DNA from: a virus
Virus record (IMG/VR): IMGVR_UViG_3300009093_000009
Length of the DNA stretch: 64,000 nucleotides
Strand: one strand, 5' to 3'
The stretch's first letter is position 1, and each line of letters starts with the position of its first letter. A program made the translations under genes and the position numbers. The notes beneath the pieces were generated by a model. It worked only from the letters and a program-made list of their open reading frames with translations, searched no databases and had not been told where the DNA came from. Below are positions 1 to 64,000 of this stretch, piece by piece.

Positions 1-1
1 C

Positions 2-307
2 CGTCGCTTAGGCGACGAAGGGCTGCGCGCACTGCTACGCGAAATCGAGAGCGTGGCAGGCCATCGCGGAGAACGGATAACCTGCCATCCCTTACGATCC
101 AACTACGCGACCTATGCCCACTATCAGGCGCAGATGCCGTCTCAGGCCGTGCAGATCACGATGGGACACTCCCGACTAGCGACGACTGAGCAATACTTCC
201 GCAAGCGCCCCAAGGCCGCTATCGACGGCATGAAGGCCATGCCTATTCGGGAGGCAGCACGACCGGAACGGATTGATCTCCGCCGGGTTAGGCAGGGTCG
301 ATCCTGA
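2..307 (+). CDS. int: Tyrosine recombinase/integrase, C-terminal part (5' end lies outside the window)
   Basis: Frame open to the window start. ...ITCHPLRSNYATY...MGHSRLATTEQY matches the HxxR box, the GHS box and the catalytic-Tyr region of tyrosine recombinases. Confidence 0.85.
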   Translation, partial: RRLGDEGLRALLREIESVAGHRGERITCHPLRSNYATYAHYQAQMPSQAVQITMGHSRLATTEQYFRKRPKAAIDGMKAMPIREAARPERIDLRRVRQGRS

Positions 308-632
308 TAACATAAGCAGGCCCAGGCTTCGTGAACATCGCTCGCTTTTGACGCGCTTCATCTTCTTCAAAGTAGGGATGGTGCTCGTCAACAAACTTTA
401 TCGTGAGTACCTGTCCACGCCAAATAACGGCTTCCATCAAGACTGCGTTTGCAAGCCATAGGTTCTCTCGATGAACCGTTACCAACGGAGCCAGGATGTC
501 CCTGCGCTCGACGCGATACGGAACGCCCTTGCTGTCCAGCCTTTGCAGTATCCAGGCCAGCTTCGGGCTTCCGGTATCGTTTAGGAACTCGCACTCGAAG
601 CGTTCTTCCAGCTTCTCTTGAAAGTCACTCAC
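288..632 (-). CDS. Hypothetical protein
   Basis: 114-aa ORF, last gene of the leftward arm. GTG start overlaps the stop of the upstream small ORF. Confidence 0.5.
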   Translation of the reverse strand: MSDFQEKLEERFECEFLNDTGSPKLAWILQRLDSKGVPYRVERRDILAPLVTVHRENLWLANAVLMEAVIWRGQVLTIKFVDEHHPYFEEDEARQKRAMFTKPGPAYVIRIDPA

Positions 633-759
633 TCGATCTTCCTTTCAATTTTCGTACCCAATCGGTAAACCGATCCAGCCCTTCGGTAGCCGCCCATATT
701 CCTATGAGCAGCGTCCCGAAGTAGCATCCAAGGCCGTACAGTATTTCGTCAAAAGTCAT
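625..759 (-). CDS. Small hydrophobic protein (44 aa)
   Basis: Hand translation gives MTFDEILYGLGCYFGTLLIGIWAATEGL... ATGA overlap with the stop of the 759-992 gene. Below the ORF-track size cutoff. Confidence 0.4.
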   Translation of the reverse strand: MTFDEILYGLGCYFGTLLIGIWAATEGLDRFTDWVRKLKGRSSE

Positions 760-992
760 CAGTCTTCAGGCCCGAAGTCTTCAGGCCTCACCACGGGATG
801 CTTGTTTCCCGTCACGATGGTGCGGTTTTTGCCGAACTTGCCATGTATCCGATGGTCGGCTTTGTCCGCCTGCTGCTCCATGGTAGGCGTGGGTTTGTCT
901 GGAGAGCAGGCATCGCACAGCCCGATTTTTGCGATCTTCCCGCGCTCTCTGTCGCTTCCGCCTTCGTTGCCGCACAGTTCGCATACTTTCAT
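759..992 (-). CDS. Small Cys-rich (CxxC...CxxC) protein
   Basis: 77-aa ORF with MKVCELCG...GLCDAC. Translationally coupled to its neighbours. Confidence 0.55.
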   Translation of the reverse strand: MKVCELCGNEGGSDRERGKIAKIGLCDACSPDKPTPTMEQQADKADHRIHGKFGKNRTIVTGNKHPVVRPEDFGPED

Positions 993-1387
993 TGAACGGC
1001 CCCCGCGCTTCTCAGTCCTAGCGGCGATATATACTCAGGAACCTCGATGGCATCCGGGAATATACCCCGATAGAATTTCTGGAACATCCGCCTGATGCTA
1101 TCGCGCTGCTCCGGCCTTGCGATAGTGACCAGCCATCCCGCAGGAACGTAGTAATGCCCTTTCCAGACCGCTACGTGCTCTCCCGCCTTATCCGCCAGCT
1201 TCGCGCCCACCTTCTCGTCCATGAGCATCATCGCGGCCGAGAAGTACAGCAGGCCGCGAGTGTGGTTCACGTAGACCGTTCGCTTATACTCTTCCAGCGT
1301 CTCGATGGCGGCATGTTTCAGATTGCCCGCGCCTATCGTATAGGCAACAACGTGATCCTGCGGTCGTATGATCTCGATGTCTTTCAT
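989..1387 (-). CDS. Hypothetical protein
   Basis: 132-aa ORF with 4-nt overlaps to both neighbours. Confidence 0.6.
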   Translation of the reverse strand: MKDIEIIRPQDHVVAYTIGAGNLKHAAIETLEEYKRTVYVNHTRGLLYFSAAMMLMDEKVGAKLADKAGEHVAVWKGHYYVPAGWLVTIARPEQRDSIRRMFQKFYRGIFPDAIEVPEYISPLGLRSAGAVQ

Positions 1388-1587
1388 AGTCCAGCCTCCG
1401 TTAAGGGAAGTCTCCTAATGACATAGCTTGTGCCATCGTCTAATGTCCAGGCCATATAATTGATGTCGGGGCGATCTGCTAGAAATTTGATAATCCCGTT
1501 CAGCCATGTATCATGGTTCCACATGTCAATTTCGCCTACACGTTGAAAATCGCAGCCCTTGAAGCCTTTGTATAACGCCCACTTCAT
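1384..1587 (-). CDS. Hypothetical protein
   Basis: 67-aa ORF, coupled by 4-nt overlaps. Confidence 0.55.
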   Translation of the reverse strand: MKWALYKGFKGCDFQRVGEIDMWNHDTWLNGIIKFLADRPDINYMAWTLDDGTSYVIRRLPLTEAGL

Positions 1588-1793
1588 CGGTATGCCGGGC
1601 CTTTCAGTAGCGCCTGCACTATCGGCCCTGTGGGTATTTCCGCCATTAATAGGGCTTCGAGAACAAAGAACTGCTCTCCAGGGAACTGCTGCGCCATCCT
1701 GACCGCAACCGTCCGTGCTTCGTCCTTGGTTTCGTATCGCTTTTTGGGCGGCTCAGGATACGCCGGGTTCCAGATGATCCAAAATTTATTCAT
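1584..1793 (-). CDS. Hypothetical protein
   Basis: 69-aa ORF, coupled by 4-nt overlaps. Confidence 0.55.
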   Translation of the reverse strand: MNKFWIIWNPAYPEPPKKRYETKDEARTVAVRMAQQFPGEQFFVLEALLMAEIPTGPIVQALLKGPAYR

Positions 1794-2752
1794 TCCGTTT
1801 CTCCCGTGCCTGCTTCGTACAGGTCTTGCAGTACTTCATTGATGGTCTTCTTGCCGCGCAGGAACGCATCGAATGACTTACCGATGGCGCGGTTCATCTT
1901 AACCTTGTCGGCAGATAGCTTGGAAGCAAGCGCCTTGACTTCCTTCATCGATACCGGGCGGTCCTTATCTTTCGGCGTAAAGGTGGGCTTGGGCTTCGAT
2001 GGGTCGTCGCGCAGGACCGCATCGGGCAGGTTGTTATCGGGTTGTTCTGCTTCTGCCTTGGCCTTTCTCGATAGCTTGCGCAGGTGATCGGTGATGCCCG
2101 CGCCGGTGACTGCGCCCTTATCGTGTAAAACCGCTTCGATGACATCGGCATGGCTGGCTTCGGGTACTTCGTCCGCGAGAATGAGAGCCGCCGCCACGGT
2201 CAACTCTCCACGATGGACCTGTATCTGCGTGGCCCGACTTAGCTTCAGCAGCTTTCGGTTACGGCTGATATGCGTCGTGCTGCATTTGTAGAGCGCCGCG
2301 ATTTCCGCATCGGTCTTGCCGTACATATCTGATAGCTTGCGCCAGTTGTGGATGTCATCGATGATGGAAGTGGCGTTGCGGTCGCGGTTCTCCGCGATGT
2401 TGCGAAGGAAGGCGGCTTCATCGTTGTTATCGACAAGGTTGACCTTTAGCTTGAAGTCTGGAGCCTGGGCGTAAAGCCCTTCTCCTGTATCGAAGCCAGT
2501 CCTGATAAGACGTGCGGCGGCGCATCGGGTGAAGCCCAGGACAAGCACAGGGCGGCTGTCTGTATCGCGCCTGCACTCGACGGGCTGTATCTGCCCGTTC
2601 TGTAACATCGAGAGCGCGAGTTCTTTGATCTGGTCATCGGTCGGCGGGATGACGCGCCCACGGTTGGCTTCATCCACGATGATGTCAAACGGGTTGAGAA
2701 GGAAGGTATCGACGCGGCGAGTTTCATCGCCTGCGGTTAATTTGATCGCCAT
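1790..2752 (-). CDS. ParB/Srx N-terminal-domain protein
   Basis: LLNPFDIIVDEANRGR...LALSMLQNGQIQPVECRR...LVLGFTRCAAA resembles the ParB N-terminal domain. Start moved to MAIKL (GGAGAAAG RBS); the track ORF extends through the palindromic motif. Confidence 0.65.
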   Translation of the reverse strand: MAIKLTAGDETRRVDTFLLNPFDIIVDEANRGRVIPPTDDQIKELALSMLQNGQIQPVECRRDTDSRPVLVLGFTRCAAARLIRTGFDTGEGLYAQAPDFKLKVNLVDNNDEAAFLRNIAENRDRNATSIIDDIHNWRKLSDMYGKTDAEIAALYKCSTTHISRNRKLLKLSRATQIQVHRGELTVAAALILADEVPEASHADVIEAVLHDKGAVTGAGITDHLRKLSRKAKAEAEQPDNNLPDAVLRDDPSKPKPTFTPKDKDRPVSMKEVKALASKLSADKVKMNRAIGKSFDAFLRGKKTINEVLQDLYEAGTGETE

Positions 2753-2790
2753 GCTATTACTTTCTCCGTCTCTGACGGCTGCATTGATAA

Positions 2791-2808
2791 TGCGACCCAC
2801 GGGTCGCA
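2791..2808. repeat. Palindromic motif copy 1 (TGCGACCC AC GGGTCGCA)
   Basis: Read directly. 38 nt upstream of the ParB-like start at 2752. Confidence 0.95.
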
Positions 2809-2863
2809 TTCGGGACACAAGCATCGCTTCTGACTTACTCCAACTACTGAGAAAAACCGGAAG

Positions 2864-3076
2864 CTACACTCCACAGTATCGACAATAGCCGTGCCGGTTA
2901 TGAATGCACGACTTCACGGGAACGGCAGGAGTATGAAAGACGGCCCTGATGGAATTGCTTTGGGACTGGCGGGCCTGGATGGTGCGCCTGCACCCTTCGC
3001 ATCGTTTAGCGATAGGGCCGTGTTTGGTTACGAATTCTGGATCGGGTCTATCCTGCCCACATTCGGCACAGATCAT
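2864..3076 (-). CDS. Small zinc-ribbon-like protein
   Basis: 70-aa ORF with CAEC...CEGC and a C-terminal CRYC. Confidence 0.5.
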   Translation of the reverse strand: MICAECGQDRPDPEFVTKHGPIAKRCEGCRRTIQARQSQSNSIRAVFHTPAVPVKSCIHNRHGYCRYCGV

Positions 3077-3528
3077 ATCGATACTCCTTCGTAGTGGAGC
3101 GCGGCCACAATATCCGATACAACCTTGGCAGGGTCGGATTGCAGCAGTTCGATGGTGTAGGTAAGCACAAGATAACCGTGCAGCAGCAGGGCGTTGCGCT
3201 TCAGGCAGTCCCGATTGCGCATATTGATGTGGCTATGGTTATCGCCATCGATTTCCACGACAAGCCTTGCTTCGGGCCACGCGGCATCGCAGCGCCAGTT
3301 CGGATAGTTACGAAGGCGTTCGTCTTCCCGAACGTGCCACTGGCCTTCAGGATGCTCCTGGCAGCGCGGCAGCGGCACCTGTGGAGCGACCTGCTTCAGT
3401 CGGGTGATAAGTTCGGCTTCGGCGGCATTGGGCTGTGTGCGTGTCTCCTGCCGCACAATGTCGCGCGGCTGCTCGAAGCCCTGCCTCTTCAGGTAGTCTT
3501 GCAGCGCCTTCACGGTCATCCGTGTCAT
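3073..3528 (-). CDS. DUF559/Vsr-like PD-(D/E)xK endonuclease-domain protein
   Basis: C-terminal RCDAAWPEARLVVEIDGDNHSH...RDCLKRNALLLHGYLVLTYT resembles the DUF559 endonuclease core. Confidence 0.65.
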   Translation of the reverse strand: MTRMTVKALQDYLKRQGFEQPRDIVRQETRTQPNAAEAELITRLKQVAPQVPLPRCQEHPEGQWHVREDERLRNYPNWRCDAAWPEARLVVEIDGDNHSHINMRNRDCLKRNALLLHGYLVLTYTIELLQSDPAKVVSDIVAALHYEGVSI

Positions 3529-3710
3529 GATGGATACCCTATAGTCTGTACCGCATAGCGTCCTGCAATGGCAGGGAGAAGCACGCTATCATATTCTTCC
3601 ATCGTGACGGAAGACTTCCCGGTAAAGTAGACCAGCAGCGCACGGTCCGCCAGCATATCAGGAACCCATCGCCCACGCCGCCATACCAGCTTAAGAGTGT
3701 CTTCGCCCAT
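3525..3710 (-). CDS. Hypothetical protein
   Basis: 61-aa ORF with a 4-nt overlap to the downstream gene. Confidence 0.45.
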   Translation of the reverse strand: MGEDTLKLVWRRGRWVPDMLADRALLVYFTGKSSVTMEEYDSVLLPAIAGRYAVQTIGYPS

Positions 3711-3722
3711 CGTCTTCCTTTC

Positions 3723-4274
3723 TCAGTAGTCTCTCATTTCCCAGATCACGGTATTGCGCTTCTTCGTGCTGCCGTGCGTGATCTGGTAGGCCGTGAATTC
3801 GATAATCGCATCGGGATATTCGTCCCACAATTCCTGGAAGTCATCGAGCGTGCCGGGATCACAGTAGGTTTGCAGCAGGGCCAAAGCCATCATTCCGTGA
3901 GCAGATAAAGTCTGCTCACGGAATGCCTGCCGCATTGGCTTCTGAACGTGGCTGTAGGTCATCTCATAGTGCCTGATGGAGCGCATCACTTCGCCCTGTA
4001 GCGTGATGTGATGCTCGACGTTTACGATCTGACCGATACAGAACCCATCTCTGGGCCAGCCTTCTGCTTCCAGCCGCGATAGCTGTGCCTCCAGGTCCAT
4101 CGCATAGATTAAGGGCACGCACGGGCCTCCTGCGCCGTGAGTCCACCTAATACCCACATGCGTCATCGGATGAAGCTGTGCGGCCTCACATGGCGTTATC
4201 AGCGGCCAGTGATTGCCCAACCTGCCACGCCGCAGCAGGTCATACATTTCAGGCTTTGTCGCTATCTTAGCCAT
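3723..4274 (-). CDS. Hypothetical protein
   Basis: 183-aa ORF in the coupled leftward operon. Confidence 0.6.
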   Translation of the reverse strand: MAKIATKPEMYDLLRRGRLGNHWPLITPCEAAQLHPMTHVGIRWTHGAGGPCVPLIYAMDLEAQLSRLEAEGWPRDGFCIGQIVNVEHHITLQGEVMRSIRHYEMTYSHVQKPMRQAFREQTLSAHGMMALALLQTYCDPGTLDDFQELWDEYPDAIIEFTAYQITHGSTKKRNTVIWEMRDY

Positions 4275-4677
4275 TGCCCTGCCACATCCTTGATGGGTTA
4301 ATGGCGAGAAAGACTACCCAACACTTCCATTCACCTACACCCATATCACGCTTCGGATGTGGGTCGTACTCAATTTCCTTTCCGTTCCAGACTACGGCGT
4401 GTTCCCAATCGCCGCGCGGAGACTTGGCAGAGAGCACGGCATAAGTGGATGGAACCCATCCTGCATTCGCGTCAATGATGACGCTCATGAATCCGCGTGG
4501 ATTGAAGAACTCTCGATTGAGCCTTGCTTCATATTCAATCCAGCTATCGCCAGCCGTGCCTTCTTCTTCCGTGCAATGTGGGACATCATCAAGATCGACT
4601 TCAAAGATGCTGGCGATACAAGCTGCATAACAGTTGCCAAGCGGCGGCTTCAGAATGGTCTGCTCTACAGGGATCAT
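4267..4677 (-). CDS. Hypothetical protein, possible Cys/His peptidase-like fold
   Basis: N-terminal GNCYAACIASI and a later WEHAVVW could be a papain-like Cys...His pair. Weak. Confidence 0.5.
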   Translation of the reverse strand: MIPVEQTILKPPLGNCYAACIASIFEVDLDDVPHCTEEEGTAGDSWIEYEARLNREFFNPRGFMSVIIDANAGWVPSTYAVLSAKSPRGDWEHAVVWNGKEIEYDPHPKRDMGVGEWKCWVVFLAINPSRMWQGNG

Positions 4678-4973
4678 CAGTTATCGAAGCCTTTCTGGAT
4701 AACCTGGGCGGCTGTGGGATCGATGGCTGCAATTTCACGATCGTCGGGCCTATGTGTGAAATCCAGATACTCCACGCCTGAGCAGAAGGCTTCCCACACT
4801 TCTTCCAGGAACTTATCCGCGCCATCGCGGGATGTAAACAATTCCATGGCCGTGATATTGGTAGAGCCATCCGCCGAGTGAACGACCATCCATCCTGAAC
4901 CGGGCTGCTCGTTGATTACGAGCAAGGTTCCTCCAGCAAAAGTCACGATGGATGTGCGGGTACGAATAAACAT
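4677..4973 (-). CDS. Hypothetical protein
   Basis: 98-aa ORF abutting the downstream gene. Confidence 0.55.
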   Translation of the reverse strand: MFIRTRTSIVTFAGGTLLVINEQPGSGWMVVHSADGSTNITAMELFTSRDGADKFLEEVWEAFCSGVEYLDFTHRPDDREIAAIDPTAAQVIQKGFDN

Positions 4974-4996
4974 GCTTCTCTCCTATCGGTGCGAAG

Positions 4997-5944
4997 TTAA
5001 AGGTAGTTGGGATCGGGATAAACATTGGTGAGTGTGGAGCGAACTAGCTGATCGAAGTCTCGATACTCTGCACCGGGATTATTGGTACAAAAGGTGCGTA
5101 CCAGGTCATCAAGGTTAAGGTTGCGCTTCCTGCCTACGTAGAGTATCTTTCGGATAGCCTGCCATCGCTGGCCGATGGGCCATCCCGTATATAGCTCTTG
5201 CTCTGTCTTAGGTGGCAGTCCTGTCATGGTATCGCGCTCTGGAGCATACTCCTGCATGGGCGGCAGTGATGGTCCAGGCGGTAAAAGCGCGTCCCACTGG
5301 GCCACACTTATCGGCGCGTCTCCATCGAACCAATCGACCATCCGTACCGGGCAGTTTCTCGATGGCTTATGGTTCCAGGTTCCGGGCACGCGCAGGATGC
5401 GCGGAAGATCGGTCGATACGGGATCGGCAAACGGAGAACCATCCTTGATGGGCTTTAGTGTTCGTCCGTGCCACTCGACGCCGCCAATCGCCACGCACAG
5501 GCGCTTCAGGAGCATCGACATATCTATCTGCTCCGTGACGCAAGTATCGCTTAAGCGCCAGTAGGTGTGAACGCCTCCGCCGCTCGTAACCATCAGGGAA
5601 GGGCTTTTGATGCGCTGCTCCGCGATGGCGGTACAGAGCAATCGCAAGGCTCCATCCATGCCGCCCGACGCTCCATCGATTTCCGCGAACAGCACTCTCG
5701 ATACGGCCACGCTATCCTTGACGCCGTGCGTCTTTGTCCTGGGCAGGACGCCATAGTACACGTCCATCGTGCCCGACCTGTCCTGGGCGCAGCGCGTGGC
5801 GTACATGATCCCAGTATCCGTGATCGGGAACCAGCGAATATCCATTCCTTTCTTTCCGGGCGTCATCATTCTAAGTTCGATCCATCGTTTCTCGGGATTG
5901 GAGTATCCCGAGAAGATGCTGCTGAAGAAGGATGCGGTATCCAC
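4997..5944 (-). CDS. Primase-polymerase (AEP/PrimPol-type) replication protein
   Basis: VYYGVLPR, FAEIDGAS (acidic DxD-like) and SGGGVHTYWRL motifs are typical of bifunctional primase-polymerase N-terminal domains. Confidence 0.7.
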   Translation of the reverse strand: MDTASFFSSIFSGYSNPEKRWIELRMMTPGKKGMDIRWFPITDTGIMYATRCAQDRSGTMDVYYGVLPRTKTHGVKDSVAVSRVLFAEIDGASGGMDGALRLLCTAIAEQRIKSPSLMVTSGGGVHTYWRLSDTCVTEQIDMSMLLKRLCVAIGGVEWHGRTLKPIKDGSPFADPVSTDLPRILRVPGTWNHKPSRNCPVRMVDWFDGDAPISVAQWDALLPPGPSLPPMQEYAPERDTMTGLPPKTEQELYTGWPIGQRWQAIRKILYVGRKRNLNLDDLVRTFCTNNPGAEYRDFDQLVRSTLTNVYPDPNYL

Positions 5945-5947
5945 GGG

Positions 5948-6649
5948 CTAACCTTTCGGTAAGCAACGGAGAACTTCACTTATAGGGATATTCAGGTGTC
6001 TCTCCTTGCCACCTTCATCCCACATCACGATCATTGCCGACATATCGGCGGACATCGCCACCTTTCTAAGCACCAGGCCCGATGGCTTTGCAGGCTCTCT
6101 AGCCTTCGACGCAGGCTTCGTATAATCGGATGGCCTGCTATCGGGGAAGTGCTTCGCCCTGGCCTCCGCCATGATTGGGGCGGTGACTTTGCCAGCATGG
6201 GCCATTGCCTTACCGACATAGACCTTTTCGGAGGCGATCTTGCTGGCCTCCAACGCGCACACCACGATGGCATCTTCCGATAAGTCCGCCACTACGCGGG
6301 CGATGCGCTCCGTCACGGGTGGAAGGCTGTTTTTATCCAGCACGCGATTGACTTCATCGGCCTTGACCATGCGATAGCCCTGCCGTGGCGACCAGTTGAA
6401 CTCCTTCTGGCAGAAAGCGGCCCAGGTGGAGTAGCCTAGCGCCTGATATTCCTTTCTATCGTGGACTTCGGAAATAACATGGTACGCGACGGACAGGTGC
6501 TGCCTGGCAAAGTCAACCTTCCTGCGTACATCTTCGGTGGATGCCGGGACGGAGCCTTCGGCTGGGAATAGATGCTTGTCATCGACAAGAACTAAGTCAT
6601 TGGAAGGCTCCTGGGAGTAGTCTACGCGGCGGGGGCGGGAGGCTGTCAT
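5948..6649 (-). CDS. Hypothetical protein downstream of the Cro-like gene
   Basis: Start taken at MTASRPRR, with an ATGA overlap to the stop of the Cro-like gene. The longer track ORF overlaps the HTH gene out of frame. Confidence 0.6.
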   Translation of the reverse strand: MTASRPRRVDYSQEPSNDLVLVDDKHLFPAEGSVPASTEDVRRKVDFARQHLSVAYHVISEVHDRKEYQALGYSTWAAFCQKEFNWSPRQGYRMVKADEVNRVLDKNSLPPVTERIARVVADLSEDAIVVCALEASKIASEKVYVGKAMAHAGKVTAPIMAEARAKHFPDSRPSDYTKPASKAREPAKPSGLVLRKVAMSADMSAMIVMWDEGGKERHLNIPISEVLRCLPKG

Positions 6650-6876
6650 ACGGCTATCCGTCTCCTTCCGCGATACTGGATCGGAGAAGTGAGCCACTTG
6701 GTATCGGTATTGAATAGCGCCGAGATAGCCCTGACGGTTCGATGCGATTTTCGATGGCCTAATTCTAGCTTGCTGATCAGGCATTTTGTCACGCCTACCC
6801 GATGGGCAAGCTGCTCCTGCGTAAGACCGGCCTCCAGTCTGAGCAGGAAGATATTGTTGCGGACCTTTTGGGGCAT
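6646..6876 (-). CDS. Cro-like XRE-family HTH regulator
   Basis: LRLEAGLTQEQLAHRVGVTKCLISKLELG is a canonical HTH_XRE. Divergent from the CI-like gene. AAGGAGA RBS. Confidence 0.8.
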   Translation of the reverse strand: MPQKVRNNIFLLRLEAGLTQEQLAHRVGVTKCLISKLELGHRKSHRTVRAISALFNTDTKWLTSPIQYRGRRRIAV

Positions 6877-6915
6877 TCGTGCGTCTCCTTGGCGTCTGCG
6901 GATGCATACCGCCTC

Positions 6916-6946
6916 ATTATACCGGAAGATGCGATGAAAGTGTCTA
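6916..6946 (-). promoter_or_regulatory. Candidate leftward early promoter (Cro operon)
   Basis: On the minus strand: TAGACA, 19-nt spacer, TATAAT (perfect -10 at 6916-6921). The -35-like hexamer overlaps a TGTCTA operator-like repeat. The spacer is long. Confidence 0.4.
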
Positions 6947-7000
6947 TTTGTATACAGAAGTGTCTACAAAATGATATTGCACAGGTAGACGGAATTTCAC

Positions 7001-7029
7001 TTGCGATAGCGGGTGTGAGCGGCTATAGT
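7001..7029 (+). promoter_or_regulatory. Candidate rightward promoter for the CI-like repressor
   Basis: TTGCGA, 17-nt spacer, TATAGT, about 70 nt upstream of the TTG start at 7102. GTAGAC-type repeats lie downstream. Confidence 0.5.
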
Positions 7030-7101
7030 GATATAGAATTGTAGCAGACGGTCAACGAGTGTAGACAGCGATCTGTCCCTGGATAGAGAAGGAAGGGATC
7101 A

Positions 7102-7683
7102 TTGGTAAGAGCACAGCGTTTTGGAGCATGGGTCCAGCAATATCGAACCGATCATGATTGGTCGCAGACGGACTGCGCCGATAGGGTGCAGGAGTACCTA
7201 CGTAACAAGAACCCCGATGCAACCTTTACGCGCGGCGGATGGAGCAAGATCGAACTCTCCCCGGATGGCAGGCAGCCTAGGCGCGATAGGGTACTTCATG
7301 TAAGCATCGGGCTGAACCTGCCGCTGCATGTGGTTGAGCAGGCGGCAGGATATGGCCCATCGTCGGTGGACTTGCCATCGTTTAATGCCATGCTTGGCGA
7401 TCAACTGAAGCGGTGCCGCAAGCAGGCAGATATGAGCATCGAGGATGTCGCCGACATTATCGGCGTGGGCGTGACACTGGTGGCCGCGTGGGAGACGGGA
7501 TCGTCTATCCCCGATCTTTATCAGGCGTTTGCCATGAGCAGGCTTTATGGATGCTCTATCGACAGCTTTGTAACCGATGCCACGGAGCAGGCCGTCGTGC
7601 GTATGCGGCCCACTCTGAAGGATGAACTCGCGCAGCTTAGATCGGAACTCTCCGCTATCCGCCAGCTTGTGCAGCGGGAGTAG
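7102..7683 (+). CDS. CI-like repressor with two XRE-type HTH domains
   Basis: Two HTH_XRE-like segments (FGAWVQQYRTDHDWSQTDCADRV; LKRCRKQADMSIEDVADIIGVGVTLVAAWETG). TTG start behind a GAAGGAAGGG RBS. It is the only rightward gene in the early region. Confidence 0.75.
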   Translation: MVRAQRFGAWVQQYRTDHDWSQTDCADRVQEYLRNKNPDATFTRGGWSKIELSPDGRQPRRDRVLHVSIGLNLPLHVVEQAAGYGPSSVDLPSFNAMLGDQLKRCRKQADMSIEDVADIIGVGVTLVAAWETGSSIPDLYQAFAMSRLYGCSIDSFVTDATEQAVVRMRPTLKDELAQLRSELSAIRQLVQRE

Positions 7684-8377
7684 CATCGGGTTCCTTATCC
7701 GATGTCTTCTCGGCAGCGGCCTTGGCCTTGGCGTCCTGAGCCGCTGCATACTGCTGCTTATAATCGGCTATCCAGGCATCGGCATCTGGCTGCGTTGCAG
7801 GGAATACCGGCTTCACATTCAGGCTTCTCTGGTATTTCGCGATGGTCAGGTATTGTTCCGCGGTAGGCTGCGCTGTCGCTGCGTCTGTATGCGGGATACC
7901 AGCGTCTTCCCGATCCTGCCACAGATCGCCTTTATGCCACAGATCGAGCGCCATCCCGAACCGCATCCCCGCATTACGCAGGGCATCGCCGATGCGCTCC
8001 TTCGTGGCGTTCGGCCCGGTCTTGCCCTGCGCATCGCCATAGCCAAGGCGCGTGATACCGCACACGGTTAGCTTAATCCATAGCCCGCCATCCTTATCGA
8101 GCAGCGGCAGACCATCGGCGGTAAGCGCCAGCGGCTCCCAAAACCAGAAGGGATCGACCTGGAGCAGCCTGTCTGTCAAGGCCGCGTGGCCGACATAATC
8201 TAGATGCATCGCGGGCAGCCCGTGATAGCCGCCGCACTCTTTACACTTTCCCTTCTCGGCGTTCGCAGAGAAGGGCTTGGGCAGCTTGCTGATCTCGTTC
8301 TGCCGGAACGGCTCTCGAAGCATTTGCAGCCGTTTGATCTTTTCAATGTCAATCGGTTCGATCTTACCTTCAGCCAT
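7655..8377 (-). CDS. Rad52/Sak-type single-strand annealing protein
   Basis: DYVGHAALTDRLL..DPFWFWEP...GLWIKLTVCGITRLGYGDA...KERIGDALRNAGMRFGMALDLW is the Rad52/22 family core. Start at MAEGK behind a GGAGGAGAAG RBS. Confidence 0.8.
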   Translation of the reverse strand: MAEGKIEPIDIEKIKRLQMLREPFRQNEISKLPKPFSANAEKGKCKECGGYHGLPAMHLDYVGHAALTDRLLQVDPFWFWEPLALTADGLPLLDKDGGLWIKLTVCGITRLGYGDAQGKTGPNATKERIGDALRNAGMRFGMALDLWHKGDLWQDREDAGIPHTDAATAQPTAEQYLTIAKYQRSLNVKPVFPATQPDADAWIADYKQQYAAAQDAKAKAAAEKTSDKEPDATPAAQAGG

Positions 8378-8558
8378 CGATGTCTTCTCCTCCAGAATGC
8401 GACCCACGGGTCACATTATCTTCTTGCTCAATTATCCTCAGCAGTCTTGAACAGGGTGTACAGAGCGGCAGATTAAACATCGTGTCGTAGCGCCCCTGTA
8501 GCTTCCCGCAGGCATGGCAGCGGGTACTCAGCTTCAGACTGATGCCACTGCCATCCAT
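8370..8558 (-). CDS. Small zinc-ribbon protein (62 aa), tentative
   Basis: MDGSGISLKLSTRCHACGK...LCTPCSRLL. The 3' end runs through the palindromic motif. Confidence 0.35.
   Translation of the reverse strand: MDGSGISLKLSTRCHACGKLQGRYDTMFNLPLCTPCSRLLRIIEQEDNVTRGSHSGGEDIDG
8398..8415. repeat. Palindromic motif copy 2
   Basis: TGCGACCCACGGGTCACA, 20 nt upstream of the Rad52-like start at 8377. Confidence 0.95.
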
Positions 8559-8611
8559 ATGCGCAAATCCCTGTCGATCCCTGAGCAGCGGATGCCGCCA
8601 CCGGGCTACTG

Positions 8612-9013
8612 CTACGGGTCGTTCGTATCCGTAGCCCCGCCCATGTACGCCAGCCCGTCCCTGAGAAGCATCTGGCGCTCGCTCTCCGTCATCTGCTCGA
8701 AGTCCGCTCCCTTTGCCGCCGCCATCACCCCGACGATTTCCATCATGCGAAGCATCAGTTCGGGTACGCCTTCGTCCTCGATGATTTTCAGGCTTCGGCT
8801 TGCCCGATCCCGCGATAGCGGGGACTGCGCCATCTCCAGTATTTGCAGAACCGATCCCGTCACCAGCGACCCTGGTAATCCAAGGTTGAGTGTAAGATGC
8901 AGCATCGTTGCAGCCACTATCGATAGGGATTGCCAGTTGGACAGCATCTGCGGGTCGATGCCGCCGAATATCTCCTGCGGAGTTCCTTCCACATGGTCGC
9001 GCCTCAAATTCAT
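8612..9013 (-). CDS. Hypothetical protein
   Basis: Start at MNLRR behind an ACAGGAGA RBS. Sits between the helicase and the small Zn-ribbon ORF. Confidence 0.55.
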   Translation of the reverse strand: MNLRRDHVEGTPQEIFGGIDPQMLSNWQSLSIVAATMLHLTLNLGLPGSLVTGSVLQILEMAQSPLSRDRASRSLKIIEDEGVPELMLRMMEIVGVMAAAKGADFEQMTESERQMLLRDGLAYMGGATDTNDP

Positions 9014-9051
9014 TCTCCTGTTCCATACCAACATCGACAGATGTGTCCAGC

Positions 9052-10671
9052 TTACCAGCGATCTTCATTTCGGAGGCTTGCTCCTTCCCGTATCTGCTGG
9101 AACCGATCCAGCGTGCGGGTACACATGACATATTGCAATGCGCGGTGTTGAGCGATCTCATCGGGAGTGGACCCGCGTACCCCTATTATATCCGCTTCCT
9201 CCACGATGACGTGCGGGAACTCCGATCCTTTTGCCTTATGGCCCGTCATACACTGGACGGCCTTGCCGTGAGCATCGCCATCATCCTTGAAAGTATCTAG
9301 AATGACGCGCCCGAAGGCGTGAGTGGTCCTGCATCCCTTCTCGACGGCTCCCTGATAGAAGCAGAGCAGGCTGCTGGCACGCTCACGCGCTTCCTTGACG
9401 TACTCTTCCGGGTTGTGCGTGTGAACGCGCCGCAGGATGACTTCCTGCTGCTGGACCCACGCCTGAAGGTGCAGCGGCAGTTCATCGAACCGGAACCCAT
9501 CGATGGCGGCAAGCTGCCCGACCAGGGCCAGCATATCGCGGCTGATGTCGGTGCCTTTGACGATGGCCGGGATGCCGTGTCGCAGCAGGAAAAGCGCCCA
9601 ACGAATTGCCTGTACGTTTGTTCTGCATATGATGGCCGATCCTGGACCAACGCTCTCCAGAATGTCCATCATATCCACTACTTCGTTGCAGCCCTGAATA
9701 GCGGAAGGTGCTATCTGAAGATCTGGAACCCACTGCCGCGCCAGAGAGAGCACGGCTTTCGGCAGCCGGAAGGATACGCGCATCGGGCATAGGTCGGCAT
9801 CGAAGTGCTTTACCAGCCTTCCAAACATATCGGGATAGGCTCCCCTGAAGAACATAATGGCCTGTGCGGGGTCGCCTACCAACAGCAGGGAAGCATCTGG
9901 CCCAAGGCATCGCTCCCATACCATCCTTTCGGTCGGCGTACTGTCCTGGACTTCATCGATGGCGATGCCCGTGTTCTTGTAGGCATAGGTCTGCAAGCCG
10001 TCGAAGTTGGCGACGGCCCAGGCCAGATCGGAGAACTCGTACCCGTCGGCGATCCGATACCGGCACCCTTCTTCGCCATCGTGATAGGCTCTGGCTTCGC
10101 TCTCGTTGAAGCCCTTGGCGCACCATCGCATGACCTTGGCAAGCTGCCCCTCCAAGAACGCTGCGTCCGATGGCTCTCTGACGAACCTCCGCGCCGTAAC
10201 CAGCACCTTCCCGATGTCGCGCCAGGGCAGAGAGTGGGACTGCACCAGATCGACTACCTTCAGGAAGTCATCGATGCCTGCGTTCTGCTCCTGCGTGAAC
10301 AGCTTCACGTCATCGACGCCATAGAACTCCCGCGCCGCCCAGGTCACAAAGCGCCTGTGACGCCTCCCGTCCTGATGCTGCCAATTCCCGGCGTTACGAT
10401 GCCACTTACGAGCGAGAAGTTTCCAGCACAAGCTATGCGTCGTGCTGATACCTTCGTAGTCTCCTATCGTGGCCTTCATGCTGTTGGAGTTGTACTTGGA
10501 GAAGCAGAGCATCCGATACTCTTTTGCGTTGGAGCCAAGGCGACCGTAGAGTTCCTTCATCATCGTGGTCTTGCCGCTCCCTGGATACCCGACCCAGGCG
10601 ACGGTGTTGCCATTGCCGACGAGAGAAGCATCGAGCGCGGCTTCCTGCTCACCCGTTAGTATCATCGACAT
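9052..10671 (-). CDS. SF1 (UvrD/RecD-like) DNA helicase
   Basis: Walker A GYPGSGKTT, Walker B IAIDEVQD, LVGDPAQAI, and C-terminal TGHKAKGSEFPHVIV (UvrD_C-like). Confidence 0.85.
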   Translation of the reverse strand: MSMILTGEQEAALDASLVGNGNTVAWVGYPGSGKTTMMKELYGRLGSNAKEYRMLCFSKYNSNSMKATIGDYEGISTTHSLCWKLLARKWHRNAGNWQHQDGRRHRRFVTWAAREFYGVDDVKLFTQEQNAGIDDFLKVVDLVQSHSLPWRDIGKVLVTARRFVREPSDAAFLEGQLAKVMRWCAKGFNESEARAYHDGEEGCRYRIADGYEFSDLAWAVANFDGLQTYAYKNTGIAIDEVQDSTPTERMVWERCLGPDASLLLVGDPAQAIMFFRGAYPDMFGRLVKHFDADLCPMRVSFRLPKAVLSLARQWVPDLQIAPSAIQGCNEVVDMMDILESVGPGSAIICRTNVQAIRWALFLLRHGIPAIVKGTDISRDMLALVGQLAAIDGFRFDELPLHLQAWVQQQEVILRRVHTHNPEEYVKEARERASSLLCFYQGAVEKGCRTTHAFGRVILDTFKDDGDAHGKAVQCMTGHKAKGSEFPHVIVEEADIIGVRGSTPDEIAQHRALQYVMCTRTLDRFQQIREGASLRNEDRW

Positions 10672-11137
10672 CCGTGGCGGCTCCCTTCTCGGCTACCATC
10701 TTATCGTAGAGTGCTTCGGAAAGCGTGATCATTCGCTTTCGTATCGCTTCTTCCTGCCGTAAGAATTCCGCGGCGGCTTCCTTATGACGGTCGTACTCTT
10801 CCTTTTGCATGGCCTGCACTTCGATCAGTTCGGAGTGAGTAGCTTTGTCAGAGATACCGAGTGCATGGAAGTCAGCGGTATCGCCGGTTTCCAGAACGGC
10901 CTGATAGCTTTTCCATCTGGACTTACTCTGCCTCTTACCGACGATCTTGACGACCCATCCATGGTAACGATCAACTGCTTCGATGACAGGCACGACTACG
11001 GCGGCATCGACCTTCTTTCTGATGGCGGCAAGGCTTGTGGCCGTAAGAACTTGTCCCGATACATGGGCCTCAAACTTGCCATTCTCCAGCAGGAATATCT
11101 GCTGGCCTTTATAGTCATCCAGCCTGGTTTTTGTCAT
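10649..11137 (-). CDS. Hypothetical protein
   Basis: Start at MTKTRL behind an AAGGAGAG RBS. Confidence 0.55.
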   Translation of the reverse strand: MTKTRLDDYKGQQIFLLENGKFEAHVSGQVLTATSLAAIRKKVDAAVVVPVIEAVDRYHGWVVKIVGKRQSKSRWKSYQAVLETGDTADFHALGISDKATHSELIEVQAMQKEEYDRHKEAAAEFLRQEEAIRKRMITLSEALYDKMVAEKGAATDVDDTNG

Positions 11138-11393
11138 CGGGTTTCTCTCCTTCTTTCGATGCCTTGCGCTGTTCCTGATCGACACGCAGCTTCATCTTAC
11201 AGGTTATTAGTGTCGCCAGTTCAACGGCGGTATCGACGTTCTTGCCCTGGTCCACGGCCTTCATCGACATATCGATAATCAGGTTCGTGCCGATGGTTTC
11301 CAGGGCCGCTTCGCCCTTCAGGACCATCGAGACGCCTTCTTCGACCAGCTTGTCGATATGCGCCAATACTTCGGCTTTCTCAATATCTGTCAT
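11115..11393 (-). CDS. Hypothetical protein
   Basis: Start at MTDIEK with an ATGA overlap to the upstream gene. Confidence 0.5.
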   Translation of the reverse strand: MTDIEKAEVLAHIDKLVEEGVSMVLKGEAALETIGTNLIIDMSMKAVDQGKNVDTAVELATLITCKMKLRVDQEQRKASKEGEKPDDKNQAG

Positions 11394-11629
11394 TATTCCG
11401 TCCTTTCGATAGACCATGTTTCATGATGCTTCAGTTCTGGTAGGCATCGTGTAAAGCCCAACTGAGCCAGTTCTACGTGCAGACGCTCGACGTTATCGAA
11501 GATACGAACCTGGAACTGCACCTTCATCACACTCTCGGGGGCATCCGTTGGGCCATCGTGCAGGTAGTATCTAGTGGGCATCTGGTTTGCAAGGCGAAGC
11601 ACAATACGCTCAAACCTTGTGATGGTCAT
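11393..11629 (-). CDS. Hypothetical protein
   Basis: 78-aa ORF in the coupled array. Confidence 0.5.
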   Translation of the reverse strand: MTITRFERIVLRLANQMPTRYYLHDGPTDAPESVMKVQFQVRIFDNVERLHVELAQLGFTRCLPELKHHETWSIERTE

Positions 11630-11762
11630 GCTTCTTGACCTTCTTTCTGTGCCTGGGCCGGATAAACTCTCTAGGGTAATGCTCCTTTCGGTTGAGCATC
11701 ATCACGAAGGCGTACCGCTTCTTTAGCTCAGGCAGAGATGGAAGCTTGTGGTGGTGGCTCAT
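11610..11762 (-). CDS. Small basic protein
   Basis: Start at MSHHHK with an ATGA overlap to the upstream stop. Lys/Arg/His-rich. Confidence 0.4.
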   Translation of the reverse strand: MSHHHKLPSLPELKKRYAFVMMLNRKEHYPREFIRPRHRKKVKKHDHHKV

Positions 11763-11956
11763 TTTGCGTTCTCCAGGTAAGTCTCCAACACTTTTTGGAG
11801 AGCATCGATGATTGTGCATCCCTGTTCACGATAGACATGGTAAAGCCCGACACAGCACCGCTTGACCAGCGGTGTGCCATCTGGTAGGTACTGCATCGCT
11901 TCTTCGTCTGTCGTTGGTGTCTTGCCCATTTCCATCAGCTTCATTCGCTGTCCCAC
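11759..11956 (-). CDS. Hypothetical protein
   Basis: 65-aa ORF in the coupled array. Confidence 0.5.
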   Translation of the reverse strand: MGQRMKLMEMGKTPTTDEEAMQYLPDGTPLVKRCCVGLYHVYREQGCTIIDALQKVLETYLENAK

Positions 11957-12219
11957 TCTTCGACAAGGCCAACTATGTCTTCGTAGTTCATCGATATGGC
12001 CTTCAGGGTAGCCTTGGCTTCCTTCTCTCGCTCGACAGCTTCATCCCACAGCCTTTGCATCCGAATGGTTTCGACGTGCTCTCGCACCATATCGGAGAGA
12101 ACCGAAGGCTCCAGGGCATCTAGTTCCCAACTCTCATCGCCGTAAAGCGCGGAGTATCCGGTGAAGCGGCAGTCGGTATCCTTGGCAGGGTTGGGAGGCG
12201 GGCCGTACTCGTTGACCAT
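11941..12219 (-). CDS. C-terminal segment of the Spo11/TopoVI-A-like protein (separate frame)
   Basis: MVNEYGPPPNPAKDTDCRFTGY...SWELDALEP reads as a continuation of the upstream ORF after a +1 shift. No RBS before its ATG. Confidence 0.55.
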   Translation of the reverse strand: MVNEYGPPPNPAKDTDCRFTGYSALYGDESWELDALEPSVLSDMVREHVETIRMQRLWDEAVEREKEAKATLKAISMNYEDIVGLVEEWDSE

Positions 12220-12850
12220 GATCCATCGTGAGCGCCAGACGCTCGACTATCGTGGAGGTATAGAAAGTGCTCAGGCGATCCTGAATATCGCGGGTCATAT
12301 CGATCCCGGATGGATCATGGTCGCCAAAGTGCAGTACCGTCACGCTTTGGTGAGACTTTTCGTACCTGATATGACGCTGCGCTGCCGCCCACATTTCCGA
12401 TTGGCTGGTATAGCCACGGCAGGCGAACCAGGGAACATCCAACTCAGAACAGATGCGCTCGAACACCCCGGCCAAGGCGTCCTTTTCGATCCACACTTCC
12501 ACACGGCGCGGCTGGTCTATCCACTTATCGAACTGGAAGGACGCAGCGCAGGCGTCGATGATCGCTTCAGGACTTCTCCAGTGACTGTTCTGCCGCAGGT
12601 TACGGGTACGGTCGGTGATGGCATCCCAATCGATCAGGCCAGCCAGCCGTGCATCGTTGATAATGGAGCCAAGGCGCTTGTACTCGCTTTGCTTGTTGGC
12701 TATCAGGTCACGGCTCACGAACTGATAGTAAAGCTGCCTGAGCGTCAGGTCGTATCCCTGCCGCGAATATTCGCTGATGATCGCGTTGGCTTTATGGATG
12801 ATTGATACGGAGCCAGCGCCGAACTTCTTTGGCACGTAGCATCGCTTCAT
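12134..12850 (-). CDS. Spo11/TopoVI-A-like protein (winged helix + Toprim), N-terminal and core part
   Basis: LTLRQLYYQFVS matches the WH catalytic-Tyr context. VEVWIEKDAL gives the Toprim Glu and HFGDHDPSGIDM the Toprim DxD. The last ~28 codons are Arg-rich junk overlapping the next ORF. Confidence 0.65.
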   Translation of the reverse strand: MKRCYVPKKFGAGSVSIIHKANAIISEYSRQGYDLTLRQLYYQFVSRDLIANKQSEYKRLGSIINDARLAGLIDWDAITDRTRNLRQNSHWRSPEAIIDACAASFQFDKWIDQPRRVEVWIEKDALAGVFERICSELDVPWFACRGYTSQSEMWAAAQRHIRYEKSHQSVTVLHFGDHDPSGIDMTRDIQDRLSTFYTSTIVERLALTMDHGQRVRPASQPCQGYRLPLHRILRALRR

Positions 12851-13419
12851 TGGCCTTTTCCTGTACCCACATCGACGGATGTGTCTCTCGCAGCAGCCGC
12901 CAGTTCGCGGGCCTGCGCTTCGGCCTGGGCAAGTTCGCGCACTCCTGGCCGATCTTCGGGCCATTCCAGGTGCCAATTACGACACAGCGCGGCAAGGTTA
13001 TCCCGATAAAGCCTGCGAAACATTTCCAGTTTTTCAGGAGCAAGATTATCGGAGGGGAAAGCCTGATCCGCCTTAATGGCCGCGACATCGTGCGCGTTCT
13101 GCGCCTGCATCAAAAACTCGCCATTGCATTGAGAAAACCACTCGATTGCCTCCAGGCAGTAAGTATGCTCGGACGTATCCATAATTGCATTGATATTTCT
13201 GTCACTGATACCAAGTGCCTTAATCTTCTCGACCATAGCCAGAGGCATGTTACGCCCGATACCGCATCGATGGCCTTCCGGCGATAGATACAGGCAGCCT
13301 GGCGTGCCGTTCCTTCTCATGCCATAGGAAGGCGGCTGCCGCTCCAGCAGGTAGCCTTTGTAGTTATCATCCACGATGCTCTGATGCGTGGGCTTCGTGT
13401 TGCTATTCTCCGATGACAT
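12847..13419 (-). CDS. Hypothetical protein
   Basis: 190-aa ORF with an ATGA overlap to the downstream gene. Confidence 0.6.
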   Translation of the reverse strand: MSSENSNTKPTHQSIVDDNYKGYLLERQPPSYGMRRNGTPGCLYLSPEGHRCGIGRNMPLAMVEKIKALGISDRNINAIMDTSEHTYCLEAIEWFSQCNGEFLMQAQNAHDVAAIKADQAFPSDNLAPEKLEMFRRLYRDNLAALCRNWHLEWPEDRPGVRELAQAEAQARELAAAARDTSVDVGTGKGQ

Positions 13420-14047
13420 CGCGCTCTATCCTTTCTCTGCCCTTGTCGGTAATCGCGATAATGTAGCGGCCCGGCTTCTCGATGTCTCCCGTGTCTTTCA
13501 TTTGGCAGAGCCTGGAAGTTAGCCATCGCGACCAATTCATGCAGTCGCCTCGGGAATTCAGCGATAGCTCAAACTCGTTAAAGCTGCCTCTAAACCTCGC
13601 CTTGTATTCACGGTTCACGGCCTCGGAAGTCATCTCTCCTGACTTGCTGTTGTAAAGCAGTTCCAGGATAAATTCCTCGGCCTCTCGCACCGATACCGTG
13701 CTGGAACACTTCCCAGGCTTTGACAACTCCTTAGGTGGCCTGACAGTGATACTGGCTGCGGAATATGCCTCCCGCACAAGCTGCTTCACGGTCTTGTCCA
13801 GCACGGCCTGCGGCTGGCCCTGTACCGGATGTACCTGCTTTCGCCAGTCCTTCAGTATCTGCTCGATCTGCTTGGATGCCGAAGCGGAATATTCCGCGCT
13901 GCGAAACGCCGCCTGCGCGCCTTCCAGGTCATCATCGCGGAAGTGCTGCTGGATGCCCGCCGCGCTCTCTGCCGCAAGCAAGGCGAGCAGGGAAGACAAA
14001 TCGCAGAAGCCATGCACGATGCGCTCTTTGAGTGTTTCACTTTCCAT
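13403..14047 (-). CDS. Hypothetical protein (possible C-terminal winged-helix)
   Basis: 214-aa ORF in the coupled array. Confidence 0.6.
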   Translation of the reverse strand: MESETLKERIVHGFCDLSSLLALLAAESAAGIQQHFRDDDLEGAQAAFRSAEYSASASKQIEQILKDWRKQVHPVQGQPQAVLDKTVKQLVREAYSAASITVRPPKELSKPGKCSSTVSVREAEEFILELLYNSKSGEMTSEAVNREYKARFRGSFNEFELSLNSRGDCMNWSRWLTSRLCQMKDTGDIEKPGRYIIAITDKGRERIERDVIGE

Positions 14048-14408
14048 CGATCTTCTCCGCTTCTTCCAGCGCCTTACGCGCTTCGGCGGCTACCTGCTGA
14101 AGCGTCAGCCCGTCATTTTGATCATTGATACTGATGAGCGAAGGGCCGGTGAACGGTATGCCGAAGTAGGCGCGAACTTCCGGAGGCATGATGGAATATT
14201 CGCTATTAAAGCCTCCCATCCCAAAGGCATATACCGGGTCTGTCTCGTTGGTTAGCCTGTACCATTCGCCATTTCCGGTTTGTTGGCGGTACTGTTCGCA
14301 CAAAGCGCCTTCGATGCAGTAGCAGTTATCTACGCGCAGCCAGGCGACGGCTTTCTGAGTGTCCGATTTCTCGATGGCGGTAAGCGCATCGATCAGGCAT
14401 ACTTTCAT
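14037..14408 (-). CDS. Hypothetical protein
   Basis: Start at MKVCLID directly behind motif + CTGGAGGGAAAC RBS. Confidence 0.6.
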   Translation of the reverse strand: MKVCLIDALTAIEKSDTQKAVAWLRVDNCYCIEGALCEQYRQQTGNGEWYRLTNETDPVYAFGMGGFNSEYSIMPPEVRAYFGIPFTGPSLISINDQNDGLTLQQVAAEARKALEEAEKIDGK

Positions 14409-14422
14409 GTTTCCCTCCAGAA

Positions 14423-14440
14423 TGCGACCCACGGGTCGCA
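14423..14440. repeat. Palindromic motif copy 3
   Basis: TGCGACCCACGGGTCGCA, 14 nt upstream of the start at 14408. Confidence 0.95.
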
Positions 14441-14441
14441 T

Positions 14442-14546
14442 TCATCGACTTAGCACATCGAGCGTGCAGAACCAGTAGATCGTCCCGAAGATTGCGATGC
14501 CGCAGAGGAATATCAGGATCAGATCGGCGATGTCCTTGCGTGTCAT
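14442..14546 (-). CDS. Small membrane peptide (34 aa), tentative
   Basis: MTRKDIADLILIFLCGIAIFGTIYWFCTLDVLSR behind a GGGAGTAAG RBS. TAATG overlap with the HTH ORF. Confidence 0.3.
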   Translation of the reverse strand: MTRKDIADLILIFLCGIAIFGTIYWFCTLDVLSR

Positions 14547-14689
14547 TACCACTTACTCCCTTGGTATGCAATGATATGCTTATCGAAATTAGCAAGCCAT
14601 CTTCGGATTGTAGACTGAGACTTACCTGACTGTTTAGAGATTTTCTTCACAGATACTCCTGCCACGTATAAGTCGCGGGCTGCAATCAT
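14546..14689 (-). CDS. Small HTH protein (47 aa), tentative
   Basis: Hand translation gives MIAARDLYVAGVSVKKISKQSGKSQSTIRRWLANF..., a resolvase/terminase-type HTH. Below the ORF-track cutoff. Confidence 0.4.
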   Translation of the reverse strand: MIAARDLYVAGVSVKKISKQSGKSQSTIRRWLANFDKHIIAYQGSKW

Positions 14690-14702
14690 CGAGCATATCT
14701 TC

Positions 14703-14939
14703 TTAAATGATGTCGTTCGCATCGGGCCGCTCCTTCATCTTATCGATTTTGCCCTGTACTTCCAGGGCTTTCTGCAAGTACAGGGCGCGCTCGTTAAGAG
14801 CCTGGGCCAGCTTGCGTACCTTCTGACTCTCCTGATCGATGGCCTTCCATCGCTGTGCTATTTCAGCGCATACCATGTTCTGAGCAAGGCTATCTGCTAC
14901 CGCTTCATCGAATGCGGCTTTAAGTTGTTCACGGTTCAT
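14703..14939 (-). CDS. Small coiled-coil protein
   Basis: Start at MNREQLKA with an ATGA overlap to the upstream stop. Confidence 0.5.
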   Translation of the reverse strand: MNREQLKAAFDEAVADSLAQNMVCAEIAQRWKAIDQESQKVRKLAQALNERALYLQKALEVQGKIDKMKERPDANDII

Positions 14940-15457
14940 TTCCATCCGAACCTTTCTCGCCTGGCGGCGATGGCTTCCCTGATCTTCAGGATTTCGGGAT
15001 GGGTGTGTTCCGCCCTGGCCGCAGCTATCCAGGCGCGTGCCGTCTCCAGATCGGCTTCCGTCCTTATCCCGATGTCGATAAAGGCTTTCGTGCGCTGGAT
15101 GGCTTCCCAGGTCCACACAGGGCCTTCCTTAGCCCTGGCGGCGATACCGCATAGGCGTTCGCACGCGGCCTTATCCTTCAGGCCGTGAAGACACCCAGGC
15201 AAGGTTCCGTGCGACCAGCCTTCGACCGCCGTGATCACGATGGCGCGTAAACAATTGGCGCGATTTGCCGCGAGGGTATGCGCCCTTATTTGTGCGTAAT
15301 CGCTATTAGTGAAGGGCGTAACCTGCATGGCCCTGGTATGTCGGTAGACTTCGGCATCGATGGGCGGCAGCGACCGTTGCAGCCGATGCGCGATAGATGT
15401 GTCGCCTCCGTTCTCGCTTTCCAGGGCGAAGAAGGAAGGATTGGTTGTTAGTTCCAT
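14936..15457 (-). CDS. Hypothetical protein
   Basis: 173-aa ORF. Confidence 0.6.
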   Translation of the reverse strand: MELTTNPSFFALESENGGDTSIAHRLQRSLPPIDAEVYRHTRAMQVTPFTNSDYAQIRAHTLAANRANCLRAIVITAVEGWSHGTLPGCLHGLKDKAACERLCGIAARAKEGPVWTWEAIQRTKAFIDIGIRTEADLETARAWIAAARAEHTHPEILKIREAIAARRERFGWK

Positions 15458-15459
15458 CG

Positions 15460-15972
15460 CTACTCCTGTGGAAAGAACGTGCCGCCGTTCTCTATCATGC
15501 GGTCGATGATGCTAAGAGCACGCTTAGTAGGGCTTGCTACATGCCTGAATGCGTGTGCGGCTTCACAGCCTTCATCCGTAATCTGCCCGTCCTTATCCTT
15601 GGCGTATACAGAGTTCCCTTCAAAGGCGCATTCGGCATACGTAGCATCGACTCCGAAGACTTTTGTATTGAACTTCCTGATGGCATCGACTTCCGCGAAA
15701 CCGCTAAGGAAGCGGAAGTCGCCTCTATATGCCTTGCTATGAAAAATGCCAGCCACGAACATCACTCCCTGCATACATCCCTGGCAAACAGGCACGTTAT
15801 CACGGATATAATCCGCAAGATGGATTGGATCAATTTTTGAGAAGGCGGTATCGTACAGTTCCTGAATATGAAGCAGCCCAATGCCCCAATCTACCTGCAT
15901 AGCCCTGGCTTCTATGTCCTTCCTGGCGTGCGTCAGTATTGCGACCCGCTGCACGCGATTACGAATTGTCAT
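15460..15972 (-). CDS. Hypothetical protein
   Basis: 170-aa ORF. Confidence 0.6.
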   Translation of the reverse strand: MTIRNRVQRVAILTHARKDIEARAMQVDWGIGLLHIQELYDTAFSKIDPIHLADYIRDNVPVCQGCMQGVMFVAGIFHSKAYRGDFRFLSGFAEVDAIRKFNTKVFGVDATYAECAFEGNSVYAKDKDGQITDEGCEAAHAFRHVASPTKRALSIIDRMIENGGTFFPQE

Positions 15973-15973
15973 T

Positions 15974-16492
15974 TCATGCCCTACCTTTCATCTGCTCGAA
16001 CTCGATGGCTGCATCGGCATCGCGGTCGGCCTGAAGCTCGCTGTACTCCTTCAGTATGTCGCGCCTGTCTTTATCGGGCAGCGCCATGAGAGCGGACTTG
16101 GCAGTCTGGATGTTAAGCTGGCGACGATATTCCGCGTGCCGCGTTTCGTATTCGAGGATAACACCGCTGTTCAGCAGCCACTCGCGGAACACATCATAGA
16201 CATCCTGCCAATCGCCATAGACCTGACGAAACGGGCTGGAATGGTCCCGGATGAATTCAATCTGGCGGCTGATGGTGGAGAACCATTCAGCGTAAAAGCC
16301 ATCGATATTGTAGTGGGCGATGTGACCCATGTACAGGCTCAGGTGGTGATACATGCGCTTAGTGAAGCAGTTGCGCTGACATCCCCGAATTAAGAACCAG
16401 CAGAGCGCGTTTATGAACGCGGCCTTCTCGCTGGCGGGATCGTGTTCCGTATCGATAAATTGTTCTTTGGTGAAAATGGGTGACTTAATCAT
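15974..16492 (-). CDS. Hypothetical protein
   Basis: 172-aa ORF. Confidence 0.6.
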   Translation of the reverse strand: MIKSPIFTKEQFIDTEHDPASEKAAFINALCWFLIRGCQRNCFTKRMYHHLSLYMGHIAHYNIDGFYAEWFSTISRQIEFIRDHSSPFRQVYGDWQDVYDVFREWLLNSGVILEYETRHAEYRRQLNIQTAKSALMALPDKDRRDILKEYSELQADRDADAAIEFEQMKGRA

Positions 16493-16780
16493 CGTCCTGA
16501 ATTCTCCCTGTCTCGCTTTACCGCAAGAGCCTTATCGTATTCTTCGCCATAGATGGCCGTATCTTGCTCCGTCCACTCGATGTCGTCTCTCCAGGTGCCG
16601 GGGTTTTTCGCCCATCCGTAGGCTACATGATCCTATGCCTTATTCGCGATTTCCTGACGACTATATCTCCGTTTTTGCATCATGGGTTTCCATTGGATAG
16701 TTCAGGCGCAAGAGCGATAGATGTGTACCCTTGCGCCTGCCGAGTGTTACTTTATCGGCTTCGTGGGAGGCTGTTACTGC

Positions 16781-17251
16781 TCAGTCGTCCGCGAAAGGAT
16801 CGCTTTCATCGATGTCATCCGATGGAGCGGGAGCCTGTGCGCGTCGCGCTGGCGCGGGATTAGGGCGCGTGCCACTTACGGGAGTTTCCGTATCCGTTGC
16901 CGCCGCCTCCTGGCCTGCGTCATCGGGCTTCTTATCCAGCCCCTGGATGTCATCGGCCACGATTTCATAGACAGTGCGCTTCTGGCCTGTCGCCTGATCG
17001 ACCCAGGACCGTGATTGCAGGCGGCCATCGATAGATACGAGACGGCCCTTCTTCAGATAGTTCGTGGCGAACTCAGCGGTTTTGCGCCATGCCACGATGT
17101 TGAAGAAATCGACTTCGTACTCGCCCTGGTCGTTCTTGCTAAAGCGATTGACCGCGATACCAAGCTGTGCGACGGCGATGCCCTGTGGTGTAAACTTTCC
17201 TTCTGGGTCGCGGGTCAGCCTACCGATCAATGTTATTCTATTGAGTGACAT
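16781..17251 (-). CDS. ssb: Single-stranded DNA-binding protein
   Basis: MSLNRITLIGRLTRDPE...FFNIVAWRKTAEF...GRLQSRSW gives the OB fold. Pro/Ala-rich linker and acidic tail DESDPFADD. GAAGGAGAG RBS. Confidence 0.9.
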   Translation of the reverse strand: MSLNRITLIGRLTRDPEGKFTPQGIAVAQLGIAVNRFSKNDQGEYEVDFFNIVAWRKTAEFATNYLKKGRLVSIDGRLQSRSWVDQATGQKRTVYEIVADDIQGLDKKPDDAGQEAAATDTETPVSGTRPNPAPARRAQAPAPSDDIDESDPFADD

Positions 17252-17342
17252 TTTTCTCTCCTTCAAACGGGTGTCAAACGGGTGTCAGATCCTGAACAGC
17301 CAGCATATACCATCCAGTAGGCATCGGGAAACTCTGCGCTCA

Positions 17343-18401
17343 TTAGTTTCGCTTTGCGTGTGCCATCAGGTTCCCGAAGACGTCGGTCTTCTTCTTCCGC
17401 AAGGCTCCATCGAGCAGGGATGCTGTGCGATAGACGCCGCCGCGAACTGGGAACAGGTCGGGCCTGTGATCCACGGCTTCGACCGCGCTATTGTACGCTT
17501 CCCACGATGAATGATCGCCGGTATGCCCCGAGCCGCTTATCCAGAGTTCCTCCAGGGCTTCCTTGCGCTTCAGGTACCGCGCTACGACGCTATCGGCCAT
17601 CTTCGCCTCCGGCGTCCAGCTATCGTGCTTCGTGGGATCGGGCGCGACCGCATCGACGACAAGGCGCTGGAACAGGTCGGGAGTAAGGTAGGTCTGCCGC
17701 AGCCGCTCGTACGCTTCCGCCAGCAGCGTATACCGCTGGATGACATCGCCCCAAAGCGTCTGAGCCGCATCGAGTAATGCCTGCTCCGCACTCTCCGTGT
17801 GACGGACCATGATCTGATCGGATACGCCAGCGTTCTCAGCCGCGCCTAATGTGTTGGCGCACACGACACGAACCGCTGTCAGGGCGACTAAGATGCCGCG
17901 CCTGCCGTTGTGATTGTTGGCGACGAGAATATACGGGCTGATGCGGTCGGAGTGGCCTTCAAAGGCTTCCTGCACAGCCGAGGGGAACTTGGCGATTTCC
18001 AGCTTAAGCAGCATCCAGGCATCGGCTCCATCGCGCAGAACGCCCGCCGTTTCGATAGCCGCCGTCTCCGCGTCGAGCAGCGGGACCAGGATGCGGAAAG
18101 CATCGGTGTTCTGAACGACGTGGTATCGATGCTCGACTACGCCCAGTTCCTTCTGCGTATCGGGCCTGTAGGTCACGTAGGCTCCGGTAGGGATGTGCTT
18201 CGTCTCGCCGAAGTTTGCCAGCGACGGCACGACCAGATGCGTCTGCCGCTTCTCCACAGTGTAATCTAGCTTCGCCAGGGTCAGCGCCTGCTCGTAGCCC
18301 GGAGCCATCGGGAGCACGATACCCTTCTGATGCCAGGGCGTCTCCCGTACCGAGATCATCGATGCGCCGCCAGTCTCATCCATTTCCAATTCATGTGCCA
18401 T
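17343..18401 (-). CDS. DUF932 (phage/plasmid-like TIGR03299-type) protein
   Basis: MAHELEMDETG...VRETPWHQKG...ALTLAKLDYTVEKR start and overall size are typical of DUF932. Sits behind motif + AGAAGGAGAG RBS. Confidence 0.75.
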   Translation of the reverse strand: MAHELEMDETGGASMISVRETPWHQKGIVLPMAPGYEQALTLAKLDYTVEKRQTHLVVPSLANFGETKHIPTGAYVTYRPDTQKELGVVEHRYHVVQNTDAFRILVPLLDAETAAIETAGVLRDGADAWMLLKLEIAKFPSAVQEAFEGHSDRISPYILVANNHNGRRGILVALTAVRVVCANTLGAAENAGVSDQIMVRHTESAEQALLDAAQTLWGDVIQRYTLLAEAYERLRQTYLTPDLFQRLVVDAVAPDPTKHDSWTPEAKMADSVVARYLKRKEALEELWISGSGHTGDHSSWEAYNSAVEAVDHRPDLFPVRGGVYRTASLLDGALRKKKTDVFGNLMAHAKRN

Positions 18402-18418
18402 GTTTCTCTCCTTCTAAG

Positions 18419-18436
18419 TGTGACCCACGGGTCGCA
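18419..18436. repeat. Palindromic motif copy 4
   Basis: TGTGACCCACGGGTCGCA, 17 nt upstream of the DUF932 start at 18401. Confidence 0.95.
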
Positions 18437-18474
18437 TGGGCCACTGTTGTTGATAGTGCGATAGATGTGTACCG

Positions 18475-18744
18475 CTACGCCTTTAGGGGCTTCATGCCCC
18501 AATACGCCCGATGAAGGTTCTTGATCTCTATCGGGATTTTCCTGGTCCATTTAAGCATGGCCCATTCGCGAATGGCCTCATGGACCGGGATGGTTTTCAG
18601 CTTGTACTGAAGCGGCGATGTGAAATCGCCATCCTTCCCGATGGCGTCATAATCGAGAATGGGCCAGGCCAGTTCGCTGCCCACCCTGCTGATAACAAGG
18701 CCGTCGCGACCATGGACCGCGTATGTGATATGTCTCATCGGCAT
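18475..18744 (-). CDS. Hypothetical protein
   Basis: 89-aa ORF. Confidence 0.5.
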   Translation of the reverse strand: MPMRHITYAVHGRDGLVISRVGSELAWPILDYDAIGKDGDFTSPLQYKLKTIPVHEAIREWAMLKWTRKIPIEIKNLHRAYWGMKPLKA

Positions 18745-19205
18745 TCCTTATCCAGTGCGGGAAGATGATCGAGTATCCACTGATCCTGCCGGTCTAGTTC
18801 GGACTTTGTATATAGGGCAGCCTGGGCCGCAGATGATGCGGCCCAGGCTGCATCTGTCGCCGCATCCTGGCGGTTACATCTAATAACCGCAGGGCTAACA
18901 TCCGGTTCTTCTGACCTTGCTTGCGCGCGCCGTGTACCGTCCACATAAATCTCAACGTTTTCACATGTCACCGCCTCCAGGCAGGACAGAGCAAAGGAGA
19001 CGGAAAGTCCGAATTTATGGCATATCACGGATAGTACACAATCTCGGTAGTATGTATACTTCCTGTGACGTGAGAGACGCAGCGCCCTGGCGACACTCAT
19101 CGACTTCTGACCCTGTGAAAAACGCTCGATGCCCTTCGAGCAGCAGCCTGTAGCCTCGGCGTCCTGCACGGTTAGTCTATGCTGTCTCATGCTTCTATCC
19201 TTCAT
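18735..19205 (-). CDS. Hypothetical protein
   Basis: Start at MKDRSM with an ATGA overlap to the upstream stop at 19202. Confidence 0.5.
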   Translation of the reverse strand: MKDRSMRQHRLTVQDAEATGCCSKGIERFSQGQKSMSVARALRLSRHRKYTYYRDCVLSVICHKFGLSVSFALSCLEAVTCENVEIYVDGTRRAQARSEEPDVSPAVIRCNRQDAATDAAWAASSAAQAALYTKSELDRQDQWILDHLPALDKECR

Positions 19206-19528
19206 AGCATCGCCGCCAGTCTTGCGTGAAGAACTCTTTTGGCTTCGTACCGGCAGGCTTCCGATAGGGATGACGATCTTCCAGATATTGCGTAGTCCTT
19301 CTTCCACTCACGAACGCATCGGGCAAACTCCTTAACCATGCCAAGATGATACTGCCTTTGGGCCACGGGGCCTTGATGATACGTGTACCTAACTATTCTC
19401 CGCAGTATGGCCTGCGGGTTGAACACAGGCCATCCTTGATGGCAAGCGCCGTGCTTTCCGTGGAAGCAACCATCTTCCGAATGCTGCATTATCACTGGCT
19501 TTGTCCTTATGCCGCGATCATCTGGCAC
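19202..19528 (-). CDS. Hypothetical protein (start uncertain)
   Basis: GTG start at 19528, or ATG at 19489. Confidence 0.45.
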   Translation of the reverse strand: MPDDRGIRTKPVIMQHSEDGCFHGKHGACHQGWPVFNPQAILRRIVRYTYHQGPVAQRQYHLGMVKEFARCVREWKKDYAISGRSSSLSEACRYEAKRVLHARLAAML

Positions 19529-19812
19529 AGATGCCGAACATCACGGATGGTCAGTTCCCGGCTCATCACGCGCCGCCTTGCCGGAATGTCGAAGCCATCG
19601 ACTTCTTTGGTGCCGGGATAGATGCGAGTGACTTCGATCCTGATTCCCTGCGGGTTCTCCTTGATGGTATCGAGGAGTGAGCTTGCTAAGTCCCACACGG
19701 TACAGAAGTGTCCACTAGTATACACTCCATCGTACATTTTCAGCACGGTGATTTCGTCGCCTGGAGCGTAATCTTCCAGGTCGTACTCATTGTTTTTGCC
19801 TATCAATTCCAT
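19507..19812 (-). CDS. Hypothetical protein
   Basis: 101-aa ORF with an AAGGAG RBS. Confidence 0.55.
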   Translation of the reverse strand: MELIGKNNEYDLEDYAPGDEITVLKMYDGVYTSGHFCTVWDLASSLLDTIKENPQGIRIEVTRIYPGTKEVDGFDIPARRRVMSRELTIRDVRHLCQMIAA

Positions 19813-19851
19813 TGCAATACTCCTTGCCGCCTATCGGTCGGGCGAAAGAAT

Positions 19852-19874
19852 GGCCCGGTGATAATCACCGGGCC
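19852..19874. terminator. Perfect 10-bp hairpin (GGCCCGGTGA taa TCACCGGGCC)
   Basis: Intergenic position inside the leftward arm. Only weak T-runs on either side. Confidence 0.4.
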
Positions 19875-19996
19875 TGGTTACACTCACATTTGATTTTTCT
19901 ACTTACGCGACTGCCTGCCTTGCTCGTATCCGAGAAACCAGGCGAACAGCAGCACGCCAAACAGTCCGATGACCGCCATCCATTCCGCGCCATGTA

Positions 19997-20536
19997 TCAC
20001 GATCCGCCTACCGTGCGGATGCCGCATCGAGCAAGAAGCTGCTCGGAAGTGAACATGGTGTAGACCGTAGCCAGATGTTCATCGTAAGCCTTCTTATCGA
20101 AGCCATTCGATGCCTGGCTGCGGATTGCATCGTGGATGGCTGCCGTGAACTCAGGCGACCACGTAAGCGCGCGCATGGCTTTGATGATGCCGGTGGCCGC
20201 ATCGGTCAGAATAATCTGAACCAGCGCTCGCTCCGATAATGTCGGCTCCGGATTGGGCATGGCACGCTCGGATTCCGGCACCACCCACCACGTAAACGGC
20301 GCATCGCTCCACTGGATAGACTTACCGAACCGATAGAGCAGGAAGATGATAGTGCCTTCCACAAGCAGCCCGAACTCTGCCTCTCCATGCCGAATGTCGG
20401 AAACTTCCTGTATAGACGGCCTATTCAGGAACATACGCAGTTCGTGTCCACCCCCGCGATAGTTGTAATCTACCGCCTCGGGCCACCGGGTAACATCGCG
20501 ATGGTACAGCTTCCCCACTTCGTTCTCGTACAGCAT
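19997..20536 (-). CDS. Hypothetical protein
   Basis: Start at MLYENE behind a GAGAGGAG RBS. Confidence 0.6.
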   Translation of the reverse strand: MLYENEVGKLYHRDVTRWPEAVDYNYRGGGHELRMFLNRPSIQEVSDIRHGEAEFGLLVEGTIIFLLYRFGKSIQWSDAPFTWWVVPESERAMPNPEPTLSERALVQIILTDAATGIIKAMRALTWSPEFTAAIHDAIRSQASNGFDKKAYDEHLATVYTMFTSEQLLARCGIRTVGGS

Positions 20537-20556
20537 GGCGCTCCTCTCCGATGGTA

Positions 20557-20916
20557 TCAGTAGCCCATCTTCCTCTCTTCGTAACAGTCTCGGCACTCAC
20601 CAGATCGGTAGATACGAAGATGCCTGGACGCCCTCGCGCCGCACACGATGCACTTATGATGCACGAAGGCGGGCTTTGGCGTCGGGGGCTTGGGCAGTAT
20701 CACCGCCGTGGAGTTGCAGGCGGGGCAGGTCAGCGTATCTCCAGCCCTCGCCATGAAGTGCGCTTTCCAGACATCGGGTGAAGCACCTTTCTGGATGGAT
20801 GCATACTCCGCATCGAAGGCAGGGCGCTTCCTGACGCACCGGCAGATGGCGGGCTTATCCAGGTCCATCCACTTCGGCGCGTCATCTCCCATCTTTACCT
20901 GACGCATATCCGGCAT
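20557..20916 (-). CDS. Cys-rich (multiple CxxC) protein
   Basis: 119-aa ORF with CPAC, CIVC and CRDC pairs. Confidence 0.55.
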   Translation of the reverse strand: MPDMRQVKMGDDAPKWMDLDKPAICRCVRKRPAFDAEYASIQKGASPDVWKAHFMARAGDTLTCPACNSTAVILPKPPTPKPAFVHHKCIVCGARASRHLRIYRSGECRDCYEERKMGY

Positions 20917-20949
20917 TGGCTTATCCCTCCATAGTCAAGCATCGATGTT

Positions 20950-21735
20950 CTACCATCGATCGGCATTATCCTCCACGGGAGTTTCTGCCTGTGCGCCTCC
21001 GCCGTCATGCCAGGTTCGATAGGCGTGGAGGTCGTCCACGATAGTCTTGACGTTATCAAGCAGCGACTTCAGGCTCTTTCCCTTCAGGCTAAGAAGGAAA
21101 GCGTCCAGATGCTCGTTGAGCTTGATGTCCGATGGCGCCTCAACAGGCTCGATTTCCAGGCTCTCGATGACCAGGGCCGTATGCGGATACTTGCGCCAGT
21201 TCTTCAGGGCCGCATCGGCCGCCTTGGCCCACTTGTCCACGCCTTCCAAACGCTGCGCGTTGAGTGCGTCCTGCTCCCTGGCGATGCGCTCCTGCTCGTC
21301 ACGGTCCACGCACAGGTCCAGGATGGCCTGATGGGTCGCGTCTATCAGGGTATGGCTGATCGGATTGGATACGCGCCCTCCACGCGCCTTGGCAGCATTC
21401 TGGAATTCCGTATGCCGGGCCTGGTTAGACCCGTAGATAATCCCATCGGAGTTCAGCGTATAGAACGGTTGGCTGCCGGTCAGCAGCTTTCCCTCACGCG
21501 CCCATTGCGCCGACTTCTGGCAGTCCGACAGCGCATTGCGTAGGCGCAGTAGCCTATCGGATGTCCGTATCAGACTGGCCTCGCTTGGCGCAGGGCTTGC
21601 ATCGTGAAGTGGAGCATCGACAGGTTGCTGCGTCACCTGATCGATGATACGATCCTGCGGGTAGGATAGATGCGGATTTGCTCCGGTCAGGCTATCGCGT
21701 GACGTGCCGTTGCGCTCGATGGTATCGTTGCTCAT
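20950..21735 (-). CDS. Hypothetical protein
   Basis: 261-aa ORF. Confidence 0.6.
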   Translation of the reverse strand: MSNDTIERNGTSRDSLTGANPHLSYPQDRIIDQVTQQPVDAPLHDASPAPSEASLIRTSDRLLRLRNALSDCQKSAQWAREGKLLTGSQPFYTLNSDGIIYGSNQARHTEFQNAAKARGGRVSNPISHTLIDATHQAILDLCVDRDEQERIAREQDALNAQRLEGVDKWAKAADAALKNWRKYPHTALVIESLEIEPVEAPSDIKLNEHLDAFLLSLKGKSLKSLLDNVKTIVDDLHAYRTWHDGGGAQAETPVEDNADRW

Positions 21736-21780
21736 TACTTTGCCTTTCGTCCCTTACGGGATAGAGAGTTGAGATGGAAG

Positions 21781-22047
21781 TTAATCGATGTGGAAGTGCG
21801 TCTCCACAATGGTCTTATCGTGGCCGCGAAACTTGATGGTAACAGGCACGCGGACGGCATCTATGTAAGAACCGTCCGCCAGGAGTATCGGCCTGTAAAT
21901 GTCGCTATGCGCCATGCCACACAGATCGCTCATGGCCTGGTTGATGGCCTTCTCCGTGGGCGGCAGCTTAGGATCGGGCCGATAGTCGGCGGGCAGATGC
22001 TCTGTAATCAAACGCCTTACTGCACGCCTTGAAATGCGAGTGCTCAT
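21781..22047 (-). CDS. Hypothetical protein
   Basis: 88-aa ORF behind a hairpin (22073-22097) and a GAAGGAGAA RBS. Confidence 0.55.
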   Translation of the reverse strand: MSTRISRRAVRRLITEHLPADYRPDPKLPPTEKAINQAMSDLCGMAHSDIYRPILLADGSYIDAVRVPVTIKFRGHDKTIVETHFHID

Positions 22048-22128
22048 TGATGCGGTTCTCCTTCTATGTCATGGCCCATCGCTATCCACGATGGGCCTTA
22101 TTGTCCGAACAGATTATCAAGCGCCTTG

Positions 22129-22425
22129 CTACCACGAAACCTTAATCAGATACGAGCCTGCTTCGATCAAACCGGCATTGCACATGTCGGTCATGAGCCA
22201 TCGTGCCAGCCTTGCGCCTTTGCCAGTAGCGACGAAAGCATCGATCTTCTTCTGGTGGTATTCATCGATGCTTTCAGGCTTGATTTTGAATTCGTAACTG
22301 CTGTAGTTATCGGCTTCGTGATCTGCTACGAATTCAAAATCCTGATTGTAAACCTTGGATACAAATGTGTCCAGGTCGTAATAATCTACGATGAACACTG
22401 TTTTCTTCTCGTGCTTTAGTTCCAA
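22129..22425 (-). CDS. Hypothetical protein
   Basis: 98-aa ORF, AT-richer than its neighbours. Confidence 0.55.
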   Translation of the reverse strand: MELKHEKKTVFIVDYYDLDTFVSKVYNQDFEFVADHEADNYSSYEFKIKPESIDEYHQKKIDAFVATGKGARLARWLMTDMCNAGLIEAGSYLIKVSW

Positions 22426-22434
22426 TTTGCCTCC

Positions 22435-22764
22435 CTATGGCCGACGGATGACCTTATCGCTTTGCCAATTCCACGGCTTATCAGTGACTTTGACAAGGCC
22501 ACAGGCCGGATACCTGCGCTGAATAAGCCAGCCGCCGTGAGCCTGACGCTCGACAGCTTCCACGATGTAGTACCGACACAACCCACCATCCCAACACTTC
22601 ATGCCGGGTATCTGTGGGCCTATGCCACGGCATCGACGCTTTGACGCCGCCAGCCGCTCCGCATCGCTCATAACCCTAACCGGATCGGCACGCTCGATGC
22701 GCTGCGTGACTTCATCTTTGATGCGCTGGACGCCATCGCGCCCAAGTAATGCTCCGAGTGTCAT
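22435..22764 (-). CDS. Hypothetical protein
   Basis: 109-aa ORF. Confidence 0.55.
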   Translation of the reverse strand: MTLGALLGRDGVQRIKDEVTQRIERADPVRVMSDAERLAASKRRCRGIGPQIPGMKCWDGGLCRYYIVEAVERQAHGGWLIQRRYPACGLVKVTDKPWNWQSDKVIRRP

Positions 22765-22971
22765 TTCATCAACCTTTCTGCCCTTGCGGACCAGGAAAGC
22801 GAGCCAATTGGCCCATGTGTGATAACTGTGTACCGCAGACGTTAAGCGGAACCATTGCGCTTTGACGCGCTAAGGCGGTTCTGTGACACTTTAGGCGTCT
22901 GCCGTGGCTGACAGACGCCTAAAACCGGAAATGGCCCACAGTGGCACGACGTTAGCCGTACAGGCGCAGGG

Positions 22972-23190
22972 CTATCGACCGCTGATCCACGGCATGTAGC
23001 CAAGGTCGATAGCTTCATCGACAGCGGTCTTATCACCGCTGTCAAGCCGACACGCCAGATCGAGCATACTGAGAGCCAGCCGCATCGGCCCTGCGTCTGT
23101 ACGATGGGCGCAATGGTTCCGTATCGCCATAGCCTCCCATATGGCCGCACGCACCAGAAGGCCATCGATGCACATTCTGATTTCTCCCAT
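22972..23190 (-). CDS. Hypothetical protein
   Basis: 72-aa ORF, followed by about 200 nt of non-coding DNA containing a strong hairpin. Confidence 0.45.
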   Translation of the reverse strand: MGEIRMCIDGLLVRAAIWEAMAIRNHCAHRTDAGPMRLALSMLDLACRLDSGDKTAVDEAIDLGYMPWISGR

Positions 23191-23252
23191 TTGATTTTTC
23201 TCCTCTGCCCTTACGTGCGTACACGCGGGCGCGTTATCGGGTATTGACTAAC

Positions 23253-23957
23253 CTAACTTCTCCGCATGGCAGTAAGGTATCGGCGCTCTACGGCCTTGCC
23301 CTGCGCGGCATCATAGACCAGATCGTAGGCATCGGTCTCGCTATCACGGGCTTTGTTGCGCTGCTTAGTCGCTTTGGCCCTGACATCGGCTGCGACGGCC
23401 TCTGCATCGATCCTTGCTTCTTCTTCAGGCGTAAGATCATACGCCTGATAATCGTCGCTATCCCGAAACGCCCTGATGCATCGCGGGGCATCATTGCCAC
23501 GGCACTTCATGCTGCCGCTATCGGTATTGGCGGCAAACCGATACACTTCCGCAGGCGTGGAAGGGTCTACGGGCATGATCGGAACCATCTTGGAGGTGCG
23601 CCTGATACCCGCCTTGTATGCCTCCGCGATGGATGGGTCCATCATCGATAGCTGCTGCGGGAACCGCTCCGCGCCTTTAGGCAGCTTGCCGTGCTTATTA
23701 CGCTGCGGCGCAAGTATCGCAGCGCGCGGCAGAGACGCCTGAATGCGCGATGTATACTTCCGGCTGCTGCTCGATGTGCGCGCGCCATCCAGCTTGCCCT
23801 GCGATACCATGGACTCCTTGACGCCTTGACGGGCAGACGCCTTGATAGGCTCCGGCTTATCGGGCCTTCCCACGATATGCAGCCCTGCCAACTCCTGCGA
23901 TGACGCCTTGACGTATCCGACGCCTTCCCGATAAATCCATTTGCCGAACGTACCCAT
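23253..23957 (-). CDS. Hypothetical protein
   Basis: Start at MGTFGKW behind an AGGAG RBS. Confidence 0.55.
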   Translation of the reverse strand: MGTFGKWIYREGVGYVKASSQELAGLHIVGRPDKPEPIKASARQGVKESMVSQGKLDGARTSSSSRKYTSRIQASLPRAAILAPQRNKHGKLPKGAERFPQQLSMMDPSIAEAYKAGIRRTSKMVPIMPVDPSTPAEVYRFAANTDSGSMKCRGNDAPRCIRAFRDSDDYQAYDLTPEEEARIDAEAVAADVRAKATKQRNKARDSETDAYDLVYDAAQGKAVERRYLTAMRRS

Positions 23958-24081
23958 GCTCGATACTCCTGCGGGCGGCAGCGCGATGTCGCGCTGCCGC
24001 CCGTCGCCGCCCAATTCCGGGCAGACGTGATGAAGCACCGGGTATCACACGATACCCGGTCAAAGGTGATCCTGCCCGTCC

Positions 24082-24543
24082 CTACGCGCCGCTGACGCGC
24101 CGTTCCGCATCGGCAAGTATTTTAGTCCTGATGCGAGCAGCGTGACGCTCGGCTGCGGCATCGCGTTCCTTCTCGTATCGCCGCGTGAGCATCTCCGCGC
24201 AAGCATACGCGTTTAGCGCGTGGGTCGGCGTGGGCGATAGGTGAGCATTAGAACGCATCGCATCGGCAATTCGCCTCGCTTGCGTTTCGTTGCGAGCCTG
24301 CACGGCGTAATGCTTAGGCATCGCGTAATCCGCGCAAGTCACCACGGTGAATTCCTGCGGGAATGCCAGCCTGTAGGTATCGAGGCTGGCACGTTCCGCA
24401 TCCGCATCCTTGCGCTTCATGGAGCCTGCTAGATTGTTGCGGAGCGTCTTGACTTCCCGGCGCAGACGCGCCGCATCGGCATCAGATAAGAACGTGAGCA
24501 CAAGCTCATATAGAGCGGAAGGGGCAGAGTTTAGCGTGGGCAT
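24082..24543 (-). CDS. Hypothetical protein
   Basis: 153-aa ORF. Its AGGAGC RBS directly follows a 24-bp perfect palindrome. Confidence 0.55.
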   Translation of the reverse strand: MPTLNSAPSALYELVLTFLSDADAARLRREVKTLRNNLAGSMKRKDADAERASLDTYRLAFPQEFTVVTCADYAMPKHYAVQARNETQARRIADAMRSNAHLSPTPTHALNAYACAEMLTRRYEKERDAAAERHAARIRTKILADAERRVSGA

Positions 24544-24556
24544 AGGAAATGCTCCT

Positions 24557-24580
24557 GCCTGCTACCAATTGGTAGCAGGC
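24557..24580. repeat. 24-bp perfect palindrome GCCTGCTACCAATTGGTAGCAGGC
   Basis: Read directly. Intercistronic, immediately 5' of the RBS of the 24082-24543 gene. Confidence 0.9.
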
Positions 24581-24602
24581 ATTAGGCGTGCGTAGTGGGT
24601 GG

Positions 24603-25103
24603 TTAGCGGCAGAAGGACGGAATTTTGTTGAAACCCTTACGGCGAAGTTTGGAGGTCTTGGCATCCGCCAGGTAGCTTGCCAGCAGCAAGGCGGTTTCAA
24701 CGAATACCCTCAGGTGTGGCACACACTCGTTGACGGTATCGAGGCATCCGGCAATAGTGTCTCGTTCGACGGCGGTAAACTCTCGCTTGCCGCCGTCCTC
24801 AGCGATGTAACCCTGGGTGACGAGCAGGCTGAACCGCATGTGAGCGATCATGGCATTATCGATGATCGATTGGATGCGTGCAGCGTTGTACCGTTCGGTC
24901 TTTTCTTCACCGCTATCCGTCTCAAAATCTAGCTCAAACGTGCCCATCGGAGCAGCGATCTTCGCCCACTTCTCCGTTCCGCATCCAGTGCGGTTAAGTA
25001 CATCGCAGATAGCGGTTTCTGCGATGAGCGCATCGTGAGCGATAGCATGTAGGTTATCGCAAAATGCGGCGAATTGATCGATGCGGTTTTCAGTGCGTAG
25101 CAT
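24603..25103 (-). CDS. Hypothetical protein, first gene of the long leftward arm
   Basis: 166-aa ORF preceded by a structured leader of about 235 nt. Confidence 0.55.
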   Translation of the reverse strand: MLRTENRIDQFAAFCDNLHAIAHDALIAETAICDVLNRTGCGTEKWAKIAAPMGTFELDFETDSGEEKTERYNAARIQSIIDNAMIAHMRFSLLVTQGYIAEDGGKREFTAVERDTIAGCLDTVNECVPHLRVFVETALLLASYLADAKTSKLRRKGFNKIPSFCR

Positions 25104-25338
25104 TGGTCGGTCCCTTTCGGTTGTGACTGGTTCGGCAGGCTGCTTGCAACCTGTGCAATGGCATCAGGTGAGCCTGCCGAATTCTGCGGCTATCCGTCGG
25201 TTTCGGCCCGTCCGGGTATGCCGAGCGTCGTCTTGCAGCATTCTCCGACGACGCCCATCTACCGGAGTCATGTCCCTATCGCCGATAGCCAAAAATGAAA
25301 AAAGGCTTTCCCGATAATCCGAAATTGAAAAAGAATAA

Positions 25339-25356
25339 TGTGACCCGTGGGTCGCA
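25339..25356. repeat. Palindromic motif copy 5
   Basis: TGTGACCCGTGGGTCGCA, at the head of the 235-nt leader of the long leftward arm. Confidence 0.95.
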
Positions 25357-25375
25357 TTATTACCCGATGCAGCCT

Positions 25376-25845
25376 CGCGCACGCGCGCGTATAGCTATAA
25401 GCACAGCCCTGATCCTGACGGAGAGCGATACCGGAGAATAAAGAAGAACATCGGACGACAGCACCTCCACGATGCATCTGAGCAGTTAGTACAAATTATC
25501 GAATAGTGGAAAAGCCTTGATGGAAACATCGAAACAAATTTGCTTTTCATGGATTGGATACAACGTGTCTACTAGCAAGCCCAGTAGTAGACCGCATCAA
25601 AGTCTCGATGATCCTGCGATATACTGACGCTCTATCACCAGTTTGTACAAACTCATGGATTTTCATCGTGGAGGTGCTGTCTATGGGCGCTGCACTTACC
25701 CCGATAAGCCTAGAGTAAGCACAAGACTGTATTCTATAGTAAGTATCTCTCGATAACGCGCCTGCGTGCGCGCGTACATGTGTACCTGCGCGTCTACACG
25801 CGTATATCGCGTGTGCGTGCGTACCTATATACGCGCGTGCGCGCG
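25376..25845. repeat. Non-coding segment of about 470 bp bounded by imperfect (CG/TA)-rich inverted repeats, with a nested 18-bp perfect inverted repeat
   Basis: Outer arms: 25376-25394 CGCGCACGCGCGCGTATAG and 25825-25845 CTATATACGCGCGTGCGCGCG. Inner arms: 25457-25474 GACAGCACCTCCACGATG and 25664-25681 (exact reverse complement). Hairpin at 25567-25592. RY tract at 25756-25846. Confidence 0.85.
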
Positions 25846-25927
25846 AGAGCAGACCGCCCATAATCACCGAGAGCACGATGGGAACCTATCGACTAGCGAC
25901 AACTTTGGCGCATAGGGTACAATTCTG

Positions 25928-25957
25928 TTGACAAAATGCCAAAAAGCATCGGATACT
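25928..25957 (+). promoter_or_regulatory. Candidate sigma70-type promoter of the rightward arm
   Basis: TTGACA, 18-nt spacer, GATACT, 35 nt upstream of the ATG at 25993. Confidence 0.55.
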
Positions 25958-25992
25958 GATACCAGACCATCAAACTGTCCGGAGCCATCCCG

Positions 25993-26793
25993 ATGCAAGC
26001 CGCCGTCATTCACGATTTTCAGACCGATGCCAATATCGCCCGCCGCCGCAGCCCGGAAGTTATCGAGCGGCATCTATCCAGTCTGTACCCAGGGGCGCGG
26101 CTGACGCAGGGAACGCTCGATGAAGACCGCGATGGGATCGACTTTTGGGTGGATTGGCGTCTTGGCCGGTTTTCCATCGATGTGAAGTACCGGGAGCGCG
26201 ATTGTCGTAATTTCGGCCTCGATGATGCGTGCCTCGAACTGGATGGTGGAAACGGCCCAGGATGGACGCTGGACCCATCCAAGAAGACGGAAGTGGTAGT
26301 TTGGGCATGGATGGACACTGGAAGGGCCTACAGCGCCCTTTACGCGCCATTACGGGACACTTTTATCGCTTATGCTAATGAATGGTCGCGCAGGTTCGGT
26401 ATCAAGGAGCAGGTCAACCGTAACGCAGGAAGCCAATATGTGACCCAATGGGTCGCAGTTCCCATCGATGTGCTGGAAACCGCGATGGCTCCCTACCTGC
26501 AAATGCGCGGCGGCATCCAGCTTTACGAAGATGCGGCCTTTTGCAGAGTTCCCGACTGCTGCCAGAGCGCCTTCTATCCCTGCGATGAAGCTGCTTACTG
26601 CGGACAGCACTACGAAAAGCTGCGTGATTGGCGCGAAAGCGATCTGATGAAGCATCGAAGGCTGCAATTGGAAGCTGCGGCATCGGCGGCAAGCAGTGCT
26701 AAGTACGATGCTATCAGCGAGAAGACCGAAGCCAGGCGCAATAAGCGCAAAAACAATGACGATTTCGCCTCCATTATGACAAAAAAGGGATAA
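25993..26793 (+). CDS. PD-(D/E)xK-like nuclease-fold protein with C-terminal Cys-rich region
   Basis: EDRDGIDFWVD...FSIDVKYRE fits a D...(D/E)xK pattern. C-terminal CRVPDCC...C...CGQH. GGAG RBS. Contains one variant copy of the palindrome. Confidence 0.5.
   Translation: MQAAVIHDFQTDANIARRRSPEVIERHLSSLYPGARLTQGTLDEDRDGIDFWVDWRLGRFSIDVKYRERDCRNFGLDDACLELDGGNGPGWTLDPSKKTEVVVWAWMDTGRAYSALYAPLRDTFIAYANEWSRRFGIKEQVNRNAGSQYVTQWVAVPIDVLETAMAPYLQMRGGIQLYEDAAFCRVPDCCQSAFYPCDEAAYCGQHYEKLRDWRESDLMKHRRLQLEAAASAASSAKYDAISEKTEARRNKRKNNDDFASIMTKKG
26439..26457. repeat. Palindromic motif variant (3-nt centre) inside a CDS
   Basis: TGTGACCC AAT GGGTCGCA within the 25993-26793 gene. Confidence 0.8.
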
Positions 26794-26798
26794 AAACC

Positions 26799-27194
26799 TT
26801 GAGAATTAACGCAAAAGACCCTGGCGCACATATGTTCATGCCTTTCGTCAACTGCATACGGATACCGCTATGCTTTGAAGTCGATACGGATGCCGGGATC
26901 GCTATTGTTGACCCTGAAGTTATCGAAATCGATGCGCGACTTAAGGAATTTGTCTTCAGTAAGCCCTTTGAGATTTCGGGGCGCAATATACGGCTAGTTT
27001 TGAAGGGCGAGATCGAAATTCGCAAGGAAGACGATAACGGAGACTGGACCATCGTGGTGACGGAAGACGAATTCCATAATTTATGTGTGCTTACCGAAGG
27101 TAATAAGTATCCTACGCGCGTTATTCGCGGCCTAAAAACTCCAACTGTCACCATTCACGGGACTTATCGCGGAGGGAATATCGACATTGGGTAG
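26799..27194 (+). CDS. Hypothetical protein (AT-richer segment)
   Basis: TTG start behind an AAGGGA RBS. An alternative ATG at 26832 lacks an RBS. Confidence 0.5.
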   Translation: MRINAKDPGAHMFMPFVNCIRIPLCFEVDTDAGIAIVDPEVIEIDARLKEFVFSKPFEISGRNIRLVLKGEIEIRKEDDNGDWTIVVTEDEFHNLCVLTEGNKYPTRVIRGLKTPTVTIHGTYRGGNIDIG

Positions 27195-28581
27195 AGGCGA
27201 AAAAGAACAGCTTGCCGATGTCATTGGTCATCGACAGAAGGGTTTTCCTGCGGCTATCCCTTCTTTCGATGGCCTGCCAGCCGAATTTCGCGATGGCGGC
27301 GTTGAAATGGTGCCGATCAGCGATATTTCTGCTCATCCCGGCAATTGGCAGATACATCCCGCGCAGCAGGGCGATGCGCTGCGCCAATCGCTCGATGAAT
27401 TCGGAGTGGTCCAGCCCTGCACGTTCAACCGGCAGACAGGGCACCTGCTCGATGGTCATCTACGGCTTGATATTGCCATCGAGCGCGGTCAGGACGCTCT
27501 TTTCTGTCGCGTAGTCGATTGGGATGCCCACAAGGAAGAACGCTTCCTGCTGGCGTGCGACAAGATCGGCAAGATGGCAGGCCAGGACGATGCGAAGCTG
27601 ATCGCACTGTTCGATACGCACAAGAACGATGACTTCGGACCGCCGCCAGGGTGGACCCTGGACGAAATCGAGAGCCTTGGCCCCATGGAGAAGCAGATCG
27701 ATGAGAAGCCGCAGATGGAGACGCCGGATGCACCGGACACTGATGAAGTACCTTCTCGCGCCGCTTTTGGCGATGTGTGGCAGGCCGGAGAGCACATCAT
27801 CGTGGTCGGCGATAGCAGCAAGACATCGACCGTACGGCAGGCAATGGCGGCGATGCGGGTTCAAAAAGTAGCGCAGGTCTTCACCGATCCGCCTTACGAT
27901 GGCATCAATGCATCGACGTTCGGAGGAGAGCGCCGTCCTGGTTGGGATGGCATCGAAGACGCGGGAATAGGACACTTCAGTCCTAATGACTGGTTTCTTC
28001 CCTCGATGCGCATCTGGTTCGGATGGTCGGATCGCGGGGCCGGGCCGTTCTCGCTGTTCTGCTTCTGCAACGATAGCCTGCTGCTCGATTATATGCAGTG
28101 GTGCAGGCAGCGCGGCGGAACCTGGGCAACGCTCACCTGTTACAAGACCTATCAGGTCATGCCCGTCAGCAGCCATCACTGGCCCGATTGCGAGTACCTG
28201 CTGTGGATGAAGCGCCAGGCGCATTGGAACGACAAGGAAGCGGCTCCGGATGCCAGGCGAGGCAAGGCGCTGCCGTGGGATAAGTCCGATGTATCCGACA
28301 CGCAGCGCGAAAGCGGACATCCGACACCAAAGCCCTTGGAACTGATCGCCAATCAACTGCTGCTGACCACGATGCCGCTTGATGTCATCGCGGACCCTTT
28401 CGGCGGCAGCGGGGCCGTGCTGATCGCCTGTGAAAAGCTGAACCGCAGGTGCCTCTACATCGACCGCGATCAGAAGTGGGCCGACGCTGCCTTAATGTGG
28501 TGGGAACTGATGACGGGCCATAAGGCCGAACTGATTTACTCGCTGGATGCAACCGATGACACAATCGACCGCGATAGCTGA
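27187..28581 (+). CDS. ParB-domain / DNA N6-adenine or N4-cytosine methyltransferase fusion
   Basis: N-terminal ParB-like segment (VPISDISAHPGN...LLDGHLRLDIAIERG). Methyltransferase motifs: motif IV FTDPPY, HPTPKPLEL, and motif I DPFGGSGAVLIACEKL. TTG start behind GGAGGG. Confidence 0.85.
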   Translation: MGRGEKEQLADVIGHRQKGFPAAIPSFDGLPAEFRDGGVEMVPISDISAHPGNWQIHPAQQGDALRQSLDEFGVVQPCTFNRQTGHLLDGHLRLDIAIERGQDALFCRVVDWDAHKEERFLLACDKIGKMAGQDDAKLIALFDTHKNDDFGPPPGWTLDEIESLGPMEKQIDEKPQMETPDAPDTDEVPSRAAFGDVWQAGEHIIVVGDSSKTSTVRQAMAAMRVQKVAQVFTDPPYDGINASTFGGERRPGWDGIEDAGIGHFSPNDWFLPSMRIWFGWSDRGAGPFSLFCFCNDSLLLDYMQWCRQRGGTWATLTCYKTYQVMPVSSHHWPDCEYLLWMKRQAHWNDKEAAPDARRGKALPWDKSDVSDTQRESGHPTPKPLELIANQLLLTTMPLDVIADPFGGSGAVLIACEKLNRRCLYIDRDQKWADAALMWWELMTGHKAELIYSLDATDDTIDRDS

Positions 28582-29107
28582 ACTGCCAAAAGCCAGAGAC
28601 TACGATGCCATCCCTGACACGTTCCGCGTGCTCACGGAAGAGAAGCGCAAGCTGATACTCTGGCACCTTCAGGAAGGCGAGACACGCGCTACTGCCTGTG
28701 CTCTGGCACGCATCAGGGTAGGCACGCTGTCACGCTCCATTGAAGTAGGCGAACGCGACCTGGAAGACTTTGAACTCTACGGCTGCCCGATGACGGCGCA
28801 GGCTCAGTTCGTTCAGGATATTCACTACGCCGAAGCCCTGGATAGGAAGAAGTACCGGGCCAAGCTATCCAAGATCGCTACCGATGATCCGCGCCAATGG
28901 ACGGCTGAGTTTGCAGAGCGAGAGCGTCAGAAGCCGATGGACTATGGCCGCAGGAGCACTGTATCGGTACAGCAGGAAACCGCCGTCAAGGTCGTCTTTG
29001 AGGAGCGCGGTGGCAATGCGTGGCAGGGCGTCAAGGAGCAGGCCACTATCGGATTTCTGCAATCGGGTGACATCATCGAAACGGAACTCTCTGATGAAGA
29101 TGGTTAG
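28547..29107 (+). CDS. Putative small terminase subunit
   Basis: HTH-like N-terminal region, position just upstream of the large terminase, and size. Confidence 0.45.
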   Translation: MQPMTQSTAIAELPKARDYDAIPDTFRVLTEEKRKLILWHLQEGETRATACALARIRVGTLSRSIEVGERDLEDFELYGCPMTAQAQFVQDIHYAEALDRKKYRAKLSKIATDDPRQWTAEFAERERQKPMDYGRRSTVSVQQETAVKVVFEERGGNAWQGVKEQATIGFLQSGDIIETELSDEDG

Positions 29108-29456
29108 AAAAACACTGAATGATGCCGCGCTATACATCGTGGATCATCTTTCGGAAAACGATGCCGCGACCATCATAGGGAGCCACGAAGCCATCGGCAA
29201 GTTTGAAGATGCCATCAAAAGCTGCTTTGACGTACCCGTTGGGATATTCCCTGGCGATGGCAGAAATATGCTTCCAGGCTTCCCGCGTGTTATGTTTCGA
29301 CCGATGGACGAAGATCACTGTCACGGCATTGCCAGCAAGGTAGTTATCCTTCTTGATGCTGTCACTGATGACTTCATTAACGCAGTCGTGCGACCGATAG
29401 TCGCTAAGTGGGAGAAGACCTATAACTGTAAAGGTCGGATAATCATGGTGCGCTAG
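29094..29456 (+). CDS. Hypothetical protein
   Basis: Start at MKMVRK. Lies between the terminase subunits. Confidence 0.5.
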   Translation: MKMVRKTLNDAALYIVDHLSENDAATIIGSHEAIGKFEDAIKSCFDVPVGIFPGDGRNMLPGFPRVMFRPMDEDHCHGIASKVVILLDAVTDDFINAVVRPIVAKWEKTYNCKGRIIMVR

Positions 29457-31045
29457 TGGCGACTAAGTATAAGCCAAAAGGCGGCGAAGAGTTTGTTGTC
29501 GGCATCCCCTCGATGCATCCGGGGCAGCAGCTTGTTCACAACGAAGCGGAAGCTATACTGAAGGCCACGGGAGGCTCGCTGGAAGCCTATGTGTGCGCTC
29601 ATCGTGGATGGTGGAAGTCCAGCTTCGTGCTGCGGCGTCTGCTGCTGCATCTACGGACCGGAATGCCTGCGGCGTGGTATGCGCCTACGATGAAACCCAT
29701 CGTGGATACCATCGAGAACCTGTTCAAGAAGGCCATCGGGAATGAGAACTGGGACTTATTTTACAATGAGACTAAGAAAATCCTTCGCTTACCTGATTGC
29801 GGCCCTCTGCACTTCTACAGTCTGCTGGAAGATGACGCAGGCCGTGGGCCAACCTTTCCGTTCATGGTGGGCGATGAGTGGGGCGCTCTTCCTGATGGCG
29901 TACATCAGTCTATTGTTAGACCTATACTTCGGAAAGCCAAATTAGCTTATGGTGGGAAAGCCGAAGGATGGTTCGTTGGAACCCCAAACGCAAAAGGTAA
30001 CCCGAAGAACCACTTCTACAAGAACCTGATGTTCGGCAAGAGCCGCAAGAAACTGGACATGATGGGATGGCTCATCCCGTTCTCCGCGCAGCTTGACCCG
30101 ATGACGGATACGATTGTGGGCCATCACAATCCCTACGCCAATAATGGCTACCTTCTACAAGACTTGATCGATGACTACGAGACAGCCGACCGCAAGGCTT
30201 CCGTACTGATCGAATGGCTCTGCTACTTCATATCCGATGAAGGCTCGCAGTTCGATAGAGACGCCGTGGAAGCGCAATGCTCGCTGCCGTGGGAGCAGAT
30301 CGAGACGCCGATAAAGGATACATCCTTCAGGCCGCTTCCGATGGACCCGAAGCTGGCGGGGCAGAAATTCCTATCGTATCGTTTGAGAGGCCATAAGCCT
30401 GCCGAAACTGCTTGGGTACAGATAGGCATCGACCTTGGCGTCAATAACGACAAGGTTTCGATACACGTCCTGGACCGCATGAAGATGCGGCATGTCTACT
30501 GTCATCACTTCCTGCCGTCCGGTCGCGATAAATGGTTTATGATCTACGAAGCCATCGCCCTGGTCGCCAGGATGTACCCAGGCGCTCGTATTATCGTGGA
30601 CGATAACGGCATCGGGCTGTCCATCACGGAAACCATGCGGCGGACCTACGGTATCCGGATGGAAGGTCTGAAATTTTCCGGTAAGAACAAGGAGCCTATC
30701 CTAAATCATGCCTCCTCGATGATCGAGAAGGCGAATGTGTGGCTGCTCAATTTGCAGTTCATCAAGGACGAGCTGAATGCCGTGCAGCGCCGCGCGCGTC
30801 CAGGCGGAACCGGCTTCGACATCAGAGCCTTCGGCAAGGACGCCAGGGACGACGCGCCCATGGCAATTGCCTTGATGCTGCACGAAGTCTTCCCATCCGT
30901 GATGGACGACGGTGAAGACGGCGACTTCCGCGTGCCTCGGTATACATCGGAAAGCATGGTGGCCGAAAGCATCATATCGGTTATCAATTCTCACCCTGAC
31001 GTAGCGTCGGAAAGCAATAGCTGGCATGACTTCCTTTCCACTTAG
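29456..31045 (+). CDS. terL: Terminase large subunit
   Basis: 529 aa. Walker-A-like AHRGWWKS, Walker-B-like FMVGDEWG, C-terminal nuclease-like IGIDLG...D. Immediately precedes the portal gene. Confidence 0.75.
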   Translation: MATKYKPKGGEEFVVGIPSMHPGQQLVHNEAEAILKATGGSLEAYVCAHRGWWKSSFVLRRLLLHLRTGMPAAWYAPTMKPIVDTIENLFKKAIGNENWDLFYNETKKILRLPDCGPLHFYSLLEDDAGRGPTFPFMVGDEWGALPDGVHQSIVRPILRKAKLAYGGKAEGWFVGTPNAKGNPKNHFYKNLMFGKSRKKLDMMGWLIPFSAQLDPMTDTIVGHHNPYANNGYLLQDLIDDYETADRKASVLIEWLCYFISDEGSQFDRDAVEAQCSLPWEQIETPIKDTSFRPLPMDPKLAGQKFLSYRLRGHKPAETAWVQIGIDLGVNNDKVSIHVLDRMKMRHVYCHHFLPSGRDKWFMIYEAIALVARMYPGARIIVDDNGIGLSITETMRRTYGIRMEGLKFSGKNKEPILNHASSMIEKANVWLLNLQFIKDELNAVQRRARPGGTGFDIRAFGKDARDDAPMAIALMLHEVFPSVMDDGEDGDFRVPRYTSESMVAESIISVINSHPDVASESNSWHDFLST

Positions 31046-32588
31046 CCCCGCCAATCCCTCGAATATCATCCCGATCCTGGATAGGAATGGGAGGCCGTAC
31101 GACCGTGGATCGGATGAAACCGGCACGCTCCTCGATACGCCCAACAGGGATCGCATTCTGTCGGGCGATCCATTCGGGCTGCTGCAATGGGCGCACGCCA
31201 TGCCAGGGTTCTCGCACGATGCTTTAATCTCTCATCGCGGGTGGGAAGTGGCCGATAATATGTTCATCAATTCGGCATACCAGGCTCTCTCCAGCGTCAA
31301 GGAGAATTCGATCATCTACAAGCCGTGGGCGGTCAATAGCCGCATCCAGAGCAAGGAGAAGGATACCGAAGGGCTATATCAGCTTGCCATCGAAGCGGCG
31401 GACTTCTGCCGCCACCTGATGGAGAATATCGCGGTAGCCGACACGAAGCAGGCCACGGACCCGCGCGAGATCATCATGGGCATGATAAAGGCCATGCACT
31501 ACGGCGCGTCCATGCAGGAAATAAATACCAAATGGTTCAAGGGCGGCAAGTACGATGGTCTATGCGGCATCAGCGATCTCGCCTTCAAGCAGGCCAAAAA
31601 CGTCGGATACTGGCTGCATCGTAAAACCAACCGCATCCTATCGGTGAATATCTTTAACGGCGGCAAATTCGAGAGCCAGGACGATGTGGCAGAAAATGGT
31701 CAGGTGGCCGATGGACCGTGGGATTGGGACTTGCCTCTGGAGAAGTTTCTATACTACTGCTACCGTAAGAAAGACGGCCTGCCCTATGGCTGGGGAGATT
31801 TCAGGCCCGCGCATCCGCATACGGTCGTCCTAGACCTTCTAATGAAGCTATGGGTCATCCTGGTGGAGAAATTCGCGGGAGGCTTCCTGAAGGGCTTTTA
31901 CAGCAATCCCGCTGACGCCAGACTACTTCTCGACGCGATGGACAAGCTGCGGCGCGGGGCAGCCGTGGCGCTTCCAGAGGGACTGGATATCACCCTTGAA
32001 CAGTTATCGGGCAATGGCATCGAAAGCGTCTCCACCTGTATCACCTACAACAAGCTGCAACTGGCGGAACTGCTTCTGGGCCAGAGCCTTACCACATCGC
32101 AGGGCGACCGTGGCAGCTACGCCCACGCGCATGTCCATCAGGACACCCAGGAGTTCTTCCTGGCCTACGTGCGCCGCGACATCGAGTTCCAGTGGGAGCA
32201 GCAGATATTCAGGCGCTTCCTGAACTTCAACTATGGCGACAAGTACGATGCCGTCATCCCGCGCCTATCCCTTGGCGTCTGGAACTGGCAGGAGATCAAC
32301 CTGATCGGAGACGCCGTTAAGAAGTTTGTCGATATGGGCGCGGTGGGCGCGAAGGCTCCCTTCGTGCGCGAACTGCCAGGCTTCCCGGCCTACGATAAGG
32401 ACGTGGAAGGAGATCTGACCATTGAGCCTGATCGCGAGCGCGTTACCATCGACAAAAGCGATCCAGGCAGCACGGGTCCATCGAAGCAGCGCCCAGGCAC
32501 GTCAGCGGCCCGCCCGATGAAGCTATCGGACGTACACCCGGATGATCGCATCCTGGTCATTTCCGACCCCGATATGCTCGACGCCTAA
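31026..32588 (+). CDS. Portal protein
   Basis: 520 aa, follows terL with a short overlap, precedes the prohead protease. Central region resembles Mu gp29/DUF935-type portals. Confidence 0.7.
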   Translation: MTSFPLSPANPSNIIPILDRNGRPYDRGSDETGTLLDTPNRDRILSGDPFGLLQWAHAMPGFSHDALISHRGWEVADNMFINSAYQALSSVKENSIIYKPWAVNSRIQSKEKDTEGLYQLAIEAADFCRHLMENIAVADTKQATDPREIIMGMIKAMHYGASMQEINTKWFKGGKYDGLCGISDLAFKQAKNVGYWLHRKTNRILSVNIFNGGKFESQDDVAENGQVADGPWDWDLPLEKFLYYCYRKKDGLPYGWGDFRPAHPHTVVLDLLMKLWVILVEKFAGGFLKGFYSNPADARLLLDAMDKLRRGAAVALPEGLDITLEQLSGNGIESVSTCITYNKLQLAELLLGQSLTTSQGDRGSYAHAHVHQDTQEFFLAYVRRDIEFQWEQQIFRRFLNFNYGDKYDAVIPRLSLGVWNWQEINLIGDAVKKFVDMGAVGAKAPFVRELPGFPAYDKDVEGDLTIEPDRERVTIDKSDPGSTGPSKQRPGTSAARPMKLSDVHPDDRILVISDPDMLDA

Positions 32589-32633
32589 AAACTAGTAGAA
32601 ATCATTCTACATTTTTATATCATCGGGGGTACC

Positions 32634-32882
32634 ATGGATAGAGAGGGCAGAACTTGTGATAAATGTGGCGGCGCTGCCCCCGACAGGCGCTCCAATAAGC
32701 GATCCTCCCAACCTATGCCAGCAATTCATAATATAACAATACACGGAAATAACTTTACAATTCGCCGCGAAAGCGTGAATAACGATGGTACAGTAAATCA
32801 CTTCGATCTCTGTCGAAAGTGTGCCGAAAACTTCCTACTAGAGTTAGTAGATGACCTTGGGATGAAAGCCAAGCCAACATGA
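32634..32882 (+). CDS. Small zinc-ribbon protein (AT-rich island)
   Basis: CDKCGG...CRKC pairs in an 82-aa ORF. Confidence 0.5.
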   Translation: MDREGRTCDKCGGAAPDRRSNKRSSQPMPAIHNITIHGNNFTIRRESVNNDGTVNHFDLCRKCAENFLLELVDDLGMKAKPT

Positions 32883-33085
32883 AAAGCGCCGCGCAGATCA
32901 ATGAAGCATTAGATATTCTAGAGCAGAGGCTTTCCAGTATCGAGAACTTACTTTCCGACATACAGCGATACCACCATGCCCAAATCGTGGCTCAGGCCAA
33001 GGCCCAGACCGCATCCATCGAGCATCAGTCGTGCCTGAAGCGGTACACGGATGTAGCCGCAAGTCGATCAAAATCATCCCGATAG
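32879..33085 (+). CDS. Small coiled-coil protein
   Basis: 68-aa ORF with a 4-nt overlap to the upstream gene. Confidence 0.45.
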   Translation: MKSAAQINEALDILEQRLSSIENLLSDIQRYHHAQIVAQAKAQTASIEHQSCLKRYTDVAASRSKSSR

Positions 33086-33115
33086 TTGACAAACGTATAA
33101 TTATGCGATTATACT
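33086..33115 (+). promoter_or_regulatory. Strong sigma70-type promoter
   Basis: TTGACA (33086-33091), 18-nt spacer, TATACT (33110-33115). Confidence 0.6.
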
Positions 33116-33283
33116 GAATTCGGCACTACCTCCAAGCCCTTTCGCGGCGTCTGCTGTTTCTCTTCCGGCAGACGCCGCGATAAATCATAATTTCATAGCT
33201 GTCGATGGGTTTTCCCATATGTCGCGGATACGCGGCTGGTCTGTCGGAAAATCCATCGACTAAGAAGCCAAATCGAGCATCAT

Positions 33284-33345
33284 GCCGGTTTCGTTTGAAA
33301 GTGTGACCCGTGGGTCGCATTTTAGCGAAACCGGCTTTTTCTTTT
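33284..33345 (+). terminator. Intrinsic-terminator-like nested hairpin containing the palindromic motif
   Basis: GCCGGTTTCG ... (TGTGACCCGTGGGTCGCA) ... CGAAACCGGC followed by TTTTTCTTTT. Confidence 0.6.
33302..33319. repeat. Palindromic motif copy 6
   Basis: TGTGACCCGTGGGTCGCA, nested in the terminator-like hairpin, 41 nt upstream of the protease start. Confidence 0.95.
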
Positions 33346-33360
33346 GACCTGGAGCCATCG

Positions 33361-34725
33361 ATGATCCCATTCCTGGGAGCATGGGCCTGCGATCAACAGC
33401 GCACCGACATACTAACCGCTAGTATCTCCCTGCTCTCCGCAACGGAAATACTGGCGATACAGGCGTCCTGGCTCGATGACGACAAAGAGCCTGACTACGC
33501 TGTCGATGCTGGCGTGGCGACCATCGCTCTCAAAGGCCCGCTTACCAAGGACGGCGGCTGGTGGACGCGCTACATGGGAGGCACATCGAGCACATCCTTC
33601 GCGGAAGCCATCGATGCAGCCAGCAGCGATCCATCGGTCAAGGCCATCCTGATAGACTGTGACTGCCCTGGCGGGGAAGTGCTCGGAACTCCCGCAGCCG
33701 CCGAAGCCGTGGCTCGATGTCAGAAGCCTGTCCTGGCCTACGTATCCGGGATGTGCTGCTCAGGCGCGTACTGGATATGCTCGCAGGCCGATGGCATCTA
33801 CGGCAGGCCCGAAAGCCAGTCGGGAAACATCGGATGCTACACCTACCTGACCGATACCAGCGAAATGTATAAGCGCATCGGGATCAAGGTTGAAGTCTTC
33901 CGCAGCGGCGACCACAAAGCCGTAGGAATAGCCGGTACTAAAATCACCGATGCACAGCGCACCGAAATCCAGAAGCGCATCGATGGGATTGCCGATCTTT
34001 TTCGCGCAGCCGTGGCATCGGGCCGTAGGATGAAGCCTGAGAAAGTGTCAGCAGTCAGCGATGGCCGCTCCTTTCTTGGCGCACAAGCAGTTTCGGAAGG
34101 GCTTCTCGATGGCGTCGCGGGACACGATGCCGTCATGTGCGCCCTTCAGAACCATGTCCCAGGATCGAAGAACAAGATACGGGTTGAAGCACGGCAAGAC
34201 CCGGAAGGAACATCCATGCGAAAGCCAAATGAAATTTGGGACGAATTGTCGGCATCGATGAAGGGATTCCTCGGCGGCGCTCAGGCTGCAACCGATACCA
34301 GAACCGCTCCATCAGGCGGCTCCAGTGTTACCAGCGATCCTGAGAAAGCACAGCTAGAAGCCAACCTTCAGCGCATCACGAAGGAGCGGGACGAAGCGAT
34401 GGCGTCTGTCGCTGCCCACGATGCCGCCCTCCAGTCTGCACGCGCCACGGAGAACCGCAACGCGGTCATGGCGCTTGTCACTGCTGGCAAGGTCAAGCCT
34501 GGCGAAGTCGATGCGGAGTGCGCTCTTCGCGCCAAGTCTCCAGAAGTCTACGATGCGACCATGAGCCGAGCGGTCGCCAGTGTTCTCACGCCTACTACCG
34601 ATAAGATCAGCGGCGAAGAAGCCAGCGATAAGGCAGCCGCTGCAAATGCTACCGCCGAGCAGAAGTTCCTCGATGCCGCTGCCGCGCACGTCAAGGCCAC
34701 CTATGGCCTACAGGAGACGAAATAA
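33361..34725 (+). CDS. S49 (SppA/ClpP-fold) prohead protease with C-terminal scaffold-like region
   Basis: KAILIDCDCPGGEV, MCCSGAYWICSQAD and GDHKAVG match S49 peptidase blocks. Ala/Glu-rich helical C-terminus. Start at MIPFLG downstream of the motif. Confidence 0.85.
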   Translation: MIPFLGAWACDQQRTDILTASISLLSATEILAIQASWLDDDKEPDYAVDAGVATIALKGPLTKDGGWWTRYMGGTSSTSFAEAIDAASSDPSVKAILIDCDCPGGEVLGTPAAAEAVARCQKPVLAYVSGMCCSGAYWICSQADGIYGRPESQSGNIGCYTYLTDTSEMYKRIGIKVEVFRSGDHKAVGIAGTKITDAQRTEIQKRIDGIADLFRAAVASGRRMKPEKVSAVSDGRSFLGAQAVSEGLLDGVAGHDAVMCALQNHVPGSKNKIRVEARQDPEGTSMRKPNEIWDELSASMKGFLGGAQAATDTRTAPSGGSSVTSDPEKAQLEANLQRITKERDEAMASVAAHDAALQSARATENRNAVMALVTAGKVKPGEVDAECALRAKSPEVYDATMSRAVASVLTPTTDKISGEEASDKAAAANATAEQKFLDAAAAHVKATYGLQETK

Positions 34726-35450
34726 TGAGCCAGGGCGGATATGGGCAGAACAGCCCGATCCTGGGATTTCCAGGCAATCTAGGCCGTACGGTAGGCGTCA
34801 TCGCATCGGGCGTGCCGCACTATAAGATGGGCGCGGTTACAATCGATTGGTCCACGGTGGGCCAGCAGCTTGCGGATACGACTATCGCGCAGGAAGGCCG
34901 CACCATCCTCGCGGGACAGAAATATATCCGGTACGGAACGGTGCTCTGCCGCATCACGGCGAGCAAGAAGTTCGGACCCTTCACCGACGCCATGCCCGCC
35001 GATACCAATAACGGCGCTATCGCGGCTGGTGCCGTCAGCTTCCTACTGACCACGGGATCGCTTTTCATCAACCCAGGCGACGTGCTCCACATCGCTGCGG
35101 GCGGCGGCACGGCGGAAGACATCGTGGTGGGCAGCTACAACAGCGGCACTAAGCGCGTCACCCTGCTTGCAGGGACCGCATTTGCTTTCCTGCACGGCGA
35201 TGTCACGGCGGTTACGAAGGCCAACGATGGCAGACAGACGCTCTCTCCGGGCGGCTGTATCATCGTGAGCCATACCATCGTGAAGGGACAAGACCTGGGC
35301 AGCGACTATGCTTCCAATGCCTTCGATGGCGGCGTTTGCAGTGTCTATGCCCCGCGCATTGCCTCCGATATTGCGGGCGGCGTGCCGGGTAATCCGACGC
35401 TGGCGCAGCTTAAGACGGCTTTCCCGTCGATCATCTTCGAGACTGACTAG
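34725..35450 (+). CDS. Head protein in the decoration-protein (lambda D) position
   Basis: Sits between the protease and the major capsid gene, as in lambda C-D-E order. No motif recognised. Confidence 0.45.
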   Translation: MSQGGYGQNSPILGFPGNLGRTVGVIASGVPHYKMGAVTIDWSTVGQQLADTTIAQEGRTILAGQKYIRYGTVLCRITASKKFGPFTDAMPADTNNGAIAAGAVSFLLTTGSLFINPGDVLHIAAGGGTAEDIVVGSYNSGTKRVTLLAGTAFAFLHGDVTAVTKANDGRQTLSPGGCIIVSHTIVKGQDLGSDYASNAFDGGVCSVYAPRIASDIAGGVPGNPTLAQLKTAFPSIIFETD

Positions 35451-35495
35451 GCGACATATCTGTCGCTTATGCGACAGTTTAGGAGAAAATGAAAC

Positions 35496-36695
35496 GTGGG
35501 ACAGCTACAGCTTCTCAGCAATGTACACCTGAAAAGGATTTGGCCCGACCTGTATTTTCCACTTCTTCAGAAGATGGATTTTCGATGGTCGAACCCGCAG
35601 GGCGGTCGCATCCCGACCGTACCGGCGTCTTGGGGCGAAATTCAGGCCCGTGGCAATAGCCGCATCCAGATAGCGCCTATCATCGGTCGCGGCCAGAGCG
35701 CGCCGATCAAGACGCCCAATGATGTTCTGCGCCTGGAGCAGAGCACGATCCCCAAGATCAAGCATGGCGTGCTGCTCGATGAAACGACGCTTCGCGATCT
35801 GGAAGCCGTCTCCGATGCTTTTGGCGGCGTTCCCTCGATGGACAACGAACTCGTCCAGAACTTCGTGAACTACGAAAGCAGCAAGCTGAAGGAACTGGCC
35901 CTGGGATGTACCGCTCGGCGCGAGCATATGACCATCGGGATGCTGCTCGATACCTATACCTATGCCAATGAGCACGGGATGCAGTTCTCGATGACCTGGG
36001 GAGCGCCCTCGGACAGCAAGCTGACGGTAGGCACGGCCTGGGGCGATGGAACCATCGGAATGTCGCACGCGGCAACCGGGGCGAAAGTCATCGATGACAT
36101 CCAGACGTTCCTGACCAACCTTTCGGTGACTTACGGCAAGGACTATGACCGCGCATCGATGTCTCGGCAGACCGCGCTCTACATGATCGGCACCGATCAG
36201 TTCCGCGCCATGGCCCCGATCTTCTGGAGCCAGGCGGGACTTGCTCCCACGGTCACGCAACTTCCTTTCAATAACTTCTCCGCGATGGTTCCCATCCTGG
36301 AGAAAATCCTGGGACTGTCCATCGAAATCGATGACCGGCAGGTTCAGCAGGAGCAGATCGATATGAGCCTGTGGAACGCGCCTCCGAATGCGCCCGCCGC
36401 TGGACAGTACATCCGGTACCAGCCCGCCAATGTAGTCATCTTCACGAACAGCCAGGATGACGGCAGCGCAATGGCATGGGATGTCGCCAATCTCCCGGTC
36501 GCGGAGAGCTATCCGGGCCGCGTACCCGGCATGATCGGCGGACAGCCCACGGCAGGCGGCTCGCGCGGTCCGTTCCAGTATGCCTCCGCGCTCTCGTTAT
36601 CGGGCGATCCGGTCGGCACCGTGCTGTTCTCCGTCGAGGAGAGCCTGCCCCGCAAGGTCGATCTGCTCTGCGCCGCCTCGATGACCGTATGGTAA
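35496..36695 (+). CDS. Major capsid protein (lambda gpE-like)
   Basis: 399 aa, GTG start behind AGGAGAAA. Synteny after the S49 protease, followed by a strong hairpin. General resemblance to the Phage_cap_E family. Confidence 0.7.
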   Translation: MGQLQLLSNVHLKRIWPDLYFPLLQKMDFRWSNPQGGRIPTVPASWGEIQARGNSRIQIAPIIGRGQSAPIKTPNDVLRLEQSTIPKIKHGVLLDETTLRDLEAVSDAFGGVPSMDNELVQNFVNYESSKLKELALGCTARREHMTIGMLLDTYTYANEHGMQFSMTWGAPSDSKLTVGTAWGDGTIGMSHAATGAKVIDDIQTFLTNLSVTYGKDYDRASMSRQTALYMIGTDQFRAMAPIFWSQAGLAPTVTQLPFNNFSAMVPILEKILGLSIEIDDRQVQQEQIDMSLWNAPPNAPAAGQYIRYQPANVVIFTNSQDDGSAMAWDVANLPVAESYPGRVPGMIGGQPTAGGSRGPFQYASALSLSGDPVGTVLFSVEESLPRKVDLLCAASMTVW

Positions 36696-36698
36696 ATC

Positions 36699-36726
36699 GC
36701 TAAGGGTACGGAAATGTACCCTTAGC
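36699..36726 (+). terminator. 11-bp hairpin after the capsid gene
   Basis: GCTAAGGGTAC ggaaat GTACCCTTAGC starts 4 nt after the stop codon. No T-tract, so it may be a stabiliser or a partial terminator. Confidence 0.45.
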
Positions 36727-36747
36727 TCCAGATAAGGAGCACTTGGA

Positions 36748-37200
36748 ATGGGACAGTACAAAAACGGAAAACTAACGCGCGAAGGCATGAAGGCCGTCAT
36801 CGATGGCGGTGGCGTGGTGATGCACGAAGGCAATATCCTTCGCCATCACCACGAACTTCCGCTGCCGGAGAGCATGACGGATAGCAAAGTGGAACGCGCG
36901 CGGGTAAAGGCGGAACTGCTGGCGGAGCACGATGCCCTTATAAAGCGGATCACCGATATTAGCGGCGATGCGGAAGCAGAGGAAAGCGCCGAGGATAACT
37001 CCGATACCGAAGGAGGCCAGGCGGACGCGGATGGCGATGGCAGCATCGACCTGGACGAAGACGGCGATCCCAAGAAGTACCAGGTTCTTAAATCGCTGGC
37101 CGTGGAAAAGGGCTATAACCAGGGAGGCCATCCCTCCCGCATCGATCTGAAGGCATACCTGAAGCAGCAGAAAGACATGGGCCAAAAGGTAATCGCCTAA
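36748..37200 (+). CDS. Hypothetical protein with acidic central region
   Basis: 150-aa ORF. Confidence 0.55.
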   Translation: MGQYKNGKLTREGMKAVIDGGGVVMHEGNILRHHHELPLPESMTDSKVERARVKAELLAEHDALIKRITDISGDAEAEESAEDNSDTEGGQADADGDGSIDLDEDGDPKKYQVLKSLAVEKGYNQGGHPSRIDLKAYLKQQKDMGQKVIA

Positions 37201-37220
37201 ACGCTGAAAGGCAATGAACG

Positions 37221-37730
37221 ATGACTGCATCCGGATGTGCTGTTCGTCGCTCAGACAGGACGATACCTATGTTCAATCTCGCTCCTGCCCAGATCGTCGC
37301 CGTTATTGTGTGTGTTTGTGGGGCTATCGGCGCGGGGGTGGGAGCCTGGATAACCGCCCGGTACTCCCTGCTCTCGAAGCTGATGGAAACCATGAAGGGC
37401 TTCGCGGATACCCAGGCATCGGACGCGCACTACCTTCGCGATAAGGTCATCGGCATAGAAGCGGTCCAGCACACGCTTCAGACAGAACTCAATGCGGTTA
37501 ACGTTAAGCTGGTGGAGACGCAGATACAGCTTATCGACACAAAGAATAAGCTGACCATCGTGGAAGCCGAAAACGCACAGCTTCGCTTGCAGAATGGCAT
37601 CCAGGCCGATGAAATCGAAGCCCTGAAGAAAGAGAATAGGCGGCTCTCTTCGGAGCACACGGAAATGAAAACGGCCATGAGCCGCCTTCAGTCGGTCGAT
37701 GGAATCGACAAAAACGGGCTGATCGTGTGA
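37221..37730 (+). CDS. N-terminally membrane-anchored coiled-coil protein (Rz/i-spanin-like architecture)
   Basis: TM segment IVAVIVCVCGAIGAGVGAWI followed by about 120 aa of heptad-like sequence. The start may be the ATG at 37269. Confidence 0.5.
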   Translation: MTASGCAVRRSDRTIPMFNLAPAQIVAVIVCVCGAIGAGVGAWITARYSLLSKLMETMKGFADTQASDAHYLRDKVIGIEAVQHTLQTELNAVNVKLVETQIQLIDTKNKLTIVEAENAQLRLQNGIQADEIEALKKENRRLSSEHTEMKTAMSRLQSVDGIDKNGLIV

Positions 37731-37743
37731 CCCATGGGTCACA
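37726..37743. repeat. Palindromic motif copy 7
   Basis: TGTGACCCATGGGTCACA (perfect). Overlaps the stop of the 37221-37730 gene, 14 nt upstream of the start at 37758. Confidence 0.95.
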
Positions 37744-37757
37744 GTGGAGAAATTGAA

Positions 37758-37976
37758 ATGAAGCCACTCTTCGTGCTTATTGCATGGGCTGTTAAATTTC
37801 GCGCTTTTGGATTTACCTTTGGAAGCTATAGCGATCACAAAGTCGTTGCGCTTCCAGCCATATTCCAGGTTGCGTCCGCGCTTACCAACGCGCATATGGC
37901 TTATAGCTATAACGACCATGGCGTGATCGTATCCGTATCGCTTACCGATGATCCTACCGCCGCCGTGACTGTCTAG
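37758..37976 (+). CDS. Small protein with hydrophobic N-terminus
   Basis: Start at MKPLFVLIAW behind motif + GGAGAAA RBS. Confidence 0.45.
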   Translation: MKPLFVLIAWAVKFRAFGFTFGSYSDHKVVALPAIFQVASALTNAHMAYSYNDHGVIVSVSLTDDPTAAVTV

Positions 37977-37985
37977 GAGAGCCTG

Positions 37986-38561
37986 ATGGCACGCTGGATA
38001 CAGATCGTCAATCTGAAGTTCGATCCTTTGGCCTTCAGGGCATACGCGAAGTCTCTGAGCGTGGAGAAAAGCGCCTGGAAGCCAAAGGGCATCGTGCTGC
38101 ATAATACCGCCGATCCCGATCTTGCGGCCTGGGCGAAGCACTCCTGGCAGGACAATCTGGAAATTCTGGTGGAGTACTATCGCGACACGATGAAATGGCA
38201 CGCGGGACCGCATCTGTTCGTGGCCCCGGAAGGCATCTGCTGCTTCACTCCGATAGCCACTCCCGGCGTTCACAGCCCATCGTTTAATAACACGCATCTT
38301 GGCGTGGAAATGGTCGGCAACTACGTCCTGCCTAAAGCCTCCGATGACTTCCAGAACGGCAAAGGCGGCATCGTGCATCTGAATGCGATCAGCGCGGTCG
38401 CCACGCTCTGCGAAGTCTTCCATCTTGACAGCGCATCGTTAAAGCTGCATCGCGAAGACCCAAAGACGACCCACGACTGCCCAGGACACCAGGTTGACAA
38501 GACAGCATTCATCCAGGCGGTTCATAACGAACTCTTGAAACGGAAGCCAGTAGTCGCATGA
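37986..38561 (+). CDS. N-acetylmuramoyl-L-alanine amidase (Amidase_2/PGRP-type endolysin)
   Basis: GIVLHNTA..., GPHLFV..., THLGVEMVGNY and HREDPKTTHDCPG are typical of T7-lysozyme-type amidases. Confidence 0.85.
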   Translation: MARWIQIVNLKFDPLAFRAYAKSLSVEKSAWKPKGIVLHNTADPDLAAWAKHSWQDNLEILVEYYRDTMKWHAGPHLFVAPEGICCFTPIATPGVHSPSFNNTHLGVEMVGNYVLPKASDDFQNGKGGIVHLNAISAVATLCEVFHLDSASLKLHREDPKTTHDCPGHQVDKTAFIQAVHNELLKRKPVVA

Positions 38562-38869
38562 GCCAGAACACCATCGCTCAGATATTCGCCAGCCGCGCCA
38601 TACGCATGCTGCTATCCTCGATAGTGGCGGGAGCCTTGGCGGGCTTCATAGCCCAGGATGGCGGCGCGAATATCCACGCGGCCTTGACGGTGGCGGCGAT
38701 TACGTCCCTGAAGGATATTCACGCCTACCTGAGCACAAGCCCATTCCAGCCAATCGATAAGCCTAAAGATGCTGAGAAGGCTGCTGTAGCGCCAGCAATC
38801 GCCATCGTGGATGCAGCAGACAAGGATGTACCCGATGTCACGGATAACGCCCGCCCACGCGCAAATTGA
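38558..38869 (+). CDS. Holin-like membrane protein
   Basis: ATGA overlap with the amidase gene. Hydrophobic segments RMLLSSIVAGALAGFIA and AALTVAAITSL. Charged C-terminus. Confidence 0.45.
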   Translation: MSQNTIAQIFASRAIRMLLSSIVAGALAGFIAQDGGANIHAALTVAAITSLKDIHAYLSTSPFQPIDKPKDAEKAAVAPAIAIVDAADKDVPDVTDNARPRAN

Positions 38870-39278
38870 AACCCTGCGGCTGCAATACAGCTACCCAGCG
38901 CATGAGCCACGGGAAGAAGACCCGCATTACCATGTTTTCAACGAGACGCGGCGCAGGATGGAGAAATCTGGCCTGCTGAAGTGCTGGATAGGCAATGCCG
39001 ACTGCTGCGGCAATGTCGAACTCCATCACGATAAGGTGGAGTTCTCCCTGGCTAACATCGTGGATGTGGATCACTTCAGGAAATTATTCCCTGAATTCGG
39101 CATCGACGACGATCAGGAATTTCAGGACTGGATCGAAGGCGAGGGCAATCTTCTGGCTCTCTGTGAAATGCACCATCGCGGCCTTCTTGGCATCCATTCC
39201 ATTCACATGCCCGCATGGTGCATTCAGCGATATATGAAGGCAGGCGTCTCGCCGCCCGAGCGCGTGATAAGGATTTAG
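38826..39278 (+). CDS. HNH endonuclease
   Basis: CCGNVELHHDKVEFSLAN...LLALCEMHHRG fits the HNH pattern. Confidence 0.7.
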   Translation: MYPMSRITPAHAQIETLRLQYSYPAHEPREEDPHYHVFNETRRRMEKSGLLKCWIGNADCCGNVELHHDKVEFSLANIVDVDHFRKLFPEFGIDDDQEFQDWIEGEGNLLALCEMHHRGLLGIHSIHMPAWCIQRYMKAGVSPPERVIRI

Positions 39279-39354
39279 CGTGAATATCACACAGTTCTAT
39301 CGCAGCAAGTTTGGCTTCCCGAATCAGGATAAGCCCCTATGGGCGATCAGACTG

Positions 39355-40977
39355 ATGCTTCGATGGTTTGGCCTTATAGCCGCCATCGTGCTTCTTGGCT
39401 CGTCAGGAACGGCGCAGCACGCCAGGACCGGCATCGCGGGCGCTACTCACCTGCGCCCTGGCCTTCCGGATGGCTCCGTGCATATCCGCAGCATGACCGC
39501 CGCCATTCCCTCGGGCGCAACTTACTATATCGCCACGACGGGAAATGACAGCACGGGAACCGGGTCGTCCGTAAGTCCCTGGGCCACGCCTAACCATGCT
39601 TACGCCTCCATGGCTGCTGGCGATACCCTGATTATCAAAAATGGAACGTACCATCAGACCAACCTGTGTACGCGCTTCGATGGGCAGCGGCCTCCAGCGG
39701 GAACGTCTGTCGCCTATACCACCGTGCAGGCGGAAACCGATGGCAGCGTCATCTTCGATGGAGACAACACCACTTCCGACCTGTCCGTCGATAACACTCC
39801 CGCGTCGGCTCTAAACTACATTACTTTTCGCGGCATCGTCTTTCTGCACCAGACAGGCGGCGTGGGCCTCTATGCCTGCGACCATATCAAGTTCTTGAAG
39901 TGCGGCATTGAAGGTAATGGGTCGGGAAACACGGCATCTTTCTCGCTATCCACCGGATGCACCTACTGTCTTTTTGAGGATTGCTATGCCTGGGGCGCGG
40001 ATCGCTACAAATTCCTGATCTATCATTCCGATCATGATATTCTAAGGCGCTGCATCGTACGTCACGACCGTGCTTTTATCGGCGTGGGCGGCAATCCCAC
40101 TGCATCGTTTACCTGCTATTCCAGCGATCATGTCTGGTTTCAGAATTGCATTGGCGTCGATATGTCGCCGGTCGTTTTCTTCAATGGAGCGAATGAATAC
40201 TCCGGCGAATTTTATGCCCCCACTCCCTCGGGATGGGTCAGCAGCTTCTATATGGATAGCTGTATTTCCCTGCACTCCACGATGCAGTTTTGCAGCCTTG
40301 GCAACGATCAAGGCAATCCCACGCCAGACATCAATATTCGGAACTGCGTAGGATGGGACATCCTGGAAGGCATGTGGATCAGGACCAACTGCTCCATCGA
40401 TAAATGCACCTTCGGGGCGTTCCGTGGCCCCGCGCTGCAAACCGTCGATGAAGGGCTGGAGTATGAAACCGGCACGAACAATATCCCGCCGACGATTACA
40501 AATTCCATCGTGCGCGATATTCCAAGCCCAGGTATCGCGCTTTCGAACTTCCTGACGGAAGACTACAACGATCTATTTAACAACGCGACAGTCCGATCCG
40601 GCACGCCGACCGGAGCGCACACCATATCCACAAATCCATCGCTCACCTATATCGCCAGGATCGAGGCAGGCAATGCCACGCTTCACGCCGCTGGCAGCAG
40701 CGGCAGCGACATCGGCGCGAATATTATCAACCAGTTCGGTACTTCCGGAACGGTTTGGGGCGATGCGGGATATAACACGCAGACGGCCTCCCTGCTCTGG
40801 CCGCTGCCATCCGAGGCTAAAGCCGCCTATTGGATGAACACCTACAGCTACACGGGTACGGAGGGAACGATTACTGGCAATCGAGGCTTTGCCTCTTCCG
40901 CAAGTATCGCGGCCCATGCATCGAACCCTCTGACCTACTACATCTGGAATTATCTTGGCAACGGAAGCCCGTACTGA
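39355..40977 (+). CDS. Secreted right-handed beta-helix (pectate-lyase-fold) protein
   Basis: Sec-type signal MLRWFGLIAAIVLLGSSGTAQHA. YYIATTGNDSTGTGSSVSPWATPNHAYASMAAGDTLIIKNGTY is the typical beta-helix/DUF1565 N-terminal cap. Confidence 0.7.
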   Translation: MLRWFGLIAAIVLLGSSGTAQHARTGIAGATHLRPGLPDGSVHIRSMTAAIPSGATYYIATTGNDSTGTGSSVSPWATPNHAYASMAAGDTLIIKNGTYHQTNLCTRFDGQRPPAGTSVAYTTVQAETDGSVIFDGDNTTSDLSVDNTPASALNYITFRGIVFLHQTGGVGLYACDHIKFLKCGIEGNGSGNTASFSLSTGCTYCLFEDCYAWGADRYKFLIYHSDHDILRRCIVRHDRAFIGVGGNPTASFTCYSSDHVWFQNCIGVDMSPVVFFNGANEYSGEFYAPTPSGWVSSFYMDSCISLHSTMQFCSLGNDQGNPTPDINIRNCVGWDILEGMWIRTNCSIDKCTFGAFRGPALQTVDEGLEYETGTNNIPPTITNSIVRDIPSPGIALSNFLTEDYNDLFNNATVRSGTPTGAHTISTNPSLTYIARIEAGNATLHAAGSSGSDIGANIINQFGTSGTVWGDAGYNTQTASLLWPLPSEAKAAYWMNTYSYTGTEGTITGNRGFASSASIAAHASNPLTYYIWNYLGNGSPY

Positions 40978-40987
40978 GGAACCATCG

Positions 40988-43513
40988 ATGAAGCGATTTT
41001 TAAGATTGTGGCTGCTGGTTGTAGCTTCCATCGTGATGAGCCTGGGCAGCGCCCCCGGCCTTGCCGCCATTACGCTCGTAACGCACGCCAATGCTACCGG
41101 AAATATAAATACAGTCACCAGCGCATCGGCCAATACCACGGGCGCTAACCTGATTGTAATAAGCATTTCCTGGTATATCGGCGGCACGGCCCCTGTTCTT
41201 ACCGATAATAAATCGAACACCTGGACGGCCCTTACTGAGCACGATGCCAACATTATATCGTCGGTCCGCATGTACTACTGCGTCGGAGGCACGGTAGGGA
41301 CTGGGCACACCTTTACCGCAACGGGAACCGGGAGCGCGCCCGCTCTCTGCATGACCTGCTATAGCGGCGCAGCCAGTTCCCCGCTCGATACTCAGAATGG
41401 CGCGGGTACATCGGCATCAGGCGCAACTCTCAATACTGGCAGCGTCACTCCCGCAGCCAATGGCTCCTTAATTGTCTCCGGTTTATGTTGGGATACATCG
41501 GGCCAGACAGCGGCTAATAGCCTGGGTTGGTCTATCTCCGATCAGAGCGATGGCGTCAGCGGTGTAAGCATGGGCGCATCGATGGCCTACCTGATCCAGA
41601 CGACTGCCTCCGCGGTTAATCTGCAATGGTCCCTTACCACGGGCGGGAACTTGGCCGCGAACGTGGCGGTGTTTAAGGCCGCCACTACAGGATGGGTGCT
41701 CGCTTACGATAGCGGCGATATGTCGCTGCTAACCAGCGGCGATCCGCTTCCTACCTATGGCGGACTTTCTCTCACCGAAACGCTCAATACACTGGCTCCT
41801 ACCAAACAGTACGTCATCAACGATGCGGGGGACGGTCTTGGCGTGGGCTTGCGGCGCACTGCCGATGGCGGGCAGATGGAGGCGAACCGCCTGGTGCTCG
41901 ATGTGGGCGGAACGGCGCACCGGCAGGCCAAGATCGAAATTACCTGGAAGGCATCCGCGCTCTCATCCACGGCCACTCTTCCCAACTGGACGGCGGTTTG
42001 GGGCATATCCAATAGCGGCGCTTTTGGCTCCGGTCATATGTATCAGGGCGGCTATGTCGCATCGTCCACAGGCCCTCTATCGCAGGCGGAGTGGGGCGCT
42101 TTTGCCGATACGGCTGCCGGGACCACGGGCAGCGGAGCCGAAAGCTATACCTTAAACGCCTCCGCGCAGACTGATTTCCAGATCAATAACAGCGGCGCGT
42201 TTGGGATGACCACCACCTTCAATGGCAATCCCCACGCCGATACCATCTCGGATGGCCTGGTGCCGACTACGGGCCATGGCGCTATCTTGATTACGGGATC
42301 ATCGGGGGCGTCGCTTAGCCATCTGGTGATAACCCGGCTGAAAATATCCTATGATGACTACATAGACACGACGCTTCGATTAACGGCGGCTGCGGGCTAC
42401 CCCACCGTGACCGGCACGCATATCGCCGTGGCTGGACCCACGAAGACCGGAGGCGTGGGCGCGAGCGTATCCTATGCCTGGTACTATACGACCACCTACA
42501 ACGGCACTGGAACGGCGATCAGCGGCCAGAGCGGGACGATCACCAACGCGGCGACGGCGGTTCCAGACCTGGCCTGGGATGTCCCCAGTGGGCAGCAGAA
42601 CATCCCGCTCTGGCTCTACTGCACGCTCTCCGATGGAACGACCACCTACGATGCGATAGGCCCGTGGGATACCACGCACTTTGCAATCGGCGATACCGGA
42701 AGCTACATTCCCGCCGCCGCGCCCGTGCCTGCCGTGCCTGACAATACCGCCCTGGGGGCGCTCTTCGACTGGAGCAAGGTGCCATCAGGCAAGAAGGTGA
42801 TCTTCGCGCAGATTGGCGACAGTATCACCTTTAATTCGGCATCGGCCTTCACTTCCGACTTTGCCGCGCTCGATGGCGCTAGCAAGCATCTGGCAATCGA
42901 TGCGGGCCATAGCAGCAGCTTTATCGCCGACTGGCTCCCGACTGCGGCAGCGACAGGGACAGGGCAGAGCATCCTTTCGGGAGAGAGCACTCGCAACAAC
43001 TATAACGGCCTGAAGCACTACATCGATGCAAATAAATCCACGGGCGATAAGATCGTGATCTCGATCATGCTTGGCACCAACAATGGCGGCAACAGCACGG
43101 CGGAAATGGCGGACTTCGACACACTCATCGCCGCGCTGCAAAGCGATTACGCCGACTACAACGGAGTGGGCACAGGCTCGCCGCCGATAGTCATCCACGA
43201 TCAGATATATCGCTGGCAGACGGTAAACAGCAATCAGCTAAACCAGTTCCAGCATGAGACGCACTACCATGGCATCGTGGATGCCTCCTCCAGCGATAAA
43301 CTGATCCCTGGCAGCAGGCTCACGCGCCTGTTCTTCATGGCGCACGCGGAACTCTCCGACCTGTTCCTGCATCCCTCCATTTCCACGGGCGCGGATGACT
43401 GGGCGCGGTTCGTGATGGCGCAGCAGCTACAGGCGGCAGTAAGCCTTTATATCACCACCGTGCAGCGCAGGCATACGAGAAGCCCCCGCACCGGAACGCG
43501 CACGTCTAACTAG
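40988..43513 (+). CDS. Large secreted protein with C-terminal SGNH/GDSL hydrolase domain
   Basis: Signal peptide MKRFLRLWLLVVASIVMSLGSAPGLA. SGNH blocks IFAQIGDSITFN (I), IMLGTNNG (III), DLFLHPS (V). Confidence 0.7.
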   Translation: MKRFLRLWLLVVASIVMSLGSAPGLAAITLVTHANATGNINTVTSASANTTGANLIVISISWYIGGTAPVLTDNKSNTWTALTEHDANIISSVRMYYCVGGTVGTGHTFTATGTGSAPALCMTCYSGAASSPLDTQNGAGTSASGATLNTGSVTPAANGSLIVSGLCWDTSGQTAANSLGWSISDQSDGVSGVSMGASMAYLIQTTASAVNLQWSLTTGGNLAANVAVFKAATTGWVLAYDSGDMSLLTSGDPLPTYGGLSLTETLNTLAPTKQYVINDAGDGLGVGLRRTADGGQMEANRLVLDVGGTAHRQAKIEITWKASALSSTATLPNWTAVWGISNSGAFGSGHMYQGGYVASSTGPLSQAEWGAFADTAAGTTGSGAESYTLNASAQTDFQINNSGAFGMTTTFNGNPHADTISDGLVPTTGHGAILITGSSGASLSHLVITRLKISYDDYIDTTLRLTAAAGYPTVTGTHIAVAGPTKTGGVGASVSYAWYYTTTYNGTGTAISGQSGTITNAATAVPDLAWDVPSGQQNIPLWLYCTLSDGTTTYDAIGPWDTTHFAIGDTGSYIPAAAPVPAVPDNTALGALFDWSKVPSGKKVIFAQIGDSITFNSASAFTSDFAALDGASKHLAIDAGHSSSFIADWLPTAAATGTGQSILSGESTRNNYNGLKHYIDANKSTGDKIVISIMLGTNNGGNSTAEMADFDTLIAALQSDYADYNGVGTGSPPIVIHDQIYRWQTVNSNQLNQFQHETHYHGIVDASSSDKLIPGSRLTRLFFMAHAELSDLFLHPSISTGADDWARFVMAQQLQAAVSLYITTVQRRHTRSPRTGTRTSN

Positions 43514-43528
43514 GAGCACACCCCCACG

Positions 43529-44818
43529 ATGAAAAGACTTTTGATATTTTTCGCGCTTCTGGCGATGGCGGTCACATCCCAGGCGCAGGTTACTCTAAAG
43601 CAGAGCGCAACCGCTCGAAAGCTGGTCTTCCTGATGATCGACAGCGCCGATCACATCAGTGGGAAGACCGGACTTACCGTCACGGTAACGCTTTCCAAGA
43701 ATGGCGCGGCCTTTGCCTCCCCGGCGGGAACCGTATCTGAAATCGGGAGCGGCTGGTACGCCCTGACCGCTACCTCGGCGGATACCGGGACGCTTGGAAG
43801 CCTGGTGCTCCATGCCACCGCGACGGGAGCCGATGTCTCCGACCACGAATACAACGTCGTCGCGCCCGATCCCGATAGCGCGACGGTGCTTCTCAACGGC
43901 AATGGAGACGCGCTGCTTGCGTCCCTGGCCGTCGAGTACGGCACGGCCCAGGCAGGGACATCCACGACCCTCCAGCTTCGCGCGGGCGCTCCTTCCTACG
44001 ACCTCTCAGGCCAGTACATCTTCCTGCAATCGGGAACGGGAGCCAAGGCCAGCGTCGCCACTCTGATAACGGCCTACAATACCACCACGAAGACCGCTAC
44101 CGTAGCCGCGTGGCCCAATGGCACGCCCGACAGCACAACGGTCTATCAGATCAGGCCGCAGATGGCCTTCCTGGTGCAAGAGCATACCGAGAACGCCGCC
44201 GATGTGATGGATGCGCTGAATGCCACGAACACCCTCTCTCCCTCGATAGGCAGCATCTTCACCCTGCTTTCCGGCGTTGCAGCGCCGTGGTCCAGCCTGA
44301 CATCCAGCTACACCACGGCGGGAACCTTCGGCAAGCTGCTTAACGATAATCTGAACGCGACCATCAGCAGCCGCATGGCGACATTTACTCTTCCCACCAA
44401 CTTCTCTGCCCTGGCGATCACCAGTGGTGGCGCGGTAACGGCATCGGGCATTACCGGCATCCGGCCTTACATGGTCTACATCGATAACCAGCCTGCGGTC
44501 AAGGCCAGCCTGACGTTCCAGGCAAACGATGTGGGCGTGGTAGTTCAGGAGACGCTTCGCTATCCGAATGGCACTCCCATCGACCTGACAGGCAAGACCG
44601 TAAACTTCCAGCTTGTGCCGATAACAGGCGGCTCTCCGGTAGTGAACTCCGCAGCCACCATTGCATTTGCGACGGGCGGCGTGGCATACTATACACTGAC
44701 AGGTACGGATTTGGCGACAGTGGGAACCTACTATCGCCGGTGGAAAGTAACCGATGGGTCAGGAAATATCGTGACCTATCCGAACACGAACAGCCTGACT
44801 GTCGTGATCCACAACTAA
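43529..44818 (+). CDS. Secreted protein with Ig-like/fibre-like domains
   Basis: Signal peptide MKRLLIFFALLAMAVTSQA. N-terminal ...SGKTGLTVTVTLSKNGAAF...GWYALTATSADT... and a C-terminal beta-rich domain resemble phage fibre modules. Confidence 0.6.
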   Translation: MKRLLIFFALLAMAVTSQAQVTLKQSATARKLVFLMIDSADHISGKTGLTVTVTLSKNGAAFASPAGTVSEIGSGWYALTATSADTGTLGSLVLHATATGADVSDHEYNVVAPDPDSATVLLNGNGDALLASLAVEYGTAQAGTSTTLQLRAGAPSYDLSGQYIFLQSGTGAKASVATLITAYNTTTKTATVAAWPNGTPDSTTVYQIRPQMAFLVQEHTENAADVMDALNATNTLSPSIGSIFTLLSGVAAPWSSLTSSYTTAGTFGKLLNDNLNATISSRMATFTLPTNFSALAITSGGAVTASGITGIRPYMVYIDNQPAVKASLTFQANDVGVVVQETLRYPNGTPIDLTGKTVNFQLVPITGGSPVVNSAATIAFATGGVAYYTLTGTDLATVGTYYRRWKVTDGSGNIVTYPNTNSLTVVIHN

Positions 44819-44827
44819 TCGGCGGAA

Positions 44828-44845
44828 TGCGACCCAAGGGTCACA
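44828..44845. repeat. Palindromic motif copy 8
   Basis: TGCGACCCAAGGGTCACA, 18 nt upstream of the start at 44864. Confidence 0.9.
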
Positions 44846-44863
44846 CTTTTTATCGGAGAAGCA

Positions 44864-45310
44864 ATGAGCACGTTCGATGATCTCTCGACGGACGGTGGAA
44901 AACTCCGCTGGTTCTTAAACGACCGGGATAGCGAAGCTCCTTTCTTCTCCGATCCCGATCTGGAAGGGCTTCGCTTTGAAGCGAACTCTTTTGTAGTTCC
45001 ACTTACCGATCTTCCAGCCGCCGCGCTTTACTACGCGGCGCACATCGGATGGCTTATCAAGGCGGGACTTCGTGCCGATGAAAGCAAGAAGCAGAAGATC
45101 GTCGTTCTGATGAAGGACACGCACGTCACCTATCTCGATGCCGTGGCCCAGGCGCACCAATACTTGATGCTGTCCAAGAGAGCATCCGCAAGCAGTCTGG
45201 ATGGCGGTATCGGCGTGGCCGTACCCACGCTCGATACGCATACGCCAAGGCTCGATACCGACTGCAACCCGTTTATTCGACATCGTGACCTTCTGGAAGA
45301 AATCTTCTGA
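44864..45310 (+). CDS. Putative head-tail joining protein
   Basis: 148-aa ORF behind motif + GGAGAAG RBS. First of the genes preceding the tail module. Confidence 0.5.
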   Translation: MSTFDDLSTDGGKLRWFLNDRDSEAPFFSDPDLEGLRFEANSFVVPLTDLPAAALYYAAHIGWLIKAGLRADESKKQKIVVLMKDTHVTYLDAVAQAHQYLMLSKRASASSLDGGIGVAVPTLDTHTPRLDTDCNPFIRHRDLLEEIF

Positions 45311-45705
45311 TGGCGAAGAGCAACGATGGCGCGGAGGCCAGGAAAGACTTTAATGCGGCCCTGGCCGAAGATGGTCAGACTATCGTGCGCGTGCGCCGTG
45401 GCCGAACCGATAGTAAGGGCAACCGTCATCCAGAAGAGCGCATCCCGCAGCGGGTCTTGATAGATACGGTCAGGCTGCAATCCGCCACGACCATATCGGA
45501 CCAGGGAGCAAGCAACGCCGCCAACAGCGGGATGAACATCATCTATATGTCTCCCGATGATGGAGAGCCATCGGAGCAGGACGTTATCGAGCGCGGACTG
45601 TTTCGGTACGGCCTCTCCGATCTCGACTTCCTGCCGGTGAATGACATCGTGGTGTATTGGTTTGCAACGATGGTTCGCACCGAAGACATCGAGGCCGATA
45701 CGTAA
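45310..45705 (+). CDS. Putative head-tail joining protein
   Basis: 131-aa ORF abutting its neighbours. Confidence 0.5.
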   Translation: MAKSNDGAEARKDFNAALAEDGQTIVRVRRGRTDSKGNRHPEERIPQRVLIDTVRLQSATTISDQGASNAANSGMNIIYMSPDDGEPSEQDVIERGLFRYGLSDLDFLPVNDIVVYWFATMVRTEDIEADT

Positions 45706-47334
45706 ATGGACATCGAAGACATCATACGGCAAACGCTCGATCCACGCGGGAAGCTGACGGCGGAAGACTACCAGGACCGCTACCAGGACTTCTTCCTCCA
45801 TACGATGCAGCGCGATGAATTTCATAAGTCGCTGGCGGCGCAAGGTCTGGAACTGCATAAGATGCAGAAGTGGCCTACCGCCAAGACCAGGGCCGCGATA
45901 GAGCCGTTCGCGGTACAGTGGGCCAAGTCAAATCCGGTCAAATATGGCGATGAAGAAGCGCGGGATAATCATTCTGTATCCAGTGTAGTCGAGAAAAGCG
46001 CAAGGCCGAAATCAGGCATTTCCATCAACGGCGTCAGCCTAAGCGACATCGATCCGCGCCTGATGCTCGACAAAGACAGCAAGCAGCTTCTTATCATGAT
46101 GCAGCAGGGAAAACTCCCTGAGAGGCACATGGAAGATGCGAAGAAGCTGATTACGATTTCCATGACGAAGGCGGCGGAAGCGATCAAGGAAGCCAGGGAC
46201 ATCAAGGCGATCCTGCCTGACAAGCTGACTTCCAACTTCGCTAGGAAGCTATCGGACGAAGAAGTCGGTCAGGTGCTCGATGCGGAAAGCGGATACGGGA
46301 TAGACCAGCGCAACAGCGAAGATCGGGAGAGCCGCAAGGAGCGGGAAAAGCGCATCGAAGCTGCTGGCGGAAGGAGCACGCTCGAAGGCTACCTGATCGC
46401 CATGAACCAGGAACGCCTCTTCAATACCGTGGGCATCGGTGGCGACGGCAATATCGATGACGTGTACACAAAAGGCTCCAGGCTCGAAGGTCTTGCCCTG
46501 CATCCCGATGATGTCGATGAAGACACGGGCGAAGACGCCTACTACAAACGGTTCCCTGGCGATACCGCTGAATTCAATCGGGAAGTCGCCATCGATGCCG
46601 TGTATCAGGCCACGAAGGATAGCTTCTATACCATCGATGAAGGCAAGCGCATTGCGTGGCTTACCGAACAGTTTAATCGTAGAAGCCAGTATGGGCCGCA
46701 GAACGAGTATCAGTCTCCAGAGCAATTCGAGTGGTCAGGTCTTACGGCCTTTCAGAGAAGCGATGGGCAGCATCAGCTTTTCATTAGCGGCAAGGGTATC
46801 GAGCAGCGGTTCGGTATGGTGCTGTCCGATGAAAACCTGAAACAGCTATCGGATGCGATGCGGGAAGATATTCTCACGGCTTACGACAATGCGGTCCATA
46901 GCCAGCCCACAAGAAGGCTACGCATGTGCTTAGAGCACGGCACGATGAAAGCCCAATACGGTGCATCGCAGGGTAACAGGAGCGATGTAACTCTACGGTT
47001 CGCACCCGATTGGGAAGCTGGCGGCGAAGCTGGTATCTTGCAGGGCAAAGGCGAGACGACCTACACCCGTACCACAACGCCAGCCCGATACGGTCCCTTG
47101 GTATTCGGCGGCAGGGCATCGGTCGTGAGCGAACGGGCCATGCGCTTTAAGGTCAACGGCAAGTGGGTAAGCACGCATCACATTAACGCGTCTCAGCCGA
47201 TAGGACCGAAGGTATTTGGGTCGGGAACCATCGCCAGCGACAGCCGCTTCGCGTCCATCATCGGGAAGGCGTTTGCGAGGCAGGTCATCGCGGCCATCTT
47301 GCAGGGATCGGGAGAAGCGAATGTGGCGGCCTGA
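45706..47334 (+). CDS. Large structural-module protein of unknown function
   Basis: 542-aa ORF. No motif recognised. Confidence 0.6.
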   Translation: MDIEDIIRQTLDPRGKLTAEDYQDRYQDFFLHTMQRDEFHKSLAAQGLELHKMQKWPTAKTRAAIEPFAVQWAKSNPVKYGDEEARDNHSVSSVVEKSARPKSGISINGVSLSDIDPRLMLDKDSKQLLIMMQQGKLPERHMEDAKKLITISMTKAAEAIKEARDIKAILPDKLTSNFARKLSDEEVGQVLDAESGYGIDQRNSEDRESRKEREKRIEAAGGRSTLEGYLIAMNQERLFNTVGIGGDGNIDDVYTKGSRLEGLALHPDDVDEDTGEDAYYKRFPGDTAEFNREVAIDAVYQATKDSFYTIDEGKRIAWLTEQFNRRSQYGPQNEYQSPEQFEWSGLTAFQRSDGQHQLFISGKGIEQRFGMVLSDENLKQLSDAMREDILTAYDNAVHSQPTRRLRMCLEHGTMKAQYGASQGNRSDVTLRFAPDWEAGGEAGILQGKGETTYTRTTTPARYGPLVFGGRASVVSERAMRFKVNGKWVSTHHINASQPIGPKVFGSGTIASDSRFASIIGKAFARQVIAAILQGSGEANVAA

Positions 47335-47989
47335 TAAACCTAACGCCGGCCTTGGCAGGATATACGCCCTGGAGAGCATTATAAAGCAGGCGATACCTGA
47401 TCTGAACCTTGCCTTTCAGAACGCGCCGCTCTATGCTCCCGAAGTATTCTATCTGAGCCAGGAGTACGGAGCCATCGTTCCCGATACCTGCGTGAAGAAA
47501 GGCGATCTGGAGAAACTTCCCGATATGGGTAAGTATGGATGGCTGCATATTAGGATCGTTACCGGCATGGCGCAGCGCGAAGGCATGGACGTACAGAGCA
47601 GCCGCGTCTATATCCAGGGAAACACTCGGGATGAGTTCTTCACAGCCGTCTATGCGTACCTGCATCCCGATGCGTTCCTGTCCGATGCGGAAGACTACCA
47701 GCAGACGACGCGCCTGATCGCGCAGGAAATCATCAGCGATTGGCTCAGGGCCAGGGTGCTGAACTTCGTCGGCGTCCTGCCCGATAACAGCGGCTTCGTG
47801 GATTATCGAACCCTGACATTGCCATCCAGGGAGCGCGTGGCAGACCTGGATGGCAATGGAAATCCGCAGTGGGATCAACTCTCCGACTGCAAGGCCATCT
47901 TCGGCAATAAGGGCTACTTCACCAAGGACTTCGGAGACGAAGTAGCCTACGGCATCATGTTCGTGCATAGCGGCCTGCTTCAAGGCTAA
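47321..47989 (+). CDS. Structural-module protein of unknown function
   Basis: Start at MWRPDK, 14-nt overlap with the upstream gene. Confidence 0.55.
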   Translation: MWRPDKPNAGLGRIYALESIIKQAIPDLNLAFQNAPLYAPEVFYLSQEYGAIVPDTCVKKGDLEKLPDMGKYGWLHIRIVTGMAQREGMDVQSSRVYIQGNTRDEFFTAVYAYLHPDAFLSDAEDYQQTTRLIAQEIISDWLRARVLNFVGVLPDNSGFVDYRTLTLPSRERVADLDGNGNPQWDQLSDCKAIFGNKGYFTKDFGDEVAYGIMFVHSGLLQG

Positions 47990-48011
47990 CTTGAAAATAA
48001 GGAGAAGCATC

Positions 48012-48314
48012 GTGGCAGAAGAAGTTAAGGATCAGTCATCGGCGGCGCAGGCCCCAAAAGTCGAGCAGTCGGCTCAGAATGTACCGCTAGGCGGGCAGCC
48101 CATCCATCCGGTAGTTCCCCCGGTCCGCGCCATTGTGGACAGCAACACCGACGCCAAACTAGCGGCTACCCTATGGGACGGGATCATCGCGAAGCTGGAG
48201 GAAGGGCTTGCGACCGTAGGCAGGGACAGCAGAACGGTTCCCGCTTCCCAGGTACGAAATCACTTTAGCGTGTGGCTCTCGGAAGCCAGGGATGCCCGCA
48301 ACAGCCTGAGCTAG
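48012..48314 (+). CDS. Hypothetical protein
   Basis: GTG start behind an AAGGAG RBS. Confidence 0.5.
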   Translation: MAEEVKDQSSAAQAPKVEQSAQNVPLGGQPIHPVVPPVRAIVDSNTDAKLAATLWDGIIAKLEEGLATVGRDSRTVPASQVRNHFSVWLSEARDARNSLS

Positions 48315-48375
48315 ATAATCGAATACTCCCGGCATCGGTTGGTACTCCAATCCTGCTGGATGATGCTAAATCGTG

Positions 48376-48434
48376 AAGCGGTTTCGCAGAGTGTGACCCA
48401 CGGGTCGCATTTTAGCGAAACCGCTTTTCTTTTT
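48376..48434 (+). terminator. Second copy of the nested terminator-like hairpin containing the palindromic motif
   Basis: AAGCGGTTTCGC ... (TGTGACCCACGGGTCGCA) ... GCGAAACCGCTT followed by TTCTTTTT. The 3' half GGGTCGCATTTTAGCGAAACCG is identical to the 33.3-kb copy. Confidence 0.6.
48392..48409. repeat. Palindromic motif copy 9
   Basis: TGTGACCCACGGGTCGCA, nested in the terminator-like hairpin, 42 nt upstream of the major tail gene. Confidence 0.95.
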
Positions 48435-48451
48435 GGAAGGATAACCAACCG

Positions 48452-49375
48452 ATGACTTCCCTAGTCAGCCATCCTTATGCGTATCCCGTGCCGTTCATGA
48501 AGCGCGGCGGCGCGGGACCGTACACGGTGTCGGTTCAAAGGAACCTGCTCCTTACCGATGGAGCGCCTGAGAACCCGGACAATAACCAGTACTTACCGAC
48601 AATCAACTCCAGTACGTACCCGTCCATCGTGGTCGCGGGCAAGAAAGCGCCCCGCTTCTCCCTGCATACCTGTATCAAGCCTCGCAACGGCGCGGCGGGA
48701 TGGAGTAACGCCGACCTGTTCAATTCGCTCCTGGGCGTCGATACGACCAATAACACGGACCGCTTCGCGTTCGCCTTTCTCGATGACTTCGAGACGCGGG
48801 TATACGACTGGTGCCGGTGCGAGCGTATCGATCTGGCATCCCATGCCGAGGGTGGTCCGTGCGCCGTCATGATGGGCTTTAAGAGCCGTTGGGCGGAAGA
48901 CTTCGCGGGATATGGCACTACGCTTCTCTCCGGGGAAGTCATCGAAGCCGCGCCTGCCTTCACCTATACGGCGCAGGTTCCCGATGCGGGCCAGCTTACG
49001 CCAGCAGCCGCAATCGAAGTGACAGGGCTGGATGGCGTCAAGGGCTTCCAGCTTACCTTCCTGCGCGGCCAGGGCGCTCGTTACTACTACAATGGAGATA
49101 ACCATCCCGCCGACATCGCAAGCACGATGTTCTCCGGCGTGGCTACCTTCGATCAGGAGCCTGGAGCGCCCACGCAGATCGCGGATACCGGATCGGTCAT
49201 CGTCAAGATCAGCACCGACATGGCTATCGGCACGGGCCGCTTCAAGTTCACGCTGGCGCTAAAGCGTGATAACCGCTTCAAGCCAATCACGACCGCCCTT
49301 GGCAATGTAAGCACGACGTTTTCGATTATCGATACTTCCGCTGGCGGGAACCCGGCAGTCGTGGTTGCCTATTAG
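48452..49375 (+). CDS. Putative major tail protein
   Basis: 307 aa, directly upstream of the chaperone pair and tape measure. Bracketed by terminator-like hairpins, consistent with a highly expressed gene. Confidence 0.6.
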   Translation: MTSLVSHPYAYPVPFMKRGGAGPYTVSVQRNLLLTDGAPENPDNNQYLPTINSSTYPSIVVAGKKAPRFSLHTCIKPRNGAAGWSNADLFNSLLGVDTTNNTDRFAFAFLDDFETRVYDWCRCERIDLASHAEGGPCAVMMGFKSRWAEDFAGYGTTLLSGEVIEAAPAFTYTAQVPDAGQLTPAAAIEVTGLDGVKGFQLTFLRGQGARYYYNGDNHPADIASTMFSGVATFDQEPGAPTQIADTGSVIVKISTDMAIGTGRFKFTLALKRDNRFKPITTALGNVSTTFSIIDTSAGGNPAVVVAY

Positions 49376-49428
49376 GATACACATGTGGACACTTTGGTAT
49401 AACAGTGTCATAATAGGAACAGGCTTTT

Positions 49429-49463
49429 GCCGATGGGAACCCACATCCCATCGGCTTCTTTAT
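49429..49463 (+). terminator. Rho-independent terminator after the major tail gene
   Basis: GCCGATGGGA acccaca TCCCATCGGC followed by TTCTTTAT. Confidence 0.65.
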
Positions 49464-49474
49464 AAGGAGAGAAC

Positions 49475-49957
49475 GTGGACATCGAATACTATCAGGTCAA
49501 GGTTGAAGGCAGGCGGCGGGCTTTTCATCGTGACACTCTCGCATCGTTTCGCGTGAACGCGCGGAAGATCATTAGGGAAGAAGACGGATCAGAGCGCGAA
49601 GAACTGGTGCAGACCACGCTAGATACGGACGATAAGATCGAGCAGGCGATGCCTGGCGGCGAGTGGATCAAAGTCAAGTTCCGCGAGAATGTTACGGGCG
49701 CTGACATCGACAAGGCCCGATCCCTGCAATGGAAGAACGATGGAACCGGCAACATGGTTGAGCATCCCTCGATGTATCCGAAGTCATGGGTACTTACGCT
49801 TTTAGAAGATTGGACCTACGATAAGGATGACTACTCTTTGGATGCACGTGGTCTATCGAAGCTGCCCGACGAAGCGGTCTACATTCTGGAGAACCGCCTG
49901 ATCGAATGGAAGGACAGCCTAAACCCTTTGGCCCTGAAGACCTTGACGCTGCCGTAA
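49475..49957 (+). CDS. Tail assembly chaperone (lambda G-like)
   Basis: GTG start behind AAGGAGAG. Sits between the major tail and tape measure genes. Its 3' end overlaps a -1 frame ORF. Confidence 0.65.
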   Translation: MDIEYYQVKVEGRRRAFHRDTLASFRVNARKIIREEDGSEREELVQTTLDTDDKIEQAMPGGEWIKVKFRENVTGADIDKARSLQWKNDGTGNMVEHPSMYPKSWVLTLLEDWTYDKDDYSLDARGLSKLPDEAVYILENRLIEWKDSLNPLALKTLTLP

Positions 49958-50214
49958 TGCAAATTGTGTCAGGGTCGAAGGTTCAGGCTCCGAAGCATCC
50001 TGGGATGTTGGAGTGGCTTAGAGCACGTCGTGGAGAGCCGCTGGTTCATGGCTCTCCTGGCAATATGCCTCTAGCAGTCGCGGAAGTCTATCTGTACCTG
50101 ATGGGCAAGTACGGATACTTGAAACTAACTCCAGACCGCAGCCAGCATAATCGCATGGTCGATATGGAGTGGGGCCGCATACAGGAGTTCAATGAGCGGT
50201 CAGGGCTGAAGTAG
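49475..50214 (+). CDS. Tail assembly chaperone frameshift product (GT-like), join 49475..49930 and 49930..50214
   Basis: In-frame slippery heptamer C_CCT_TTG at 49924-49930. The -1 frame stays open to 50214. Confidence 0.5.
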
Positions 50215-50237
50215 CGGAAGGTCTTCATCGTGTGGCA

Positions 50238-50453
50238 CTAGTGTCGATGGTCTGGCTCTGCCATACATGACCACACTAGTGCAATAACCCATCCCACGAA
50301 GGTCCAGCCGAGGAACACGGTCAGCATCAATATGGCGATGGCATTTCTTTTACCACGGATGGCACCTACGAAGGCAGGCAAAAAGTAAATAAACACACAT
50401 AGAATGATCCATCCAAGACCCGCCGTTAGTTGTGATTGGTCCTGCGGGTTCAT
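50238..50453 (-). CDS. Superinfection immunity protein (Imm_superinfect family)
   Basis: IYFLPAFVGAIRGKRNAIAILMLTVFLGWTFVGWVIALVWS matches the YF.P...A.R...N..AI....FLGWT..GW..AL.W signature. Confidence 0.8.
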   Translation of the reverse strand: MNPQDQSQLTAGLGWIILCVFIYFLPAFVGAIRGKRNAIAILMLTVFLGWTFVGWVIALVWSCMAEPDHRH

Positions 50454-50465
50454 GACTGTGTCTCT

Positions 50466-50738
50466 TTACTTGTTCGGCTGGCTATCGGTTGGCGGAGTGA
50501 TGGGAGCACCCATTCGTGTGTTGCTAGGAGCAGATACCGTCCTTGCCTCGGCAGCGTCGTGGGCAGACCCAGGCTCCATCACATAATGACTTTCCGTAGT
50601 CGTGCTCGATGCTGGCTGCTTATTGCTAAGTCCGTTCTTCATGGCGAGCAACCCACCAAACAAAACCATGAAAGTAGCAATCGCAAATATTGTCAGGCCT
50701 GCGGCAACTCCGATAGCAATTTTAATGATGGTTTTCAT
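50466..50738 (-). CDS. Small membrane protein co-transcribed with the immunity gene
   Basis: Start at MKTIIKIAIGVAAGLTIFAIATFMVLFGGLL, 6 nt after a TATAAT box, so likely leaderless. Confidence 0.5.
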   Translation of the reverse strand: MKTIIKIAIGVAAGLTIFAIATFMVLFGGLLAMKNGLSNKQPASSTTTESHYVMEPGSAHDAAEARTVSAPSNTRMGAPITPPTDSQPNK

Positions 50739-50744
50739 ACATCG

Positions 50745-50774
50745 ATTATAACGCTGCTGATACCATTGATACAA
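50745..50774 (-). promoter_or_regulatory. Sigma70-type promoter of the antisense moron
   Basis: Minus strand: TTGTAT (50774-50769), 18-nt spacer, TATAAT (50750-50745). The ATG lies 6 nt downstream. Preceded by GTCTAC. Confidence 0.6.
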
Positions 50775-50791
50775 GTAGACGGGAGACTACT

Positions 50792-53700
50792 ATGCCCGAT
50801 GCAGTAATAACCTCTGAAATTGATCTAAAGGCCGAAGCAGCTTTCGGTATTTTATCATCGCTTCAGAAACGCTCTGATGATCTTCGGCGCAGCCTATCAA
50901 ATATCAATGTCGGGCTAGAGACAAACCATAGCGCGGGGTCTACCGGTCCTGGAACTGGCTCTCCTTCTGCCGCAGGCGTGGCATCGCTTTCCACATCGTC
51001 TCCTGCGCGTCGTGGCGGCGCTCCCACAAATCCCGGCGTTATGCCGCAGATCACCCACCGGGCCACGGGCGCGGCGGTCGCAGGCGTGTCTTCCGCCTCC
51101 GATGTTCGTATTCCCACGCCTCCCGTCAGCAATGCCACGGCAGGCTCTCCTAGTACATCGCAGCGCGTATCCGGTGCAGCGGAAACTATGGTAGGATCAG
51201 AAGGAATGGCCTACAGCACACTTCCTGAAACTCCTTCTTCGATACCTCGCTATCGTATTCGTACAGATAGGACCGATTTTCCATCATTCGTGCCTCCCTC
51301 TGCTGGAGCGGGTTCAAGAGTTTTCAGAGGAATAGGCGGCGGCGGATCATCTGGCGGAGGAGGAGGCGGCGGCGGAAGCGACAGCGGCGATGACGAAGAC
51401 GATGATGGAGAAGGCCAGCCTTTTAAAGAGCGCAAGATGCGAAGAGGCTCCTGGGCATCGCTTCGGCATACGCGCAAGGTCAGGACGCTTCAGGCGCATA
51501 ATGTTGATGTAGACGAAGGCATGGGCCGCAAGGCCGTCTATTCCACGGAAACCGATTACGTAGTCGGCAAGGCATCGCAGTCGGAAGCCATCAGAAATGT
51601 CAGGAACAGCGCCCGTGCTGACCGCCTGAACATCCGTACAGGTAATGCCGTCGATCCCGATGACCCTATTGCTCTTGCTACTGCGGAGCAGTCTTATCAG
51701 ACGATGCAGGTAGGCCGCTCTACGATGCGCGCTGGCTATCGCACGGCGCGGCGTGTGGCTAATGTCAACAACGCCACAGCCTCGACACTTCCTTCCGAAG
51801 TAGATGAAAGCGACTTGCTACAGGCCGAAGCAGATGTGCGCGATAACTCTATCCGTATCAACCGTCTTGGCAGAAGGGCGCGTCAGGATGCCAAGCGATC
51901 CCACGCGCCATCGTACAACCTGAATACCGGCAAGATCGAAAATGCTCCCGATGGCATGGCCGACGATTATAACGACTGGCAGCAGGCAATGGACGATGGG
52001 ATCGACCCTGGTGATATTGACAGCTTCGCCAATCAGCCTATGCGCCGCCTTAGAAGATTTTCAAAGACGCCTGGCGGCAGATACGCTTACTCAGCAGGCC
52101 GTGGTGCCATGTATGCAATCGGGCAATCAGCTGCTGAGTATCTACACGTACAGGCTCAGGAACAGATTACAGGCCGTCGGGATGATATGGCGATGGCTGG
52201 CGTCGGCGGTCAGCTAGTAGGAGGCGTGTTAGGAGCCTCGATTGGCGGTCTATTTGGTCCGTTTTCTGGTCTGATCGGAGCATCGGTAGGCTCTCAGGTA
52301 GGTTCGATGGCGGTAGAAGCCAGTTTGGCAGGGCAGTACGGGCGCTCTCAGCGATTGATGGGAAATGCAGGGCTGACTGCGCTTGGATACAGCGGAGCCG
52401 AACTGGAGCGGCAGTCTGCCACGGCGGGCAATGCATGGCATCCTGAGTATCAGAACAATTTCGGCGGTCAGGTAGGTGGATCACTCTACAACGTGACCCA
52501 GGCTATCCCGATGCTTGGCCCTATGGTCAAGGCGTGGCTTCAGCAGGGCGATCCCACAGGCTCCCTGATGCCCGACCAGGCGGCTATCGAGAAGTACCGC
52601 AATCAGTTGGTTAGTCTATCGATGCAGGCTGGTGACAAACCGACGATGGGTGAACTGAGCCGGACCTTCGCGCCAGGGAGAACTTCCATCGACATCGAGC
52701 GCACGATGGGATCGTATCGCCGAGCCGCCCTTGGCCCATCGACTGATTACAATGAAGCCGAAAAGTTCCTGACGATGGGACCGGGCGACTACCTTCAGTC
52801 CTTTGCGCCTGGAGAAATCAGCGACAGCCAGCAGCAGGCATGGCTCGATAACTACAAGATGCTGATGCAAGGCGGTCATCGGTCGAAGCAGCGGTCTACG
52901 ATGTCCACGGTCTATCAGTCTCGCGCTAATCGAGCGCTGCTAAATGGCGGCAGGGCATCGGATGCAGAGAGCGCCTTGAGCGATCTTGACAGCACGATGA
53001 TGACCCGCGTTGGCGACATATCCGATGAAATGAGAGCGATCGCCAACATGCCAGGTGGCACGACTTCGCAGCAGTATGCCGATCTTCTCGCGGAGAAGGA
53101 GAGCGTCTATACCGGCCAGCTTCAGGCCCGTCGCTATAAAACAGAAGCCTACAATGCCGATGCCCGTGCGGAAGTGGGATACGGGTATGCTACCAGCGGC
53201 AGGCGTATGGCAGGAGTAATGCTCACCGGAAATAGCGCGGCACTGCGTGGCATTACATCCACGGTCGTGTCGGCCATGGATGCAGACATCAGCGCCCAGG
53301 CGGAAAACATTCGCAGGATGCGGGAAGGTGGCTACTCACAGGCAGAAATCAGGGCGGCTGAGAACTCTCAGGTCGATGCGGAAACAAAGCGTATGCAGAT
53401 GCCCTACCAGATCGCGGATCAGGCGCTTGGGCGCTATCAGCACGAACGCGCTACAGGAATGGGCGCGCTAGAAACCGGAGCCTATCGCGCCACGCAGTAC
53501 GGATCGATGGGAGATATATCGTCTGCGTTCTCTGCCATGAGAAGCGCCAGGATGGGAACGGCGGCTGGCCTGATAGCGCAGCGTGGCGGCGTCTCCTACG
53601 AGCAGAAGCTAGGCATCGATGACGCGATCAATACGATAAACCGTCAGGACATTGCAGAGCAGATTAGCCTGCGCGACATCGGCCTTGGCCGCGCTTCCGA

Positions 53701-54823
53701 TACGGCGGGTCTGGCCGAAGGCGCGGCTGGCCTTGGCCTTAGCAGGGCGGCGCGTCGTGGCGGCATTTCCAGCTATCGCGCAGCGTCACAGGCTCTCACA
53801 TCTTCTCTCCACGATGAAGACTCTGGCTTGGCCGCAGAGCAGGCGAAAGGTGGGCTAACCTACGATCAGGAGCAGCGTATCAAGCGTCGTAGGATTGCTA
53901 TCGAGAGCGAGACGGATGCGACCCAATGGGACGCACTTGAAACCGGCATTAACATGCGCTACAAGAACGCCGGTAATCAGGTGCGTGGCTCCGGCATGGC
54001 GATGCTTGGCGCGGTAGGGCAGGCGGCGCGGGAATATGCCGATGCGGGCGTGGAAGCCGACAGCCCAATTTGGGGTGATCTGAATACGAAGCGCAGAGCG
54101 GCGCAGGCAGCCGCCTATTCGCAGTACGACATCACGCGCTATAACATCCCGATGATGGGTCTGGAGCACGCGGAGAAGATGGCGCAGAGCCTTCCCTTCT
54201 CTCCCGGCTCCGGCATGGCGCGGGCGGCTGGCAGGCTCTCGATGCGCGGCGGCTATTTGCAGGAGCGCATCGGGCGCTATCGATCGCTCATGGCGGCGGG
54301 CGATCTATCGGAAGAAGAGCAGCAGCAGCAAGTCGCGCAGATATACGGGCTGGAAGAGCAGCAGGCAAGCGACCTGGGGCAGTTTGCGCGGGGCGGCGTC
54401 AATCGCATCGTGGGCAGCAGCGCCGGGATGCCTTCTTTCCGTGGCAGATATGACAGCATGGCGATGACAAGGCTATTCCTATCCAGGTCAGGTAATCCAC
54501 GGATGGACCTTGGCTACGCTTCGGGCGCGCATCGCAACTCCGCGCACAACTGGTTCGATCAGTTTGCGGGTCCAGGCTTCGATCCAGGCACGGCGATGAA
54601 CGCCTATGGTCATGGCTCCGCGATGGGTAATGCCTTATCGGGCCATAGCGATGCTAACGCTGGATTAGTGCAGGCTCTCAATGCGCTTACCCGCGCTCTA
54701 TCTGCGAATGGCGGAGGGAACCCAGGCTCAGGGCCGCTTATCCATGAGCAGCGCGGAAGGCTCGATGCAGGCTTGCAGTACAACCGGCTCGATAATCGCG
54801 CGGGGCATGGAGTAACGGGCTGA
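50792..54823 (+). CDS. Tape measure protein
   Basis: 1343 aa, largest ORF, downstream of the chaperone pair. Helical Ala/Gln/Arg-rich sequence with a Gly-rich insert. Confidence 0.8.
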   Translation: MPDAVITSEIDLKAEAAFGILSSLQKRSDDLRRSLSNINVGLETNHSAGSTGPGTGSPSAAGVASLSTSSPARRGGAPTNPGVMPQITHRATGAAVAGVSSASDVRIPTPPVSNATAGSPSTSQRVSGAAETMVGSEGMAYSTLPETPSSIPRYRIRTDRTDFPSFVPPSAGAGSRVFRGIGGGGSSGGGGGGGGSDSGDDEDDDGEGQPFKERKMRRGSWASLRHTRKVRTLQAHNVDVDEGMGRKAVYSTETDYVVGKASQSEAIRNVRNSARADRLNIRTGNAVDPDDPIALATAEQSYQTMQVGRSTMRAGYRTARRVANVNNATASTLPSEVDESDLLQAEADVRDNSIRINRLGRRARQDAKRSHAPSYNLNTGKIENAPDGMADDYNDWQQAMDDGIDPGDIDSFANQPMRRLRRFSKTPGGRYAYSAGRGAMYAIGQSAAEYLHVQAQEQITGRRDDMAMAGVGGQLVGGVLGASIGGLFGPFSGLIGASVGSQVGSMAVEASLAGQYGRSQRLMGNAGLTALGYSGAELERQSATAGNAWHPEYQNNFGGQVGGSLYNVTQAIPMLGPMVKAWLQQGDPTGSLMPDQAAIEKYRNQLVSLSMQAGDKPTMGELSRTFAPGRTSIDIERTMGSYRRAALGPSTDYNEAEKFLTMGPGDYLQSFAPGEISDSQQQAWLDNYKMLMQGGHRSKQRSTMSTVYQSRANRALLNGGRASDAESALSDLDSTMMTRVGDISDEMRAIANMPGGTTSQQYADLLAEKESVYTGQLQARRYKTEAYNADARAEVGYGYATSGRRMAGVMLTGNSAALRGITSTVVSAMDADISAQAENIRRMREGGYSQAEIRAAENSQVDAETKRMQMPYQIADQALGRYQHERATGMGALETGAYRATQYGSMGDISSAFSAMRSARMGTAAGLIAQRGGVSYEQKLGIDDAINTINRQDIAEQISLRDIGLGRASDTAGLAEGAAGLGLSRAARRGGISSYRAASQALTSSLHDEDSGLAAEQAKGGLTYDQEQRIKRRRIAIESETDATQWDALETGINMRYKNAGNQVRGSGMAMLGAVGQAAREYADAGVEADSPIWGDLNTKRRAAQAAAYSQYDITRYNIPMMGLEHAEKMAQSLPFSPGSGMARAAGRLSMRGGYLQERIGRYRSLMAAGDLSEEEQQQQVAQIYGLEEQQASDLGQFARGGVNRIVGSSAGMPSFRGRYDSMAMTRLFLSRSGNPRMDLGYASGAHRNSAHNWFDQFAGPGFDPGTAMNAYGHGSAMGNALSGHSDANAGLVQALNALTRALSANGGGNPGSGPLIHEQRGRLDAGLQYNRLDNRAGHGVTG

Positions 54824-57132
54824 TGCCAGGAGAACTCGTAGGACACGCCACAGCCGCTCTCCAGGGACCGGCGATACGCTATAGCTATCTAAATAAGCCA
54901 CCGCTAGTGCTCACCACGCTTGCCCAGGACGTGCAGTACAAGAGCGGACCGACGCTTGGCTCAGGACGCTATAGCCCGACAGCAGGCATGATCTTTGCGC
55001 CGGAGCAGTTCCTTGGAACGGGAACTTACCTGCATGATAATCCGGCTTCTGGGAGGCACTTCACAAAATCATCGGGCACGGCAGACGACAACTATCGGAT
55101 GCCTATCTACGATGTACCCGCTATCTTCTGCAACGATGGCTCGGCGGGCGGCGGCTACGATCTTCTGGCCGATGACAGCTTCGATACCGGCATCGAGACG
55201 GCCACTATCGCGCTCATGGCAGGCCCCTGCCCTCCGGCTGTCATCGCGACATCCGACAACTGTTACAAGCGCATCGAACTGGCGGCGGGGCAGGCACGCA
55301 ATATCGAGATACTCTTTGCCTTCGCGCAGCCCGTGCGCGTGCGCTTTACCGAAGATAGCGGCGCAACCTGGAAAAACGTCGAGCAGGAGAAGGGCGCAAC
55401 GCCCGCAGACCTGCACTTCGCCAAGTCCGATGTCGTGGCGGTCTACATCAAGCCGATTAAGACGAAGGGCCTCTGTATCATCGAGACGAGTGAAGGCCAT
55501 CAGTTTCGGGTGCAGCCTTCCGATACCTGGACACAGAATAACCCGCAGGGTACCTGGCTGCCCTCCACGGGCCGCATACGGCTGCATGGGCAGAATGGAT
55601 GGGCCAGCTTCGCCTACATGCCCACGCGAGGCGGTAGCATCGAAGTCGAGCGCGTCCATAAGATCGGATACGACCATCCGCAGGCCGCAGCCGCGTGGGT
55701 TAGCCCCGGCCTTATGAGTCATCAGGATGGTCAGACCTACTCCCATACCGTAACGCCCGCCGATGGTAATATCGGCTGGACTTCCCAGGGATCGCTCGAT
55801 GACGCGGGGGAAGGGCTTGGCAGCTTCGAGCCTTTCCGATGGGCCGCGTCTCAGCTTATCGTTCCCCCCGACTTTACCGATGGCGTTACCGATGGCCTGA
55901 ACTCCATCACGACCGTCTTCCTGCGGCTCTCGGGCGTCACGGTAGAGCATCAGCTTGACGATAATCGGCGCATGTTCGGCAGCGTCTTAACGGACATCGT
56001 GGCAAACAACGACGGCAACCAGTACATCGGAGCGGCGGGGAACCTGGCCTGCGTCGTAAGTACCAGCAACGATGGTGGCGCAACCCTGATAAAGCATGGC
56101 GAATACATCGTGGGCATAGGAGAAGATGGCTTCTGCTATGAGAACCCCTCCGCCGGCATCAACGATCTAAAGGCCATGGGAGTCGATAGGATGGTCTTCC
56201 TGGGCGGCTCCTCGGAAGAACCCGTCATCAGCGGCATCGAAGTCGTTCAGGATGGGTGGGCCGCGTTCTCCGGCATCCGGTACTGGGCGCATCGCGGCGG
56301 CATCCACGACCGATACCTGGGGCTTCTGCCCGATGCCCAATCCACCGATGGCATCTACGTGCCTCCCGGCGCTCCCGGCACGAACGCTCCCTACGGCAAG
56401 GCGGGAGACGACTATGCGGGCCACTGGCCCATCCTGCCCGAAGGAACCGGCGATCAGCCGATAACCGTGTGGCCCGCCACCACCAGCCCGATAAGCGCCC
56501 TGCAATCCATCGTGCAGGACTTGGCCGAAGTGGTCTACGACTTCGGAACTCCGGTCCGTCTCGCGCCCTACTATATGGGCTTCGATGCGGACAGCAACCT
56601 TATCATTGAACCCTTCGATCCCGATAGCCAACAGCCCGTCTACGGCTTCACCGACCGCAACAGCTTTGACGCGCAGGATGCTTACCCGGAAGTCGCCTGG
56701 ATCACGATCCCCTCGAACCTGCGCGTGACCAACTCCATCACCAACCTGCGCGGAGAATTGACCGCCGCTGGACAGGACTGGATCACCAACGAACTGCTGA
56801 TCGAGCATCGGGATAACGGGCCGTCCGTCAAGGAAGCCATCGGATATAATCGCTCCTGCTACATCCAGTCGGAGCGGTGGGGCGATCAGGGATACCTGTC
56901 CGGCGTGGCCGACGGCATCCAGGTCTTGACTTCCCTTCCCACGCAGATCGCAAGCGCGACGCTGCCGCATCTGCCTCAGCTTCGGATGGGCCAGTCCGTG
57001 CTGATATGGCACGCCTATACCGGCCTCATACCCGCTAAATTCTACATCACCAGGGCGCGGCATCGCGCATACGATGGAGCCAGCCCTATTCTCGATACCT
57101 ACTTCGTGGCCCGACGACAGACAGGAGCATAA
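54823..57132 (+). CDS. Tail tip / distal tail protein
   Basis: 769 aa. ATGA overlap with the tape measure stop. Confidence 0.6.
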   Translation: MPGELVGHATAALQGPAIRYSYLNKPPLVLTTLAQDVQYKSGPTLGSGRYSPTAGMIFAPEQFLGTGTYLHDNPASGRHFTKSSGTADDNYRMPIYDVPAIFCNDGSAGGGYDLLADDSFDTGIETATIALMAGPCPPAVIATSDNCYKRIELAAGQARNIEILFAFAQPVRVRFTEDSGATWKNVEQEKGATPADLHFAKSDVVAVYIKPIKTKGLCIIETSEGHQFRVQPSDTWTQNNPQGTWLPSTGRIRLHGQNGWASFAYMPTRGGSIEVERVHKIGYDHPQAAAAWVSPGLMSHQDGQTYSHTVTPADGNIGWTSQGSLDDAGEGLGSFEPFRWAASQLIVPPDFTDGVTDGLNSITTVFLRLSGVTVEHQLDDNRRMFGSVLTDIVANNDGNQYIGAAGNLACVVSTSNDGGATLIKHGEYIVGIGEDGFCYENPSAGINDLKAMGVDRMVFLGGSSEEPVISGIEVVQDGWAAFSGIRYWAHRGGIHDRYLGLLPDAQSTDGIYVPPGAPGTNAPYGKAGDDYAGHWPILPEGTGDQPITVWPATTSPISALQSIVQDLAEVVYDFGTPVRLAPYYMGFDADSNLIIEPFDPDSQQPVYGFTDRNSFDAQDAYPEVAWITIPSNLRVTNSITNLRGELTAAGQDWITNELLIEHRDNGPSVKEAIGYNRSCYIQSERWGDQGYLSGVADGIQVLTSLPTQIASATLPHLPQLRMGQSVLIWHAYTGLIPAKFYITRARHRAYDGASPILDTYFVARRQTGA

Positions 57133-57133
57133 A

Positions 57134-57892
57134 GTGCGAACCTATACACAAAGAGAAATGAACGCCTTTCTTAAAAGCCGTAAGATGCTGCACGGCGTCT
57201 TCACGGCGAAGCACTACCGGCACGATCCCGTGACGGGAGAGCGGGAGGCAAAGCCTTACAAGGTTTTCACGGGCGAGAACAGCATCGTCAATGGCGGCGG
57301 ACTTGCCTGGCTGAACCTGCTGATAGGCGCGGGAGGCACGCCCTTCGATAACACCCACAGCTACTTCGGAGTGGGAGACGACAACACGGCCACCGCCGCC
57401 ACGATGACCGACCTGCAAGGCGCGCTCGCCGCCACGGTGAATATCGCATCGAGTACCAACGCCAGCCCGATAGTGCTGACCACATCGGCGGCGCATGGCT
57501 ATACCGCAGGCGATACCATCACCGTTGACGGCCACCTGGTAAATACATCGGCGAATGGAACCTGGGTGATAACCGTGCCAACCGGAACGACCATCGGACT
57601 TGTCGGATCGGTGGGCGTTGGCGTGGGGGCAGGAACCGGAACGACCGCCAAGGGCAACCGCTTCCGCGTGCCGGTTTCGGCCACCTTCCCCTCCATCACA
57701 GGGCAGGTCTGCAAGTGGGAGGCGGTCTTCGGTCCTGGGCAGGCGGAGTGGGCCACGGGCATCAAGGAAGGCGCGGTGTTCAACGGTTTCGTGGCGAGCG
57801 CAAGCACGATGCTTGCCCGTACCATACAGAACCTGGGAGTAAAAGCGCCGGGTACGTCCATCACCCTCGACTATAGCGTGCATTGCCCATAA
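57134..57892 (+). CDS. Tail tip-associated protein
   Basis: GTG start behind an AGGAG RBS. The longer track ORF overlaps the upstream gene. Confidence 0.5.
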   Translation: MRTYTQREMNAFLKSRKMLHGVFTAKHYRHDPVTGEREAKPYKVFTGENSIVNGGGLAWLNLLIGAGGTPFDNTHSYFGVGDDNTATAATMTDLQGALAATVNIASSTNASPIVLTTSAAHGYTAGDTITVDGHLVNTSANGTWVITVPTGTTIGLVGSVGVGVGAGTGTTAKGNRFRVPVSATFPSITGQVCKWEAVFGPGQAEWATGIKEGAVFNGFVASASTMLARTIQNLGVKAPGTSITLDYSVHCP

Positions 57893-57895
57893 TCG

Positions 57896-60895
57896 ATGTC
57901 TAACGTCTTCACGGAAGATTTTGATGGCGTAACCGCGCCCACGCTCCCTTCCACCATCACGGCGGCGGGAACCTACCAGACATCGGCCACGCACGCTCAG
58001 ACAAGTCCCAACAGCGTCGTGGCTGCTGTCACGGGTGGCCTGAATGCCGCCGTCTGCTACTTCAATGGCGCGGACGATGGCAATGGCGGAAACAGCGTGG
58101 CGCGGCTCTACGTGGGCGCGGAGGCGCTGGTAGGCGGCGTTGCGGCGGCAATGGCCTACAACCGCATGACCACGCCCACCATCAGCAATGGCACGCTGGT
58201 AGGTTATCGTCTCTATATCGACTTCGTTCTTGGCCGTCTCCAGATGGACGAGATAAGCCTGGGGGCTGGCCTGGGCCTGGGTCATGTCGATAGCACGGAT
58301 TTCTTTACCGTTCCCGAACACTACATCCTGGAACTGGAAACCAATCTTCACCTGATAACGGGCCGCGTTCAGAGACAGTCCGATGGGCATTGGCTCGACA
58401 ATTCAGGCGCGTGGCAGAGCAGTATCCAGGACTGCATCGTGGCGACAGACTATACCGTCACCGGCGCGGGCTACGCGGGATTTGCCATCGCTATCTCAAG
58501 CATGTCGAACGTGCTGTGGGTCGATGACCTGTCCCTGGATACCGTCGTCGCGCCCATCCAGATATTCATCGATGGCTCGCCCTCGGACGGCCCGCTCTAT
58601 CTTTCCAGGGCGGAAGTCGCCGATCCCTCCACGGCGGCTGATGGCAGCCTGATCCTATCGAGAGCAGAGATACCCGACAGCTTCCTGCCTTCCGTGGAAG
58701 CCCTGTCGATGCAGCCCTTCTTCTCTCTCTTCGATGACGCCCGCATCGGCGTGGATTACATCGGGGTAGCAGGCGGAGCCTTCTCCTTCGATCCCGATGG
58801 CCCTGCCGATGCATCGAGCGATACTATCGCCATCACGAACTACCACCTCTCGATAGAGGATCAGGGATCGGCTGCCGTCGATGGGTTTGCCGTCGCGCCT
58901 TACTATATCCTGAATGAGCCTGATCCCGTGGCGGGCGATCTTGCCATGGCCGCAAAGTACGATGCTTCCGCCTGCGCAGCCTCCAAGTACCATAGCGGCA
59001 TCGCGCAGAACTGGAGTATATCGGGCAAGCTGCGTAACATTACGCACATGGCACCGAGCGGTCCAGACTTCTTTCACAATAATCTGACCGGCATTCCGCT
59101 AACCGCTTTCTGGTTCTCCTACTCCGACCCTTTTGTCGTCAAGATATGCGGCGGCGCGGGAGTTCCCGGAGGCGTCGATGAGTGCGTCTATCAGACTACA
59201 TCCCTATCGCACGCCACCACCGATAAGAATGGAGCCTTCTCATTCACAAATACAGGCATGAACATGGATGCCTGCCAAATACTGATAGGCACCTATATCA
59301 AAAACCCGATCTACGATCCCATCAACTGCGGAACGTTCGATGCGTGGGGCAATAGTTCTCTACAGGAGTACATTCTTGATAGGTCCGACTTTGAGTGGCG
59401 CTGGTATGCAGGACTGTCCATCAAGCAGCGCTTTACGCCCAACGCCTCCTCGCTCTCTGCCTTTAACGCCCTGATGCCGACCTACGCCGTGCTTCTTCTC
59501 GGACCTGACAGTCCTGGAGAAGTATTCTATGGCACCAGCAGTAACCGGCCTGGCGATAGCACGTCCTGGATCGTGGACGCCTGGGTCGATAATAACAGAC
59601 CGCTATCTATCTACGGCTTTGCCAATGGCGCTATCCACGATGTCACTCCCTATTATGCCAACGCAGGGCAGGGCAGGGTGCGCATCACGGACGGCTACGG
59701 CAGGAGCGGTATCTGCTATCCGATCTATCCCACGGGCAACCTGGGGCTGATGGCGCTTGCCATTTCCGATGGCGTGGAGTGGTGGTATGTCACGAAGGTC
59801 GAACTCCTCGATTATACGCCTACCTTCGCGGAAATCATGGCATCGCCCATCAAGAGCCATCGGCCTGACGGGCCGCAATCCGATTATTTTCTCGACTATG
59901 GAGTGAAGGTCAATCCTCCCGATACTAACTTTTCCGATACCAGAAGCCAGATCGGGAACCGTATCATGGGACCGGGAGAGTTTTATGCCTTAACCGGCAT
60001 GGCTGTCGATCCCGCGCTTCGTAACCGAAGCGTAAGCAGCTTCAAGGATACCGTGGTCTTCGCCTGGATCAACGATGCGGGCGCGCTAAAGGTAGCCCGC
60101 CATCGCAGCATAAAAGGCCATATCGGGCATCCGACCGATGGCTGGCTTGCCACGCAAACCCTGATGACGGCGAACGCCGCGCACGTCGCCGTGACATTTA
60201 TCCACACATCCCGATGCTACATCGCGGCCCTGGACACGTCCACGGGATCGGGAAAGCTGTGGGTATCGGATGACAATGGCGATACCTGGACGCCCACGAC
60301 GGAGGGAGCAGCTTTCGAGAGCAGCGACTTTGGGCAGGGCTTGACCGCAGCCTGCTATGTGAATGCAAGCGGAGGCGATAGCGCTCCCTTCTTCGCGCAG
60401 CTTCGGGATAACAAGGGCGCGTCATGGGTCACGGAGACGGTCATCGGCAGTGGTGGGGAGCCTACGGAACTCTTTGCGGGAATCGCGTTCCTGAAGTCGG
60501 GATGGGCGATGGCCTGGAACTTCGGCAGTGAAGTGCATACGGCCTTCACTACAGGTTATCCGGCATCTACCGTCACGGCTGGCCTTGTGGTCAATAATAC
60601 GGTGCTGACGAGCGTGACGACTCTATCGGGTAAGTGCGTGGGAATGGTGCGCGGAGGCGCGGGAAGCCTTATCATGCTGCTCTACGATACGACCGCCAGA
60701 ACTTCCCGGCTGGCCTGGAGCGGCGACCGTGGGAAGACCTGGCGGCAGATGGCATCGGCCATGACCTTAGTGCCTACCATGATGCAGGCTCCCGCAATTG
60801 TGGCGCTGGAAGGCGGATACGCAGCAGTTTGCTGGCAGGAAAGTGATGTGCCGAAATTCCGACTAACACTGGATACCGGCAGGACGGTGCAGTAA
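57896..60895 (+). CDS. Tail fibre / receptor-binding protein with C-terminal BNR (Asp-box) beta-propeller
   Basis: 999 aa, last late gene. Asp-box-like repeats SDDNGDTW and SGDRGKTW, with a weaker DNKGASW. Confidence 0.65.
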   Translation: MSNVFTEDFDGVTAPTLPSTITAAGTYQTSATHAQTSPNSVVAAVTGGLNAAVCYFNGADDGNGGNSVARLYVGAEALVGGVAAAMAYNRMTTPTISNGTLVGYRLYIDFVLGRLQMDEISLGAGLGLGHVDSTDFFTVPEHYILELETNLHLITGRVQRQSDGHWLDNSGAWQSSIQDCIVATDYTVTGAGYAGFAIAISSMSNVLWVDDLSLDTVVAPIQIFIDGSPSDGPLYLSRAEVADPSTAADGSLILSRAEIPDSFLPSVEALSMQPFFSLFDDARIGVDYIGVAGGAFSFDPDGPADASSDTIAITNYHLSIEDQGSAAVDGFAVAPYYILNEPDPVAGDLAMAAKYDASACAASKYHSGIAQNWSISGKLRNITHMAPSGPDFFHNNLTGIPLTAFWFSYSDPFVVKICGGAGVPGGVDECVYQTTSLSHATTDKNGAFSFTNTGMNMDACQILIGTYIKNPIYDPINCGTFDAWGNSSLQEYILDRSDFEWRWYAGLSIKQRFTPNASSLSAFNALMPTYAVLLLGPDSPGEVFYGTSSNRPGDSTSWIVDAWVDNNRPLSIYGFANGAIHDVTPYYANAGQGRVRITDGYGRSGICYPIYPTGNLGLMALAISDGVEWWYVTKVELLDYTPTFAEIMASPIKSHRPDGPQSDYFLDYGVKVNPPDTNFSDTRSQIGNRIMGPGEFYALTGMAVDPALRNRSVSSFKDTVVFAWINDAGALKVARHRSIKGHIGHPTDGWLATQTLMTANAAHVAVTFIHTSRCYIAALDTSTGSGKLWVSDDNGDTWTPTTEGAAFESSDFGQGLTAACYVNASGGDSAPFFAQLRDNKGASWVTETVIGSGGEPTELFAGIAFLKSGWAMAWNFGSEVHTAFTTGYPASTVTAGLVVNNTVLTSVTTLSGKCVGMVRGGAGSLIMLLYDTTARTSRLAWSGDRGKTWRQMASAMTLVPTMMQAPAIVALEGGYAAVCWQESDVPKFRLTLDTGRTVQ

Positions 60896-61283
60896 GGTCG
60901 AGCGGTTCTTCCTGGCACAGTGACAGCAGAAACGCCTCCAAATGTGGGCAGGCAGGTAATGTACTATGCCAGGAGTTCCCATCGTGTGACGCCTGGTAGA
61001 TCAGGTCGTTCAGAGTGTTCTCGGTGAATGCTAGGACAAAATCAGGTCCATTGCCTTCCTGCTTACTGAACTTCGGAAACTCGATGATCCAGAAGCAGCC
61101 ATACGGATCACACTCGTAGCATCGATACTCCGTTAGGCACGTTTTTATCTTATAGATGCCATAGGCTGTGTCGAAGTATCGAGAGCAGAGCACCTGCTTC
61201 TGTGCGTGCATGACACGATGGCGTTCGAAGTCTGTGAGCATCTTTTCTTCGACAGAAGCAGATCGATATTCTTTACGCGTCAT
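60774..61283 (-). CDS. Hypothetical cargo protein
   Basis: 169-aa ORF in AT-richer DNA. The last ~40 codons overlap the convergent fibre gene and look non-protein-like. Confidence 0.45.
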   Translation of the reverse strand: MTRKEYRSASVEEKMLTDFERHRVMHAQKQVLCSRYFDTAYGIYKIKTCLTEYRCYECDPYGCFWIIEFPKFSKQEGNGPDFVLAFTENTLNDLIYQASHDGNSWHSTLPACPHLEAFLLSLCQEEPLDLTAPSCRYPVLVGISAHHFPASKLLRIRLPAPQLREPASW

Positions 61284-61584
61284 TCTTCATTAACTCCGCG
61301 TCATGCATCGGTCGCGTTTCTTTTGGGATATATGTAAACGAAGCCACAAGGTTTCCTTGACGATTTACGACAATCCTGTTCCGATTGTCTTGAATGTATC
61401 CATACTCCTCCATTTTAATGATGCTCTTATGAAGATCATCTGGATGTAAGGAAAGTGTCAGTATCGTTGCTGGCATTCCGATGGTATTGGTAACTGTCGT
61501 GTAGTTGAACTCCAGGGCTATGCCATCGAGAAATGCGTCCAGGTCTTCCGGCACGCTTTCGAGCAGGGTTTCTCTTAGTGTCAT
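61273..61584 (-). CDS. Hypothetical cargo protein
   Basis: 103-aa ORF coupled to its neighbours. Confidence 0.5.
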   Translation of the reverse strand: MTLRETLLESVPEDLDAFLDGIALEFNYTTVTNTIGMPATILTLSLHPDDLHKSIIKMEEYGYIQDNRNRIVVNRQGNLVASFTYIPKETRPMHDAELMKNDA

Positions 61585-61808
61585 GGCTTTTCCACCTGCA
61601 TTATCTTTGATAGCTTGTCTTCCCAGGCTGCCAATTCCGAGATCACGCGACGATAGTCCGACATCTCTTCTTCGGTAAGTTCCGCGAACTCGAATTCTCT
61701 TCTGGGCCAGGGATTATCTTTAACATAGTGCGCGCTTTCAGGATCATCGTATGGGTTTTTACCTTCTACCCACATCCCATCTTCGCCCACATGAAAGTAT
61801 ATTTTCAT
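61581..61808 (-). CDS. Hypothetical cargo protein
   Basis: 75-aa ORF behind motif + AAGGAGAGAGA RBS. Confidence 0.5.
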   Translation of the reverse strand: MKIYFHVGEDGMWVEGKNPYDDPESAHYVKDNPWPRREFEFAELTEEEMSDYRRVISELAAWEDKLSKIMQVEKP

Positions 61809-61824
61809 TCTCTCTCCTTAAAAA

Positions 61825-61842
61825 TGCGACCCACGGGTCACA
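61825..61842. repeat. Palindromic motif copy 10
   Basis: TGCGACCCACGGGTCACA, 16 nt upstream of the start at 61808 and abutting the stop of the peptidase gene. Confidence 0.95.
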
Positions 61843-62667
61843 CTATCCGCTGATCGATGTAGCCGTCCAGGCGTCGAAGACCATCAGCGGATGCTTCATT
61901 ATGGCGTAGGGTATCAGTACGTCTCCCTTGATATAGCCCCAATTCGGACCTTTGCAGTTCCTGCACAAGAACTGCTGCTTCACCCGATCATATCCAATGG
62001 CGCAGAGCGCGTGACTATCATAGATGAAGCCTAGCTTATCGGCGGGTGGCATCGGTAGCACGCCGTTCCGATCCGTGTGCATATTGTCGTAGTAGATGAT
62101 ACCGAAGACGAAGCTGTGGCCCGAAGCGATGCAGGCTTCCATGTCTTCGATCACGTAAGAATTGCCATCGGGCGCTCGCTTCACGGTAAGGCAGGACGCT
62201 TCTATGACCTTGTGCTTTGCGGCTTCCGCCAGGGCAGATTTGTCGGGCGTCGAGTACCAGTGAGCCTTCGTGTAGCCGTAGTACACTTCGGAGCACAGCC
62301 CTATTTGCTGCGCCGAAGTGATTGCGTCTGCCACAGCTACACCAGAATTCTGCTTCGTCCTGGCTGTGCCGCCTCCACGAAGTCGAGCATCATACCAAGA
62401 CAGCATCCGTGATGGCAGCGAACGGTTGGCAGGATTATCGACTGGAAGGCCTAGCCTGTGTCGCAGGTGATCGAGATGGATGGATAGCTGGTTTGCCACA
62501 CAGTTGTTCGATGGTCCCTGGTCAACTGGTTTACCGATATAGTTATCGAACTCTGCCTTCAGGCTGAATACTGGTAGTATATCCCGTGTAATCTTAGGCT
62601 GAAATATCGGGAACTTGCTTTCATCGTCAGGCCTAATTGCGCCTGGACCTACTCTTTTATCGGACAT
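61843..62667 (-). CDS. Papain-family (C1) cysteine peptidase
   Basis: PVDQGPSNNCVANQ (Gln/Cys box), HALCAIGYD (His box), RNCKGPNWGYIKG (Asn-x-W-G box). Start at MSDKRVG behind GGGAGAAAGAG. No signal peptide. Confidence 0.7.
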   Translation of the reverse strand: MSDKRVGPGAIRPDDESKFPIFQPKITRDILPVFSLKAEFDNYIGKPVDQGPSNNCVANQLSIHLDHLRHRLGLPVDNPANRSLPSRMLSWYDARLRGGGTARTKQNSGVAVADAITSAQQIGLCSEVYYGYTKAHWYSTPDKSALAEAAKHKVIEASCLTVKRAPDGNSYVIEDMEACIASGHSFVFGIIYYDNMHTDRNGVLPMPPADKLGFIYDSHALCAIGYDRVKQQFLCRNCKGPNWGYIKGDVLIPYAIMKHPLMVFDAWTATSISG

Positions 62668-62872
62668 TGCTCTTTCTCCCTGGATACACCTGTAGCTTGG
62701 ATGGAGGTATGGACATTCGGGATACGCCATGCCCTACTTCTACCCATTCGTATCCTTCTGCGTCGAACCATGTTCTTTCGACCATCGCGTATACGAATGG
62801 CATAAAGAAGCCTGGCTTTGCCTCGACGCATACGCCGTTAAGAAAGGTAGGAACTTTTTCCATTAACCACAT
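62657..62872 (-). CDS. Hypothetical protein upstream of the peptidase
   Basis: 71-aa ORF overlapping the peptidase start by 11 nt. Confidence 0.45.
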   Translation of the reverse strand: MWLMEKVPTFLNGVCVEAKPGFFMPFVYAMVERTWFDAEGYEWVEVGHGVSRMSIPPSKLQVYPGRKSNVR

Positions 62873-62898
62873 CCTTTCTCCATGGTATAAGTGTCTAC

Positions 62899-62927
62899 TT
62901 GTACCGGCAGGAGTTTTGTATTATACT
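62899..62927 (+). promoter_or_regulatory. Sigma70-type promoter facing the tRNA fragment
   Basis: TTGTAC (62899-62904), 17-nt spacer, TATACT (62922-62927). Preceded by GTCTAC. About 50 nt upstream of the tRNA-like 5' end. Confidence 0.55.
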
Positions 62928-62976
62928 CTTTCCATCACCCGGCTTGAGTTCAGGAGCAATGGTATCGGCGTCGTTT

Positions 62977-63018
62977 GGGCGGTTGGCTCAGTGGTAGAGC
63001 ACTTCGTTCACACCGAAA
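62977..63018 (+). tRNA. 5' portion only of a tRNA-Val(CAC)-like sequence (acceptor 5' strand, D arm, anticodon arm); candidate attP core
   Basis: GGGCGGT TG GCTC AGTGGTA GAGC A CTTCG TTCACAC CGAAA. No T arm and no ACCGCCC 3' acceptor strand downstream. Adjacent to the integrase. Confidence 0.6.
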
Positions 63019-63120
63019 ATCGGTGGAATGGATAGCCGTTTTCATACTGCTTGAACCTGTTCACACCTTCCATCGATGCCCCAAAATGCCTCTCCTGCGC
63101 TCTCTGCCGGGTGTAAGTAC

Positions 63121-63330
63121 CTATTTCGGCTGAACCATTTTCTTCAAGGCTTTTTCGCACCGCTTACATTTATCGACATTGAAAAAGTCGGGCGACCATA
63201 CGCTTCTCCTAATACCGCAGGCTGATTTGCTGATGTGTTTGAAGACTGCGTGCAATGGTTTCCCGGCAACCTGATACCAACTGTATCCCGGTGTGTTGAC
63301 CCATTCAAAGTCGATGCCTTCGGTCGGCAT
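63121..63330 (-). CDS. Small Cys-containing protein divergent from the integrase (possible directionality factor)
   Basis: 69-aa ORF between the att-like site and int. C...CKRC. No excisionase motif recognised. Confidence 0.4.
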   Translation of the reverse strand: MPTEGIDFEWVNTPGYSWYQVAGKPLHAVFKHISKSACGIRRSVWSPDFFNVDKCKRCEKALKKMVQPK

Positions 63331-63356
63331 AGGAAATCCTTTCTAGGAGAGAAATA

Positions 63357-64000
63357 TGCCTGCACCATCCAATTCCCTCACTCACCTGCTCACCCGATAT
63401 GTGGAAGCCATGTCGAGCGTCGAAGGTAAATCCAAGACCACTATCAAGAGCTACCAGAACCGGCTCCGCATCTTCGTTCGATGGGCTGGCGATGGAGCCA
63501 CGCTCGATGCTGTCACGGAGAGCACGCTGTACGACTTTCTCGACTACCTGAACGCCCGTAAGACCGATGACGGCAGGCCCATCTGCAAGACGACCGTGAA
63601 CACCTTCTTTAATGCGCTCAGAGCGTTTGGCGCATGGCTGGTAGTCCGTCGTTATTGGCAGGAAAACATCGTGGCAGCAGTGAAGATACCGGATCGCTCC
63701 GAACCCGACCGCCGCTATGTCGAAGATCAGACCGTGACCGATCTTCTCTCTGCCTGCAACAAAATCTATCCACTACGACGGTCCCTGATGGCAACCTTAG
63801 TCATCAGGCTTCTCTGCTACAGCGGCATCAGGCGAAGCGAACTGCTCAACATGCACCTGGATCATATCAATATCAGGGCCAACGAAATCACGATCCATCA
63901 TGGTAAGGGAGATAAGACGCGCGTGCTTGGACTGCATCCTGAAATCCGATCCGCCTATCTTGCGTGGAGAACCGCTCGTGGAGAGTGCCATAATCCCAAT
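63357..64000 (+). CDS. int: Tyrosine recombinase/integrase, N-terminal two-thirds (3' end outside the window)
   Basis: Hand translation gives MPAPSNSLTHLLTRYVEAM...KTTIKSYQNRLRIFVRW (SAM-like N domain), CYSGIRRSELLNM (catalytic Arg box), HHGKGDKTRV (Lys beta-hairpin). AGGAGAG RBS. Open to the window end. Confidence 0.85.

Follow-up and report, generated by a model that had tools for sequence, protein, structure and literature searches.

A candidate phage attachment site carrying the 5′ part of tRNA-Val(CAC) beside a Xer-like integrase gene

tRNA attachment sites described so far and the present locus

Attachment sites in tRNA genes normally carry the 3′ part of the gene, as the first-pass annotation of this DNA had pointed out. 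Recombination with the 5′ part is considerably less frequent, in the words of PMC6563490, where bacterial (Zhao & Williams 2002) and archaeal examples are cited. The bacterial elements of Zhao & Williams (J Bacteriol 184:859), such as they are described in the papers citing them (PMC6563490, PMC1635311), reverse the usual orientation of the tRNA target, and a configuration with a "5′ fragment upstream" is provided for in the Islander algorithm (PMC4383910). In Thermococcales, the pTN3-like and TKV4 integrases have as their attB a tRNA gene's 5′ half (Cossu et al. 2017, PMC5495485; PMC8371274), and with the pTN3-like enzymes the restored tRNA is expressed from the integrase promoter, which is supplied by the element (PMC8371274). 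Classical sites in the anticodon loop are credited to Williams 2002 (Nucleic Acids Res 30:866) by PMC1635311 and PMC8371274.

The locus described here is, quite probably, the attP of a temperate phage with a circular genome of 64,020 bp, with a Xer-like integrase, a core in the anticodon arm of tRNA-Val(CAC), tRNA identity retained 5′ of the crossover, and a tRNA product that depends on a phage promoter. Integration with reversed polarity into tRNA genes is rare but documented, and by its sequence the phage appears to fit that class. It resembles the Zhao & Williams elements, to the extent that the citing papers describe them, in that the 5′ tRNA portion is carried by the element and the restored gene would be expressed from element DNA. 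It differs from them, within the same limits, in being a complete tailed phage in the attP state rather than an integrated island, in having probably an Armatimonadota host and tRNA-Val(CAC) as target, and in the availability of a sister site of opposite polarity. The predicted use of the 5′ half, with an intact gene restored next to a promoter (here a candidate) on the element side, is shared with pTN3 and TKV4. However, the archaeal enzymes are "suicidal" integrases of the SSV type: their attP is located within the int reading frame, and the tRNA is driven by the int promoter. In the present phage, attP (ending at 63017) is found 340 bp before the start (63356) of a bacterial-type int that is intact, and the promoter candidate, a distinct sigma-70-like motif, is located in the opposite arm.

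Compared to the classical anticodon-loop sites, as outlined in the papers citing Williams 2002 and as found in the sister phage and in a host island (see below), the int gene again lies beside attP, the 7-nt loop with its palindromic stem is again the likely core, and one end of the identity block coincides exactly with an end of the gene. [quoted passage not shown] Gp33 of mycobacteriophage Brujita is an arm-less, "simple" phage tyrosine integrase. The integrase of the present phage is likewise a two-domain protein of about 320 aa without a separate arm-binding domain, at low similarity (5vfz), but unlike for gp33, its site has a conserved partial core copy 53 bp away, suggesting an accessory site.

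The phage genome and the tRNA fragment beside the integrase gene

The window, by which we mean the whole stretch of 64,000 nt that was analysed, is a rotated circular assembly of a 64,020-bp genome. The source contig at ENA (k141_4393738, MEGAHIT, k=141) is 64,161 nt long, that is 64,020 nt plus the 141-nt k-mer overlap, and the last and first bases of the window are 20 nt apart. These 20 nt, missing between window 64000 and window 1, belong to the integrase gene; on contig L012 the window end, the 20-nt gap and the window start are contiguous, and int ends at position 10972, equivalent to window 307. Gene content includes a major head protein, a terminase, long tail proteins, a divergent HTH repressor pair and the integrase, and GC is about 56% throughout: this is the genome of a temperate tailed phage. 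As the genome is circular and phage genes flank the tRNA fragment on both sides, the fragment is in an attP (unintegrated) configuration.

The integrase, P0001, is carried on the same ENA contig and has 323 aa in an intact reading frame, its first 215 codons at 63356-64000 (+ strand) and its 3′ end at 1-307 (+ strand). It starts 340 bp from the fragment. Pfam domains Phage_integrase and Phage_int_SAM_1/4/5 identify a tyrosine recombinase with a SAM-like N-terminal domain, adjoining the site, in a Xer-like two-domain architecture without a separate arm-binding domain. NCBIfam gave sub-threshold matches to XerA, XerC and XerD, and the relatives found in the PDB were XerA, XerD, XerH and Brujita gp33 (5vfz, E = 5.8e-5).

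Between the core and int, gene calling on the source contig placed an ORF of 69 aa (63121-63330, − strand), with no Pfam or PHROG match and absent from the sister phage, which might possibly encode an excisionase. On the other side, five small or medium genes form a leftward operon (60774-62872, − strand) between the tail genes and attP. It too is absent from the sister, and could be lysis or lysogenic-conversion cargo. Its first gene, of 71 aa (62657-62872, − strand), has the RBS GGAGAAAGG before its ATG, and its only matching product is a 274-aa protein (61843-62667, − strand) with a weak hit to a PHROG peptidase family (E = 1e-4). Next to the operon lies the gene for a 999-aa tail protein (57896-60895, + strand), probably the receptor-binding protein; its C-terminal ~60 residues are conserved in the sister (47% identity), and its only domain match is a faint one to Sortilin-Vps10 repeats.

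The tRNA identity block, GGGCGGTTGGCTCAGTGGTAGAGCACTTCGTTCACACCGAA, occupies 62977-63017 (+ strand) and corresponds to nucleotides 1-41 of tRNA-Val(CAC), i. e. the 5′ acceptor strand, the D arm, the 5′ strand of the anticodon stem, the loop TTCACAC and 4 of the 5 bases of the stem's 3′ strand. A search for the host gene retrieved the exact 41-mer in 26 representative genomes, and in each of them (26/26) a complete tRNA-Val(CAC) gene begins with it, a match (41/41) far above chance expectation. Identity with the 26 host loci covers tRNA bases 1 to 41, starting precisely at the first base and ending within the anticodon stem: base 42 is a G in the host genes and an A in the phage (63018). The block thus ends exactly at the gene end in all 26 genomes, and the proposal that this DNA folds as the 5′ part of a tRNA-Val(CAC) is borne out, the identity (to 63017) being one base shorter than the fold first described (to 63018).

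The remainder of the tRNA is missing, as had also been noticed on first reading. ARAGORN called no tRNA gene in the whole window, and Rfam at its gathering score (29 for the tRNA model) detected neither a complete tRNA nor any other tRNA-like sequence there. The fragment itself scored 28.6 bits, with only its first 42 positions confidently aligned and the remainder forced. A complete phage-encoded tRNA gene was discarded on the basis of these two results. T arm and 3′ acceptor strand are lacking, and ACCGCCC does not occur near the fragment on the + strand. A decayed 3′ half downstream was also rejected, as the 43 nt at 63018-63060 aligned locally with three host tRNA 3′ parts no better than shuffled sequences did (p = 0.3-0.6). 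A weak acceptor pairing threaded by Rfam was dropped as evidence, because such a pairing has a chance of ~0.1 in the search space. ARAGORN, Rfam, the alignments and the ACCGCCC search therefore all describe an element with the 5′ portion of its target tRNA and without the 3′ portion. The fold of the region is ordinary (z = −1.1), and no alternative candidate attachment site was seen in the whole window.

The phage was also present in another sample, as a contig from the Logan assembly of SRR6056503 (k=31), 100% identical to it over 10.3 kb, which stops exactly 30 nt (k−1) into the fragment. The 64,039 nt of this contig equal 64,020 + 19, as would be predicted if it broke to either side of the eleven shared 31-mers. 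A break at shared 31-mers implies that the 41-mer occurs in another context in the SRR6056503 sample, most simply in what would be the host gene. All three contigs carrying the phage are unintegrated or broken at the site.

The sister site, the core and the candidate promoter

Only one close relative of the integrase was found in the protein collection, P0002 (53-55% identity), encoded on a 1.8-kb contig (L013), so that the comparative evidence consists of a single pair. More distant relatives (L001-L011 and L040-L043; at most 34% identity) have no tRNA or obvious tRNA-Val fragment beside int, and are therefore uninformative. L013 comprises the end of a homologue of the 999-aa tail protein, an intergenic region and int. 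On the int strand, the intergenic region contains bases 22-76 of tRNA-Val(CAC), AGCACTTCGTTCACACCGAAGGGGTCACTGGTTCGAATCCAGTATCGCCCA, ending at the discriminator base; the 3′ part at 368-418 (51 nt) is 100% identical to three Chthonomonadales genes. The 3′ part in L013 and the 5′ part in the window are complementary, and occupy the same position upstream of int. We read L013 as a classical 3′-type attP and the window as its 5′-type complement at the same place. Such a pair of sister sites, of opposite polarity at one core, seems undescribed in the accessible literature. A residual 5′ half in L013 was not significant (p = 0.23), and the 90-nt "tRNA-Pro(ggg)" called there by ARAGORN (329-418) is an artefact, composed of the genuine tRNA-Val 3′ part (368-418) and unrelated upstream sequence. 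Alignments of the P arms and of the P′ arms between the two phages were not significant either (p = 0.39 and 0.30), the one notable feature being the positional agreement of two elements, a TATAnT block and a repeat of TTCACACC, both treated below.

The anticodon stem-loop AGCACTTCGTTCACACCGAA is the sole sequence common to the attP of the window and that of the sister. Comparing the two with the host attB yields AGCAC-TTCG-TTCACAC-CGAA (62998-63017) as the putative recombination core. The minimal segment in common with the repeat of a host island (L018, see below) is 63003-63017 (TTCG TTCACAC CGAA). Taken together, the window site, the sister site and the island fragment would confine the crossover to TTCG-TTCACAC-CGAA, with the 7-nt anticodon loop (63007-63013) as the likely overlap region. 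The original proposal of this stem and its TTCACAC loop as an integrase core thus gains from being the only segment that the two phage sites have in common.

Downstream of the core, a second copy of GTTCACACC is found in the P′ arm. As had been reported, the copies are at 63006-63014 and 63059-63067, 53 bp apart; they are the only two on the + strand in 64 kb, and a repeat search extended the second into a 20-nt direct repeat of 75% identity (63059-63078, + strand). The spacing is conserved in the sister. In both phages a second TTCACACC lies toward int, at an offset of 53 bp in the window and 54 bp in L013 (377 and 431), and repetition of this 8-mer at an equal offset is very unlikely by chance. 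The second copy of TTCACACC or GTTCACACC is probably an accessory integrase-binding site. A further dyad, CACCGAAAATCGGTG (CACCGA-AAA-TCGGTG), is indeed present at 63011-63025 and spans the point where tRNA identity gives way to phage-specific sequence; no evidence was found that would give it a role, and it is absent from the sister. Two diverged direct repeats were also observed in the P arm, 62853-62895 versus 62925-62972, with a spacing of 72-77 nt (pairs ACTTTTTCCATTAACC / ACTCTTTCCATCACCC and ATGGTATAAGTGTC / ATGGTATCGGCGTC); these may be additional sites for protein binding, or may match by chance.

The promoter-like motif that the first-pass annotation had placed some 50 nt upstream of the fragment, and pointing at it, is present in the P arm (62899-62927, + strand): TTGTAC (62899-62904), a 17-nt spacer and TATACT (62922-62927), followed by a phage-specific leader of 49 nt (62928-62976) up to tRNA base 1. 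It is a candidate promoter for the rebuilt tRNA. It was missed by a standard promoter scan, since it matches at no more than 8 of 12 positions; the −35 element is weak (TTG only). The looser pattern TTGNNN-16..18-TANANT has 12 occurrences per 128 kb strand, giving a chance of ~0.01 for the 104-nt spacer, so that the placement of the motif appears modestly beyond chance. Promoters of the host tRNA-Val genes read TTGAC(A/G)-17/18-TA(C/T)A(A/C)T, one of the genes having a 48-nt leader, and the −10 hexamer TATACT is identical to that of three of them (L022, L024 and L029). The phage leader has no similarity to the upstream region in 25 of the 26 host genes; in the exception (L033), 9 of the 11 bases directly upstream of the tRNA match it.

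The −10 hexamer TATACT (+ strand) is part of an AT-rich block, GTATTATACTC (62914-62930), whose − strand contains a perfect TATAAT. This TATAAT lies 45 nt upstream of the 71-aa gene with which the leftward operon begins (27 bp, 62873-62898, separate the operon start from the motif) and could serve this operon. The block could accordingly be an overlapping, divergent pair of −10 elements for the tRNA fragment and the operon. A −10-like (TATAnT) block is also found in L013, 67 nt left of the core compared to 69 nt in the window; its alignment between the two phages is not significant by score alone, and L013, being a 3′-type site, does not need such a block for its tRNA. The sole + strand gene upstream near the fragment is a late tail gene, and the restored tRNA would therefore need a phage promoter.

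In the mechanism that we propose, the integrase would recombine TTCG-TTCACAC-CGAA of attP with its identical counterpart in the host tRNA-Val(CAC) gene, strand exchange taking place within the anticodon loop, whose 7 bp are probably the overlap region. Since the part of attP that is identical to the tRNA lies 5′ of the crossover, the rebuilt tRNA would take its 5′ part and its upstream region from the phage. One junction would consist of the phage P arm, the phage-derived 5′ part and the host 3′ part, making an intact tRNA-Val gene (predicted attR: ...GGCGTCGTTT, tRNA bases 1-41, GGGGTC...). Its expression would depend on a phage promoter, for which TTGTAC-17-TATACT is the candidate, and the 71-aa gene of the leftward operon would be its neighbour after integration. 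The other junction would join the host promoter and tRNA bases 1-41 to AATCGGTGG, leaving a dead fragment that points toward int (predicted attL: host upstream sequence, tRNA bases 1-41, AATCGGTGGAATGG...); no intrinsic terminator was predicted between the fragment and int.

Host loci, rival explanations and implications

The 26 genomes with the 41-mer are mostly Armatimonadota (Chthonomonadales and Fimbriimonadales), together with five Sericytochromatia. The exact match points to Armatimonadota, and an Armatimonadota bacterium is the most likely host of the phage. Classical insertions at tRNA-Val(CAC) were found at 3 of the 26 host loci (L017, L018 and L022), and the gene appears to be an integration hot spot in Armatimonadota. 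In two of them, integrases of 23-27% identity are encoded directly after the tRNA and on its strand (L017, 5192-5965; L022, 4384-5091), with a partial core copy, CACTTCGTTC, between tRNA and int, an indication that sites of more distant elements share this architecture. The third is a 6.4-kb island in classical orientation, in a Fimbriimonadaceae MAG (L018, 150-6670), bounded by a displaced 46-nt fragment of the tRNA 3′ part that starts exactly at the TTCG of the anticodon stem. Broken pieces of integrase, of 109 and 190 aa, are encoded in the island, as is a protein of 995 aa that combines Mrr_cat, NACHT and FGE-sulfatase domains and looks like the product of a defence gene.

Two Armatimonadota genomes have a truncated, tRNA-like 5′ fragment just upstream of the intact tRNA-Val(CAC) gene (L039, 982-1362; L030, ~7440-7524). 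The first 25 nt are like tRNA-Val, and are followed by an odd anticodon arm, TCCCGGCACGCCGGGA, common to both; in L039, a 94-aa GIY-YIG gene separates fragment and tRNA. The different anticodon arm rules out these fragments as attL of the phage.

Searches for the integrated state gave no matches: none for the 24-mer joining P arm and tRNA in the genome contig collection, none for the 56-mer of the hybrid attR in the metagenome contig collection, none for a gapped pattern of core and repeat in the viral and metagenome contig collections, and none for the 41-mer in the viral contig collection. DNA or proteins of this phage were not found at the 26 host loci, tblastx of the window included. Neither an attL or attR junction nor a lysogen was thus detected in the genome, metagenome and viral collections, which may be a sampling effect. 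Two viral candidates were set aside: MT838510.1, the sole match in the phage database, has a complete tRNA-Val(CAC) gene, and the viral contig L047 has a cluster of tRNAs that is host-like and differs in the 5′ half.

The central proposal, an attP carrying the 5′ part of tRNA-Val(CAC), draws on observations made directly in the sequences: a 41/41 identity with sharp limits, an assembly that closes into a circle, an integrase gene next to the site, and the sister's complementary 3′ part and conserved TTCACACC. Beyond these, we infer the position of the crossover, integration itself and the function of the promoter. This last element is the one questioned if attP works as such and the motif belongs instead to the leftward operon or to int, or is an arm element. 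The rebuilt tRNA would then be poorly expressed or silent, which is tolerable if another tRNA-Val reads GUG, as tRNA-Val(UAC) is often able to do. Such an assignment would suit the perfect minus-strand TATAAT that overlaps the motif with the 71-aa gene starting 45 nt downstream, the −10-like block equally far from the core in the sister, whose site supplies the 3′ part, and the failure of the motif in the standard scan. We nevertheless hold it to be unlikely, as identity reaching to tRNA base 1 is hard to explain without selection for an intact, usable gene, no source of transcription in the lysogen is evident other than the motif, the nearest upstream + strand gene being a late tail gene, and the −10 hexamer is the same as in several host tRNA-Val promoters. 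The same motif, pointing at the fragment with no terminator predicted downstream, might also have the free phage express the 5′ half as a small RNA similar to a tRNA half, a decoy or regulator, in place of the att role or alongside it. We consider this highly improbable: the region has no structural signal (z = −1.1) and belongs to no Rfam family, the sister carries the other half without such an arrangement, and nothing requires it.

Could the fragment be unrelated to attachment? Phages often carry tRNA genes, and a decayed remnant of one, with the real attP elsewhere, would account for the pairing that Rfam threads between GGGCGGU and ACUGCUU, 28 nt downstream of the anticodon arm and with three G-U pairs. 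It would not account for 41/41 identity with a sharp boundary, next to 43 nt unlike a tRNA 3′ part (p = 0.3-0.6), nor for a position adjacent to int whose geometry matches the tRNA-derived site of the sister; with no other tRNA-like sequence or candidate site seen in the window, a remnant is very unlikely. Finally, that the Logan contig (k=31) breaks exactly at the shared 41-mer is what one would also expect if phage and host DNA had been joined artificially through the shared tRNA sequence. The chance of this is negligible: k=141 in the MEGAHIT assembly exceeds the 41-nt shared segment, and with reads spanning both flanks it precludes a chimera through a 41-nt repeat; moreover the circle closes with phage genes on both sides, host-like DNA was found on neither side of the fragment, and a third contig has the same arrangement.

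We retain, as the most probable one, the reading of the locus as a 5′-type attP with a candidate promoter of its own. For the biology of a lysogen, this would mean that the host tRNA promoter is left facing int with no predicted terminator in between, an unusual regulatory layout. As for the host, the exact 41-mer points to Armatimonadota, for which few if any phages have, to our knowledge, been described. The case is also of consequence for software that maps prophages, which mostly expects a 3′ fragment beside int.

The two sister phages have related integrases, the same core and the same arm geometry, with opposite tRNA halves. On this basis we tentatively raise the possibility, itself rather doubtful, that the tRNA half carried by attP is not fixed within an integrase lineage. 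The simplest route suggested by the pair is an ancestral attP with a complete, promoter-driven tRNA-Val gene, of which different lineages lost different halves; the P-arm promoter would then be older than the 5′-type site, and would have enabled the switch of polarity. A matched pair of this kind, with related integrases acting at one core and opposite halves retained, could make the origin and the polarity of tRNA attachment sites testable.
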